Source: Phoronis australis (taxonomy: Eukaryota; Animalia; Phoronida). From it: 64,000 nucleotides of DNA. The position numbers were made by a program, and so were the translations under genes. The first letter of the stretch is position 1. Every line of letters begins with the position of its first letter. The notes below the pieces were generated by a model that was not told the origin of the DNA, searched no databases, and saw only the letters and a program-made list of their open reading frames with translations. The stretch is from contig NMRA01000388.1 in NCBI GenBank assembly GCA_002633005.1, positions 284,616-348,615 on the forward strand. The letters run 5' to 3'. This document shows, piece after piece, positions 1 through 64,000 of the stretch.

Positions 1-486
1 GCGACTCGGGAAAAATCCCTCGAAATTGGCGATTTCCAAACTTTAAATTTAGTCCAAAGGTTTAATACAGTGGTTCACAGTTGTGCCACTTTTCATGAAA
101 TGAGAGCATTTGCCACCCTCAGCAATCAGCACACATCAAACAAGCACTTAAATTACGACAGTAAGTAAACAGATGGAATTATCGGCAAGGATCGTTCAAA
201 CACGTGTGTATCAAAGAATAGTGTATGGCACGAGGAATTGGGTTAGAGATGAACAGTGCATATTTTCACAGCGAGAAATTCGCGTAAGTTTCTGAGAAGT
301 GAGTACGGCACATACTTTTTTGTCGATGACTTCCATGTGAGTCTTGTCCACCTCAGATTTTGTTTGACGACCTAGGATTTTCGCCAAGACGCCAAATGCC
401 ACTTGTAAATAACAAGTTAGAAACAGAAATAAATATTATTGTGGTTCTGTCACTTTCCTATAAATAGCTGCACGAACAGCACTTAC

Positions 487-659
487 TGCATCTGCACTGG
501 CAGTGATAGAAATTGGATCAGAGAATGCTTTTCCACCCATTTGGAGAGAGACTGTACTTCCTGGTAGTTCACCTTCAGTCAAGACCTCGACAGACACAGA
601 GATAGAACCTTTCGATCCCGCAGCTTTTTCAGTTTCGTACGTGATCTTAGGTACCCTGC
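487..659 (-). CDS. PKHD1L1: PKHD1L1-like exon 16 (RVPKITYETEK...SDPISITASADA)
   Basis: tgtcaacag acceptor, GTAAGT donor, phase 1 to 0. Confidence 0.83.
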
Positions 660-3600
660 CTGTTGACATAAAGTATGGGATGTCGAGTTGAAAAAAATCA
701 GACATTGTGCATAGGAAGTGGAAAGCCTGACTGTGAATCAGTTGTTAGCAGTAAGCAATGTGATATATTGAATTCATGGTGATACAAAATGCTAGTTAGT
801 GGACAGCTGTTATTTACACTATGTACATGTTGCAAAAATGGCCTTATGAGTTACTGAGCTTTGACAGGTCATTTTTAATGCGCTTCAAAGCGCGTTCTGC
901 CAGTGGTGTAGACAATAACAAGAACATAATTCATGATTGCAGAAATGTAACAACTTTAAATTGGTGAAATTGATAAAACAAAAGAAAACTTAATATATAT
1001 GTATAGTATTATACTCTGGAAATGAAAGAAAATGGAAATCAACAGGTAGTGTTAGACAAGATTGATAAAAAACGTTTACTCCTGTTTTCTTTCAAAAGAA
1101 GTGTGATAGCATAATGTCATTATTGCAATGAAGACAAAAGAAATATTCGTACCACAAAAGGCAGCAAACGTAATGGTGAAGACGGCTTTTTCGTTGGATC
1201 CAGAGCGCTTGAGTGAAGACACAGCCAAGTCTAGAGGCAATCCATTGAGCTGCGCCTTCAATTCCGATTCACGTTTGTCCGAGGTGAACTTGGCTGAAAA
1301 ATTTCAAAGTGAGCCACTAAGTTTTGTTACACTGTTCCATTAAGAAACCTCCAATCAAGACACATTGTGTCAATTCCACCTTCCAAGGAAATGAAGATAT
1401 ACTAAATAAAATACTTGAAATTTATTTTGCTTTCATTTGATAGTGGTTGTGAAACAGGTCCAATAGCCAGCTATTGAAAAAAGGGAGGTTCCAAAATTTC
1501 CCATAGCCGGTCCTCAGTCACAAACTACAAACAATCCATTTCTGAATCAAAATTAAACCCGACAATCTCTCATTTTTCAATTTTCATTAAATTTTTAACC
1601 ACTTTTTTCCAAGAATACCCCAAAATCCCCAAGCTACACATCAACTTAACAGGAATCTCTTACCCAGCACACTCGTGTAATTCATTTACAGAATATCTTG
1701 GAAAAAAGGAGCAAGAAAACAGAATACACTTATGTTTCAGAAAAGTTTATCAATAAAAAGTGTCCTCATTTTGTCAAGGCTAAGAAAATGAAACCTGTCA
1801 GCATGTTGAAAAGTCACGTGCCAGCAATTACTGCGCAATTGGTCTGTCCCCACATAACAAAACCTTCAATGCAATACTTACCAGTGCACAGTCCGTAGAC
1901 GCAAAGCCGGAAAAAAGTGTTTGCTACATCGGTGGTCGTCACGGTGACCTTTTGAACACTACTCTTCCCTGACTGCGACTGGATGCCATCAAATACAACA
2001 GTCTGCGGAACAGTATTTCTATCAGTAAGGCTGATGTTACATTATTTTCATTACTAATTAATTCACTTCACATTTTCATTTTCATGATTAATGTGTAAAA
2101 TGGAAAATGGTCAAGATTCTTTTAATGCATTTATGAAAGATGGCATACTAGGCTTTCACAAACAATTTTAATTTTTGTGACTCCTGAAAGAAGAGAAAGT
2201 ACCATGGGACACTCGATATAAACTCTACAAGATATCAGCTAAATAAATTTAGTAGGTTAAGTTACGATATATGTGGCACAAAGAATTAAAACAATCGATT
2301 CAAAAAGTGCACCTGAACTTCCAGCTTTCGAGTTGATGTCACCTTCAGGGTCTGCTTCTCCTCGTACACGTCTTTTACTGTTTCGGACGTGTACTCGGGC
2401 AAGTCATAAAATGCAACAGCGACCGATACTCTCCCATAACTATATCCGTCCATGTGTGCCACGCTCATGTAATACCTGCACGAAATGTAACCAATCAGGA
2501 ACACGGGCAAAACTGGATCGTGGTAGATCATCATACGGACGCAGCAAGTGAAACCCGAATGGATGACTGACATAAGTTTGTGGGCAACCCGTTTCGAAAA
2601 TGAAACGGACACACATCTGGACCTAGGCGATAACGCAAGGGCAAATGTACATCATAATGAAAGAAATTAAGAACAAAAAGGTGTTTCTTAGTCATGCCTG
2701 CGAACTGGAATGGGTAAACTGAAGTAAATCGCGTGGAAAAGCACACAATTTTATGCGATAATACGTAAATTTTGACACAGGTATTGATGCAGGGCGAAGC
2801 TTCAAAATGAGGTGCAGTCCCACCAAAGGCCAGATGGTAGGCAAGTACTTACCCATAGAAACAAGGAGTGACATGTCTGAGTATACATCTTATCAAAATT
2901 GACTGACAGATTAGCAGGTTTTAACGAGCCCATTCACACAAAGACGTCTGACCCAACAGTCGCCATTTGACTACGTAAAAACGATGAATACCCATGACAT
3001 TCTCTTCCCCAAAAGTCGCGCCATTGAAATGCCGCCCTGTCACGGCATCATTCAGATGTGTCGGCAGATTTGAGAGTGGATCATCCAATGTCGATTTTTT
3101 TCAGCAGATGAGACGACAAAATCTGTTATTTGGTCAGAAGATACAACGCAAATATTCCATAACACGTCACAAAGCAATCTGCATTTACAGCGAACAAGGA
3201 TTGGTTTTGTCTCAAGTGATTTGTCCCAGCAGCATGGTAGCCTAATTGTTCGTGTTTCATCAAATTTGAACACTTGACCATACCTGTCTGAACCACTTTT
3301 TACAATACTATTCAATACGCATTCATACTAGCCATTTTCTGGGAAAACCACGTAGAGTCAAAACGCTTCAAGAAATATGGAAAGTTTGTGTAAGAATCGT
3401 ATAACAAGCGACATCCAAAGCAATCTGCATCTTTAAACCAAGATACAACAAGAATCGAACCAACTTAACATGCGGACTCAGGGTTCCACATGGACAAAAC
3501 TGACACTGTTGCACAAAATCTAGGAACATGATATAAGTGCACCCATGACTGGGCCGTAAATGGTAAGTAGTTGTCAGATCTGTTGATCCGTACTCAAGTC

Positions 3601-6600
3601 GGAAGGAATACATCCCGTTCTTTGGGGTTGAGATGTCATGAATGATTAATTTGGTGATGGAAACCAGCAACAAATAAAAGTTGTTTGATAAACATTAGTG
3701 TGGTAAGTAATGATGGTGATAATTTGTGCTTTACACGGTGGACAAGGAAGAAATGTATCTTAATAGGCTGGGGTGTGTTTTATCACACGACACTGCACTT
3801 TATGATCAACATAATTGTCCTGAATAATATATAAATGACATGAGCGTCGCAAGCTCTTTACCAGAGATGAAAAGGAGATCAATGGAGGCTATATAAGGTC
3901 ATTCATAACTGATGTAAAGTTGATAGAAAGCGTTTTCATAGTCTCTGATACAGATGGGGTAAAGTAACTCACTTACCCAAAGACTGTGTGCTTGCTGCCT
4001 CTGAGTAAGCGACTTACTATACCTTGATGTAAAATGAATGAAATTCATCAGGGGCCACGTTAATAATAGACAAATTACAGAAAGAAACGACAGTCATAGA
4101 AAGGACCAGGCTTTCGTAAAACGGGTCTCTGAGGTATAGACACATGCAACGCTGACGGCTTTACTGCAATTACTGCTACCACCTTACCTCTTGTTCTTCA
4201 CCAGTTGAAATACTTCAGACTTTTGCGACTCTTGAATATCGAAGTTCTTACAGTACCTTGTGGTATATGCAATCATTTTCTGAAATTACGAACAGCTCAC
4301 ACTTCAAGACTTATCTACACAGCTAGGGCACTCCTCGTCAAAAAATGAAAAAATTCTATCTTGTATTTTTGCTACAAATTGGCAGCAAGATTATTACAAG
4401 GAACGCAACCAAACTCGCTAGAGGACAATGCTTTCAGCATCAAAAAAGATAACTAAAACTAAATCTTGTCTTGAACATTCACCTGAAACTGGTTAATCCA
4501 TCTACTACAGCACACGGAGCATTCTTCAACGCAGCGCATCCAGTTTATGCGAATCTGGTGGGTTTCACGCGAGCAGTTTGGCCCCTACAGCTCAAACCAT
4601 TTTGCCCACTGAGCTTTAAAGCAGAGTCTAAACTTTCGATGGTTAACAGCGGCGAAAGAGCATCTTCTACCAGACCTCATGGTACTAAGACACAATATAA
4701 ACCTCGCTTGCAAATTCTGAGCAAGTCCAGCCAACACTTTCACCGCAATGCAAGATCATGAACACAGTTTAATTTATTCACAGAAGTATAACCAGTTTTG
4801 GAAATCGAATTTGAATATTTGCCTTGACAACAGAGATAGGTGCAATGAATCAAATGGACTTTGCACGTTAATGCATTCACCATTGAGAATTAAATTTATT
4901 TAATTGAATCTTTAACTCAAGCATGGACACTGTACCTCGTTACAAAATACTATAAACTGACGAAAGGACACCTGTCAGCAGGAAAACCAGGCTAAACTAT
5001 CACTGACAGCACTAGGCAATTGTGTGTGTGAACTCTCCAGTTCAAGCGAATAAGAAACTCTTGCAACACATTGTGTTCTACACCTGGATATAACTTTGAA
5101 AATGTGTTAGGCAGTACAGCTCGGCACGCCACATTAGATTCCTGAACTCTCAACATTTCCACTCACCTTGTGTTTCTCCGCTCCTTCCTTGCTGAAATAC
5201 AGCTGGACAATGTCATCACCTTTAATGTAGAATTTGTAACGCCCGGTGAAAGGTGCAACAAAGTAGGACTCTGTCAGCGTGCCGTAGTAATCACCATAGT
5301 TGAAGGGGCAAGCAAAGTCATCGGCCGTCGTCTCACACCAGTCCATCCCATCTGTCCAATTACTGAAGACGGCCGACGCAATTGGATAGAACGTGGTGTT
5401 GGCAAGTTTCTCAACACCAGTCCAACCCATAGACTGCTGCATCATGTAGATGGTGCTGCCACGGTTTCCTGAAAGAGATTGATAGAAAGTAATAATAAAA
5501 GTAAAGCTTGTATGAGTTGGACAAGCACACGTTGGATTTTCGCTTTGCTCCAGCAAACTTCAGTAGTTTTTCCACTTCGTGCATGCACTCGGCCTTTCAA
5601 AGAGTCTCATCGTGTAATACTCTGATGAAACTTACGATGTCTGTTGAATCTGACTGGTGCAAGCTTCACTGTAACATCCACATTCTTCTGTCTTGTATAC
5701 ATATAATAGTTATATTGACACATGTTCCATTGTCCATTTCTCACATAATAGGATGGTTACCACGAGATGACAGATATTGTGTCACATTAAAAATCCCACC
5801 ACCCGTGTGCATGGTGCTGTTTTGGTTACCAGCGCGCTCCACACAAATTTCTGAATATTTTTTTCACTTGTGCAAAATTACTAGGTCTCTTACAATATAC
5901 CCACAGTTGCTTGTAGCTCAGATATACCATGAATCATGAATTATTTCTTAACTGCCCTCATTCGTACTGGTTAAATTTTTTATTCAGTGATTGCCGATTT
6001 CAGTCTCTAATCACTATTCATAAACCAGACACCTGGACCATTCTGAATCTGTTGGCACTTTTGGTAAGGGACATTTTTAGAGAATTTAATTAGCAGTATC
6101 ACAGATTCGAACCCACAAACTCTTCAGAAGCAGCCAAACACTCTGTCATTGAGCCACATCCCACGTGTTAAGTAGCAGAGTATAATGTTGAAGCGTACTT
6201 CAATGTTACAGACATCGGCCTCGATTCCAGGGTATGTGTGGCAAACAACGTCGAGAACTGCCAGGTGACAATAAAATCACAAAAAACACCGGCCAAAGGT
6301 AAAAACTTCAGAAAGTTTACTCCACCAACGATGAAATAGGAATGCATTTTTCAGCAATGAAACTGATTATTTCCTTTCAAATGATGTCATTTGTTCAGCA
6401 ACTTATTGCCTGCCGATCTGTGATCCCTAAACAGATCACGTAACCAGCCTTACCTTGGTAAAATCCATCATAGTCACTGGCTGCAGGCTTTGGTCCCGTG
6501 ATACATTCCACTTTGGAAATATCGAATGACGTCACCTTACACGGCACGCCTAAAATGAAGCGTAGATCATGGATGTACAATGCAGTAACTATAAATAATT

Positions 6601-9600
6601 CCATAAAAGCTGCGATTCACGTGCAAAGTTGGTCAGAGATGTTTGCTCAGAAATTTCTCCAATTTCTAATGAGAAGAAACTGACAATTTTTTTAAAAGTG
6701 TAACTTTGTTCAATTGTTGAACATGTTTGTCAAAATGTGCACAACTTTCCATTGTCATAATCTCTTCTAGGAGATATTTGTGGTAATAAAAGAGGGAAAT
6801 GTAGCCTCGTCTTCAAATACATTAGCATTATTTTTGTCCAACTGCCTACTGGGTCTTAACTTTGACGACACCAGACAAATTTCACCCAAGTTCAATTACA
6901 ACCCTTCTCCTCCAACCACTAAACAAAAAATGTTCTTTAATTTAATAAATGTTGAAACTGAGCATTTGGCAGGAGCATAACGAAATGCATTAACAATAAC
7001 ATGTGAGAATCTAAATTGTCAACAAACCTTCAATTGATATCGCAATAGGACTGGTGTTTGTGTTGTCAAAGTTCCTGCCAACTACAGTGATCTTGGTCCC
7101 ACCCTGTGTACTGCCGACACTGGGGCTGACACTCACCACCTCTGTAACAGGAATCGGGTTAGTCACCACCCGTCAACATTAGCAAGAGTTAACAACATTC
7201 AAAAATGAAAAAGCGAGACATCTGGATATAGCCCATACTGCAATGTTCATCGTAACATGCAGAAACATTCCAATGACATTTTTTGTTAAGTCGTGCCCAT
7301 GAAATGCAATGGGAAAATAGGTGGTGCAAACTGAGGACAAAAATTCCAATAATATGCATATTTTGTGATGTTTGTCAAAATCTGAAACTTTTTAGTATTG
7401 TAGTGGGACCAATTAGCTTTCCGTTCAGCCAAAGCTACACACTAGAGAAAGCTTTATTTTCAACTTTGTTAAATTAGCATATAGGTCTCAGTATGGCGTA
7501 TAAATGTTTTCTTTAATGTTTTCTGTTTCTGTTTCTGTTGACAAAGGAAGTTATTACATCCGAAAATTTCAAATTTCAGTTGATCCATTCTTGTTGTTTT
7601 ATTTACCCGATTTATATTCTTTAATATATAACTTAAGTAGACTCAACCATATGTTTTTGTTTTGTAAGAGCTATACCATAGCTACCAAATACAATACGAA
7701 CATTTGTGGACATTGACAGAGGTAAGAGAAGAAAATTTAAAATACGAGAAACAAAAGTATGATCATCTCACCTGCGTACTGTTGGAACATTTCAATTTTT
7801 CCGATGGCGTTTATACGCAGTATGTTATCCCACGTTTCGCCAGATGCCTTGGAATAGGGGCCAGTGCGACCTCTACCACCTGATTCTATTAGAGAAATGT
7901 TCACGCCACCTGTTGGGAAAGTAGGATATTAAAAGCTGCATTTTGCCTTGTTTAGCTGTCAGAAAACAAAAAAATCAATTTACGCCTTTCATTCTCAAAG
8001 AAAGTCTCATAAATATTCCGTAACGTGTTAGAATTCCATTCCTGTTAACAACAAGAACATCAAAAACATCCCTAGAAAACGTTTCAGAGTTTATTGGGAT
8101 TGGTAAAAGTAAAATTGCGAAATCGAAAATGGCGCGTGTACGCATTGCATGTGACTTTAGTCGCAGACCACCAAGCACCAATTCAAGATAGGGATGGAAG
8201 TTGCCCCATATCAATTGGTGTCCAAAGTCATAAAGGCATTTCGGTGAGAACGTATCAGCTTAAAGTTGCTATCACATTATTACATATTCAACCTAAATGC
8301 AGCACTAATAGTCCATATTAAGCTAAAGACTATCTTAACAAACTACAGATTCAAGTGAACACAAATCCTGAGATACGGTTGTCTCAAGTATGACTGGTCA
8401 CATAACGCAGGCCCTGGATCATAATCATTTCAATGGTGTTGCCTTGTACTTATCTTTCTATTTTGCCTTCATAAAAAGTCATTAATTCACAGATTAACCC
8501 AAGTTAGGGTTCACAATATCCTCCCAGAAGCCAGCCTGGAATGCAACGTCCTATAGTTTTGACGAGTTGGTGTGCTTAGTTGGCAACTAGGCATGCCAGC
8601 CTGCTGTTAATCCCCTCTGGAAACTATGGTGGACAGCATCAAAACAGAACATCTGGAACATTTCCACCAGATGGCAGTACTGGCATCATTATGTTGGATG
8701 TTTACTGGATGAATGATGAAATTGTACCATCTACCTTCTCTTGTTTACCACAGTATAAATAAGGGAAGGCATAAACTCACCAATCTCATTGCCCATAACT
8801 TTGCAGTAAGCGTATCCCCAGTCAGAGTGTTCACTGTCCACCTTAAGGAGGTCAGCTTGGCTGAAAAAAGAAGGTGCACATAGTCAAAATTTGTAATGAC
8901 ATGAATCACGACAAATGGTCAGTGTCCAGCTCCAAAATCAGAGACAGTTCACCATGTTCCTATTGCGCTCACTCAAACGTAACAGGATTATATGTTCCTG
9001 GAAGCCAATTTGCCTGGTATCCAGTGGTACAGCCAGTTGGCCACCACATTATTACAACCCACCAAATGTTTACCTAGAGAAAGTGGATCAACTAAATAGG
9101 TTCCAGCATAATCAGCTGCCATCTGGGGGAAGATCTTGACTAACAGAGTTGAACTTTTCCGAGGAAACAAGGTCAAGAAGTCAAAGTTCAAGCCATTACA
9201 CAAACAAGAGCTAAAATTGTAGTTTTAAGTGAAAGTGAATGCAAGTTATTTTGGGCAGATTATGAAGTTACTACATTCATATTTCTGAGTCAATAATTCT
9301 CCATATTGATCCCCCATACTTTCAGATTGACTGCTACTATGGTAAGGCGATTTGAATTCTTCTTGAAAATTCCTTTGTGAAATAATGGAGAACTCATCAT
9401 AATTCGACCCGGGATCTCCTTGTTCGCAGCTTAATACTTTACCGCTGCGTTATAGAACTCAAAGGCCTTTAAAAGCCTGTTGATGAAATCCTATTTGACA
9501 GGTTGGAGGTGATAATGAAGACACCAGGTTCAAGACAATGGATTTATATTGAAAAATAAGTACCGAGAGAGCTATTTCATTCACAGGAATATATAACTAC

Positions 9601-12600
9601 GCTGCATAGTAATACGATACTACAACATCTCTCCTCTTAAGCAAAAAGGGTTGTAAAACAATAAACAAGTGTGTGTGTGTGTATGTGTGTGTGTGTGTGC
9701 GTGCGTGTGTGTGCAGTGGTCTGATGTCATTTGCACAGCATCAGACATGCGCTGGCCTCATGGTTGGGCCCCTGCACAAATCACCTGAGCTAAAAGCACG
9801 AGAGCCCTGTTATGGCTCCTCGTAAATCAAGTTTTCAAGTCTGCCCGTCTCCTTAACGAAATTGGACAGACTCTGGTTTAGCTGTTACTGGTCTATTGGG
9901 AGAATCCTCTGATGTCTTGTTTCATGTTGTGTGAGCAGGCTTGTCGTCCCTGAAATGGACATGGCATCGTGTTCCGCGGATGGTGTCTGTTATGACGAAG
10001 CCTAAAGTCCTTTGTCAGTATGTGAATTCTTCAGCTGGTCTGTTGTCATGAATCGTGTTGTCTTTACTTTGTCAGCATGTACTGTGATGAGTCTTGAGTT
10101 TCTCACTACAAGGTAGACCAACAACAGCTGGACCATGGACATCCAGAATATAGAATGCTGTGGGGTCGCATGTACAGTCACGGCGCTGTCTATCTATGTT
10201 GATATGTCCAAGACATAGGATAGTGCAACCACTGTAGGGATGAGTTTTATGCACTATGCACTATGCACTATGCACTATGCACTATGCACTATGCAGGATG
10301 CAGGATTTTGAGCACGTCTGAAGACTTGCCATCTGTCTGAAGGTACAAAGCAGTAATATGATGCCTGAAGCACAGGAATCTATCTTCAATCTCAGTGTGT
10401 GGCTCCATGGTCGAAGACTGCATATTGGGTGGTTTGATATTTAAGATGGCATGGCTTCATCTCGTGTCATGCTGTCTAGACATCTAGTGCTCAATGTGTA
10501 ACTGGATAAAATTCCTTTTGGTATGTCTCATCGTTGGTGTCTTCGATGGCATCGATGTTTTTGTGAGACTTCTTCTGCTGGTAAGAGTGGTGTGTCTGAT
10601 CAGACCTGGTTTGCGATTTTCTGCGTCGCCCGCGGGAAGAATGACGTCGCTGTTGCTGCTGTTTGTGTTTTTTTCAACCGCAACCTGCCCAGTGCCCCTT
10701 GCTTCTACATGACTACTGGACACTGCCTGGGCTTGTGGTTTAGCTCGCAGTTTGTGCAGGATCGCGATCAGGTTCAACTTCAGAGGTTCACTAGTAGTTC
10801 TTGTTAGAAAAATTATATTTTGGGGCCAATGAGAGTGCGCCGGTTATAAATTCGTCTGTGTTTTCACTTAGTTTTCCTGATACGGCTTGTACGCGGAAAT
10901 TGACTGACTTTCAGTTAACTCTCAAAAAATCCAAACTTTGGACCAAAGCAAAGCTCGGCAGATTAACTTTTGTCAGCGCCGGGTTTAATTGGCTGGCATT
11001 CAGCCGTTTCAAACCTTCATCTCTGATACCGCGGAGGATTTCACGGACTGTTTACCTGCGTCCTCTTTATAACCATCTTCTATGTACAGTGTCATTTCTT
11101 GTATAAATAACGTAAAGTTTTCACTTAGATCGTCGCCGTCCCAGGCCATGTTCGGTATGGAGGCCGCCATATTTGTTGTGATCCAGGGTCAAGGTCACAG
11201 GCCCAAATGTTCGAGACAGCACACTCGGATCTAATTTTAGATTGTTTGGGAAATTGCGCGAACTTCAGACAATACGAGAGACAAGGGCGCATTGTGTCGG
11301 TCCGTGTGTTAGTTAATTGTCCGCTCTATTCTCCTATCCTCGAACAGGGATAGTTCGTGGATAGGCTTACATTATAATTATAGGCCTAGTCCTTTTTTAG
11401 TACTTTTCTACATTTCCGCTGATAAGCTCCCCCGATGAAACACCAATCTGTGGGCGTTTATTTGGATTTTTCCGAATAAAGGTCCATGAGCGTTTATATG
11501 GTTTTACAATTTGTGTTGTCAAGTTTCCAGATAGTGGAGTGCTTATTCGGAAAATTTCCTTTTAAAAGCCTACTAAGCGCCAACTTTTAGCCACTAACTT
11601 AATTCCGGCACTGTGGAGTACATATCAATTATAAAAGCGAACAAAGTGTTGGCAAACTATATATTTATTAACTTAAAATCATAAAGCACAGTTACATGCA
11701 AAAAATAGCGCATATTTTCATAATAGCCGATGCTATGACTTTGCGTTTACACACGCTCCCCCGGCCCTTTCCGAACAACAAAAGGCAGCGGCTTTGGTTT
11801 ATAAGAAACGCCTGAAAATTTTCATTTTCCAAATACACGCCCATGGGCTCATCTATGGAAAATCTCGGTACGAAGCTGTGGTCAGCTGGTCAAGTTACAA
11901 GCAGGCAGGCGGGTTAATCACGAACAATGGCGCGTCCTCACACTTTCACAAGGTCGGCCCTGGGCGATCCGCAGGGATGATTGGATTTTTACCGCTGCCC
12001 CCATGAAGTAATATTTGACTATGCTACATAGTAAATACAATACTACAACAATTGATGTCATTCGGATTCTGACGTCACAAGCGTAAAAATTAAACCACCG
12101 AGAGAATGCAAACCTGCATCCGTCAACAGGATATCACAGTTCCCACCGTCACGTTTTGTACTGGTCTGCCTTCAAAGGCTACAGTGTCCATAGCCAACAC
12201 TCAGCTCAAATTCTTAACTTTCATCGTACGGAGCGCTGGTTTACCGGCCACTATGTCGTTCGTTAACTTCCGATACACCTCACTTTGCACAGGCTTTAGC
12301 GCGCTTGCAATCACAATTGACGCCCCATTGTTTTGCATTTAGTATGACCTCTGTATGTCCACAAAACATGATATCATTCGCAAAATAAAATCGATTGTTC
12401 CTTCGTCCAACCCGATCTAATCCTGGAAGTTTTTTCAAAAATTTTCCACGACGTTAAAGATTGACTCAACAAGTAATCAACATACGACCGAAAGCCCAAA
12501 CAGCCTCCTTTCATGATGTAATTCATAACAGAATGATAATGACTTTCATCGAGGTCATTGTGTTGGTATTTAGACCCAAAAATGGGATAATGGCCGAGGT

Positions 12601-15600
12601 TCCTCAGCCGAGTTGTTATCAGCTGTAACCGCATTCATATTTACATATTAAGATGTTTCAAAAGGAGATAAAAACATTCAGCGATGACGTTTACTTTACA
12701 AAGACCAGCACTTACATTCTGCATTCTTGAGATCCAGCGATGCCCCTAAAATATAACAACGGAATACATTCAAAATCAAAACACTCATTGTGAAAAGAGA
12801 TAAAATGAAAGAAAGACGCAGAATGTCTTACTTAGAAAAGATTTTAAAAACGCATTGTGTTACTGAAAGCGATACATAGTGCAGGTACACATTGGCTGCA
12901 CCAAGTGAACCGGCTAATGTAAAACATCTATTAAATAGTTTGTTCGTCACACAACGTCATCGAGAGCCCGGATGAATCGCTGGAATGCAGCCATTCAATT
13001 TTTGCTAATTTTATGACATAGTAAAGTAGAAAGGACGTAAAGAACCTCACGCAAACGTCGACCAAGCCATACCAGTTCCAGTCACAACGCTACACAACAG
13101 GCAGTCCACGAAATTGCTTTTTCATGCACAACATTTTAACAAACAAAAACTCAACCATATGCACAGTGTAAGGTTTACCTCAGTTAAGCATCACATTCTA
13201 TATGAGGTAAAATAACTTTTAATTTTTCCATTTTTAAAGGAGCACACGCAATCTAGGGTATGATACCCGTATTTAAGCAGTGTGTTCTTGGGTCATTTTC
13301 ACCTTTTTAGGAACAATTCGCCTTTAGGCAAAGTCTTTTCATTCTTCGACCAGTTATTTTGTGGCTACACAGGCGCGCACTTCTAAGACAAAGAAAACCC
13401 CCAAGTCTTTCAAGATTACACGTAAATTAATACAAAAAATGCCTGACAAGGAAGGTAAATTGCACAGTGGATTTAACTTTGTTGCCACAAGAATGGTGAA
13501 GCTACTTTGTCACAGATAGCCCATGATTAGAAATTTGCAATTAACCAGAAGTGATGCTTTAGTAATTTGGGAAATTTATAAATCCTTTCTGTCCTTCGTC
13601 AACACCAGCATCATCACAACCCGACGCTTTCAAAAACAACTCCCAAGTCAGAATTTCGACATCCTTTTTCGATCGTTTTAGATCAAAATTCTCTTACCAA
13701 AAAAGTATGACCAAGAATACATTCGCAAACTGGGGGTATACAGTGCAATATTTGCACCAAAATATTCTTGTATTTGTGTTCAATATTGTCTTGAAAGATA
13801 AGACAAAAGGCTAATAACCATTTGTTGGAGATAATCTATTTATTGCATGGGAATACAAGAAGTTTCTTTTTACACGGCTTACATGTATTTGAAAGACCAT
13901 AAAAATTAACAAAAAACTATTTATTTATTTATTATTGTGATATTTAAAATGAGGGTGGCCACTTCAGTGATAGCACTGCTTTCCAAGAGGGCCATCCACT
14001 TTAAACACCAACACTCAAACACATGATTTGAATTAAAATAAATAATTTAAAATAACAAGCCATTTTATTTTTTGTTCGGAAAATGTCAGAAATCTACGGA
14101 CCTCGTGAACTTGATATCGATTCCCTCGTGATCCTTGTGTGGTCTTGTGTTGACAGTGTTACTCCCGTAAGCGTCTGTGTAAAACACACCACGCATTTTT
14201 AGCAGGGTTTCACCTGTAATACAAATTACAATGACGAAATTTATAGTATTCACACATGCTGCGCCATGTTTGCTGAAAAGCCTGAGCTGTGTTTACAAAA
14301 TCCATCTTAAGCCATGTTTGAAAAGCCTGAGCCTCATTTGGTTTACATTTTATGGGCGAAAGACAAGTCGTTGAAATGGTGTCGCGTAACAGTACCGAGT
14401 CTTTATTCTTTGTGCGAAAACGGACGTTGACGCGGTCAGTACTGCAAACACTGCGAGACTGTAGGTTTGGGACCTGTGACTTAGCATGAAGAGTACGACG
14501 CGGTTTAAGTAATATTTAAATTTGCAGAACACTAAGAACTAAAATCGTCACAGGTGTAGATAAGAGATAGCTCGACAACGTTGTGTAAAAACAATTCCTT
14601 CGGTGATATACTGAAATGCAGCATCGGTTGCGCGTAATCGGCGTACAGCAGTTGTCAAATTGCGTGCATGTCCTCAGTTTGTACTGCCTTGGGCGAGTCC
14701 CCCGGTGCTACCGATTTCCATCGAGAACGTGGGATATCACGTGGAATCTATTCTGAGACGTAATGACACAAGTTTCCGTTTATTCGTAATTACGGCTTGC
14801 ACATCTCAACGTAGAGACTCTTTGGAAAGTACAGACTCCAAAAATCTCTCGACAGCACACGGTTGTTCAGTCGCACACGAGCACATCATATCAATAAAAT
14901 GTAAAGGCGATCACCCCTTTACCATTTAAGGTTATAAAAACCTTATCGGCAAGCCTATGCATTTAGCAAAAAATATCCAGAAAACTATAGACTTTAATCT
15001 CCATAAAAGTTTATATTTTTTGAAAGTAGAAAGTGTGCAGAATTTGATCCTTGACTTTTTACTAATCTGTTATGAATCGGTTCACGTGGCCATGTTTTTT
15101 CAGACAAGTTTATCAAAAAAGAAAGGTGCATTAATACCAAAACAGCGGCATCAAAAAATGATCAAATTTTGTTTGATATAAATATCAGAATCTTTGTTAC
15201 AATTTTCTAAAATGTCATTTGGTTTCGTTTTATACAACTTCAAAGATTTTTCATGAAAATCAAAAAGCTCTATTTATGATAGCCCTTCATGTAAACGTGG
15301 AACAATTCCTTACAGCATGCAAAAATATTAGTGTCTGAAAGCTTCATATGAATCCAGTCAGTCACACCTGAGATATGGTGTTCTGAAGTTAGCGGTAAAA
15401 TTCGGCTATTTTTATTGGGTTCTACACAACCTGAAATACTTCTCGTCCATTACACTGAACACTCTAAACACTACAAATGATTAAACCTTGGATTGTATTT
15501 TACACACCTCCTGCTGGTCCAGACCTTGGTAAGATGTTGTAGATGTATGGACTCAGCCATTTCTGGACCTAGAAAACGAGCAACAACACGTGAATTTAAA

Positions 15601-18600
15601 GTCACTAAAGACTTTGTCTTCATGCATCACATACTTTCCATGCATCGTTAGGAAAGACGTATATCTATACATGTTTATCTGAAGGTGCAGTATCATTGGC
15701 ATACGTTGGTCCAAGAGGTTTATACTGTGTTAATGGGCACACTGTTTCATAGAGTATGTATCAAGGATTAGATTATTTCTAACTTTAATAACAAATGACT
15801 AGGTTCTACGAAGACAAAAAAGCTCTGTAAAAAGATTTCGAGCCCCACAACAATCATTCTGGGGGCTAACCCCCGCAGCATTCCTTAGATGTTTTTTTTT
15901 CAATGTATTTGTTTGATATTCTCGTTGCAGGAATTAATTCATTTGGTGTATATACATGTAAGCGCACGCATGTGTGTGCGCGAATGCTACTCAGCGTTTT
16001 ATACACGTAATAAGAAAACGTGTTACGTGAAAATCTTGCATTTTCTCTTGTGCACTAATGCCAGTTGCAATGTTAACCAAAAATCTGGAGGTTCAAATTG
16101 AAGAATTGTAGCGATACTCTAAACAGTTACTTGTTTCGTCGCCTTTAAACCATGTGAAATAGCAATTTAAATAACTTCGAAAGTGTTCTCTAACAGCAAG
16201 ACTCGACCTTGTCTATCCTCAGACAGACCTTATGTAGACTTACTGTCGTGGAAGTGGGCCCAGTATTGTGAACTATCCAAAAAAACTTGCTGAAGATTTA
16301 GACGTTCAAAGAATTACATGTCCAGCCGAATTACACAGATTAATTGTACATTCTTTGGTAGGTTAATAAGCTCCTTATTCACAATCAATGTGTATCCTAA
16401 TGTTGCTTTTTAATCAATAATGTTGAACTGTTTCCCAGGCAAATGAAACAATTTGACGCGAACAGATTTTGCAGGTAGGCGAGCACGACGAGTAAAAACA
16501 TGACGTTGACTTGGAACAACTGAATTTCTGTAGTAGATTGGTAACTATAAAATTAAATTCAGCATAATCTCTCACTCCAAAAAAGCTTTGCATGTATTTG
16601 ACTGAATGCAGAAATTTGCTTATCAGATTGCACAAACACTTCCAATCATTCGTCACCAAGTTTTTCAATTACTCGATCAAGAACAACCTTGAAGCAAACT
16701 GTTACAGTCGTGTTGAACTTTTTGCAGATGACGCTAGTCAAAGGTGTAAAATCTTTGCTACAATCTGATAACTTAACGAGCGGTAACATTATTTCGTCGC
16801 AAGTGGTCTTATGGCAAATATACCAACAAAACAATGAAACATAAATGTAAGCCCCTCTCTGCTCTTGTTGGAGATGGTGTACAGTCGTTTTTAAGTATTT
16901 TGCCAGAGGGGTCGAAAAGACTAAATCCGAGTGCACAATCAAAGAGCAAAAGAAAAGAGATTTTGAAGAAAATTAGACAAAACTAAAACGTATTCTTGTC
17001 ATGATGGTACGTTGACAAAATTTGGCGTTACCGAGTTCATCTTGAAAACTACTGTATGCGTCATTGTTAACCTGTTGATAAGATTTTCTTAATTTTGTTT
17101 TCGTGTACAAATGATAATAATACTCCCAGAAATTGACTTACATAGACGCGACAGGAATAAGCTGTAGGTCGGTTGTTACAGATTCTTTTGTTATGGACGT
17201 CCACCCCACGAACACGCACCCTTACATGATAAGTATCAATTTCCATTTCACTGGAAAGGAAGAATATCATTATTATTATTACACTTATTATAATCGTCCA
17301 ATGACAATGTGCCTTGTGTACGCCTGTAGGAAATTTTAAATTTCCCAGTTATTTTCGAAACAGAACGTCAACATGAGAAGAAAAGCAGATAATTCAGTAA
17401 AAAACAGCAATATGGCGCTTTAAAGGGTTTATACGTTTAACGTTTCAGTGGAATAATATATGCACATTTTCTAGGTCTTGTGTTTGCTGACCGCACAACG
17501 CATAGTCAACTGAATACACGAAATTAAGTGATAGTGGAACAAAGCTTACCAAAAATCTGAAAAAATAAATGTGCGCAGACTTGACAGCGTACAGGTCAGG
17601 AACCTGTTGCGTCGTGTGAAATTCGCCACAAATATGCTCTAGTGGCAAAAGCGATTTTCCTCTCAGAAGTATTTGCTTTTTAAGACACCGTCATCGTGTC
17701 TTTATCGTTTGCATGGTGACTTGAAATTTACAAAAAACTGCCTAGAATTCCTTTGACAGCCATAGTGCTTCGGCAGCCGAAGGTATAAGCCGCTGTGACA
17801 AGCAAACATGTTTTTTTCCAAATACGAGATCATGGACTAATATTCGGCTTCTAAGAAATGAGCTTTCAGGTGGTGGGATTCTACTATAGCCAGTGCAGCT
17901 TGGGATGAAGAAAACTACGTCAGGTCTAGTTTCATAAAAAATTCACAAAATCGTCTTTTTATGTTTCGAAACCGTATTGCGACTTAGAAGCTCTAAAATC
18001 TTGCAGTGTCTTTGGTGATGACAAATGCATGAGTCGACATAAATAGTTGTTCATTAGTTATCTTTGTTGAGAACTTTGATTAGAATATTCATTACATTTC
18101 CGCTATGTTATGCTTTAACAGAATAGTACTGATGAGTGTGATCACTATAATTTCAAGAGAATAGAATTGAAGTAAGTTCTTCTTCAAGTCCACCTTCAAC
18201 AGTAACACGCGTCAAATTTGGTTTGATACAATATCTTTTGAGCATCACTCTGTGTACAATACCATAAATTGCTACGAACGGTGAGGCTTCCTTATTTACA
18301 CTCGACTACGACGCCGTAATACTTATTAATTTTGATATTCTACTTAGACCGCTAATCGATACTTAGTGGCTTTAGCCTGTCAGTCTTTGTTCATTGGCCT
18401 CACGGTGGCGCAAGATTATCATTTTACAAACCTATTTGTGACTAATTAAATTGAATTTTCGTACCTTGCTGCAAAGTATTCGTGGGACTTCCTGGGTAAC
18501 ACAATACGCCAAATATTCATTCAAGAAAGTCTTTAAAGTAATTACGATCGGTTCATGGATTGCACGTTATTCAACTCGTACGCGGAGTAGCATGCGAAAG

Positions 18601-21600
18601 TGAGAACATGTTTTAAATGCAACTTTTTATTAATATAAACAATGAATTTCTCCACGAAATCAACACTTTGCAATTACAGGTTGGCGGACTTACACTGAGT
18701 AGCATGCGAGTTTTTCATCAGTGGAGCCCTCCTTAAGAAAGTTGCAGGGATATGACCTTGAACTTGAAACTAGTGTGATTTCATTTTCACCCGGGTTGGG
18801 ACTATCGAAGTTGCCACCAAATACCCACAGCTTCCCTGCTCCAAATCGACCGATGTGCCGAGGCTGAATTTCACTGATGTAGGGTTCATCTGCAACAAAA
18901 GGTAAATTTAACTTTTGAGACAATGGAAAACACAGTTGATTAAGAACAGAGAGATTCAAGAGGGGCATTGCCCTGAAACAATTTTGGCGAAGTTTTCAAG
19001 ACAAATCGCGAACGTCTGTTCCTTTAACGTTTCGCCCTCTGTCGTCACGTTTTAGATCCACCTGTGATCACGGAGTCAATCATAGCGAACCTGGCCGTTT
19101 GCTTTGGGAACTTTTTGTTCAAAAGAGGTCCCAGTTATAGTCTAAAGAGGGTTGAGTCGATATTCCGAACCGCTGATAGTCCGAAATGAAATTCGCGCAG
19201 GCAACAGTATGAAAAGTCGACAGTCCGAAGGGCCGGCAATGTAAAGGGCCAAAAGTCCCAAATGTTATGACCCTTTAGGTCATTTATTTATTTGCATTTT
19301 TACTCCTTTGTTGCGGGTTGAAGGTTGCTATTGCCGACATCAGAACGCCCGTCTGACAACGAATGGATATGTAGAACCCTCAGCTATATAGTTACGATCT
19401 TCGGATTGAAGCGAGATCCGTCTTCTTTCTATACTGTAAAATCATTAAACATTATTCTGAATTTATTTATCCTATTAATGAAATTTTATCACCGTCGTTT
19501 ACTTTTCCAGATTTGGACCAATGAGTTATAGACCGAAAGATTCTTAAAATTCAAAAAATAAACGAACATAGTTTGGACTATGAGCCCTTCACTCAAAAGC
19601 CTCCAAGCAGTATCATCCTTTACGAACATTCACTGATACATACATAATAGGACTAAAAACAACTAAACATTTCCTTTAGTCCCAAGGGTCAATAAACAGA
19701 GAAAAAATCGCGACATTTCGAACCATTGGCCCTTCGGATGTTTACAGTGAACAATTGGTGTACCCGACTGGTCAAAGGACGCCTATCAGTTTATACTGAC
19801 AGCACGTTCACAGCCGAACGTACATATACACCACATGCGTTGCGTTCGTAAACGGAAACGGGAAAATAATGTTTGCGCTCAGTACTATACGCATTTCCAC
19901 GCAAAACCGCGACTTTTGGGAAAATTGTGATATAATCACCTCAAAACTGTGTTGCCGCAAATTCGTTTTCCCCGTGTGTTTGCTCTCGCGACTATCTCAC
20001 AAACGATTAGCAAAGATTATTAAAAATAAAACAATTTTCGCCTGCTCGCTTTGCCAAGACGAATTCCTCAATGCATAACAGAAACAATTCATTCTTTGAA
20101 GTAAGTTCATGAGATGGAAATGGGACATTTGAATGGATACAGGTTATGGTAACCTTTACGGAGTTGCAAAAGCAACAGTTTACCCCGTTCACGAAATGCA
20201 TACTGTGGGCCTACGCGGAACCTATTATCACCGCAGTCGCAGCCGGAACAAACATGCTACATACGACACCGACCATGTGCTAAACTTGGATTTCCCAATG
20301 GAGTCGATGATAGATATCTTTGGAAGTTACATATTAATTACCGCGCCTGAAATATTGCTCTCAGATTATTTAAAATGCCATTTCGCCGTTGCTAACTAGC
20401 AGTCAATTGTGAATTCTTAACCGACTCGCTATTGGGTTTTAAAAAAATATAACCACGCTCATTCGATCTCCATATGTTGCCGAACGAGTCGGTAACTCAA
20501 AGCAACGGCAATGCGGACATGCGTCATATTTAAATGTTCGATTTTAAGATTGGTCAACCCGAATAATCTCTGAAGCGTTTGCTTGAGTCGCTGTAAGGAA
20601 TGTCACTATTCCAGTTTTACGAGAGTAAAAGGCTTTGTGCTATTTTTAGTCATCAAAACAGGGCGAAATGCCACTTTAAGCAAAAGTGGCTCGTTTATCT
20701 TTATTTGTTGTGTAGTTACTGATACTGATTATATCATAACTCGTGTAAACACAGCATGGCCTAGTCGCGTTCTTGACTCACTGTCTTTCGGAAATTTGGG
20801 GTTCGTATTGAACAACAATCTTTTGCAAAGTAAACTGAAAAGCGTGTTTGTCACGTAAAAGACACAACTTTGGTTGTTGCACGTCTTTAGGGATGGTCCA
20901 ACATGGTAGCAGCATCAACCATTTTGATAAAAGACATTCCAATGTACAGATTTTGGTCGTTTGAAAGAGGAAACAATGCTGATATCTGAAGAGATGTGAC
21001 AAAATCACAGAAATAATTTTGAAATAGCACTGTTTGCAGATCGACCCTACATTTACACCAATGCCTAAATTTAAACCTTGTACACGTGCACCAGGTATAT
21101 ATTCGCAGGTGACGTGTGGAAATTTGCATTTTCACCACACTTGAAAATGGTGTAAATATACACCCAAGACTAGCTTTACACCTGAAAGTATTTGCGTTTA
21201 CGGTGACTTAATATACACTCGACTGTAAATATTACACTTTAGTGCAAACAACATCATGTAAACGTTGCTTGGAGTCACCATAGAGTGGCGCTAAAAACTT
21301 TCCTAGCTATTGTTTGGTGCACGTGTTCTTAAATCATAACCTCATATAACCTGGTTTGACCAAAAGACCATGCATCAGTCAAAACGACGCCGTTTGCACA
21401 CTTTAGTTACATGCGATGAGCTACAACAAAAGAAGTTACATGTTAGTACAATGGACACCTTCCCGTGTGAAAAGCCGTTGTTAGGGGTCTATTTTGCTGT
21501 TTATTTTGGTTATCCATGTCTCGTACGATGTGACGTCAATGGTGGCTATTGGGGCTATTACATGTATGGCTTGACCTGTCCTTGCTGTTGATGTGACCCG

Positions 21601-24600
21601 TCCCACCGCTGGTCACTACAGTATATCCGGCACATTTGTCTGTTGGACATAAACCATTCGAGGCTCCGGCGCAAACCGGGACATCTTTTGCTACTAGTTA
21701 ACACCAGACGCAATTTAATATTAAGTCTTTTTGACAGGGTGTGCTGCTAGGAAATTAGGATATCAACCTGTTTAGAGAGATGGCATGATAAAATTAAAAA
21801 TCTTCCAGTTCAGTTTTGAGTCACTTAATAAGAATCCCACCAGAGCACGATTCAAAGGGGCCCAATTGTAGGCAGGTGTATGAACATACATTCATTCGTT
21901 GAAATTTATTCCTTTCAGTTTCAAACATATTGAGATTTCAAGTCGTATTATTTAGTAAATTAAAATTTAATTAACAAACCTTTGGATAGTCTTTTTAACA
22001 AAACGATCTCTAACTGACGGATCTCATTCTGTGTTCTAATTTGGTGTATATAAATGAAAGGATAACCGAAAAATCCTTTTTAGAGTTCTGCTGCGAAATG
22101 AATACTTCCGAACAGATCCTAGTGAACCCTTTCCGAGAGAAACAATAGAAAAATATCGCATTTGGGGAATCTTGCAGTGAAGAAACAGGCATCGGAGCGA
22201 TACATCCCCCGCCGGTTTCATGCGCGCACCCAGGGGGGGGGGGAGCTCGGGGGGCCCCAATTGTCGAAATGGGCAAAAAGCTCCGCCCCCGAGAGACAAA
22301 AAGTCCACCCGCTCTTTTGTTAGCGAATGGTCCATAACGTCGAGAATTCGAGAAATCGCAGTCAGCGGATAAGATATTCGTCACTTCGATAGAACTTTTG
22401 TAGATATTACACCAAGCAATGCCTCTTCTGTCTTTGCATACATTTAAGAACAACGGTGAAGTGAATGCAGAGAAACACGTATGAAATTGACAAATATTGC
22501 ACCAGTTAAGCAATAGCGCGACATTATTCATTTCAAATCGGATGCCTTGCAGTAAATTCATCGTTGTATGTTTCACGGATTTGTGGAGGTAAAAGTAATA
22601 GAGCATTGGCAATTCAGTCTAAATTTCTGAGTTAATCCTATTTCGATCACTGAGGTGCCAAAGGTCCACAAAAGAACGCACTGCACACAATTTGCTCTTG
22701 ACGCAGCTTCTATTTTGAGTGTTTTCTAGCTGCAAAAATGTTATCTGATTGATTTTCTTTTGTGAATTATAATAAGCTGTGTGCATGACTATGTCAAAGA
22801 CTTTTGTTCATTATTTCATTTTACCGTTTGTTGTTTGGACAGATCCAACTGTCCTCATTCGCTAAATGCAGTGCACAGAACGTTCATACTGAATCACTGC
22901 TTTCGACAGGATTGTTGCAGAATTGCTTTTGAGAGATTAGTATATTTGTTGAGAGAATGACCGATGTTTGCGAAGCGTGACTAAAAGGAGGCCATGGAAC
23001 TTAAAATACACGCACTAGATGTGGCTATTTAATTCGTATCAAATGAAGTAATGACACGTACAAGAACGTTCTTGTGTCAGCATTGTATGAAAAAAGTTTC
23101 TATGTCGATATAATAAGCATTTACGACTCGTTTTCTATGAAAGTTGATCTTGTTACAAAACGTGAAGTGTTGCGGCAGGTTGCTGTGTTCAGTTGTTACA
23201 GAAAACATAAAGGCGTACTGTTTATCCACAGAGACTTTGAATAGGGTTCACCGTCTTAAACGCGACCTGTTTCTATAGCATGGTTCCAAATTCCTACTTG
23301 CATAACTATTTGAAAACACCCATTCTTCTCGCAAAAGACATAGCGACAACTATTCAAACAATAAGCATGGTTCTATTTGGCAGCGCACAAAGCGCGCACG
23401 GAGCTATGAAACAGATTACAAAATTCATTCTTTGTGGTGAGCATATCCTCTTGAATTTCCAATTCTAACAAAGTCCTATTGTTTCGTGAATACGGAACGA
23501 CAAAGCGTCAGATAACTCCTTGATTGCAGCAGGAACAAAAACAATAAACATACAGAATTATAATTACAAAAACATTAACACAAAAGTGAGGGTATTCGTC
23601 GCATCTCAACCTTTTTTATAGTGTAGTCTGCGTGCACTAGGCGTGCATGTACATGTTTCTGATATGTGGAGCCGAATCAGCGTTATAATCAATCTGATTC
23701 GAAGGCTTATCCGAAGCGACTGGATAAATAAGTCGTGAAAAGTTATTTGAAACAGGAGCACTCATGTTACAAAGAACCCCTTTCTACTACATTGTACGGT
23801 GTTGTATCAAATGCTTGGCAGCACAATGGAGCGCAACATAAGTATACCAATTTTAAGACGTCTTTACAAAATCAGATCTGAATACCTTCACAATTGACGG
23901 TTGAGTAGGTAATCTCGGGCCTTTAAACTTCGATAAACCCGCCTTCCGTCACAAACCAACTTTTGATTAAGATTACTTAACAGTTACAAAATTGGTCTCA
24001 AATTATTCCTTAGTCAAATTAGAGGCGATGACAAGGCTTCGAGAAAACAGGCAGTTCGTCATTGCTTGCGAATAGGTTGTACAAAATGACTTGTCAGGGG
24101 GTGTCACTTTATGAGATGAACAATAGTCTCAAGCAATTGTCAGTTCTTTGCAAGCACAGTAAGGAACGAGAGGAAATCAAAGTTTTCTTCTTAGACGGAA
24201 CCCGGGTTTATAGTCGCTTTGTCATTTGTCCAGTATCAGGTTACCGGAACAACACAGCTGGTACACTCAAACCGTAGTTCCACACGTGCTCAATAAACTC
24301 AGTTCACCGACTCGCAATTACCGGTTCATAAATATGGCGAACTCGCTAAGCACGGCTAACCTAGCTCCCGACGGACTCACAAACAATCGTAGGTTTGTAA
24401 TGCAAATCTTTTACTGGAAGTGTCATCACAACGGCGATTGGCGAAATCAAGAAAAACAAGGAAATTTGCAACCAGTCAAAAATGACACCACTGTCACTAT
24501 TATTGTACGAAATTCATGGTTAAGTTGAGTGACGGATATCTTAATATCTTATTTATCTGCATGCAATCAGAGAGATCAATATTTTTAAGAGTTTCGTTCT

Positions 24601-27375
24601 TACGCCATGTAAGATCTTTTTAATTCACACAACTCAATTGAATGCAAACAGTCAATTTTACCGTTGAAAAAACGCATTTGGGGCTATTGAATTTATTAGC
24701 CTTGACCAGAGCTATAAAACAGCATAACCCTCGTCGATTTCTAGCAAAGGCTGCCAGTCAATTTTTCTGAAATCGAGGCGGCGACCTCATCAGCTGTTTC
24801 GTTGCTAGATGCTGTGAAAATGGTCGACGCGGACAGCGTGTAGCTGATCAAAGCCTGCATAGACAAAGATTTATTTTCTGCGTAAGATGTGAGACAAAGA
24901 GGAGAGGCGTGGAAGTACATTAGAAGTATGTCCTCTCCAGCATCACGGTATGCATTTGGCAACGAAATCTAGCGCTGGACTGCCGTGCGAGACGAATTGA
25001 ACATTTCCATGGCCAGCTTTGGTTTAGACAGCCGGGTGGGTTTACATTATTCTCACGCCGTCTTTCGGGAATACCTTGACATTCATACTTACTTTTAATT
25101 GAATTTAAACGTAAACCTAATATTCTTGTTGAAAAACCTATCATGTTTCCAGTCTTTGCAAACCCTCGCTAAGTCTCAAATATTTTCGAATGATCTCGGC
25201 CAGTCGGCGTCATGAAAGTTCGCTTCCCTAAATGGGCAAATTCACTTTTTTAGAAAAACGATAACCTGAAGCAAAAAAAAACACATTCACATAAGAAAAT
25301 TAGTGTATTTTTTATGAAAATTCCGAAAAGCAATATTATTCCAAGATTTGTAAATTTTGTTTATCTTCGCGCGTTTTATTCTTTCTCCATTGCGTCACTT
25401 GAAGACCTTACATAAAATCGATAAATGTAAATACTCCAACCGCGGGCTATTTTCTCTGTAAATGCACAGCGTTCTTGACAATTTCTTATGCAATAAAATA
25501 ACCAATCGAGTATAGACTACCTGTAATTGTGGTAATTTTTCTGTCAACACGTTTTCATCACAGGTTGTAGTTCGCGTAGACGTCACAAGATAATGGAGTC
25601 CCATACCCAGTATATTTTGGAAACCATTCTATACACCGTTCCAAGAGTTTAAGTTGATTTTGATGTTGTCCACGACATTGCTAACTGCAGATTTTTTCTT
25701 TTTTTACTTTACTAAAAGTGAGTTCCCTCCGTCATCGTTGGCCATGTACAAATTACGCTTAATCTCATCATCGTTTTCGTGTTTTAGTGCCCCGTTCCGA
25801 GCGGGGGTGACTGGAATGACGAAACCGTTTCACGTAATTCGTGAGTTTTTTTAGCCAGTGCAACGTACAGACTAGCAAGGATTCGCAAATAACTACTCGG
25901 AGTCCCCCCCCCCGCGTCACATCACATCACTCAATAGGCTCGACAGTCGCTTTCTTGCGTTCTTTTTCACATTAACAGTTATATTGGTACCCTACCGAGA
26001 AACTAGACGGCTCGGATCTAGTCTAGCCCATGTCTGGTCATAGAAATGACGTAGAACAAATAATGGCCCTCCCAGCAGTAGGGCACATTTTCGTCTTCTC
26101 ATCGCAATGATCGACTATTACTTCACTGATGCATCTACATTGTCATGTAAATGAATCGTCATACTCAGTCACAATCGTGATTCTAGCGTGTCTTCGGTAC
26201 AACCTCGAAATGCAAAATTTTGAATTTGAATTTTTTAATTAAATTCATAATTTCAACCATCAATGTAGCGAGGATAGAACATCAGTGTGACTGTCACGTT
26301 GATTACTTATGCCGCACACCAGCCTAGGCCTGTTTCACTGCACGTACATATGCAATGTACATGATCGTTTGCATTATTCTCTAAGTTTGTGTTCATTCAT
26401 GTAGTTAGTTATTGCTGAACTTATCGATAATGTTTCATTAATCATCTTCTGCCTGATATGCGTTAGTTCTACGTACCTTCTCAACAAAGATTCAGTAAAA
26501 TTTTCTGCACTTTGTTCGTACCTTCTCAACAAAGATTCAGTAAAATTTTCTGCACTTTTTTCGTACCTTCTCAACAAAGATTCAGTAAAATTTTCTGCAC
26601 TTTGTTTTGCAATGCTAAGACGGTGAAACACTATTCACTGAGTCCCCTCTTTCCGTACCCGTCCAATCTCAAGTTGCAGCATAGAACGGCAAAACTGGCC
26701 ATGCCTAGTAGAGTTCTACGAGTCAGTTAAATCGGTTATTCTGAATTGGATCATTAATACAAGAGCCGATTTGAAGGCACTGGGCCCATATCCTGCTCGT
26801 CGGAAGCGTGTCGTTTTAGGGGCTTCGCAAAATTGTGTTTGCCCCACCCCCTTGCAATATTCTAGAACCCCAAGTGCATTAGCTAGTTGTTTTTATATGA
26901 TTAACTGTGAAGAGTCCACTCATTTTATGCGTTCCTTTATGCATAGCTTAAATTTGAAATGGCACAACAACGTATAATGTGGAAATAAGCAGAATAACGT
27001 GACTGACAGATGTTGGGAAGGTAATAAATGGTGAATCGTTGTCATAATGTGATGTTTTAGGCTTTATTTTCATGTTAATCTACGTAAACCCATTTGATTC
27101 AAATGAAAAATGTCAAATAACTTAGCACTAACAGATTTTGACTAGACCGAGGATGTAACCCTATTTGCTGAGCGACAGTCCGAATTCACCGTCAGTTTCA
27201 TTGTCCGGCTTGATTTAACCTTTCTTTTGACTACAACACTTGAACTCATGGTCAACAAGCAAAATGGAGGGGTAGGAAACACGCACTTACCTGAACATGC
27301 TCCCGACGGCAATGTCGAGAAAATCACGAAAATAATCCAATAACAAACTTTAAGGTTGATCCCGGAGTCTGTCAT
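487..27375 (-). CDS. PKHD1L1: Fibrocystin-L / PKHD1L1-like protein, 5' part (16 coding exons, 671 codons; continues beyond left edge)
   Basis: Exons 27291-27375, 18694-18889, 17142-17250, 15508-15568, 14102-14213, 12716-12745, 8781-8860, 7772-7909, 7028-7141, 6454-6549, 5167-5468, 4188-4279, 2313-2475, 1882-2002, 1153-1293, 487-659. All introns are GT..AG with matching phases and splice to one open frame of 2013 nt. Peptides such as TDAYGSN, KIEMFQQYAEVVSVSPSVGSTQGGTKITVVGRNF and the PA14-like YFVAPFTGRYKFYIKGDD follow the order recalled for vertebrate PKHD1L1. Orthology versus paralogy not established. Confidence 0.88.
1153..1293 (-). CDS. PKHD1L1: PKHD1L1-like exon 15 (KFTSDKRESELKAQLNGLP...VFTITFAAFC)
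   Basis: tttttcag acceptor, GTACGA donor, phase 1 to 1. Confidence 0.8.
1882..2002 (-). CDS. PKHD1L1: PKHD1L1-like exon 14 (TVVFDGIQSQSGKSSVQKVTVTTTDVANTFFRLCVYGLCT)
   Basis: ttccgcag acceptor, GTAAGT donor, phase 0 to 1. Confidence 0.85.
2313..2475 (-). CDS. PKHD1L1: PKHD1L1-like exon 13 (YYMSVAHMDGYSYGRVSVAVAFY...RKLEVQ)
   Basis: ttcgtgcag acceptor, GTGCAC donor, phase 2 to 0. Confidence 0.85.
4188..4279 (-). CDS. PKHD1L1: PKHD1L1-like exon 12 (KMIAYTTRYCKNFDIQESQKSEVFQLVKNKR)
   Basis: aatttcag acceptor, GTAAGG donor, PA14 continuation; phase 0 to 2. Confidence 0.87.
5167..5468 (-). CDS. PKHD1L1: PKHD1L1-like exon 11, PA14-like domain (NRGSTIYMM...YFVAPFTGRYKFYIKGDDIVQLYFS...HK)
   Basis: tctttcag acceptor, GTGAGT donor, PA14 G-x-Y-x-F...DD motif. 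Confidence 0.92.
6454..6549 (-). CDS. PKHD1L1: PKHD1L1-like exon 10 (VPCKVTSFDISKVECITGPKPAASDYDGFYQG)
   Basis: cattttag acceptor, GTAAGG donor, second half of TIG. Confidence 0.9.
7028..7141 (-). CDS. PKHD1L1: PKHD1L1-like exon 9, IPT/TIG (EVVSVSPSVGSTQGGTKITVVGRNFDNTNTSPIAISIEG)
   Basis: Canonical TIG motif VSP-x-x-GS-x-x-GGT-x-IT-x-x-G-x-x-F; AG/GT boundaries. Confidence 0.92.
7772..7909 (-). CDS. PKHD1L1: PKHD1L1-like exon 8 (GVNISLIESGGRGR...KIEMFQQYA)
   Basis: tttcccaacag acceptor, GTGAGA donor, MFQxYA motif. Confidence 0.87.
8781..8860 (-). CDS. PKHD1L1: PKHD1L1-like exon 7 (QADLLKVDSEHSDWGYAYCKVMGNEIG)
   Basis: cttttttcag acceptor, GTGAGT donor, phase 2 to 1. Confidence 0.85.
9669..9872 (-). 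mobile_element. 5'-truncated LINE 3' end with (CA)n tail, nested in the Gypsy element
   Basis: Encodes SLSNFVKETGRLENLIYEEP* and a 3' UTR clearly similar to 54023-54184; GT microsatellite at 9669-9713 is the minus-strand tail. Confidence 0.7.
10249..10295. repeat. (TGCACTA)n heptamer tandem repeat, ~6 copies
   Basis: tgcactatgcactatgcacta... read directly. Confidence 0.9.
11401..11870. mobile_element. Possible degraded Tc1/mariner(pogo)-type MITE
   Basis: Right end ...AAATACACGCCCATGGGCTCATCTATGGAAAATCTCGGTA; partial inverted match TGGGCGTTTATTTGGA near 11451; TA at both ends. Confidence 0.35.
12716..12745 (-). CDS. PKHD1L1: PKHD1L1-like exon 6, 30-nt micro-exon (GIAGSQECR)
   Basis: tatattttag acceptor, GTAAGT donor, symmetric phase 2-2; supplies the TIG G-x-x-C motif. 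Confidence 0.68.
14102..14213 (-). CDS. PKHD1L1: PKHD1L1-like exon 5 (GETLLKMRGVFYTDAYGSNTVNTRPHKDHEGIDIKFTR)
   Basis: tattacag acceptor, GTCCGT donor, TDxYGSN motif; phase 1 to 2. Confidence 0.85.
15508..15568 (-). CDS. PKHD1L1: PKHD1L1-like exon 4 (VQKWLSPYIYNILPRSGPAG)
   Basis: ttttctag acceptor, GTGTGT donor, start of a TIG repeat; phase 0 to 1. Confidence 0.82.
17142..17250 (-). CDS. PKHD1L1: PKHD1L1-like exon 3 (EMEIDTYHVRVRVRGVDVHNKRICNNRPTAYSCRVY)
   Basis: ttcctttccag acceptor, GTAAGT donor, phase 2 to 0. Confidence 0.87.
18694..18889 (-). CDS. PKHD1L1: PKHD1L1-like exon 2, first IPT/TIG domain (DEPYISEIQPRHIGRFGAGKLWVFGGNF...KLACYS)
   Basis: ttttgttgcag acceptor, GTAAGT donor, TIG-type motif. 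Confidence 0.88.
26472..26606. repeat. 45-bp minisatellite x3
   Basis: cgtaccttctcaacaaagattcagtaaaattttctgcactttgtt at 26472, 26517, 26562. Confidence 0.95.
27291..27375 (-). CDS. PKHD1L1: PKHD1L1-like exon 1 (signal peptide MTDSGINLKVCYWIIFVIFSTLPSGACS)
   Basis: ATG, hydrophobic core, GTAAGT donor; phase 1 matches the next exon. Confidence 0.7.
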
Positions 27376-30019
27376 GACTATTCGTCAACTGCGGAATCAC
27401 AGCCCAAAAGTGAGAATGACCAAGCCACCTGCTTTCGTAAGTATGCGCATGCGTTAGAAATTAAATGGCCCGAACAATTCATGTCTTGTGTGTTCAACAA
27501 CAGAGGTTTTGTTTGCAGCCGCTGCAATGTTTGAAGAGTTTTGTTTTGGTGTTTTGCCAGACTGAATTCCATTGTGAAAATTGCCTAAGGAAATAAATTG
27601 TGACGGAAAATTACCCAAACGATGGACTTTCCAGGTGGAAGAATTTCAAAAGAATTGGAAGCATTTTCGCATAATATTTTCAGTGGTCTTCTAAAATAAT
27701 CGATACCTGCCTGATCTGACGACCTCTTCCTCCAGCACAGGAGGTCATTGACATCCGTTATGTGCTGATTTTGTTAGGTCTAATTTGTTCAGTGTTTTGA
27801 CAGAAATTGTCGGTTGATGGTCCGACCGACGGTCCATTGGTCCGAAGCCGATTGCACTTAATTATACATATATGTGAGTGATCATTCTTTTGATGAATTG
27901 TTGCCAACTTGAAAACACCATTGCATTGAGCAAATGAGTTATGACAATTAAATTCACTCAAGCCAGATATTATAAACAAATAGCCCAACTATTTTCGTGA
28001 AATGACATAGGGTTTACACATGTGCTAAAATCGAAACTCCATCGCTCGCGATATATTCACTTCAAATTCGGTTTAAATGGCCATAATAGGTTTCACGACT
28101 GAAAACGCATTTTGGGATCATTATTGGATGTGCTACACGTCTTGAAATCATTACCTTTAGGCAAGTGCTATGAAACCGTTGTATTTTTGTGCTTTTATTA
28201 CCAATGCGCCCTCGTCAATTTTAGCCAAGAGCCAAGGTCCCGTGTTTTCGGTTAAAAACATGCACAAAGGCGCGCAAGCCAGAATAAGCTAGGCACCATT
28301 TGCCAAGTGATGGGTAAAAAAAAAACAAATAGCTCATAATTTTGGTCGTCACAGGTGGATTTTCGTTTTGGAAAAAATAACAACTAAAATACTGCACAAC
28401 CGAGTCACGATTTTCAAATCAAATCCACTGACCAGAACCATCAATGCTTATTGACCTTATGAATTTGCGGAGACGCTTTACAGTGTTTAAGTGTGCCCAA
28501 GTTTTGCACCGGGTTAGGAACACAGTTGTTTTTTTCGGATCGCGTCACGGTGTTGAATTCAACCAATGCGTAGGCCACGTCTTCGTCGCTGTGACCAAGG
28601 TGCCTTCGAAATAATGGGGGTTCTCAAAAACTGTCGGGTCTAATTGGCCTTGAATTCCCTGCAAGACGTTGATGGCACCTCGCTCGTATTCTGGGAGGAT
28701 GTCGGAGAATCGACATGTTAGAGAAAGCCTACACCCGAGCCCCGTAATTAATCCCCAGTGGCCTGGAGACAGCACGCCTTATAAACGTCATACAAGTACT
28801 GAGTGTTTCAACAAGTATTTATTGCAAGACCCGTTCACAATGACACCAAACTAGATTCTATTTCCAGGTCAGCACAGGACACCGACAAAGTATGCACATG
28901 CGATAAAGTTACAAGAAGTATCTTTTACACACCAAATGAAAATTGTGTGCAGATATTTGGCGGCTTTAACACTTTCCCTTGTACATTTACTAGCCAATTA
29001 TACAAATTAAGTCACTGCAATTTTATGGACTAATTGTATGCTGTCACTTGTCAGCCATCTCTGGAAGCAATTTCCAAAAGAACACCTACAAGGTTGCTAC
29101 TAATCGTAAACACTCAAGAACAGGACAACTGGCAACGGTAGAGGTCATGACTCAAGCAAAATTCTGGACGTCTCTCTACAGACAATTATCTTCCTTATCT
29201 GCCACTAGATCGCAAGCTGCACGCAATCCTAATTGCGTTATGCTGCAATATGCCGAGGAAGTAGTCAACCTGTTTTAATTTTTTTGCTAAACCTGATACG
29301 CCATAGTCTTGCAAAATAACTCAGGTATGTTAATGAAACAAGGCTGTTTTTACGCAAAAACCCAAACTTTCCGCATTTTTCTCACTAAGTTCAAATTGAA
29401 GTTGTTTTCAATGAACCGTTTTAATTGTCATAATGCCTGTTTAGGGATGCACGTATCAGCTGTATCTCATATTGCACTTTGCCTCTCAAACCTTGTATAA
29501 ATTAGCCCCTTCCAATCTCGACACCTACCGTTGAGACTGTCGTGCTCCACTACCAATCTGAAAATTTTACTATACGCTCCTACTTTGCTGACATAGCTTT
29601 GGCGCCAAGTACTATCTTACGTAAGAAACATGTTCGCGACTTGCGAGAAAGCCAACATTTTTTGTTACAATGTTCACTGCAATGCGTTGACTGAAGCCCC
29701 GGGAAGTCTCATCAGGGTGGTACCACACAAAAGCAAATCATTGACACGGACTAAGTCCAATGAAAACAACCGAATTGCAAACCAGGTTTGTTAATTCAAT
29801 CCTTAGAGCAGGCCCGTAGGAAGGCAAAAATTATTGGGGGGCACAAACCAATTCGACTTCGCCAACCGACCTGCATCCTATCGCCAACAACATCAAGGAA
29901 ATGCAAAGGGAACCTTTCCAAGTTGATGAGAAATAAGTTTAATTTTATTTATTTAAGCACTGAAACTTCTTTTTCGATCTACGGCTTGTGAAATTAAACC
30001 CAGTAATCTATTTCCTAAG

Positions 30020-30605
30020 TCAATAAAAAATTTATTGCCATTTGAATTGTGAAAAAGTTTTAACACACATTCATCAATGTCTTTGAGATTTATTTCAGAT
30101 AGACAAATCAAATCGTTTAGTGTACTTTTATATTTAGGAATCTGATGATAGATCGAATTTTCCCAATGTCTGCCTGTAACTAAGTTCGTTGAAACATTGT
30201 CATTTCTTACAAGATTAGCTTCTAATTGTAAAAAAATCATCCGTCAATCATTCCACACCAACATGTAATTCTGAAACCAACAATCGAATCCATCAGCAAT
30301 GCATTTGCTTTGATTTAATGACTTAATTCCGTTTTGATCCCCTGTTAGTGAGTTTAAATGACAAATCTTGTACCGTAGTCAAAAAGCAATGCATTTATTG
30401 TCATTTGAAATGTGAGTAAATTTTTGGGAATTGTCCAAATTTCACCATTGTCTTTGAGAGTTCTTTTAGATAGACAAGAAGCATGCAAGTGCACTTTACT
30501 ATTTGGGATCTGATAATACAGTTTTCCATATTGAGGCTTCAACTAAATTCATTGAACCATCATCATTTCTTAAAATATTAGCTTCTAATTCCCAAAAATC
30601 ATCTA
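30020..30605. repeat. Two diverged direct copies of a ~220-bp interspersed repeat (third copy ~56915-57120)
   Basis: Shared motifs tttattg(c/t)catttgaa..gtga, tgtctttgaga, agatagacaa, aactaa, tcatttctta..a..ttagcttctaatt at ~30030-30240 and ~30390-30605. Confidence 0.65.
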
Positions 30606-31885
30606 TTGACATGTCGGTTTTTGTAGATACATAAACATGTAAAACACTTGTTTATCAAAATGGAATGTTATAAGCAATTTCCGCAGGGATAATCACAGAT
30701 TTTTCACGGGTAACCCGGGGAACATGGGAGATGGGGCATTCATATTTGCTTATTTACGAGGTACCTATAACGGTGCGGTTCACGAGTTTATCTTGAAATC
30801 CAAAACAGCGGTGAAATATTTGTATATTATTGCCAGTATTTTGACAAGTACACGATCATCACAAAACGTAGCCCACAGTCTTTTCGACATTTGTGAATTC
30901 ATTACAAACAGTTCCAAGTAACGACCTTCAAAAGAAATACTATTTTTGTGATACCATTGGAAAAATATGACATTATTTATAACTAATCCGTCAGAAGTAG
31001 CCTATTTTGTAATTCACAAATAGTGATCTTCACGTTCTTCAAATTTCCAACTTTTGATGGTGGTCAATCCTATTGTATTTTCAAATTTTTGGTTGTTTGG
31101 GTCGAATGTTTTGAAGCTTCTGTGCTGTGCACGGTTGTTTTGAAATCTCAACTTCCCCTCGTGAATACTTGGCAGTGTCGGATTTACATACATGTATATA
31201 GAGGGACACCCTATCTACATTTTCAAAAGTCAGGAAATGCGCAGCAATTGATGTTATCTGCCAGGCCATCAATTTTCCCAAGTGATACGCTGTACACAAT
31301 TTAGAGAAAGAAAAACACGAAAAAATAGAGCGACAGTTGTCTATCTTACTCTTTGCTCTGGAAAATATAATTTTGATTTTCTGCATTTGCAAAATAGTCT
31401 AGACGCATTTCTGGAAAATGTGCATGTTAGAGGCATTTTTTAGTAAAAGTGGAGAACCTATCTTTTTAGCATAATTATGGTGTGCTGATTTCGATTATGC
31501 CTGTTCCCCAGCTGGATTTTGAGTTTTTGACCATCTAATTTGCATAAACAAAATGGCCGCCAAACCAACAAGATATGAAACATTCGTAAGACCAGGAGTA
31601 AGATATGTGACGAATAATTAGGAAATTTTTGCTACAAAAACATAGTATAAGTTTGTTTAGATCACTTAAATTTAAGAGCATATTAATGAACGTCATTAAA
31701 TTCCCCAATTATGCTAATTAGCTTCCGCCATTACCAAAAAATTCAAATTTCGGTGTAACTTTATCAATTTGCAGGCAAACATGACAAATAAGGTGTCTAT
31801 ACCTATGTTTTGAAGGTCTAGAAAAATCATTATGACACATGTGAAGCTTTTTATTTCATCTTCACTAAGTTACAAATGCTCATTA

Positions 31886-32037
31886 NNNNNNNNNNNNNNN
31901 NNNNNNNNNNNNNNNNNNNNNNNNNNNNNNNNNNNNNNNNNNNNNNNNNNNNNNNNNNNNNNNNNNNNNNNNNNNNNNNNNNNNNNNNNNNNNNNNNNNN
32001 NNNNNNNNNNNNNNNNNNNNNNNNNNNNNNNNNNNNN
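31886..32037. other. Assembly gap (N run)
   Basis: Run of n. Confidence 1.
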
Positions 32038-32044
32038 TTGCCAA

Positions 32045-33527
32045 CTTATATGATGTGGTGAAACAAACCAAAGACAAAGACAAAGACAAGAAAATAGTTC
32101 TTAAGGCAGAGAGAGATATACTTCGCTGCCTAGCTACGGCTTATATGGCGGGTCGGCCAGTTGATTTGCCGTCTGTGCTCAAACGCGAGCTTCTTCCAGT
32201 CCATGTTTTCTTACAGAAACGAGTGGCACATTGCGCACTGGAGATAAATCTTCACTTGCCGAAGTATTAGTAGTTAACACATCGACTGTCCTAAAACAAT
32301 TCAACTTCATGGCACGCCCGTTTGCCTCATTATTGATGGCGAAGCATTGCTGGTAGCTCTTGGGAAGCTTGATGGTGATGTGACCTTCGAGAACCTGGCT
32401 GATTCATTCATGAAAACAGTGCTAAACACAGGATTTCGATATCATAAAACTGACATTGTATTTGACAGATACAGACAAGAAACTATGAAGTACTCCGTAG
32501 TAAAGGAATACAGCAAATCAGGTGATTTTTGGAAGGCCGTGGTGTACCTCTTCCTCAAAACTGGTCAAATTTTGGGGCACTGGCTGAGAATAAAGCAGAC
32601 CTAGCACATTTCTTGTCAGAGGAACTGTGTTTGTAGACGCCTGAAGATAAAGAGGTTATGGTTGCAGGAGGTTCAAAGATGAGCTGGAAGTCAATTAAAC
32701 CATCTAAGGATATGACTGATTTGAGGACTCTGAAATCCGCACATGAAAAAGCAGATGCAAGACTGGTACTGCATGCTGTCCACAGTCAGTCGTGTTTTCC
32801 AGGGACACCCGATGTTCTACTGCATCTGGTATCGCACTTCCAACAAATGCAAAGTGAGCATATCTGAATGATATCAGGCACATCAAAGAAATGACGATAT
32901 ATATACCTATTGAAGCAACTTTTCAACAAACTACTAAGAGACTCAGCAACATCCTTGTTTGCTTTTCATGCTGTGACCGGGTTTGGAACCAACTCGTACT
33001 TTTTTGCCAATCACATGAAACAATCATCATGGAAGGTGTTCCTAGAGCATCACAGATTGCTTAAGAGCCCCTGCATTGGTTAACTCAATGAGCAAATTAC
33101 GATGGCTTCAGAAGTATTTGTCTGCAGAATATACGACACGACCAGAACAGTCCTGTAGATGTAGCACGCCATTTACTATTCTCCAAGCCCATGAACCCAG
33201 AAGTCCTTCCCCCAACGCTTAATGCCCGCCGTTTCCATCTGATGAGAGTGCACTACCAGGTCAAGGTATGGCGAAATGATCACTTTTCCATACCTGAGCT
33301 CCCAGCACCCTCTGATATGGGAGGGACACACAAACTTATGCTTGCAGCCCATACTGATGACACATAGTTCAATCCCAGACAGCTGCCTAGAGATGGTATT
33401 CTGTGCATGCCAGGAACAACGCAACAGCAAACAATGCAAATGCAAGAAATATGGATTTCAATGCATATCATTATGCTCATGCCAGCAGCACAATGATGAT
33501 CAGATTCCTTGTATGCAAACAGTTTGA
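32045..33527 (+). pseudogene. Academ-type transposase C-terminal region (PIN/XPG-like nuclease and CXC/Cys8 finger), frameshifted
   Basis: ORF fragments 32055-32270, 32347-32604, 32658-32867 and 33276-33527 in shifting frames carry colinear motifs. Confidence 0.8.
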
Positions 33528-34946
33528 TTTGCCTGGCTTCAGGCATGTTAAAAAGTACCAAACATTGAATGCTAAAACTGTGTTCAACAGACCTGAAAAC
33601 AATTCATGCAACTGAGAATTTAATGTCTTCAATAACAATAACTATATTGGTTTTTTATGAATGGAAGATAACGGGATAGTGTGAACATTTGTCCTATTTT
33701 CCATCAAAATAGTGACACCTTGCTTGACGAGCATTGCAGATTAAAGACTATTTTTTCCACATTATGTAAGTATACATCTATAACCCAATGAATATGAAAT
33801 AAATTGCTCTAAAAATGTCTTTAGCATGTTTGTTGACCATGAAAATATTAGTATAAACACCTCATTTTTCAAGTTAGCCTGCAGGAACACAAACTTAAGA
33901 CGCAAATTACATTGTATGGTAATGGCGGCACCTAATTTGCATAATTAGTTTTCAGAGTTGCATTTTTTAGTATTCATAAGTGATTTATTGCTCAAGAAGT
34001 ATTTATAAGAAGTGTACAGGTGAGACATTTCACCATTTTAAATGGTATATGGTGATTTCTATTACAAAAATACATCTGAAGTTGACAATTTGGCCGCCAT
34101 TTTGTTTATGCAAATTAGATGGTCAAAAATGCAAAATTCGGCTTGGAAACAGGGTTAGTTGAATTCGCCATACCCTGATTGTGTGAAAAAGTCTTGTTCC
34201 CAACTTTTACTAAAAAATGCTTCTAGAACCTTATACAGGGCTCTTTTCAGGAAATGCGTCTAGACTAAAACTGTCTTATTGAATTTAAAAGTCCAGTGAA
34301 TTAACATGCCCACTTCGCCAAATGGGGGCTCCCTGGGTGAGCGCATCTTATCATCTCAGTAAGGAACAAGTTGAGTCCAGTTTTATAGCAGTTAGTGATC
34401 TTAATCTTTTGATATAGACCGTTGGATATTTTAAAAACTACTCTCAGATTGCTCCATACTCAGACTGAAAGTGATTTCTAGACGTGGGAAAGACGGACAG
34501 TTCGTTTTGGTCGAGACCATGCAAGTTCAATACATTGTGCTGACTCTGCGAGTCGTTTAATGCGCGGAATATCATCCGTTCCTTCCAGTACAAGAAACCC
34601 ATTCTAATCTGTGTAAATAACACATTTGTATGAGTGATGTGGCACAATGTGATCTAAATCAAAATTATTTTGATAGCGCTTATCCTGGAGACGTCTACTA
34701 TAAGAGGTGTGACATGCGTCTGCACCCAGTTTACAACGTGGGTCACTTTTTCCATTTAGCTATAACTCCAACAAAGCTGTTACTTTCGGAGTTTTCAATC
34801 AATATGCTTATTGGAATTATCTCAAATCGGCTTCTAGAAACTGCTTTAGTTCCTGCTACACGTAAGACAGCGGTCATTAGTTGCCGCTGAGCTGTGCAAG
34901 TACAAATGTACCACGTTATAGGAGTGGGTAGAGTTCAGCAACTATA

Positions 34947-35458
34947 GGACCTTGATAAAAAGCAAGAATTCGCGAGATTACGTGATATTTCCCCGTGTAT
35001 TTTAAATGAGAACATACGACTTTGGCTAGATTTTAGGGAGGTCCTAGCGCAGGTCTTAGCGTTAATGAACTCTACCCTCGCGGGTTCGTTTGCATGAATA
35101 TTGCTGACGGAAAGTTGGTCTTACGCTCCCAATTCACAAGTGATGAATAAAGGTTTAGCCAAGTAATTATGCAGCCATCACAATCTAAAAACACTTTATA
35201 GCGGTTATCTGAGTAACTACAGTAGAGTTATGTGTATACTCTCAGAGACTGCACTTTTGCTCAAGTGAGAGTTAACTATTTTTCATAAATAGTCAATGTG
35301 GAGTGCAATACTGCCTTTTCATAAAACAAATCTGGCCCAGGTGAGCGATCAGTAACGCTAGGACCTACCTAAAATCTAGTTCAAGTCAGGTGTGCGTATT
35401 TAAAATACACGGCTATATCGCACGTAATCTCACGAAGTCTTTCTTTTTAGCGAGATCC
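34947..35458. mobile_element. MITE with ~105-bp imperfect TIRs (Kolobok-like GG...CC ends)
   Basis: ggaccttgataaaaagcaagaattcgcgagattacgtg...gtgtattttaaat...ctagattttagggaggtcctagcg is inverted relative to 35355-35458; flanks are TATA and TTAA. Confidence 0.7.
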
Positions 35459-37599
35459 TTAAGCGTTTCCGATGGCGAGGCCCAGTGGAATTTCAACTCC
35501 AGCACGTGACCTATTTATTCTATTGTTAGAGTTTGTGACTCCGATGTTTCACGCGGTAGTCTGATCTCTGGATTTCCGGTTGTCTGTTGGATTGAGTTTT
35601 GATCGAGTGTTGTAGGTATCAAATCGAGCCTAACTTCATTGTTTCGTTTCCATTTTGTAGTTTTTGCTCATCACACGAGACTCTTGGAGTAATTTGTCCG
35701 CAAAATTAGCCAACAAACCCGACAATTACTTTGGTCATTCTTCATACGCACTCATTTGACCTGTTGCCTTGACTGGATACCGGGAACAGTTTGNCCCCCC
35801 CCTAAATCCGCCTATGCTCTGTATTCCACAACTCGAAACAACACGGGGACAAGCGAGTGCAAAAAATCCCATCCATGCGCGATAGTGAAGTTGGCATTCC
35901 AGGTCTACAGTTGTATGATCCAACCAATTCGAATGTCCGAATGTTTCTTCGTTCGGAGAAGTCAGGCTGAGTGAAGTTCTACATTTTTTAAGTAAGTGAA
36001 CTCATTAAGTCGTAAAAACACTGAATAGATGTCAATGTTTTTAAAGCAATTCCCAAATTAACGACGTCTAAGGTTCGACGTTGCGTAACACCGATTGTAA
36101 TTTACGAGATGAGCTATTTGTTTCTGCTTTTTGTCGACTGGTAGCAGTTTCGTTGTGTATTGCGACTGTTTTCATGTTGTTAATTCAAGATGCGTATTGC
36201 CTTTAGCATGCCATTGCTTTGTACGTCCTGTACAGTGCTAATTTGACTAGGAAATCGTTTTTACTACATTAACGAAGAGGGTTTATTTAAGTTAGTCACT
36301 CCGGGTTTTGGCAAGACAACAGTGACAGTTTAACGTTAACGGCAATTGCAAGCGTTTGTCATTTGACCCCTCGCGTTAGTGGCAAAAAACGTGTTTCTCA
36401 CAGAGATTCTTCATTTTCTTTATTTACCCTCCTGGAACCCCCGCTTAGATCCGGCACTGTAGTGTTTTACCCTCACACAGTTACAGTCAGGGAGAACGAA
36501 CCTTATCTATACCAAATAAGGAAGTTGAAGGTTGGCTAGACCTCGTTCGAGTAACTGTAGGTAGACAGATTAGCCAATGGTTTGGTGCAGCAGTGAACCG
36601 CAGACGACGGTGCGCACGTATGTCATCGTTATCAGAGTTAATGGCATTCAATTGTTTTGTTATCTTTGTCGCAGGGGTATTGCGAATGCTTGTTGCTAGC
36701 CACAAGAAATGAGGTCATTCGCTCTTAATGTGCCTACAGAGAATTCCTTCCGAGGTCTGCCTACCCAATGCCACATATTTATAGAAACGCTTCTTGATCC
36801 TCTTCTTGGCAGCACATTTTATCTAATATCATGTAACGACGGTCTTCTCTCTAAAAGCTCTTACACCTAAACAATTTCACCCGATGGAAAGTGTTTGGAT
36901 CAACTGCTGGTGCCGACATTTACTGTCCGCTGCAGTTAACCTTTCCTGTGGATTCCACTTGCTTTTAACGAAAACATCATTATTCAAAACCACTGACGTC
37001 TTCATATTTCGAGTTCTGCAGAGTGAAATTTGAACTTCTGCACCTTAAAATATCTCATGAACGCTTACAGGTCCAACCTGGTGAAACATGGAGGCATGCC
37101 AAGCCGTTTCCCAACGAGCGGCTGACCACATATACATCCCATTCTCTCTGTTGTTGTAACAATTAGAACATACGTATATAGTACAAGACGGCTCATTTTG
37201 TTAACAGCAAAAATGACTGGTAGTAACTTTTATGGCGGTGAAGTACTAGTGACATGGTTTTGCCACCTTACTAATCTTTCTGTTTAGTAGGTTCATTTCG
37301 TTGTTGCATTAGTAACCGAAATTTGTTATGCATGAGACGAACACATGAAACACGTTTCGCAATTCATGCAGCAATTTATTGTCGTGGCTGCTGTAGCCTG
37401 TACACCATTGGCACGACATATTTCCTTATCGCAGCTCGTTTGAGGTCAATTATATTCGTGAACCAAACACGTGCCAAATCCCACGGCACACTTGTGTGAA
37501 TCAAAATAGTAGTTGTCAAAATCCCGTCTCGGGGAACACACGTCCTTTAAAGCGTGAAATTCGTTTTTCAGGCAGACGCATACAACTATATTATCTAAG

Positions 37600-39604
37600 A
37601 TGGCGCAGACGACTTTGGATAAAATAGACGGCATTTGTAGTGCCTGGTTTAGGTTGAATTGTGACAAAAGAATCCTACAAAATATCATGTTTCGTTTCGA
37701 ATCAGAACACCAACACGAGCCAGATAGTCGGCGACTCGCGGTTATGAACATAGTTGGCTACATTTATCACGAACTCAACGTGAAGGGAATTCTGGGCTCC
37801 GCGTCACAGTGCTTCGAGCGAGTATTAAGTGAAGACCCAGACAACCTCAACGCTCTTAAGAGTCTCGTTCACATTCACCGCACGACGTCACCTGAAAAGG
37901 AGTTCAAGTATCAGAGGCATTTGGACCGCTTATGGCAGTGCGATCGGGTTTTGCAAGAGCAACTCATTGCCAGATGCATGTTCGAGCATGCAGTGTATAT
38001 GAGTGTGCGTGAGGAGTCATTTCTACGCGACAATCATCAGCAGATTATCAAAACCTTCGAGAAATGCATCAGGATTGGGAAAGAAAGTAAAGTTACGAAA
38101 TGCGAATTAGAGTTATGGATGTATGAGTTGGGAATTCTTTACGTTCGTTTAGATTCTCTTTCAACTAAAGAACCAAAACTGACACAAGTTACCGAGAGAC
38201 AATGGCTGGTAAAAAGCTTGGAGACGCTTTATGAAGTAGCAACAAGTGGTTCTTGCGAAAGACGAAGAGCTGACTGTAGCCTTCACAATGCATTTTTGGA
38301 TTGTAAAGGCAAGTCATGGAGCTATTTGGGTGTTGCACTAATGCGTCGACTCGAGACCCAAGGTTTTGCTATCAAAGACGTAGCTCAAAGCATTGGAGGC
38401 GAATTCTGCACACTCAATGGAATGCAATGTTTTGAGAAAGCTTTAAGTATTTCGCCAAACCAACCCTCTGTTCTGAGACGGGTTGGACAGGCTTATATGC
38501 GAACAGGTGAGATGGATAAAGCAAAAGAATATCTTTGGAAGTCCGTTAAAATTCAGCCCACTGGTTACGCCTACAGTCTTCTTGGACAATGGTACTTTAA
38601 AAATTACCAAAATGAAAGAAAGTAAAGATGATCTGGATTCGTCGATCAAGTATCTTAATCTTGCAAGAAAGGGCTCCTGTGACATGTATACAATGTTTAA
38701 ATGTCTCATAGAAGCATACAAGGTCAGTGGTAACTTGAAGAAGGCCAAAAAGTATTGCGAAACGTGCGCAGGAACATTCGAAGGATCCCGAGAAGCTGAT
38801 CTCTACAGGTTATGGGCTAAGCTACTTCGTGAAACTAAAAACATAGCGATTGCTGAGCAAAAAGAGCAACGGGCTAAGAAGATAAGTGATGGACAGAATC
38901 CGGAAGAAGTCAAAGATTTTGGAGTTCACTACGCCAAGAGTGATGAGGAACGTGTAGAGAGATTTGTTAAACAAGTAGAAGGAACCATGGAGGTGTCGGG
39001 CTACTTTTTAGGTAGAGATCTTACACCTGGTAATTACTTTCTTGATGGTCTGATAGGGTTAGAGAAAAAATGCAAGTACGTGTTCGTATTTTGCACAGAA
39101 AATTACAATTCGCGTTTTGAAAACGAATTGAATAAAATAATGCATCGGAGATTGGAAAGAGAGCATAGGTCTGTAATACCGCTGGTTTTTGGCAATGCCA
39201 TAGTACCGGAGTGTATAGCGGATGTTAAAAGAATTAATTACGATGAAAGTCAGCAGTGTTTTGATGAACTGGAAGAGGTGTTTCACGGGAAGAAGAGCCT
39301 AAGGAGGCGAATTGTACATATTATGAGGGGCACGAATCAACCCATGACATTTGTCCGTTATGTGACTCTCGCAATGGCCTTTCTTGTTGGTCGCGTAACA
39401 ACTTGGATATCGGAATACGTTACCAGCGGAAAGAAATGGTCAAGACATGTTTTGTTTGGACTAATATCAGTCACTTTTCTGACAGGAATGTTGATTATGG
39501 GGCTGGTGGACAAATTCAGACCTTATGGCATGCGCAGAACTGTCGTACAGTACGTCATACTTGTAATAATTGCCTATTTCGCCGGACTAAATGGACATTA
39601 CTAG
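37600..39604 (+). CDS. TTC22/IFIT-like TPR + TIR + C-terminal transmembrane protein, interrupted by one +1 frameshift near 38610-38625 (~667 aa if joined)
   Basis: ORF 37600-38625: AVMNIVGY..CFERVLSEDPDNLNAL, ARCMFEHA, WMYELGILYVRLD, SWSYLG, CFEKALSISPNQPSVLRRVG, colinear with recalled TTC22 motifs. ORF to 39604: further TPR helices, a TIR (DFGVHY..D...GRDLTPG...VFVFCTENY..FENEL...VIPLVF...VPECI, ~38912-39285), then 2-3 hydrophobic helices. Good start context aagATGG; no introns required. Confidence 0.8.
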
Positions 39605-40032
39605 AATAGTTGTGACTCGTCCAGTTACATTTTGATCGCGAACCGTGAAATGGAGAGAGATTTCATTCTTCAACCTTCTGGAGCTGTGAAAAACATGGCG
39701 GAAAGATAGCAATCGTCAAAGGAAAGTTAAAACATCTCGACCGTGAGAAATCCTATAGACATTGAGCCCGTTCAATGTCTTACAGGCACTCACTGACTTG
39801 TCTTCTGCATGAAAAAATGAAAAGTGATATGATTCTTTTGCTCCAAACCAATTATTTATTATTCTGGTTTGACACTAAGCTGAAGTAAAATCTTGACAAA
39901 AACAATTACGCCGCTATTGTTAATGTTTTTTAATATATATATTGATTGTCCAGACAATAATACAAAGCCAGTCTGAGGTTTGGCCCCTCAGATCTGGCTT
40001 TAACAACAGTGTATAATATTATAATATTGACC

Positions 40033-40058
40033 AATAAATTTACGTATACGGTAATAAA
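40033..40058 (+). terminator. Candidate polyadenylation signals (AATAAA x2) for the TPR-TIR gene
   Basis: AATAAA at ~40033 and ~40053, 430-450 nt after the stop; AT-rich context weakens specificity. Confidence 0.3.
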
Positions 40059-41984
40059 ATGCAATGGAAACGGGGAATGGGGGCCGGGGGAAGGACTTTA
40101 ACGCGCCATTAATACATTCAAGCTGTGCTGATATGATGTCTGATGAAATTATGTGTTATATAAATACATAGGCTTACATATGAAATAAATAATAACAGTA
40201 GAACTTCATTCATTTCTAGAATAATAATTAAAAGAATGCGTGCAGATCTCTCCATTTATCCACATTTGTGTCCGAGGTATCTATTAAAATTGTGTTTATA
40301 AAGGTTTGTAACTTCAACTTCTTTTAATTTCTGAATTTTATTACCATAATTAAGCTGTTAAACTTCTTTGTCATTTTGACCAAAATATATTCCTAGACTT
40401 TTTATAGGTTTCCGTGGCCAAGAGATCTTGTACATTTTCTGAAGACAATGGGCCCCACCTATTGTTAATGTTGATTGCGGCATTGTTTCGTCATTCACCG
40501 TTTACTCAAAAAGGTATTTCAGTTGCATTGTCGTTGTTGCCCATTTTGTCTACTTCAGAAAAGAGAAAACAGGTCCGACCTCGCTAAACTCGGATCTAGG
40601 ATGTCTTAAGGGTGTACTCGGCCTCAATTTTTAAAAGACGAAATCTCGAGATGGCTCCTAAACGACATTGCGGAGCATATTTTTGTTGAGCTCAGAGTGC
40701 TGGGCCTGGGCACCTGAAACCATCCCATATTCTCCTGTAGTCCCAGGGCTTGTCCCATAGGAATAAATTCTTGACAAATCAAGTGGAATTGTCTTCTCAT
40801 GTAGCCACTGCGGTGGGTATTTCATTTCGGCCACGTACTTTAATCTTGGATATGTATTCAGATACGTTCATTGATCGTCATGCTCAATTGGGTGTTACGA
40901 AAATAGTTGTAACCCGTAAGGCTACTAGGCAGGGGCAATTCTTTCCGTTGTATAGACCCTATGTATGAAAATGAACCCTGGCGACAAGTGAACGAGTTTG
41001 TCTTATCACTACATTTATTTTATCACCTCTGTGCGGGGTTCTTTCCTCCTGAACTGCTGCGAACAAGTGTGAATTATAAATGGTTATTCAAAAAAAGTTA
41101 TCTGTTCTTCGGACGGTTTTTTGTATGAGACACACACGTAATAAATTTTCTTAAGGAATGATTATAAGGATCTGTTTTATGAGTAAGCTGTGTGTTCAAT
41201 AATAATAAAGGCTTAGCTTTTCTTTAAAACTATGAATAACATGTGCATTTTGTAATATTCATAAACGCTGTCAGCTATGCGTTTAGTACAATATTTCTTT
41301 TGATATGACTTAGTAACATTTCCGTAGAACCCGATCATGTTCCAAATTATTTCTTTTCTTCCCTTCCTCAGACGTGTAAGGACTATTATTAGGGAATATT
41401 TCGACCAGCAGAAAAATATTATGATAACGCGTCTTCTTTCAAAGTCAGTAGCGAAGATCAAATGTTGGTGTAGAGACGTGAAATTTTAGAGGCACCTGTA
41501 TTAATTCAACATTAGCTAAACAACCACAAAGAAATCTGTAACTTACTTTCGTCGGGATCACTTTTTGATGGTGGTGTACCACCAGAGAATAAACACATAG
41601 CGTCTACACCCCTAAGATTAGAACGGTACCATTTGCAGATGGCTTAATGAAAAGGTCACTTTTCGAAGAGGTTTGTTCTCATAAAATACCCGCTTCCGTT
41701 GCATTTTTAACGCAGTGACACTGTCGAATGTGTTTCATTGAGGATGGCGTTGTTTTCCAGTTTGATGAGACCATGGCGCTGGCTTGTCGGTAAACAATTT
41801 CAAAATGAAAGTTTTATATATTTGGTTGACTTACGCCAGTGAGTCCGCAAGAAGATGTTATACATTTGAACGTTTATGCTATACATTTTATGGAGGCCTA
41901 GACTGCCGTTATTTAAACTCAAATTCTGAATGACTGACTGAAAGGAAAAAAGAACTCACCCGCATTAATTTCAGCCAAGGCCTC

Positions 41985-42047
41985 GTGTGTTGGTGTGTGC
42001 GTGTGTTTGTGTGTGTGTGCGTGTGCGAGCGTGCGTGCGTGCTTGTG
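41985..42047. repeat. Imperfect (GT)n/(GCGT)n microsatellite
   Basis: gtgtgttggtgtgtgcgtgtgtttgtgtgtgtgtgcgtgtgcgagcgtgcgtgcgtgc. Confidence 0.85.
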
Positions 42048-43035
42048 TAAGCCATTAAAACATGATAACGGCACCGTACAAGAAAATTAATTTCCGCTTT
42101 TAAAAGGATTTCAATTATTAGTTTAAGTTCAGGTAGCTTTTCAATAACCCATGTCATTTTTTTATTTTTACATATGTGTCTTTGTTTAAGCGGCTGTAAT
42201 GGATACATATACTTATTTCGTTGACCCCCACGTTTTTTTGAATATTTACACTAGGCAAAAACCGAAATAAAAAATATGAAAATTTCAAAAATCGACTATG
42301 GATTAAAACTGCGTCGAGCCCATTAAACAAAACAAACTTTGCTCTGCTGCGATGTCAACGAGGCGCATAAAAATTACTATGCAATTAAATTAAAATAATG
42401 CTGGTAAATATGATAATACGAAAAGAATTGGGAATAAAGGGGTATTATCGGAGAGTAAAGGCATTTTCTGAATTAAGGTTCAACGCGGAATCGAACCTGT
42501 AACTCCCGTAGTCGCACTCTAACGTTCGATACATGGCAAAGTAGTTTATACGTATTTCAGTGGTAAAGTTACTGGCCTCGATTTCAGCGAATGCCTGGCA
42601 GACAACGACGAGATTGTCAGATTCGTAGCAAAAATACAAAAACAGGGAATTTATTCTTTCAAAGCTCTGATAACATCTATGAGGCTTTCCACGTCCAATA
42701 ACAACCCTCAAAATATGCATATAAATTTTGCAACAGTAAGATTGTTAATCTCCCTTTAACTATTTGCTGAAAATAATCTCTATGTTTTTCACATGCCAAA
42801 TTAATGGTTACGGAAATGCTTTTTCCGGGACCGGCCGACGACAAGTGACTTCATTTTCAGTGATTTGTGCATGCTGGTCCCGTGGAGGCATGGGGTAGCT
42901 CACCTGAAATATGATGAATATTACAACTACGTCTATGAAATATTAACTCTAAAGATAATTCATGGATGCAACACCAGTCCATCGGAAGTTACTATTATTG
43001 CTACAAAAATTAATTTGAAAAGACCACAGAGCATC

Positions 43036-43090
43036 GGTTTTGGAACGAATTTTAAAAATTTTAATTTTTTTTAGAATTCGTTCCAAAACC
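43036..43090. repeat. 55-bp inverted repeat/hairpin with perfect 16-bp outer stem
   Basis: GGTTTTGGAACGAATT...AATTCGTTCCAAAACC with an A/T-rich centre. Confidence 0.9.
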
Positions 43091-44251
43091 TTAAAAGGTG
43101 TACTATAATTCTCATTCACATGGTTTCAGAGAACATGTTCTCTGTCAAGAGCAGGTTAACTGGTCGTGATCCTTTCATAAATTTCCGGTACTGGTTCAAC
43201 GGTTATTATTTTTACAGGTGTGCGATACACGACGAGCAAAGTTGAGGCTGGTCTTTACACTGACTTATTTTGTGATCTTCGGTTATTGATTAAAAACGCA
43301 TCAATTTCAGCCGAGGCCTCTTGTTTTTTTGTTTTTTTTTTGAGAAGCTGCATAGAAGCACGTTGGCAAATGTAGGCAATGTTTGAAACGCCGTGATTAG
43401 CGAAGCGATGGATAAAAAATAACCCGCGTCATAACATTTGCTCGTTTCAGGTAAATTTTCTTTTTTGAAAAAGTAGCCAACTAAATAATATGGAACCATT
43501 GACTCCATTTTCAAAACAGAGACCAAAACCAACGATGCTTTTGTGGCCAAATTGGAGTTTAATTGCCGCGTGTCATCGACAACTTCTAGATCATACCATT
43601 GAACGTATTATCTTTTATGTAATCGGAGCCAAGTTTTGATGAAGGAGTGCTAATATAGTATTAACAGTAAAATTATGCGTATCAATTTTAACGCAGCCTC
43701 TCAGTTGCGCTCCGGCTATCATTCCCGTAGGATGCCGGATTACGTTAACCTCTCGTAGATATACATTGGTGTTTAATCCCTTGTGAACGATGCGAAGTAG
43801 AAGAGCGCCTCGTATATAATTTATTCACACCATACACTAGGCCTGTTAGTGCGCCCAGAGCTAAGCGTAAAACGCCAATGCATTTTTTCAGGACGTTAAG
43901 CTTAGAAATCACAATACAGTTTTGTCAATGAGGCATAGCGGATCATGACACTGAACTACGTGGCTGTAGTCAGGTACATGTAACTCCACCGAGGCGTATA
44001 CAAAAGTGCGCCAAACCAGTGAGTTCATTGGTCTTATTGGTCCTTTATGTTGCATTGGGACATTTCTTTTTGGATGTTCGGCGGCACCTCTTTTTTCTTC
44101 GTTATATAGTACGTGCATTATGTTAATGGTTGGTGGATTTGAGATCAATCAATTTGCGTTCTGTAATTTTCGCTTTAGTTTTCCATACCTCTCGCTCTAT
44201 CAAATGAACCATTCTTCGGCAAGAATCATGTCAACATTCGGCCAAGGTCAG

Positions 44252-44345
44252 ACATGTACAGTGGTCAGCAATGCACATGTACAGTGGTCAGCAATGCACA
44301 TGTACAGTGGTCAGCAATGCACATGTACAGTGGTCAGCAATGCAC
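44252..44345. repeat. 23-bp minisatellite x4 (perfect)
   Basis: acatgtacagtggtcagcaatgc repeated four times without spacers. Confidence 0.95.
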
Positions 44346-47300
44346 TCGTCGTCTACTCAGTGACCTTGAAGAAGGTCAACATTTTCAACTGCATGTGATA
44401 ACTACGTAAATGGATGTCTGAATATCTGTCCACGACTAAAGATTGTCCTCGGATTCATGTTTTAAGGTTTAAAAATGCATTTTGATGACGAAAGCAAAAT
44501 ATATGTTGAGAATCGCAACTTCGGTCAAACACTAAATCGTGGTCTTCCTGTGTGAAAATATTCCCTGTCGTATATGAATACCGTTTACATGTAACTGACC
44601 CTGTTATCCAACTAAGCACCACGAAGGAAAACTTTTCGCCAATTATCGGCTCACTTCTCCAGTTCTTCAAGTTTTAATGGCCTCTATTAATCCATAAAAG
44701 TAAGGCAGAGCATGTCAACATTAAAACTTTGCATATGATAATTCTCTTTTTCATAGCTATTGATTTCAACGCCAATGGTGATTATCTTGTCAACTGAGGG
44801 GATGTTTGCAAAACGTGATTAAAAGGAAATTGCAAAACTTTGTTCGTCTGCTCAATAAGCAATAATAATGCATTTAGTAGAGCGGTACAAAAGCTTGCGT
44901 ATGTAATTGAATATTAGGAATTATTACGACAACAATCGTTGCCACGTTGTATGAACAAAATATTCTATTTACTTAATTAAACTATGTTTACCAAAGTAGA
45001 ATGTTTAATCCTTTAGGCCACCGGCCTGCGTGCAATTTTCATTGGTCAACACGACTACCCAGGTACCCAACCACCGCTATGTTGACACTGCAAAAATGGA
45101 TACAACTGTGAATTTCCCAAGATTTGCTAAGTTCCTACATTTGTGCCTGATACTGAGAACTACGTTACACTCTCGCAGTTTACATTGACGGAATGAGTCC
45201 TCAGTTCTCTTTCTTTCTATCTCACTTCTGTGGGTCATGTAGGTCGGCCGGTAAGAGGTATTGTTTCCTTACTTTCTTTGTTGTGGCGAGATAAATTGTT
45301 GCTGACAGGTAGCAAGTGACATGCTTTGAACCGTGCAGATATTTTGTGGTCGATCGCGACTGACAATTGGTGTTTCATGTATTTGACGTCAGCTGGTTAA
45401 CTCATCCGATGTGGAAAAACCACGCTTGAACGAAGAGTTTCAACATTTTTACGGAACAATGTATTCCGCTCCACCGCTGCATCGTTCTTTCTATGTTCAT
45501 ATAATAGTCAAGTGGGTACGTGTATGAGAATGCTTTACGCATAACCTGGTAAGTGCAGCAATTAATGCCAGGAGTTCAAACACTTTGTTTTCAATAACCC
45601 AGAACAAACAAGTTTGTAAGGCACGGTGGCTCAAAGCCTCAGTCAATGTCCGTGCATTTTCAATCAATGAGACTTTTACATTCGTTTGCTGCAGGTGCTG
45701 GCGGATGAGAGACTAAGCAATGATTAAATGTCCACCCTCTTATACACCACCTGTTGCCAGTTTGTTTAAAGGAGAATGTCACCAAAAACAACGTACTTTG
45801 TAACAACTTAGATAGAGTACCTCCATGATAACAGCAAGTTCAGTTCCTTTACCTGACACCAGACGGTAGACGGAGAGGCTGAAGTTAAGCAATGACGTCA
45901 CAGGTTCTAACACAGTCTGGTCCGCAGTTCGTGAGACACTTACTGGTGTTAGCTTATCGCCTGAATTCATCATTTTACAATAAATCATCAAAGTTCGATG
46001 TTTTAAAAACAAATGGGTCGTTTTATTCTGCTACTACGGATTTATGGAAATTTTGAACGTACCGTACCTTACAGAGTTCGCGGGGATAGGTCAACTTACA
46101 CAGGCCCAGTCGGTGGCAAAAGTTTGGAGTATGTTCGGTGATCAATTAGAATTATTCTTCCGTGAAATACAGACACGGAGGAGAGCATAACCGTGTTCTG
46201 TAATTTGAAATTTGCAAATTTCATCTGTTCAGAACACAAAACGCTCGTTTTAACACAATGGCCCGGAACACGATCAGGCCGGTCGCGGCCGGAAATGGAG
46301 ACATTACGAACATAAACCAGCCGGGTTAGTCGGCTGTGAAAGTTGAATGTGCAGGTGAATACTTTGGTGAATTCGCCGCGAAATTTCAAATCCACTTACC
46401 CGACGGGGGCCGCAAAGCCAAATTTCCCTTCCACAGAACCGTACAGAGAAACAGTGTACAATAACAATGATTTGAATAATGTGTGTTGTGTATATGTATA
46501 TGTTTATTTATAAATAAAGATACCTCTAACATCTGACCATAGCACATAAAATCGAATTATTTTTTCACAGCAGCTTTCGGTCAACAAACACTGAATTAGC
46601 ATGGGCTCATACGGCGGTCACTTAGTTTTTAATGTATCTGAAGCCGATAAACGCGGTATGTTTTATTCATTGTTGATTTCTCAAAACATTTGCACTCATG
46701 AACACGCCTAAGGCATTACAAATTGTATCCACTGAGACAGACTTTTACACTTTTTCTGTTTATATAAACACTGGTTAGGGTGAAAAATTTCATTTTGAAA
46801 CAGAACCGCTTTGTCTGCCACATACACGGAGATATTTCACGGCTCATATTTGATATTACGGAGAACTTTTCGTTCTGCCGGGAACCACTTCCTAAGCATT
46901 TCGGGTTTTCGATGAAATCGAAAAAACTATATACCCGCTGTCCTGGCAGCTCCATGGTTCGCACAAGCGCCACCCCATAGCGTCACACATTCACTGAAGA
47001 ACAACAGACATCGCTGCGTCGTGTACTCACTGTTAACGCGACACTTTTCGGTGAGGTGAGATCGACTGTGTCCGAGGTGATGTGGATATGGACCGATTAA
47101 GACGGTAACAAAAAGTACTTAAATCGAGTGGCATTCTCCCTTAACTGACGCATTTCTCAACAGAAGCATGCGCAATAATGTGAAACAGGCACCTTACGAA
47201 AATTTGAATTTGCTTACTTTTTAAAGTTCGTTATTTTGGGGCTTATTAAAACTATTCTCAAATTACTTGTAACTTAGGTAAACTTCTACCTTTCTTAATT

Positions 47301-50300
47301 TTTTAAAGTGCAACTATTAAGTGAAGTGATAACTTTGTTTTTCTTTGCTATCTTTTACAATTCTGACGCATTTTCATGTGCCAAATTTGCGAGTTATTCA
47401 ACACGACTTCAGCTACAGTATGTGACAAATCTTGACCGTAGATTTTCGGTTTTCGATATTTTTATCAATTTACAATACTTAGTTTTGGTACATAAGAAAA
47501 ACACAACGAAAACTTAAAACTTAGTACAAGTATAAGCAGTAAATTCATATGTGTATTTGCATTGCAATTATTTGTTTGTTACAATAAATGCTTCAAAAAT
47601 AGTTTTCTTTAGCATTGTTTGAAAACAATGCACTCTTATTTTCATAATCTATGGCAGAAGGAAAAACTTGTCTAATATTGTCACTTAGCCTCAAACATCA
47701 GCTATCCGGGATAAATATCTGGACATTTAGAGTGCTGGTATTTTGAGGCCAAATAAAATCCTTTCTACAAATCATTGAATAATATTGACCAAGAATGTCC
47801 CAGATATTTTGTCTGCCGTTAGCACTTGCGAGGTCAGTATAACTGAGGTAATTTCGACACTATTTACATGCAAGTAGTTTACTGGTAATTCGACTTCACA
47901 ATTGTATTATTGTGTTTATAATTTTATTTTGTTATTATGTTTTGATACATCAATTAAAATTTGTTGTAATATCATAGGAGCGTCAACGCAAACAGCTGCT
48001 CGCCTACCTGAGATTCATCAAGAGCGTTTAATGCAGTTCATCCGCAAAATATGTTTCCCTGAAAATCATCTTCTTCAGCAACTTCCACTGCCTTTAATAA
48101 ACACGCATATTTTGTTTCATATGCGGAGGATTTTTCTCTCAAACATTCTCTCTGTCGACCAAACCCTCTGGTCGATATTAACGAAGTCAAAAATTTTCTA
48201 AACAAAACATTGCTGTGGGGCCGGCCCTGTTCTGTAAATTAGTTGATGATCAGGTTAGCTTAAAAACACACACATTTCCGAGTTGACGTCTGCAAACAAA
48301 TACAACGAAAACCGTGTCCCAGTGGCTAGGGGAATTTTTCCCATATTTCTCCATACAACCAGACGCACTCTGCTCACTACACAGAGCAATGCCAAATTGA
48401 TTGCACTCACGTGACTTCTCTTAGGCTCGCGCCAACGTTTGTGCTTATGGGTACGCGTACTCTGAACGCGAAATGAATTATTGTCACCAGAGAGGACTGT
48501 GGAAAATCTAAATCCAGCGATTAGAAAAATCGTAACTTTCTAGTAGGCCCCTTTCGAAAATACATGTCCTTTTTTCTTACGGCAGTAGTACGAGTAATCC
48601 AAAAGAGTTAAGACGTGTAAGTGGTGATTGGTGGATGAGGATCAAATGTTGAAATATGGGACATAAATCCGTGTTTACGTTGCTCTTATACGGAACGCAG
48701 CCCAGGTAACACGTGTTAACGCCGAACACCTGTTTCGAAATGAGGCCCAGCTTTCAACACACCTGCAGTTTTGTGTAATTCATTTATTCAGTCAACTTTT
48801 TTTATTGTATTTCATTTTGAATGAGTCTTCCGATAGCGTTAGAAATAGGACTATATTTATCATAAAGAACCAGTTTTCTGTATTGTTGTGTGTTGCTGTG
48901 AATGACCAATACGGCACAGTGGAAGCAGACCAATGTCCAAACGATCTTTAGAACATTTGGCATCTATACTAATAATAGGAAATAGAGCACTCTCGGCATG
49001 GATTGACATGGTGCTATGACAGATCTTTAATAGTTAGCGAATTAACAATTTTTCTACCACTGAATGTGTTCGTCCAGTCACGCGTCAAAACACATAACAC
49101 TGATCACAGTGTTGCCACCGAAAAAAGTACAAAAGAAAAATAGAAATACCTGTACCTATGACGGAAATAACCGTATTCTTTTCAAAATGTCAAACATGAT
49201 GTTACTTTGTCAAAGATAATGGGCACTATCAAAATATCTCATGTCGGAAAGGTAAAAAGTTGACATTTCAAATTTGTATGTGACGCAGTGTTGTAATTTG
49301 AAGCGCTACTATTGTGTTCTTCAAGATAGCGGTCTAATATCACGCATTTAAAAAGTGCCGGCGAAGTACAAATTAATCGATGAGCAAACTTTTTTTGAAA
49401 ACTGATTGCTGGGAGAGACATTTTTAGTAAGTATCGGGGCTGGAATGGAGAAAGTTATTGGGAGGCTATACAATCCAATACCGTTCACAGTTGTTCCAAT
49501 CTGAATACACGTTTTGCATTATCACGTTTTAATTATTCATTAACGCTCTCTGGACCGAGAGATTGGGTTTTACATTAGGGAACACTCAACTGAATTTTAA
49601 TTACTCATAAGAAGACTTCATAATCTAGAAATCTTTGTATTAAGCAGCGCTCGAGTTTGATTCCTTTCCATAGAACAAAATGGTTATATTGACAACACCA
49701 ACAAATAATGCTTTATTGGTAACAAACAGGCAAGCTTGAAATCAATATGTTTACCAAGCCCCAGAGCAAGTTTCGTTATTTTGGCACATTTTCATTAAAA
49801 GTCAAGCATTTGATATTACGTGCCAAATTGAGTCAATAAGAAAGCAAATTGTGACAACGAGGCTATTTCAGGGAAATGTGTCTTGTGCATAAAGCAAAAT
49901 TGTAAATTCCGCGAAAAAGCAGTGTACTATTTTGGCACAAGTTTTCGTTTAGACCAAAATATTGCATAACATCAGTAAATACTTTCAGTAAACTGAATAT
50001 TGCGTTTATATTGTAAGGAAGCAAGAGAAAAGTTCCCTAGACTCGAGAATCTCTCGAAAACGCAAGATCACGTAAGATTTTACGAACCATTGCCATGTAT
50101 TGTAAGCAAAGTACCTGAGCCCCTTCTTTACTCGCGGGAATCTTGCATCTGCGGAACGCAGCCCTGAGCTGCGCACTGCCTAGCAAGTTTTTTGCGAGAA
50201 AAGTGATATCGCGCAAAGACTTTTGCGAGATATCGCGACCATGCCTTAGAAGCGAGTGTCTTGCGTCCACGCCGGAACGGGCCCAGGTTGGTATATTTAA

Positions 50301-53300
50301 ATTACTTTACACCTTTTTACGATTTCCGGAATTGCCGATTGTAAAACCTCAGTAGTCTTTCGGAACATATTAAGGTCACTGTACTATCAGAATATTTTAT
50401 TCAGTTGCTTTTCCCGATTGTGTTATTGTTAATTTACTAAACGACATCCGGGCTCACGAGTCATCTGCATGTGCGCAATAAACTGTGGCGATGGTGTGTT
50501 TAAATCTTGGAAAGAAAGGAAAGGTGCTTTAGTCGCAGTTAATATCTTTTGAAATCCCCGGCCGGTTTGTTGAAATTATAAACGTTAGTAATTTCAAACG
50601 CACCTGTTTTTCAGTGTTTAAGTGCAACTATGTGCACTAAATACCATGTATGTACCAGCTATGTTCTAGCAAGAACTTCTACAGATTTTGTAGAAGTCTC
50701 AGCTAAAAGTACCATCGTTTTGTAGGCAAGTACTCACCGTAGTGAACGCCATGACAGTCAACAACGCAAGCCTGTTTAACTTTACCATCCAATCAAACAA
50801 ATTAACCAGTTTGGCCACGTTGCAAGACACATTTGTGAATTTTCCTTTGGTTGTTGACCGTATCATTTTACATAACCCTTGTTTTCATACTAACAATTAT
50901 CAATCGTAACTGTTTCTCACTCAATTGTGCGTGTTGATGTTTTAGGCATCGATCGCGGAGTGAGCTTAAAATTACAAAACTAACCAATCACTGATTACTA
51001 ATTGTCTGGAGTTCATCAACATGTAGGCGTAACACACATATATACCTTGTTATCTCCATGAAAATAACCCAAAACGCAAGAAAAATTTGCATTATGGAGG
51101 TGTAACAAATGTAAAAGCAAAACTTTCTTTTCTCAAATGGAACCTGTCTTTTTAACAATCCTAAATTACTATGTAATTCATCTCAAACGGAAATTTTTGA
51201 AATAAATCCTAAATGACGAACAGTTTGTTCTTAGTAGCAAAAATGCGTCTTTGCAATAGCAGCTCAAAGTAACCCGTGTGTTCTGACCCACGGTCATCTC
51301 AGTTAACTAAAATTCAACCACATTGCACTGGTCATGCGATTAACAATGTATTAGAGTTTACCTACCTTCGCATCTGACCGATGATACAGCAACCCATAAG
51401 ACTGTGAAAGCAACCCTCCAGTAACCCGCTCTGACTTTGAATTTAGAGTCAGACATGACTGAGAGTCAACTACACAGAATCGTCCCTGAGCGAGGAAATG
51501 ACCAAGTCATTTGGGTTCATGTCAATGACTGCACAAGCGCTGTACTGTGGATTAAATGACCTTACGATTGTTGTATTCAATAGCTCTTTCAAAGAACTCG
51601 CTTTTATTTGTATACATTGCTTGTGTTGTTAAAAAAATTTCACATTATTTTATCATAATGTTGCCAAAGATTTTTTAAAGCGTGACGCTTTTTGTTAAAT
51701 GTGTCCAATGACAGCCAATTACAACAGCAAAATTGACATTCCGGCGGTTGCAACCTGAACCATTTGTTAGGGCGCTATAGAAAGCACATAGTTAGCACCT
51801 GGAAGACTGATGTGTCTTGTCGCACCGCTGTATTTTGTCGCCGTTGCTTAACCCAAGGATGTCCAAGCAGAATATATTAAAGAAATTATACCTTGAACCA
51901 AGTCATTCTCAATGAAATCATAGACTATAGTATATGAACCGCCCACTCCATATACTTTCAATGGACGAAATCTGTGATCTTACGCATAAGCCGTGACATC
52001 ATTAGTCACTAGCGACACAAGGCAACATTTCTTTGTTTTACTTCCGGCAAGTATGTCGTCTTCTAATCATCGTCGGCTGTTGTGTGGCCGGATGCCAAAA
52101 GTACTCACCATACTAACAGTTCTATTATTGGAAGACTTTGAACAGCGTTTCAGTGTCGAAATTATTTATTTTCGTTGTACTGGGCAGTAAAATAGATGCA
52201 AGAATTTCCCGTCACAGTACACTAACCGGAAACTGAAATTGGAAATTTAGGAGAGTGGCGCCTCCTCTAGGATAGTACGCAAGAAAATCTCGGAGTTGCA
52301 AATTTGTTGTCTATAATCTGTGATGAAATGACATAACAGTGCCCAATGCAATGCCATTTACGGTGTTGAGACACAGCATTTTTCCTTTTAGTTTTCTCGT
52401 CGGCAATTACATCGTTTGAAGCCCACCACAGGGCAGTAAGAAGCGGGGGTGGCGGTGTACTCGTAGACACGTGTACAAAAGAAAATATAAGAGAATATTT
52501 GTCAACTCCAAGTGCTGGATTTACAATTTGTGACCCTTGTCCAGGATATTTCTGTAAAGGAAAAGGGACAGTTTTTGCAGTACAAAATGCATTTGAAAAC
52601 CTGCTCGTCAATCTGCATTTTGCCCTGTTTAGCTGACCGAGGGGGCTCCAATGACGTCATGCAACATTATGTGTAAAGGATACCCATCTTTCAATGGAAT
52701 TAGCCTTTCATATTAAGGAGACCCTCTCAGAGGCGCCCTACTTTTGAGAAGTGTTCCCCCTATAAATTTCACATTCTCAACTATTCATGAGGGGAAATAA
52801 AATTTCAAATTATAGAAAAGCAATAGCACAGACCACCATCGAAAGAACGAAAGTTTGCAAAGCTTGAAGATCATTTTTTGGAAATTACAATTTTTTGATG
52901 TTTGTTGTAACGATAAAAACATCAACAACTTTCCCAAAGAATTCTGAGAATAGCATACCTTCTGATGATCGTCATTGGGAAAGTACTGTTGAAGAAAGGA
53001 GGGTTGTTCGTAGAAGTCTCGCAGATATCGATCAGATTGGGGGGTCCGGATAAAATTTTTGATGACTGAGTGCAGCGTACATACATGTACATTGTAAGCC
53101 GACAGATTACACAGCTCAAGGCACATGTACTACCAATCGTAAACAAAGATTTCTGGGATTCTTGGAATGCAACTGTAACAGACTATAACGATTGCGGTCG
53201 TTTTTTGTGTATATTTTTTCTAAATATGTTTATTAAGCGCTCGCCATCACCCTCCCGTTTCAGGTCATTTGGCCTGAAACGCCAGGTGTGCAGATTTTTT

Positions 53301-53439
53301 TCATTTAAAGAACTCGAAGAAATTATAGGTTTAATACAGGTTCATTGGAAAACGTAAAAGTTGTACTTTGTGATTTAATAATACTACTAATGAAAACTAC
53401 TTGCCCTCCGGTATAAAGAAAACTTGGAATGACGCCCAG

Positions 53440-53839
53440 AGCTCGGTATAAAATCTTTGTACTCGAAACGAACTCGAAACTATTTTTGGCAATTTCTCTA
53501 CTCCTTTTGGGCGAACTTAAGATAATTGGTTATCAACTGTGCTCGAATACATAATAGTTTATGCATTGGAGTTTCTAGTTCAAGTTTGCCCTTGAAGACC
53601 CTTATATTCGTGCTACAAACTCGAGTAAAAACTCGAAATTTCGTGTTCAAAGTCGAACTTATTGCTTTAATATTGGGTTTACAAACTGTGAACTAAGGGC
53701 AATAAATTATCTACGTAAGTTAGTGTGCACTCGAGCATAGAATAATAGACACTTATCTTGAGTTCGCACAAAAGTAGAGTAGAAAATGCCAAACCTAATT
53801 TCGAGTTCCATTTCGAGTAAAAAGATTGGAGACCGGGCC
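53440..53839. mobile_element. 400-bp MITE, PIF/Harbinger-like (CAG TSD, ~90-bp TIRs)
   Basis: agctcggtataaaatctttgtactcgaaacgaactcgaaact...gcgaacttaagataa is inverted relative to ttatcttgagttcgc...tttcgagttccatttcgagtaaaaagattggagaccgggcc; CAG on both flanks. Confidence 0.75.
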
Positions 53840-54022
53840 CAGATTGTAACTGAGCTAGTTAGCACCGAGCAGGGGAGGCGTCGGAAAGAGCAGGAAACAT
53901 GGACAGACTGAGCCGGGGAATATCGGGACGGTAGAACATAAAGACGGGGAAAACAGGGCATGGAAAACTACGATAGCCTACCTGACAGCATTGAGACAAG
54001 TTTGGGGTACTATTGAAAAACA

Positions 54023-54440
54023 GTGCACGTGGCTTGATGTCATTTGCGATGCATCAGACGTGCGCAAGCCTCATGGTTGGGCCCATTACACAAAACACCC
54101 GAGCTAAAGCACGAGAGCCCCATTATGGTTCTTCGTGAAGGAAGATTTCAAGTCTGCCAGTCTCCTTTAAGAAAATAGACAGTCATTTCCATTTGCTGCC
54201 ATGCACTATGTGTTGTAGGCATGTAACAGTGCAATCCAGTAGGTTGTTCCTTACCCTATAAAAAGCTGGGCAAGACTCTACCAGTTGTTTAGGGTATTCT
54301 ACGTCAGTACCACACTCGGAACACATTGGCCTCTCCCTATTCTTAGTAATGTGTCTGTGTCTGGCTAGGTTACAATAGCCCGTCAAAAATGGAAGTCTGG
54401 AGAATATTGGTATCGGAAATACTGGCATAGACCTGAAAAG
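54023..54440 (-). mobile_element. LINE (I-group-like) ORF2 C-terminus and 3' UTR fragment
   Basis: LTGYCNLARHRH...PMCSECGTDVE....L..CPAFYRVRNNL zinc-knuckle-like region, then (after a stop) LSIFLKETGRLE, typical of non-LTR ORF2 ends. Confidence 0.75.
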
Positions 54441-54946
54441 GAGTAACAATGCCTTTTTAAGAATACAAAAAACAGATGTTGTCAAAACTGCAGTTAGAAT
54501 GAAGTCTTGCTATTTTAATGAAAATGTTAGACATTTTGTATTTCACAGTAGTTGTTGGCTGAGTGTGGTAACAAAATTTAGAACGTTGAAAAGGTCAAAA
54601 TGAATGGTCAGTGGTATCAAAAATTTCTTAAATAGAACACACTTCATAAAGTGAGATATACGTCATCAAAATCACAAAAATCATTGTTGTGAACACAACT
54701 GAAAGTAACACGCTTAAGTTTAATTTTAAAAAATATTTGCTGATGCTTGCAACCCTGAAATAAGAATAGACGTGCCGTCACATTGAGTCCAAAATGTTGT
54801 AATGACGTCAAAAGTGACGTCATACTAAACATTCCTTATGATACATACCCTTTGTAGCATCTGAATAAAGATATTCTTTGCCTAGTCACTGATTTTTCAC
54901 ATACTTTTTGCAGGAAACAGATCATGGGTTCCGATTGGAGCATCCA

Positions 54947-55154
54947 TTTTGAAATATATCGCTCTGCACTGTCTCAATTTCTGAGCCTGTGAGAACCCAG
55001 TCCAAATTTATACCAAGCAGTAAAATTTTTGCCTAAAATTCGCTACCGCATTCTTCACCCGTTTTGAAATAGCTCTGCACTCTCAATTTCTGAGCTTGCG
55101 AGAACCCAATCCAAATTTATACCAAGTCAAATTTTTGCCTAAAATTCACTACCG
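54947..55154. repeat. ~95-bp near-tandem direct duplication
   Basis: ttttgaaata..gctctgcact..ctcaatttctgagc..gagaaccca.tccaaatttataccaag..aaatttttgcctaaaattc.ctaccg at ~54947 and ~55062. Confidence 0.85.
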
Positions 55155-58084
55155 AATTCCTCAAATGACGATCGGGAATCGGTAGTCGACCAAATCGTTA
55201 TCTTTGCAATACGGCCAGCGCAGGATTCTATTGCGGAAGCTTCTGTTTATAAAGGGTTTTCATAATACATGTATTTAGTGCAATAACTTGTTTTCACAGA
55301 CAGACTGCCCCTTAATGAAGAGTCTGTCCTTGAAACAGTGTTTACAGTGGACAGATGTATATTTGTCCTCTGCTATCAGGATAAATGGTCCCCGAACTGA
55401 AGACAAAATCTTAACTACATGATGCCTGCGGTAAGCTAACGAAGATATGCCGCGGAGTAATAGCATATGTTTTATTTTGGTCGATATCTTTAATAAGAAC
55501 TGGGTAGGCTACTGCTGTTCATATCAAACGAACATTTTAGTCCAGATTCAGAGTTTTAGATTGTGCCCAGCCTACCACATTGTGCCCGACCCTGTATTCC
55601 TATAAGGTCAATGTTATGCAAATGTCACACATCCCGTAATCTGCTCGTAAACACATAACTGGCAAAATCAGGCTTACTGCCCAAGCCGATATGAAAAATG
55701 AATTTTAAGTTCATGTTGGTAAAGAAATAATGAGCCCCGCTTAATTTTGTGTGAGGCTACCCAACATGAGAGATTCAATTTAATTTCAGTTATATTCCAA
55801 TGGCAAAATCATACTTACAATCAAAACAATGTAACGTTCCACGAGTCGACACTAATACGAAAATCGCCAGATCGCATATGCTACCTAGACAAAATCCCAG
55901 GTCACACTATCCCGGTCGCATTCATAAATTTCAATTTGCAAAATTTTCCCGCCAGTTTTACGCCCAAGAATTCCTTTCTGACGGCCATACCACCATGGGA
56001 TGTGAGACTAACCCGACGTGACAAGCATCTATATGGGCGTGGTCAGAAGCAAGAACGACCTGTCAGTTTTTCTCAAGTTTAGAAATCATTTCTCTTCTGA
56101 GTAAGGAACAAGATGGTAACTTACTTAATAGCAGAAAGCGACCTATTTCAAAAGGTATTTTTGACTGGTGAATTAACCGTGTGAGTGGTGAAATCCTTGT
56201 ATAGCTTCTTTATATTTGGGAGTGGTCAGTTTCAGTTTCAAAATGACAGCCGAACCATGGAACTCGAAAACTTTAACAAGGTAATGATTTTATAGCCTGT
56301 GTCCAAAGAATTTTGCTCCTCTTATGCATTCTGGACTGTTGGGTCTGTTTAGAGCTTTAATGGTGAAGTATTGGCTGTGGGTGTATTTTGGGCTCTCTGT
56401 CTCAAGTCTGAACTGTTCTCTTGAGGCAGTACTTATGCATCTCTGTTTGCCCTAAAGTTAAGATTCGTTTTTATTTAGTCTAGTTTGGGGAAAATTCAGT
56501 TTATCAGGATCGGGTGCGCTGTATATTTTGAGGAGTGAGGTTCGGGGGTGCCAGGTACACTGTGTGTGGATTTTTCAAAATCTCTTGTTAAAACATAGGC
56601 ACTGTACCAGTTTTTGGCTACTGCGGATACATGATTCACAACGTGTGCGAAAAATGTACCCGCACTTCACTACAACACCGGGAATTCACATTCAATTCAG
56701 ATTCTGCTCCCGTGTACACCTTTGTGTTGAAAGTGGGTGCGTGAGTCATCAGGCATAGCGTGCTCTGTGTACACGGGAATCTATGATGGCAAACAAACGT
56801 CTCGGAAGTGCAAATACATTTAAGTATATGAGCAATGCGTTTAATTTGTTTTATAAAAAAATAACTTTTTGGTCATCTGTTTCTGAATTTAAACCACTAA
56901 TCTTAGTGTCAGTAAACAATGCATTTATTGTTATTTGAATTGTGAGTACGTTTTTAGGACACCCTTAGAACTCTCCCTTATCACTGAGAGTTATTTCAGA
57001 TTGGCAAAAATTGTCTAGCGTACGATTTAGGGATCGGTTGATGGACATTTTTCCATCTTCAGCCTGCAACTAAGTTTACTAAGTGTGGTTTCAACAACTT
57101 TTCCAAGAGTAGCTTCCACGAAGTAGTCGATTTTCGCATAGCTACAACAAAACATGTATCAGAAGCCAACAAATTCATTTGTTATCTAAGCAGAATTTTA
57201 TGAGCTGCGATTCCCGAAGGCACGCTCGCAGGTTGTTAACCGTACATCAGGGAGACGGCCCCATAGTGTTTGATGGTTCCCCAAAGAAATTTTCTGAATT
57301 TTTTCATGTGAACTTGTATCTTAGTTCATTCCAGATTAGCTGTTACGGTTTATAAGTTAAACTTAAAATACAAAAAAATCGCTGAAACATTTGTTTACGA
57401 TTGCCAGTACATGTACCTTGAGTACGATTGGTCATCAAAAATCGTACCCACGATGGTCTGTTCGACAACTGCTAGTTACTTACTGAAAATAATTCGTGGT
57501 GACCATCTTCGAAAGAAATATCATTCTTATGATACTATGGAAAAAGTATAGATAATTAATCGTTACAATTTTAACCAACATTTTCAACTACGGGCGATCA
57601 GTTTCAACAAACAATAATCGATTTAGCCATTTACATATTCCTCCGGTTCAGCGACACAAGTTACGGTAAAGGAGAAAATGGTTGATCGCGAGGCCAATAA
57701 TTACAAACAAATTTTTCATCGAACAAAAGTTCACCTTTTTGCCTTAAAAAAATATTCAATTCCATGTTCACGCATACACGATCTTGAGATGAAGCGGTAT
57801 TCCAAGTTCACACCCAGCATGTCACACGACCCGGCCGGGCCTCACCCTTCCTAAAAGCTCGTGACTGTTGTTCGACTCGTCCAATAGGTGCCGCAAAACC
57901 AAAACCCCTTGCGAGTCGATGTTGGAATACATCTCGAGCTTTTTAGCTTTGGTGGCCGTGTTATTTGGTGTCCTGGTCTATTTCGATAGCCAACCATCAA
58001 TTAATTATTCTAGGAACATAAAGTAAGTATTTTTTATAAATCAGGCGCGAAATTTAGGTGCATTTGTTGCATTAATCTCGCTCT

Positions 58085-61000
58085 TCCGTCGTCCTCCCCA
58101 TTGTCGTCCTTTCGATTAATTCCGCCAAGTGTCGCTTCTCCGAGCGCTCTCGTTACTTGGCGGAATTCTTCCGCCAAGTATGTTGGTCTGACAGCAAGTT
58201 TTTACTTGGCGGAATTCTTCCGCCAAGTATGTTGGTCTGACAGCAAGTTTTTTTTTGTTTGTTCGCTCTCTACAGGTCGCAATTTTCGTTCGATTTTCAC
58301 GAAATTTGCACACAACGTGTAGATCGTGAACTGCTAGAAAGCTATTGTTTTTGGTCATGATCGAATACAAAATGGCGGACGTGGCGGCCATTTTGTATCC
58401 GATTTCACAGTCAAATACTCGTAGAGGCCGCATTTTTCGACCTACATGACTGAAAAGCGGAACGAATATAATAGATCGCATATGCTACAATTGTGCAGAA
58501 AATCATTGACTTCCAGTTAAAGATAGCGGAAATATTGGACGTGGCGCATGCGCACCCCGAAATATGGTCAAAAACGTTTTCTCCTGTAGAGGGCGTAATT
58601 GCAAACCAATTACTTTCAAACTGGTCACGTGTTTGTTGAGTTTAATAAGCTTTTAAAAAAAATATTGAACCGGAAGTCACTTTCCAGATGGCGACTGTGG
58701 CGCATGTTGACACGGTTTCAATCGCTCTGGTGTCGCATTTTTCACGGGAAGAGTAAATGACGTGAATTTTTGCATGTGGATTCCTTGAAGTATGGCCTTT
58801 CAAAAAATCTGCGACAGCATATTTCTCAGACTTACCGTTTTCGAGTTACTTGACTTTGAATTTCAAAAAAAACGGCAAATTTTCAATTTTCTCGAAAAAT
58901 TTTTGGATTTTTGCCAAACTACCACTTTAGATAGAGATTTGAACGGGCTTTCAGAAGATATTTTCCATTTTGCCCTACGCCGTCTACTTTTTGAATTATT
59001 CGAGATTTTCGGATACCAGTGTTCCTATGAGAGCGCGCCGGTGGCTGACTTTCAGTTCACTTTGTTTTGGTTATGCCTAGTTGACCCAGACTGACCCAGC
59101 CAGCACTGTCGTACTGTAAAGCATGGCTCGTCCGTCATGTTGCGCCATCTATTGTTCTTTATTGTAGTTGATTGTATGCTCTCTATTTGATTTTTTGCTA
59201 GTCACATGAATGTTATCGTGTTTGACAAACTACCACTTTAGATAGAGTTTTGAACGGGCTTTCAGATAATAATTTTCATTTTGCGCTACGACGTCTACTT
59301 TTTGAATTATTCGAGATTTTCGAATACCGTTGTTCCTTCGGTCACACGCAGCTGGCTGGCTTTCAGTTCACTTTGTTTTGATTATGCCTGGTTGACCCAG
59401 ACTGACCCAGCCAGCACTGTTCTACTGTAGACTGGACAGTCATGTGGCGCCATCTATTGTTCTTTATTGTAGTTCATTGTATGCTCTCTATTTGATTTCG
59501 TCGCTAGTCACATGAATGTTATCGTGTTTGCCAAACTATCAGTTTAGATAGAGTTTTGAACGGGCTTTCAGAAGATTTTTTCCATTTTGCGCTACGACGT
59601 CTACTTTTTGAATTATTTGAGATTTTCGGATACCGTTGTTCCTTCGGTCACGTATGCACGCAGCTGGCTGGCTTTCAGTTAGTTCACTTCGTTTTGGTTA
59701 TGCCTAGTTGACCCAGACAGACCCAGCCAGCACTGTTCTACTGTAGACTAGACCGTCATATAGCGCCATCTATTGTTCTTTATTGTAGTTCATTACATGC
59801 TGTCTATTTGATTTCTTCGCTAGTCACATGAATGTTACCGTGTTATCCATTTTTGCCGCCTTGATCATCATGATTGTCGTCGTCGCTCTCATTGTCGTCT
59901 TTTCGATTAATTCCGCCAAGTGCCGCTCTTCCGAGAGCTCTCGTTACTTGGCGAAATAAATTTCGCCAAGTATGTTGCTCTGACAGCAAGTTTTTACTTG
60001 TCAGAATTCTTCCGCCAAGTATGTTGCTCTGACAGCAAGTTTTTTTTTTTTTTTTTTTTTTTGTTCGCTCTCTACAGGTCGCAATTCTGGTCCGATTTTC
60101 ACGAAATTTGCACACAACATGTAGATCGGGAATCACTAGAACGCTATTGTTTTTTGGTCATGATCAGATACAAAATGGCGGACGTGGCGGCCATTTTGTA
60201 TCCGATTTCACAGTCAAATACTCGTAGAGGCCGCATTTTTCGACCTACATGGCTGAAAATCGATACGAATATACTACAACGCATGTGCTACAATTGTGCA
60301 GAAAATCGTTGACTTNNNNNNNNNNNNNNNNNNNNNNNNNNNNNNNNNNNNNNNNNNNNNNNNNNNNNNNNNNNNNNNNNNNNNNNNNNNNNNNNNNNNN
60401 NNNNNNNNNNNNNNNNNNNNNNNNNNNNNNNNNNNNNNNNNNNNNNNNNNNNNNNNNNNNNNNNNNNNNNNNNNNNNNNNNNNNNNNNNNNNNNNNNNNN
60501 NNNNNNNNNNNNNNNNNNNNNNNNNNNNNNNNNNNNNNNNNNNNNNNNNNNNNNNNNNNNNNNNNNNNNNNNNNNNNNNNNNNNNNNNNNNNNNNNNNNN
60601 NNNNNNNNNNNNNNNNNNNNNNNNNNNNNNNNNNNNNNNNNNNNNNNNNNNNNNNNNNNNNNNNNNNNNNNACCGTTGTTCCGTCGGTCACACGCAGCTG
60701 GCTGGCTTTCAGTTCACTTTGTTTTGATTATGCCTAGTTGACCCAGACTGACCCAGCCAGCAGTGTCCTACTGTGGCATAGCTCGTACAGTTCCAGGGCA
60801 AATACTTATTGTAAACATAACTTTGCTTTGCAGACTGTCACATAGCGCCACCTATTTTAGAATGTGGGAACAGACATGACTCGTCCGTCATGCTGGGCCA
60901 TCTATTGTTCTTTATTGTAGTTGATTGTCTGCTCCCTATTTGATTTCTTCGCTAGTCACATGAGTGTTATCGTGTTATTCATAATTAACGCCGTGATCGT

Positions 61001-64000
61001 CTTGATTGTCGTCGTCTCCCTCATCGTCGTCTTTTCGATTAGTTCCGCCAAGTGTCGCTCCTCCGAGCGCTCTCGTTTTTTTTTTGTTTGTTCGCTCTCT
61101 ACAGGTTGCAATTCTGGTCCGATTTTCACGAAATTTGCACACAACGTGTAGATCGGGAAACCCTGGAAGGCTATTGTTTTTGGTCATGATCAGACACAAA
61201 ATGGCGGACGTGGCGGCCATTGTGTATCCGATTTCACAGTCAAATGCTCGTAGACGCCGCATTGTTCGACGTACATAGCTGAAATTCACCACGAATATAC
61301 TACATTGGATGTGCAACAATTGTGCAAAAAATCGTTGACTTGCAGTGAAAGATGGCGGAAATATTGGACGTGGCGCATGCGCACCCCGAAATATGGCTAA
61401 AAACGGTTTCTCCTGTAGAGGGCGCAATTGCAAACCAATCACTTTCAAACTGGGCACGTGTTTGTTGAATTTAATAAGCTTTTATAAAAAATTATTGAAC
61501 CGGAAGTCACCTTCAAGATGGCGGCTGTGGGGCATGTTCACACGGTTTCAATCGCTCTGGTGTCGCATTTTTTATGGGAAGAGCAAATGACGTGAATTTT
61601 TGCATATGGATTCCTTAAAGTATGGCCTTTCAAAAAGTCTGCGAGAGCGTATTTCTCAGACTTACCGTTTTCGAGTTATTTGACTTTGAATTTCAAAAAA
61701 ACGGCAAATTTTCAATTTTCTCGAAAAGCTTTCAGTTAGTTCACTTTGTTTTGGTTATGCCTAGTTGACCCAGACTGACCCAGCCAGCACTGTTCTACTG
61801 TAGACTGGACCGTCATGTTGCGCCATCTATTGTTCTTCATTGTAGTTCATTATATGCTCTCTATTCAATTTCTTCGCTAGTCACATGAATGTTACCGTGT
61901 TATCCATTATTGCCGCCTTGATCGTCATGATTGTCGTCGTCGCTGTCATTGTCGTCTTTTCGATTAATTCCGCCAAGTGTCGCTCTTCCGAGCGGTCTCG
62001 TTTTTTTTTGTTTGTTCGCACGATACAGGTCGCAATTTTCGTCCGATCATCACGAAATTTATACATAACACGTACTTCCGGAAGTAATAGAGGTTTTTTG
62101 TTTTTTGTCAAAATCGGATCCAAGATGGCGGCTGTGCCGGCCATTTTGTTTCCATTTAAAGGTTCAAAGGCTTCTGGAGGCTACAATTTTTTACGTAACA
62201 GGCTAAGAATCGGCATAGTAAATGGACTGGAAGTTTGCTACAAATATGCCGGAAATTGTTTACTTCCGGTTAAAGATGGCGGAAATATCGGCGATCGCGC
62301 ATGCGCTCCTCGATTTTGGCCTTAAAACGTTTTCTCCTGTAGAGGGCGCATTATCAGACCAATTCCTTCGAATTTTTACAGATATTAGTTTGTTATGACA
62401 TGCTATTATACAAAGCCGAAAAACCGGAAGTTACTTTCAAGATGGCGGATCTGGCGCATGTTGACACATTTTCAGTCGTGCTGGAGTGCGATTTTAAACG
62501 GGAAAAGAAAAAGGCGTGATTTTTTACATGTGGATTCTTTGAAGTATAATCTTTCAAATGGCCTGTAACAATTTTTTTTCTCAGACTTACCGTTTTCGAG
62601 TTATTTGACTTTGAATTTCTTAAAAAAAACGCAAAATTTCATTTTTTTCGAAAAATTTACGGAATTAGGCGATACCATCAGTTTAGATAGAATTTTGAAC
62701 GGGCTTTCAGAAGATGTTTTCCATTTTTCGCTAGGACGGCTACTTTTTTAGTTATTTGAGATTTTCTGATAACGCTGTTCCTTTGTTGAGCGATCTTGCT
62801 GCATCGATGTTGGTTTATCTTCTATTGAACTAGACTGTAGCCTATTTCTTATTGATTTATGACATCTAAGTTCGTCATATGAATATTGTGATGTTGTTTA
62901 TCATCGCCACCACCATCTTCATATTCGTCATCATCTTCTTCATCATCTCCTTCGTTGTCTTTTCCGTTAACATTACGTAAAATTGTCGTGAGGACTTGAC
63001 TAGGACCTCAGGGGTCTCACACTTCACTGATTTATCCACATTATTTTGAAAACGCTTTAACTGGTCACGCATTGTGTGTCATAAAAGAGATAAGCATACC
63101 TGCAGCTGACGCAGCAATTAGAACTACTCTCGTTTATCACATTGGTTTAGACTCACAGTTGAACTGTGGTTTTCTGTTGACCCCAGACCGTCGGGAGTTG
63201 CACCATATACCAACTCCGGACGGTCTCTCACGACGATTTATCGTTATGTTTCGCCAAGTGTCGCTCAAGACTGTAACCTTTTTCTTACTGATTTCGGACT
63301 TCTACGTTCGTCATGTGTATGTTATACTACTTCTTTTGTTCATCCTCGCCACCATCGTCGTCATATTCGTCATCTTCGTCATCTTTTTGGTTAATTTCGC
63401 CAAGGTTCGCTCCTCGGAGCGCTTTTTACTTGGCGGAATTCTTCCGCCAAGTATGTTGCTCTGACAGCAAGTTTTTACTTGGCGGAATTCTTCCGCCAAG
63501 TATGTTGCTCTGACAGCAAGTTTTTTTTTTGTTCGCTCTCTACAGGTCGCAATTCTGGTCCGATTTTCACGAAATTTGCACACAACATATAGATCGAAAA
63601 TCACTTGAACGCTGTTGTTTTTGGTCATGATCGAATAGAAAATGGCGGACGTGGCGGCCATTTTGTATCCGATTTCATAGTCAAATACTCGTAGAGGCCG
63701 CACTTTTCGACCTACATGGCTGAAAATGGGTACGCATATACTAGAACGCATGTGCTACAATTGTGCAGAAAATCGTTGACTTTCGGTTAAAGATAGCGGA
63801 AATATTGGACGTGGCGTATGCGCATCCCGAAATATGGCTAAAAACGTTTTCTCCTGTAGAGGGCGCAATTGCAAACCAATCACTTTCAAACTGGTCACGT
63901 GTTTGTTGAGTTTAATAAGCTTTTATAAAAAATTATTGAACCGGAAGTCACCTTCAAGATGGCGGCTGTGGGGCATGTTCACACGGTTTCAATCGCTCTG
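58085..64000 (+). mobile_element. Head-to-tail array of non-autonomous Helentron/HINE-like elements (unit ~1.8 kb, with truncated and diverged copies)
   Basis: 5' palindrome ACTTGGCGGAA-TTC-TTCCGCCAAGT after T runs at 58155/58204 and 63428/63477, degenerate at 59946/59995. 3' subterminal TTCCGCCAAGT plus hairpin CGCTC..GAGCG at ~58120, 59911, 61043, 61968, with a variant at 63396. Internal ~310-bp subrepeats at ~58915, 59227, 59532. Non-coding. Confidence 0.7.
60316..60671. other. Assembly gap (N run) inside the repeat array
   Basis: Run of n. Confidence 1.

Follow-up and report, generated by a model that had tools for sequence, protein, structure and literature searches.

A TPR-TIR gene with a hydrophobic C-terminal tail, present as an open and a truncating allele in Phoronis australis

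The genome of the phoronid Phoronis australis contains, on the forward strand of contig NMRA01000388.1, a gene that encodes a TPR array, a TIR domain with the Box 2 loop and a hydrophobic C-terminal tail, in this order. The gene comes in two alleles, an open one, in which all these parts belong to a single reading frame, and a truncating one, which is the copy found in the window (the whole stretch of DNA that was analysed, 64,000 nucleotides, positions 284,616 to 348,615 of the contig), and trace transcription is detectable.

The window has a G+C content of about 39% and consists of intron-style DNA with sparse coding content and assembly gaps. Two long ORFs in neighbouring frames (+1 shift), 37600-38625 and 38477-39604, both on the plus strand, are by far its longest frames, those spanning gaps aside, and overlap as the initial annotation described. 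In base shuffles of the 32.1-60.3 kb segment, the longest ORF has a mean length of 133 codons and a maximum of 216 (200 trials), so that both ORFs lie far beyond chance expectation. The parts of the gene are the following:

37600..38625, plus strand: ORF1, from the ATG to a TAA that is premature in the window allele (341 aa, comprising just the TPR array, for which Pfam TPR families exceed their cut-offs)
37798..37911, plus strand: N-terminal TPR-like unit, residues 67-104 (ARM_TT21_5th, E 2e-4; match to the consensus TPR)
38422..38604, plus strand: best-conserved TPR pair, residues 275-335 (Pfam and PDB matches; the sole model region with pLDDT 70-90)
38477..39604, plus strand: ORF2, 375 codons from stop to stop in frame +1; the coding part proper starts at the frameshift and ends with the TAG at 39602-39604
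38609..38612, plus strand: A-run that is one base longer in the window allele, a polymorphic frameshift (base missing in the contigs of runs X3 and X4, present in X1 and X2)
38624..38896, plus strand: continuation of the helical/TPR array past the break, and linker (weak TPR matches, E 0.06-0.7; IFIT3 and TT21 matches cross the break when it is read through with X)
38927..39250, plus strand: TIR domain, Pfam TIR_2 span, residues 443-550 (Pfam; ESM Atlas TIR_2 clusters at 0.90-0.91; weak alignment with the TLR2 TIR)
38978..38980, plus strand: Glu460, the acidic partner 12 residues before the Box 2 Arg
39014..39031, plus strand: BB-loop Box 2 motif RDxxPG, residues 472-477 (motif as defined in passages of PMC7075850)
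39125..39127, plus strand: Glu509, aligned to the conserved alpha-C glutamate (alignment with the TLR2 TIR, 1fyw)
39350..39412, plus strand: weakly hydrophobic, partly amphipathic helix, residues 584-604, a possible first membrane or surface helix (Kyte-Doolittle below 1.3; mean Eisenberg 0.35-0.47; helix in the model)
39449..39508, plus strand: predicted membrane helix with basic flanks, residues 617-636 (Kyte-Doolittle 2.23)
39539..39595, plus strand: predicted terminal membrane helix, residues 647-665 (Kyte-Doolittle 1.75)

The two alleles are distinguished by a comparison, over 37000-40200, with DNA contigs from four runs (X1-X4) of one study with at most two samples, from which the assembly may also derive. 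A 1344-base contig found in X3 and X4 is one base short at 38609, inside a run of four A (depth 74 in X3 and 12 in X4), whereas the contigs of X1 and X2 cross this position without a gap and carry the extra base; X2, X3 and X4 come from one sample, in which both forms are thus found. Removal of the base at 38609 yields 668 codons from ATG to stop, that is, a single frame of 667 amino acids, so the joined length given by the initial annotation is correct where the extra base is missing. The contigs without the base indicate that the gene exists intact and that the window holds a truncating allele, a broken state which that annotation had overlooked: the window copy stops before the TIR domain. 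Accordingly, TPR and TIR are not part of one polypeptide in the window allele but are joined in the open allele. The predicted product of the window allele, a 341-aa TPR-only protein devoid of the TIR and the anchor, is most likely null. The gene itself is real and probably functional but dispensable.

An error of sequencing or consensus at the break is rejected because gap-free contigs carry the base in X1 and X2, and lack it in X3 and X4. An intron or a programmed frameshift is not needed as an explanation, and the RNA shows no joints here, at a coverage too low to exclude them. Two paralogues in place of two alleles are less likely given the contig depths: in X3, the depth is 60-74 over the gene, compared with 23-38 for several short flank contigs, and a single heterozygous diploid locus fits these values better. 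The match to IFIT3, which spans residues 274-368, improves from E 8.1e-4 for ORF1 alone to E 7.8e-6 when the break is read through with X; its extension past the break is consistent with one original frame.

The description of the gene as intronless is borne out for the coding stretch alone. By a crude splice score, the AG at 37570-37571 ranks among the best 10% of plus-strand AGs, which makes an upstream 5' exon possible. The putative weak splice acceptor (37570-37572) lies 28 bases 5' of the ATG and is in phase 2 relative to the open frame. According to passages of PMC3688568, IFIT genes have a phase-2 intron directly behind the start.

Within the gene, the allelic difference is about 1.3%. 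The variants counted include 25 coding ones among 40 of the 80 listed and one more from the RNA comparison; 15 of these 26 are non-synonymous and 11 synonymous, with no stops, and none of them falls in Box 2, Glu460 or Glu509. The resulting pN/pS is about 0.36 (binomial p 0.011; simple site counts), an optimistic value given that transition bias is ignored and 40 of the 80 listed variants are used, and indicates modest purifying selection on the coding region. Among the listed variants in the TIR domain, 6 of 9 are non-synonymous, some of them radical.

Transcripts, on which the initial annotation made its proposal depend, are present in trace amounts: three raw RNA runs of one study, of which 18-19% each was read (35.1 million records), yield about 14 reads over the coding region, or about 0.2 FPKM, near noise. 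No joints over the gene are seen among these reads, and run X8 gives no coverage of the gene. All of the approximately 14 reads have one orientation, their first mates mapping to the minus strand, which is the sense direction in the usual stranded libraries; with the strandedness of the library not on record and six reads starting at about two places, sense transcription is indicated only weakly. No ISRE-like or kB-like sites are detected by plus-strand patterns in the 1.2 kb upstream.

The TIR domain that the initial annotation placed at 38912-39285 is recovered by the TIR_2 profile, at 29.9 bits in ORF2 and 31.1 bits for the isolated domain (cut-off 28); the match to PF01582 (TIR) is just under its cut-off, so that TIR_2 outscores TIR. 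Together with the TPR families and the tail, these matches above the curated Pfam cut-offs support the order of TPR array, TIR and C-terminal hydrophobic helices within one gene that had been proposed. The domain combines RDxxPG with an acidic residue in the range of 12-14 positions before the Arg, as do the TIR domains of the TLR/IL-1R/MyD88 type; in passages of Toshchakov and Neuwald (PMC7075850), Box 2 with its acidic partner marks the TIRs of TLR, IL-1R, TIRAP and MyD88 and is usually lacking from TIRs of prokaryotes. The best structural match of the TIR is TLR2, a weak one (E 0.085). The Box 3 Trp is seemingly missing, with Phe554 followed by Asp in its place (placed by eye, the TLR2 alignment stopping short); the glutamate motif is preceded by Phe, and the spacing is one shorter than in TLR2. 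As to catalysis, the same passages note that the conserved glutamate occurs in >70% of TIRs, including the non-enzymatic TLR1/2/6/10, and is not predictive of activity, and that SARM1 was the sole metazoan TIR with known NADase activity in the 2020 survey (PMC7075850); the TIRs of TLR4 and MyD88 are described as lacking such activity in a passage on a family that has not been exhaustively assayed (PMC7282519). In the ESM Atlas, which provides leads only, ORF1 lies near TPR clusters and ORF2 is nearest to bacterial TIR_2 and TIR-TPR clusters (0.90-0.91). The PADLOC models gave nothing above cut-off, with no TIR model matched and bSEFIR matched weakly, and NCBIfam likewise gave nothing above cut-off. 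Judged by its motifs, the TIR domain would likelier act as a scaffold than cleave NAD, given that the TLR/MyD88-type Box 2 is retained and that Glu509 is not predictive of activity.

With a segment scored as hydrophobic when a 19-residue window exceeds 1.3 on the Kyte-Doolittle scale, ORF1 has no such window and hence neither a signal peptide nor a membrane helix, and none precedes the TIR. The signal peptide is therefore absent, as stated by the initial annotation, and of the two to three hydrophobic helices it saw after the TIR, two are clear and one is weak, below the threshold. The missing signal peptide supports the cytosolic placement that had been suggested for TPR and TIR. Every helix of the tail is flanked by basic residues, which makes its topology ambiguous. 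Both fold models derive from single sequences and have low confidence, with a mean pLDDT of 45 and 49.

The relationships of the TPR array are less specific than the label 'TTC22/IFIT-like' of the initial annotation implies: a TPR array is indeed present but a specific kinship with TTC22 or IFITs is not established, the IFIT matches being level with those to other TPR proteins. In ORF1, TPR_8, TPR_1, TPR_2 and TPR_19 pass the Pfam cut-offs. The PDB matches to IFIT1, 2, 3 and 5 share one register, around residues 261-368. With the read-through query, CDC27 (E 1.2e-6) and TOM71 (E 4.3e-6) compare with IFIT3 at E 7.8e-6, and the best natural TPR matches, CDC27, TOM71 and SPINDLY, are scaffolds or co-chaperones. 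Neither residues 1-268 nor residues 320-431, searched alone, produce an IFIT match at E up to 10. Fold searches with the low-confidence models give generic TPR or three-helix matches; for the TPR model (mean pLDDT 49), these are generic TPR folds with IFIT5 at rank 21, and the IFITs are not among the 50 VIA rows listed, which excludes nothing. The TPR region is mildly basic (47 K+R, 41 D+E). Several motifs, at residues about 68-92, 124-133, 173-187, 238-250 and 277-296, may resemble TTC22, in the same order, and we regard this putative resemblance as credible.

The IFITs, interferon-induced vertebrate proteins that bind the 5' ends of RNA, have a TPR array comparable in length to this one (about 430 aa) and, according to passages of PMC3688568, a coding region nearly in one exon, as it is here in a single one, but differ in having no TIR and no membrane helices, whereas here a TIR and a hydrophobic tail follow the TPRs. 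The same passages report IFITs only from jawed vertebrates and place the nearest lancelet and acorn-worm TPR proteins outside the IFIT group (PMC3688568). In passages of PMC13693868, TTC22 is a seven-TPR protein-interaction protein, with no phenotype in knockout mice and no known sensor role, so that kinship with TTC22 alone would not imply sensing. Unlike the gene analysed here, TTC22 is multi-exon. It also presumably has neither TIR nor tail.

The pairing of TIR and TPR is not new to animals, although the initial annotation did not recognise the design as characterised there: a 'TIR-TPR' class is named in passages of an oyster immune survey (PMC4346834), in which invertebrate genomes are said to encode many TIR proteins with added domains, TIR-TPR included, and TIR-TPR also appears among the abbreviations of an Aplysia survey (PMC9334734). 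Evolutionarily conserved invertebrate TIR proteins, ecTIR-DC, cited in a passage of PMC6321704, may include TPR-bearing families. The order TPR-TIR-tail anchor is not found in the literature searched, which leaves most subscription journals outside, and the passages of PMC8195603, PMC2858798, PMC5787515 and PMC11797021 contain nothing on this architecture. The open allele shares with the invertebrate TIR-TPR proteins the defining combination of TIR and TPR in one polypeptide chain; it has the TPRs first and a hydrophobic tail after the TIR. The protein is best placed with these loosely known invertebrate TIR-TPR proteins, not among the IFITs and not yet among the relatives of TTC22.

No relative with the same domain architecture turns up in the collections searched. 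Word searches, which need close identity and cover mostly microbial collections poor in animal genes, give no relative among 2025 and 715 candidates, and one of 7995 is a generic bacterial-type TPR protein. A search of representative proteins yields 3720 matches at E<=0.001, mostly generic multi-TPR proteins, and none of the best 150 has a TIR or a full-length alignment at E < ~1e-8. Scans for the locus in metagenome, genome and viral contigs find none among 44, 33 and 3 candidates; in a further scan of this kind, 9 of 45 candidates match, in each case over no more than two TPRs. Animal genes are scarce in these databases, and missing relatives therefore show neither novelty nor lost conservation. 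No paralogue of the TPR-TIR gene is found within the window.

Several better characterized systems resemble the protein in part. The TLR and MyD88-type proteins have a TIR with Box 2 RDxxPG and the acidic partner but, in contrast to them, there is no signal peptide, LRR (no LRR family in Pfam) or Death domain here, and the hydrophobic helices follow the TIR, whereas in Toll-like receptors they precede it. MAVS likewise carries a cytosolic signalling domain on a C-terminal membrane anchor with basic flanks, but this domain is a CARD, the tail has one helix and there is no sensor of its own. SARM1 and the bacterial TIR/TPR systems couple a helical-repeat regulatory part to a TIR with the conserved glutamate; SARM1 differs in its ARM-SAM-SAM-TIR order (no SAM family is found here in Pfam), the TIR here being of the Box 2 scaffold type. 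BcTir/Tpr is a bacterial two-gene operon according to a passage of bioRxiv 10.1101/2023.05.26.542521.

Every step of the mechanism beyond the anatomy of the TPR-TIR-tail protein we infer. The open allele may well encode a signalling protein that is tail-anchored and faces the cytosol, with its TPRs binding a ligand and thereby clustering the TIR domains on a membrane and recruiting TIR adaptors; this is the leading reading, which we hold tentatively. The tail would insert, without the aid of a signal peptide, into an organelle membrane, leaving TPR and TIR to face the cytosol; the TPR array would serve as the part for recognition and self-inhibition, with a protein or a nucleic acid as the ligand, whose binding would bring the TIRs together on the membrane, and a non-enzymatic TIR-TIR assembly with a MyD88-like adaptor might then lead to an NF-kB-type output. 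The more elaborate version would place the array in the TTC22/IFIT lineage, with foreign RNA or a viral protein as its ligand, and unite a clamp like that of the IFITs, a Toll-type TIR and a MAVS-like anchor in a one-chain cytosolic receptor; it appears distinctly unlikely.

The same anatomy would suit a membrane-tethered regulator or decoy, whose TIR binds the TIRs of TLR/MyD88 and dampens signalling and whose TPRs are a protein scaffold for chaperone or E3 docking. One-chain receptors such as NLRs and SARM1 usually have an N-terminal repeat array fused to an effector domain, which speaks against a decoy. Conversely, the top TPR matches are the scaffolds and co-chaperones CDC27, TOM71 and SPINDLY, TTC22 is a TPR protein of protein interaction (in passages of PMC13693868), and amphioxus TIRA, TIRC and SARM inhibit MyD88/TICAM signalling (in a passage of PMC6043800); overall, such a role is rather unlikely. 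Cleavage of NAD+, whereby a TPR ligand would induce TIR oligomers at the membrane and, as in SARM1 or bacterial TIR/TPR defence, NAD+ depletion or an ADP-ribose messenger, draws on the alignment of Glu509 with the alpha-C glutamate, the lead of TIR_2 over TIR in Pfam and the proximity to bacterial Atlas clusters (0.90-0.91, a lead only). On the other side are the presence of this glutamate in >70% of TIRs including non-enzymatic ones, the Box 2 of the scaffold groups and the position of SARM1 as the sole metazoan TIR with known NADase activity in 2020 (all in passages of PMC7075850), as well as the Phe before the glutamate motif, the spacing one shorter than in TLR2 and the PADLOC result with no TIR model and a weak bSEFIR; to judge from these motifs, an enzymatic TIR would be quite improbable.

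The gene might instead be a dispensable duplicate in decay, a fusion or paralogue specific to its lineage that is turning into a pseudogene and has no current function, a possibility to which we give about the same low credence as to the decoy. The frameshift allele in two of the four DNA runs and in the assembly, the expression of about 0.2 FPKM, the 6 of 9 listed TIR variants that are non-synonymous and the lack of a paralogue in the window and of relatives in the databases searched all accord with decay. However, there is a single disruption in 2 kb, none of the 26 listed variants is a stop and pN/pS is 0.36, Box 2, Glu460 and Glu509 are intact, and the databases are so poor in animal genes that missing relatives say little. 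Immune genes, moreover, commonly show almost no expression before induction.

To our knowledge, invertebrates without interferon possess many TIR proteins with unusual partners, almost none of which has been assayed. If the reading as a tail-tethered signalling protein is true, the open allele encodes a membrane-bound, wholly cytosolic TIR receptor, the reverse of the Toll-like topology. The open and truncated natural alleles permit a genotype comparison without gene editing. The TTC22 resemblance, if true, would give a first functional clue to a vertebrate gene without a knockout phenotype. If the array is of the IFIT/TTC22 lineage, such arrays would have been invertebrate signalling receptors before becoming stand-alone vertebrate effectors, and alleles with and without function would segregate, as they do in plant resistance genes.

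The flanks of the gene yielded no informative repeats. About 370 bases upstream of the ATG, 37187-37236 is a short piece of an abundant interspersed repeat, which hundreds of DNA contigs and RNA reads fit partly, in both directions. Allelic insertions in the upstream region at 37253 (3 bases) and 37365 (12 bases) are a further sign of a highly heterozygous diploid, and the repeat-rich 3' flank has allelic indels at 39610-39658 and 39936-40114, with AATAAA at about 40033 and 40053 as candidate poly(A) signals. Elsewhere in the window, an exon-like ORF on the minus strand, 5137-5559, has a weak GLEYA/PA14-type match (E 5.5e-4); we take it to be fibrocystin-L-like and hence part of a large spliced gene. 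Among the 146 of 247 listed ORFs that were scanned, 55723-56079 on the plus strand has a weak, below cut-off match to Pfam DUF1015 (E 3.6e-4), probably by chance. The segment 59900-64000 contains a repeat family in several copies, whose low-complexity frames are alike, has a strong AT skew and adjoins the assembly gap at 60316-60671.
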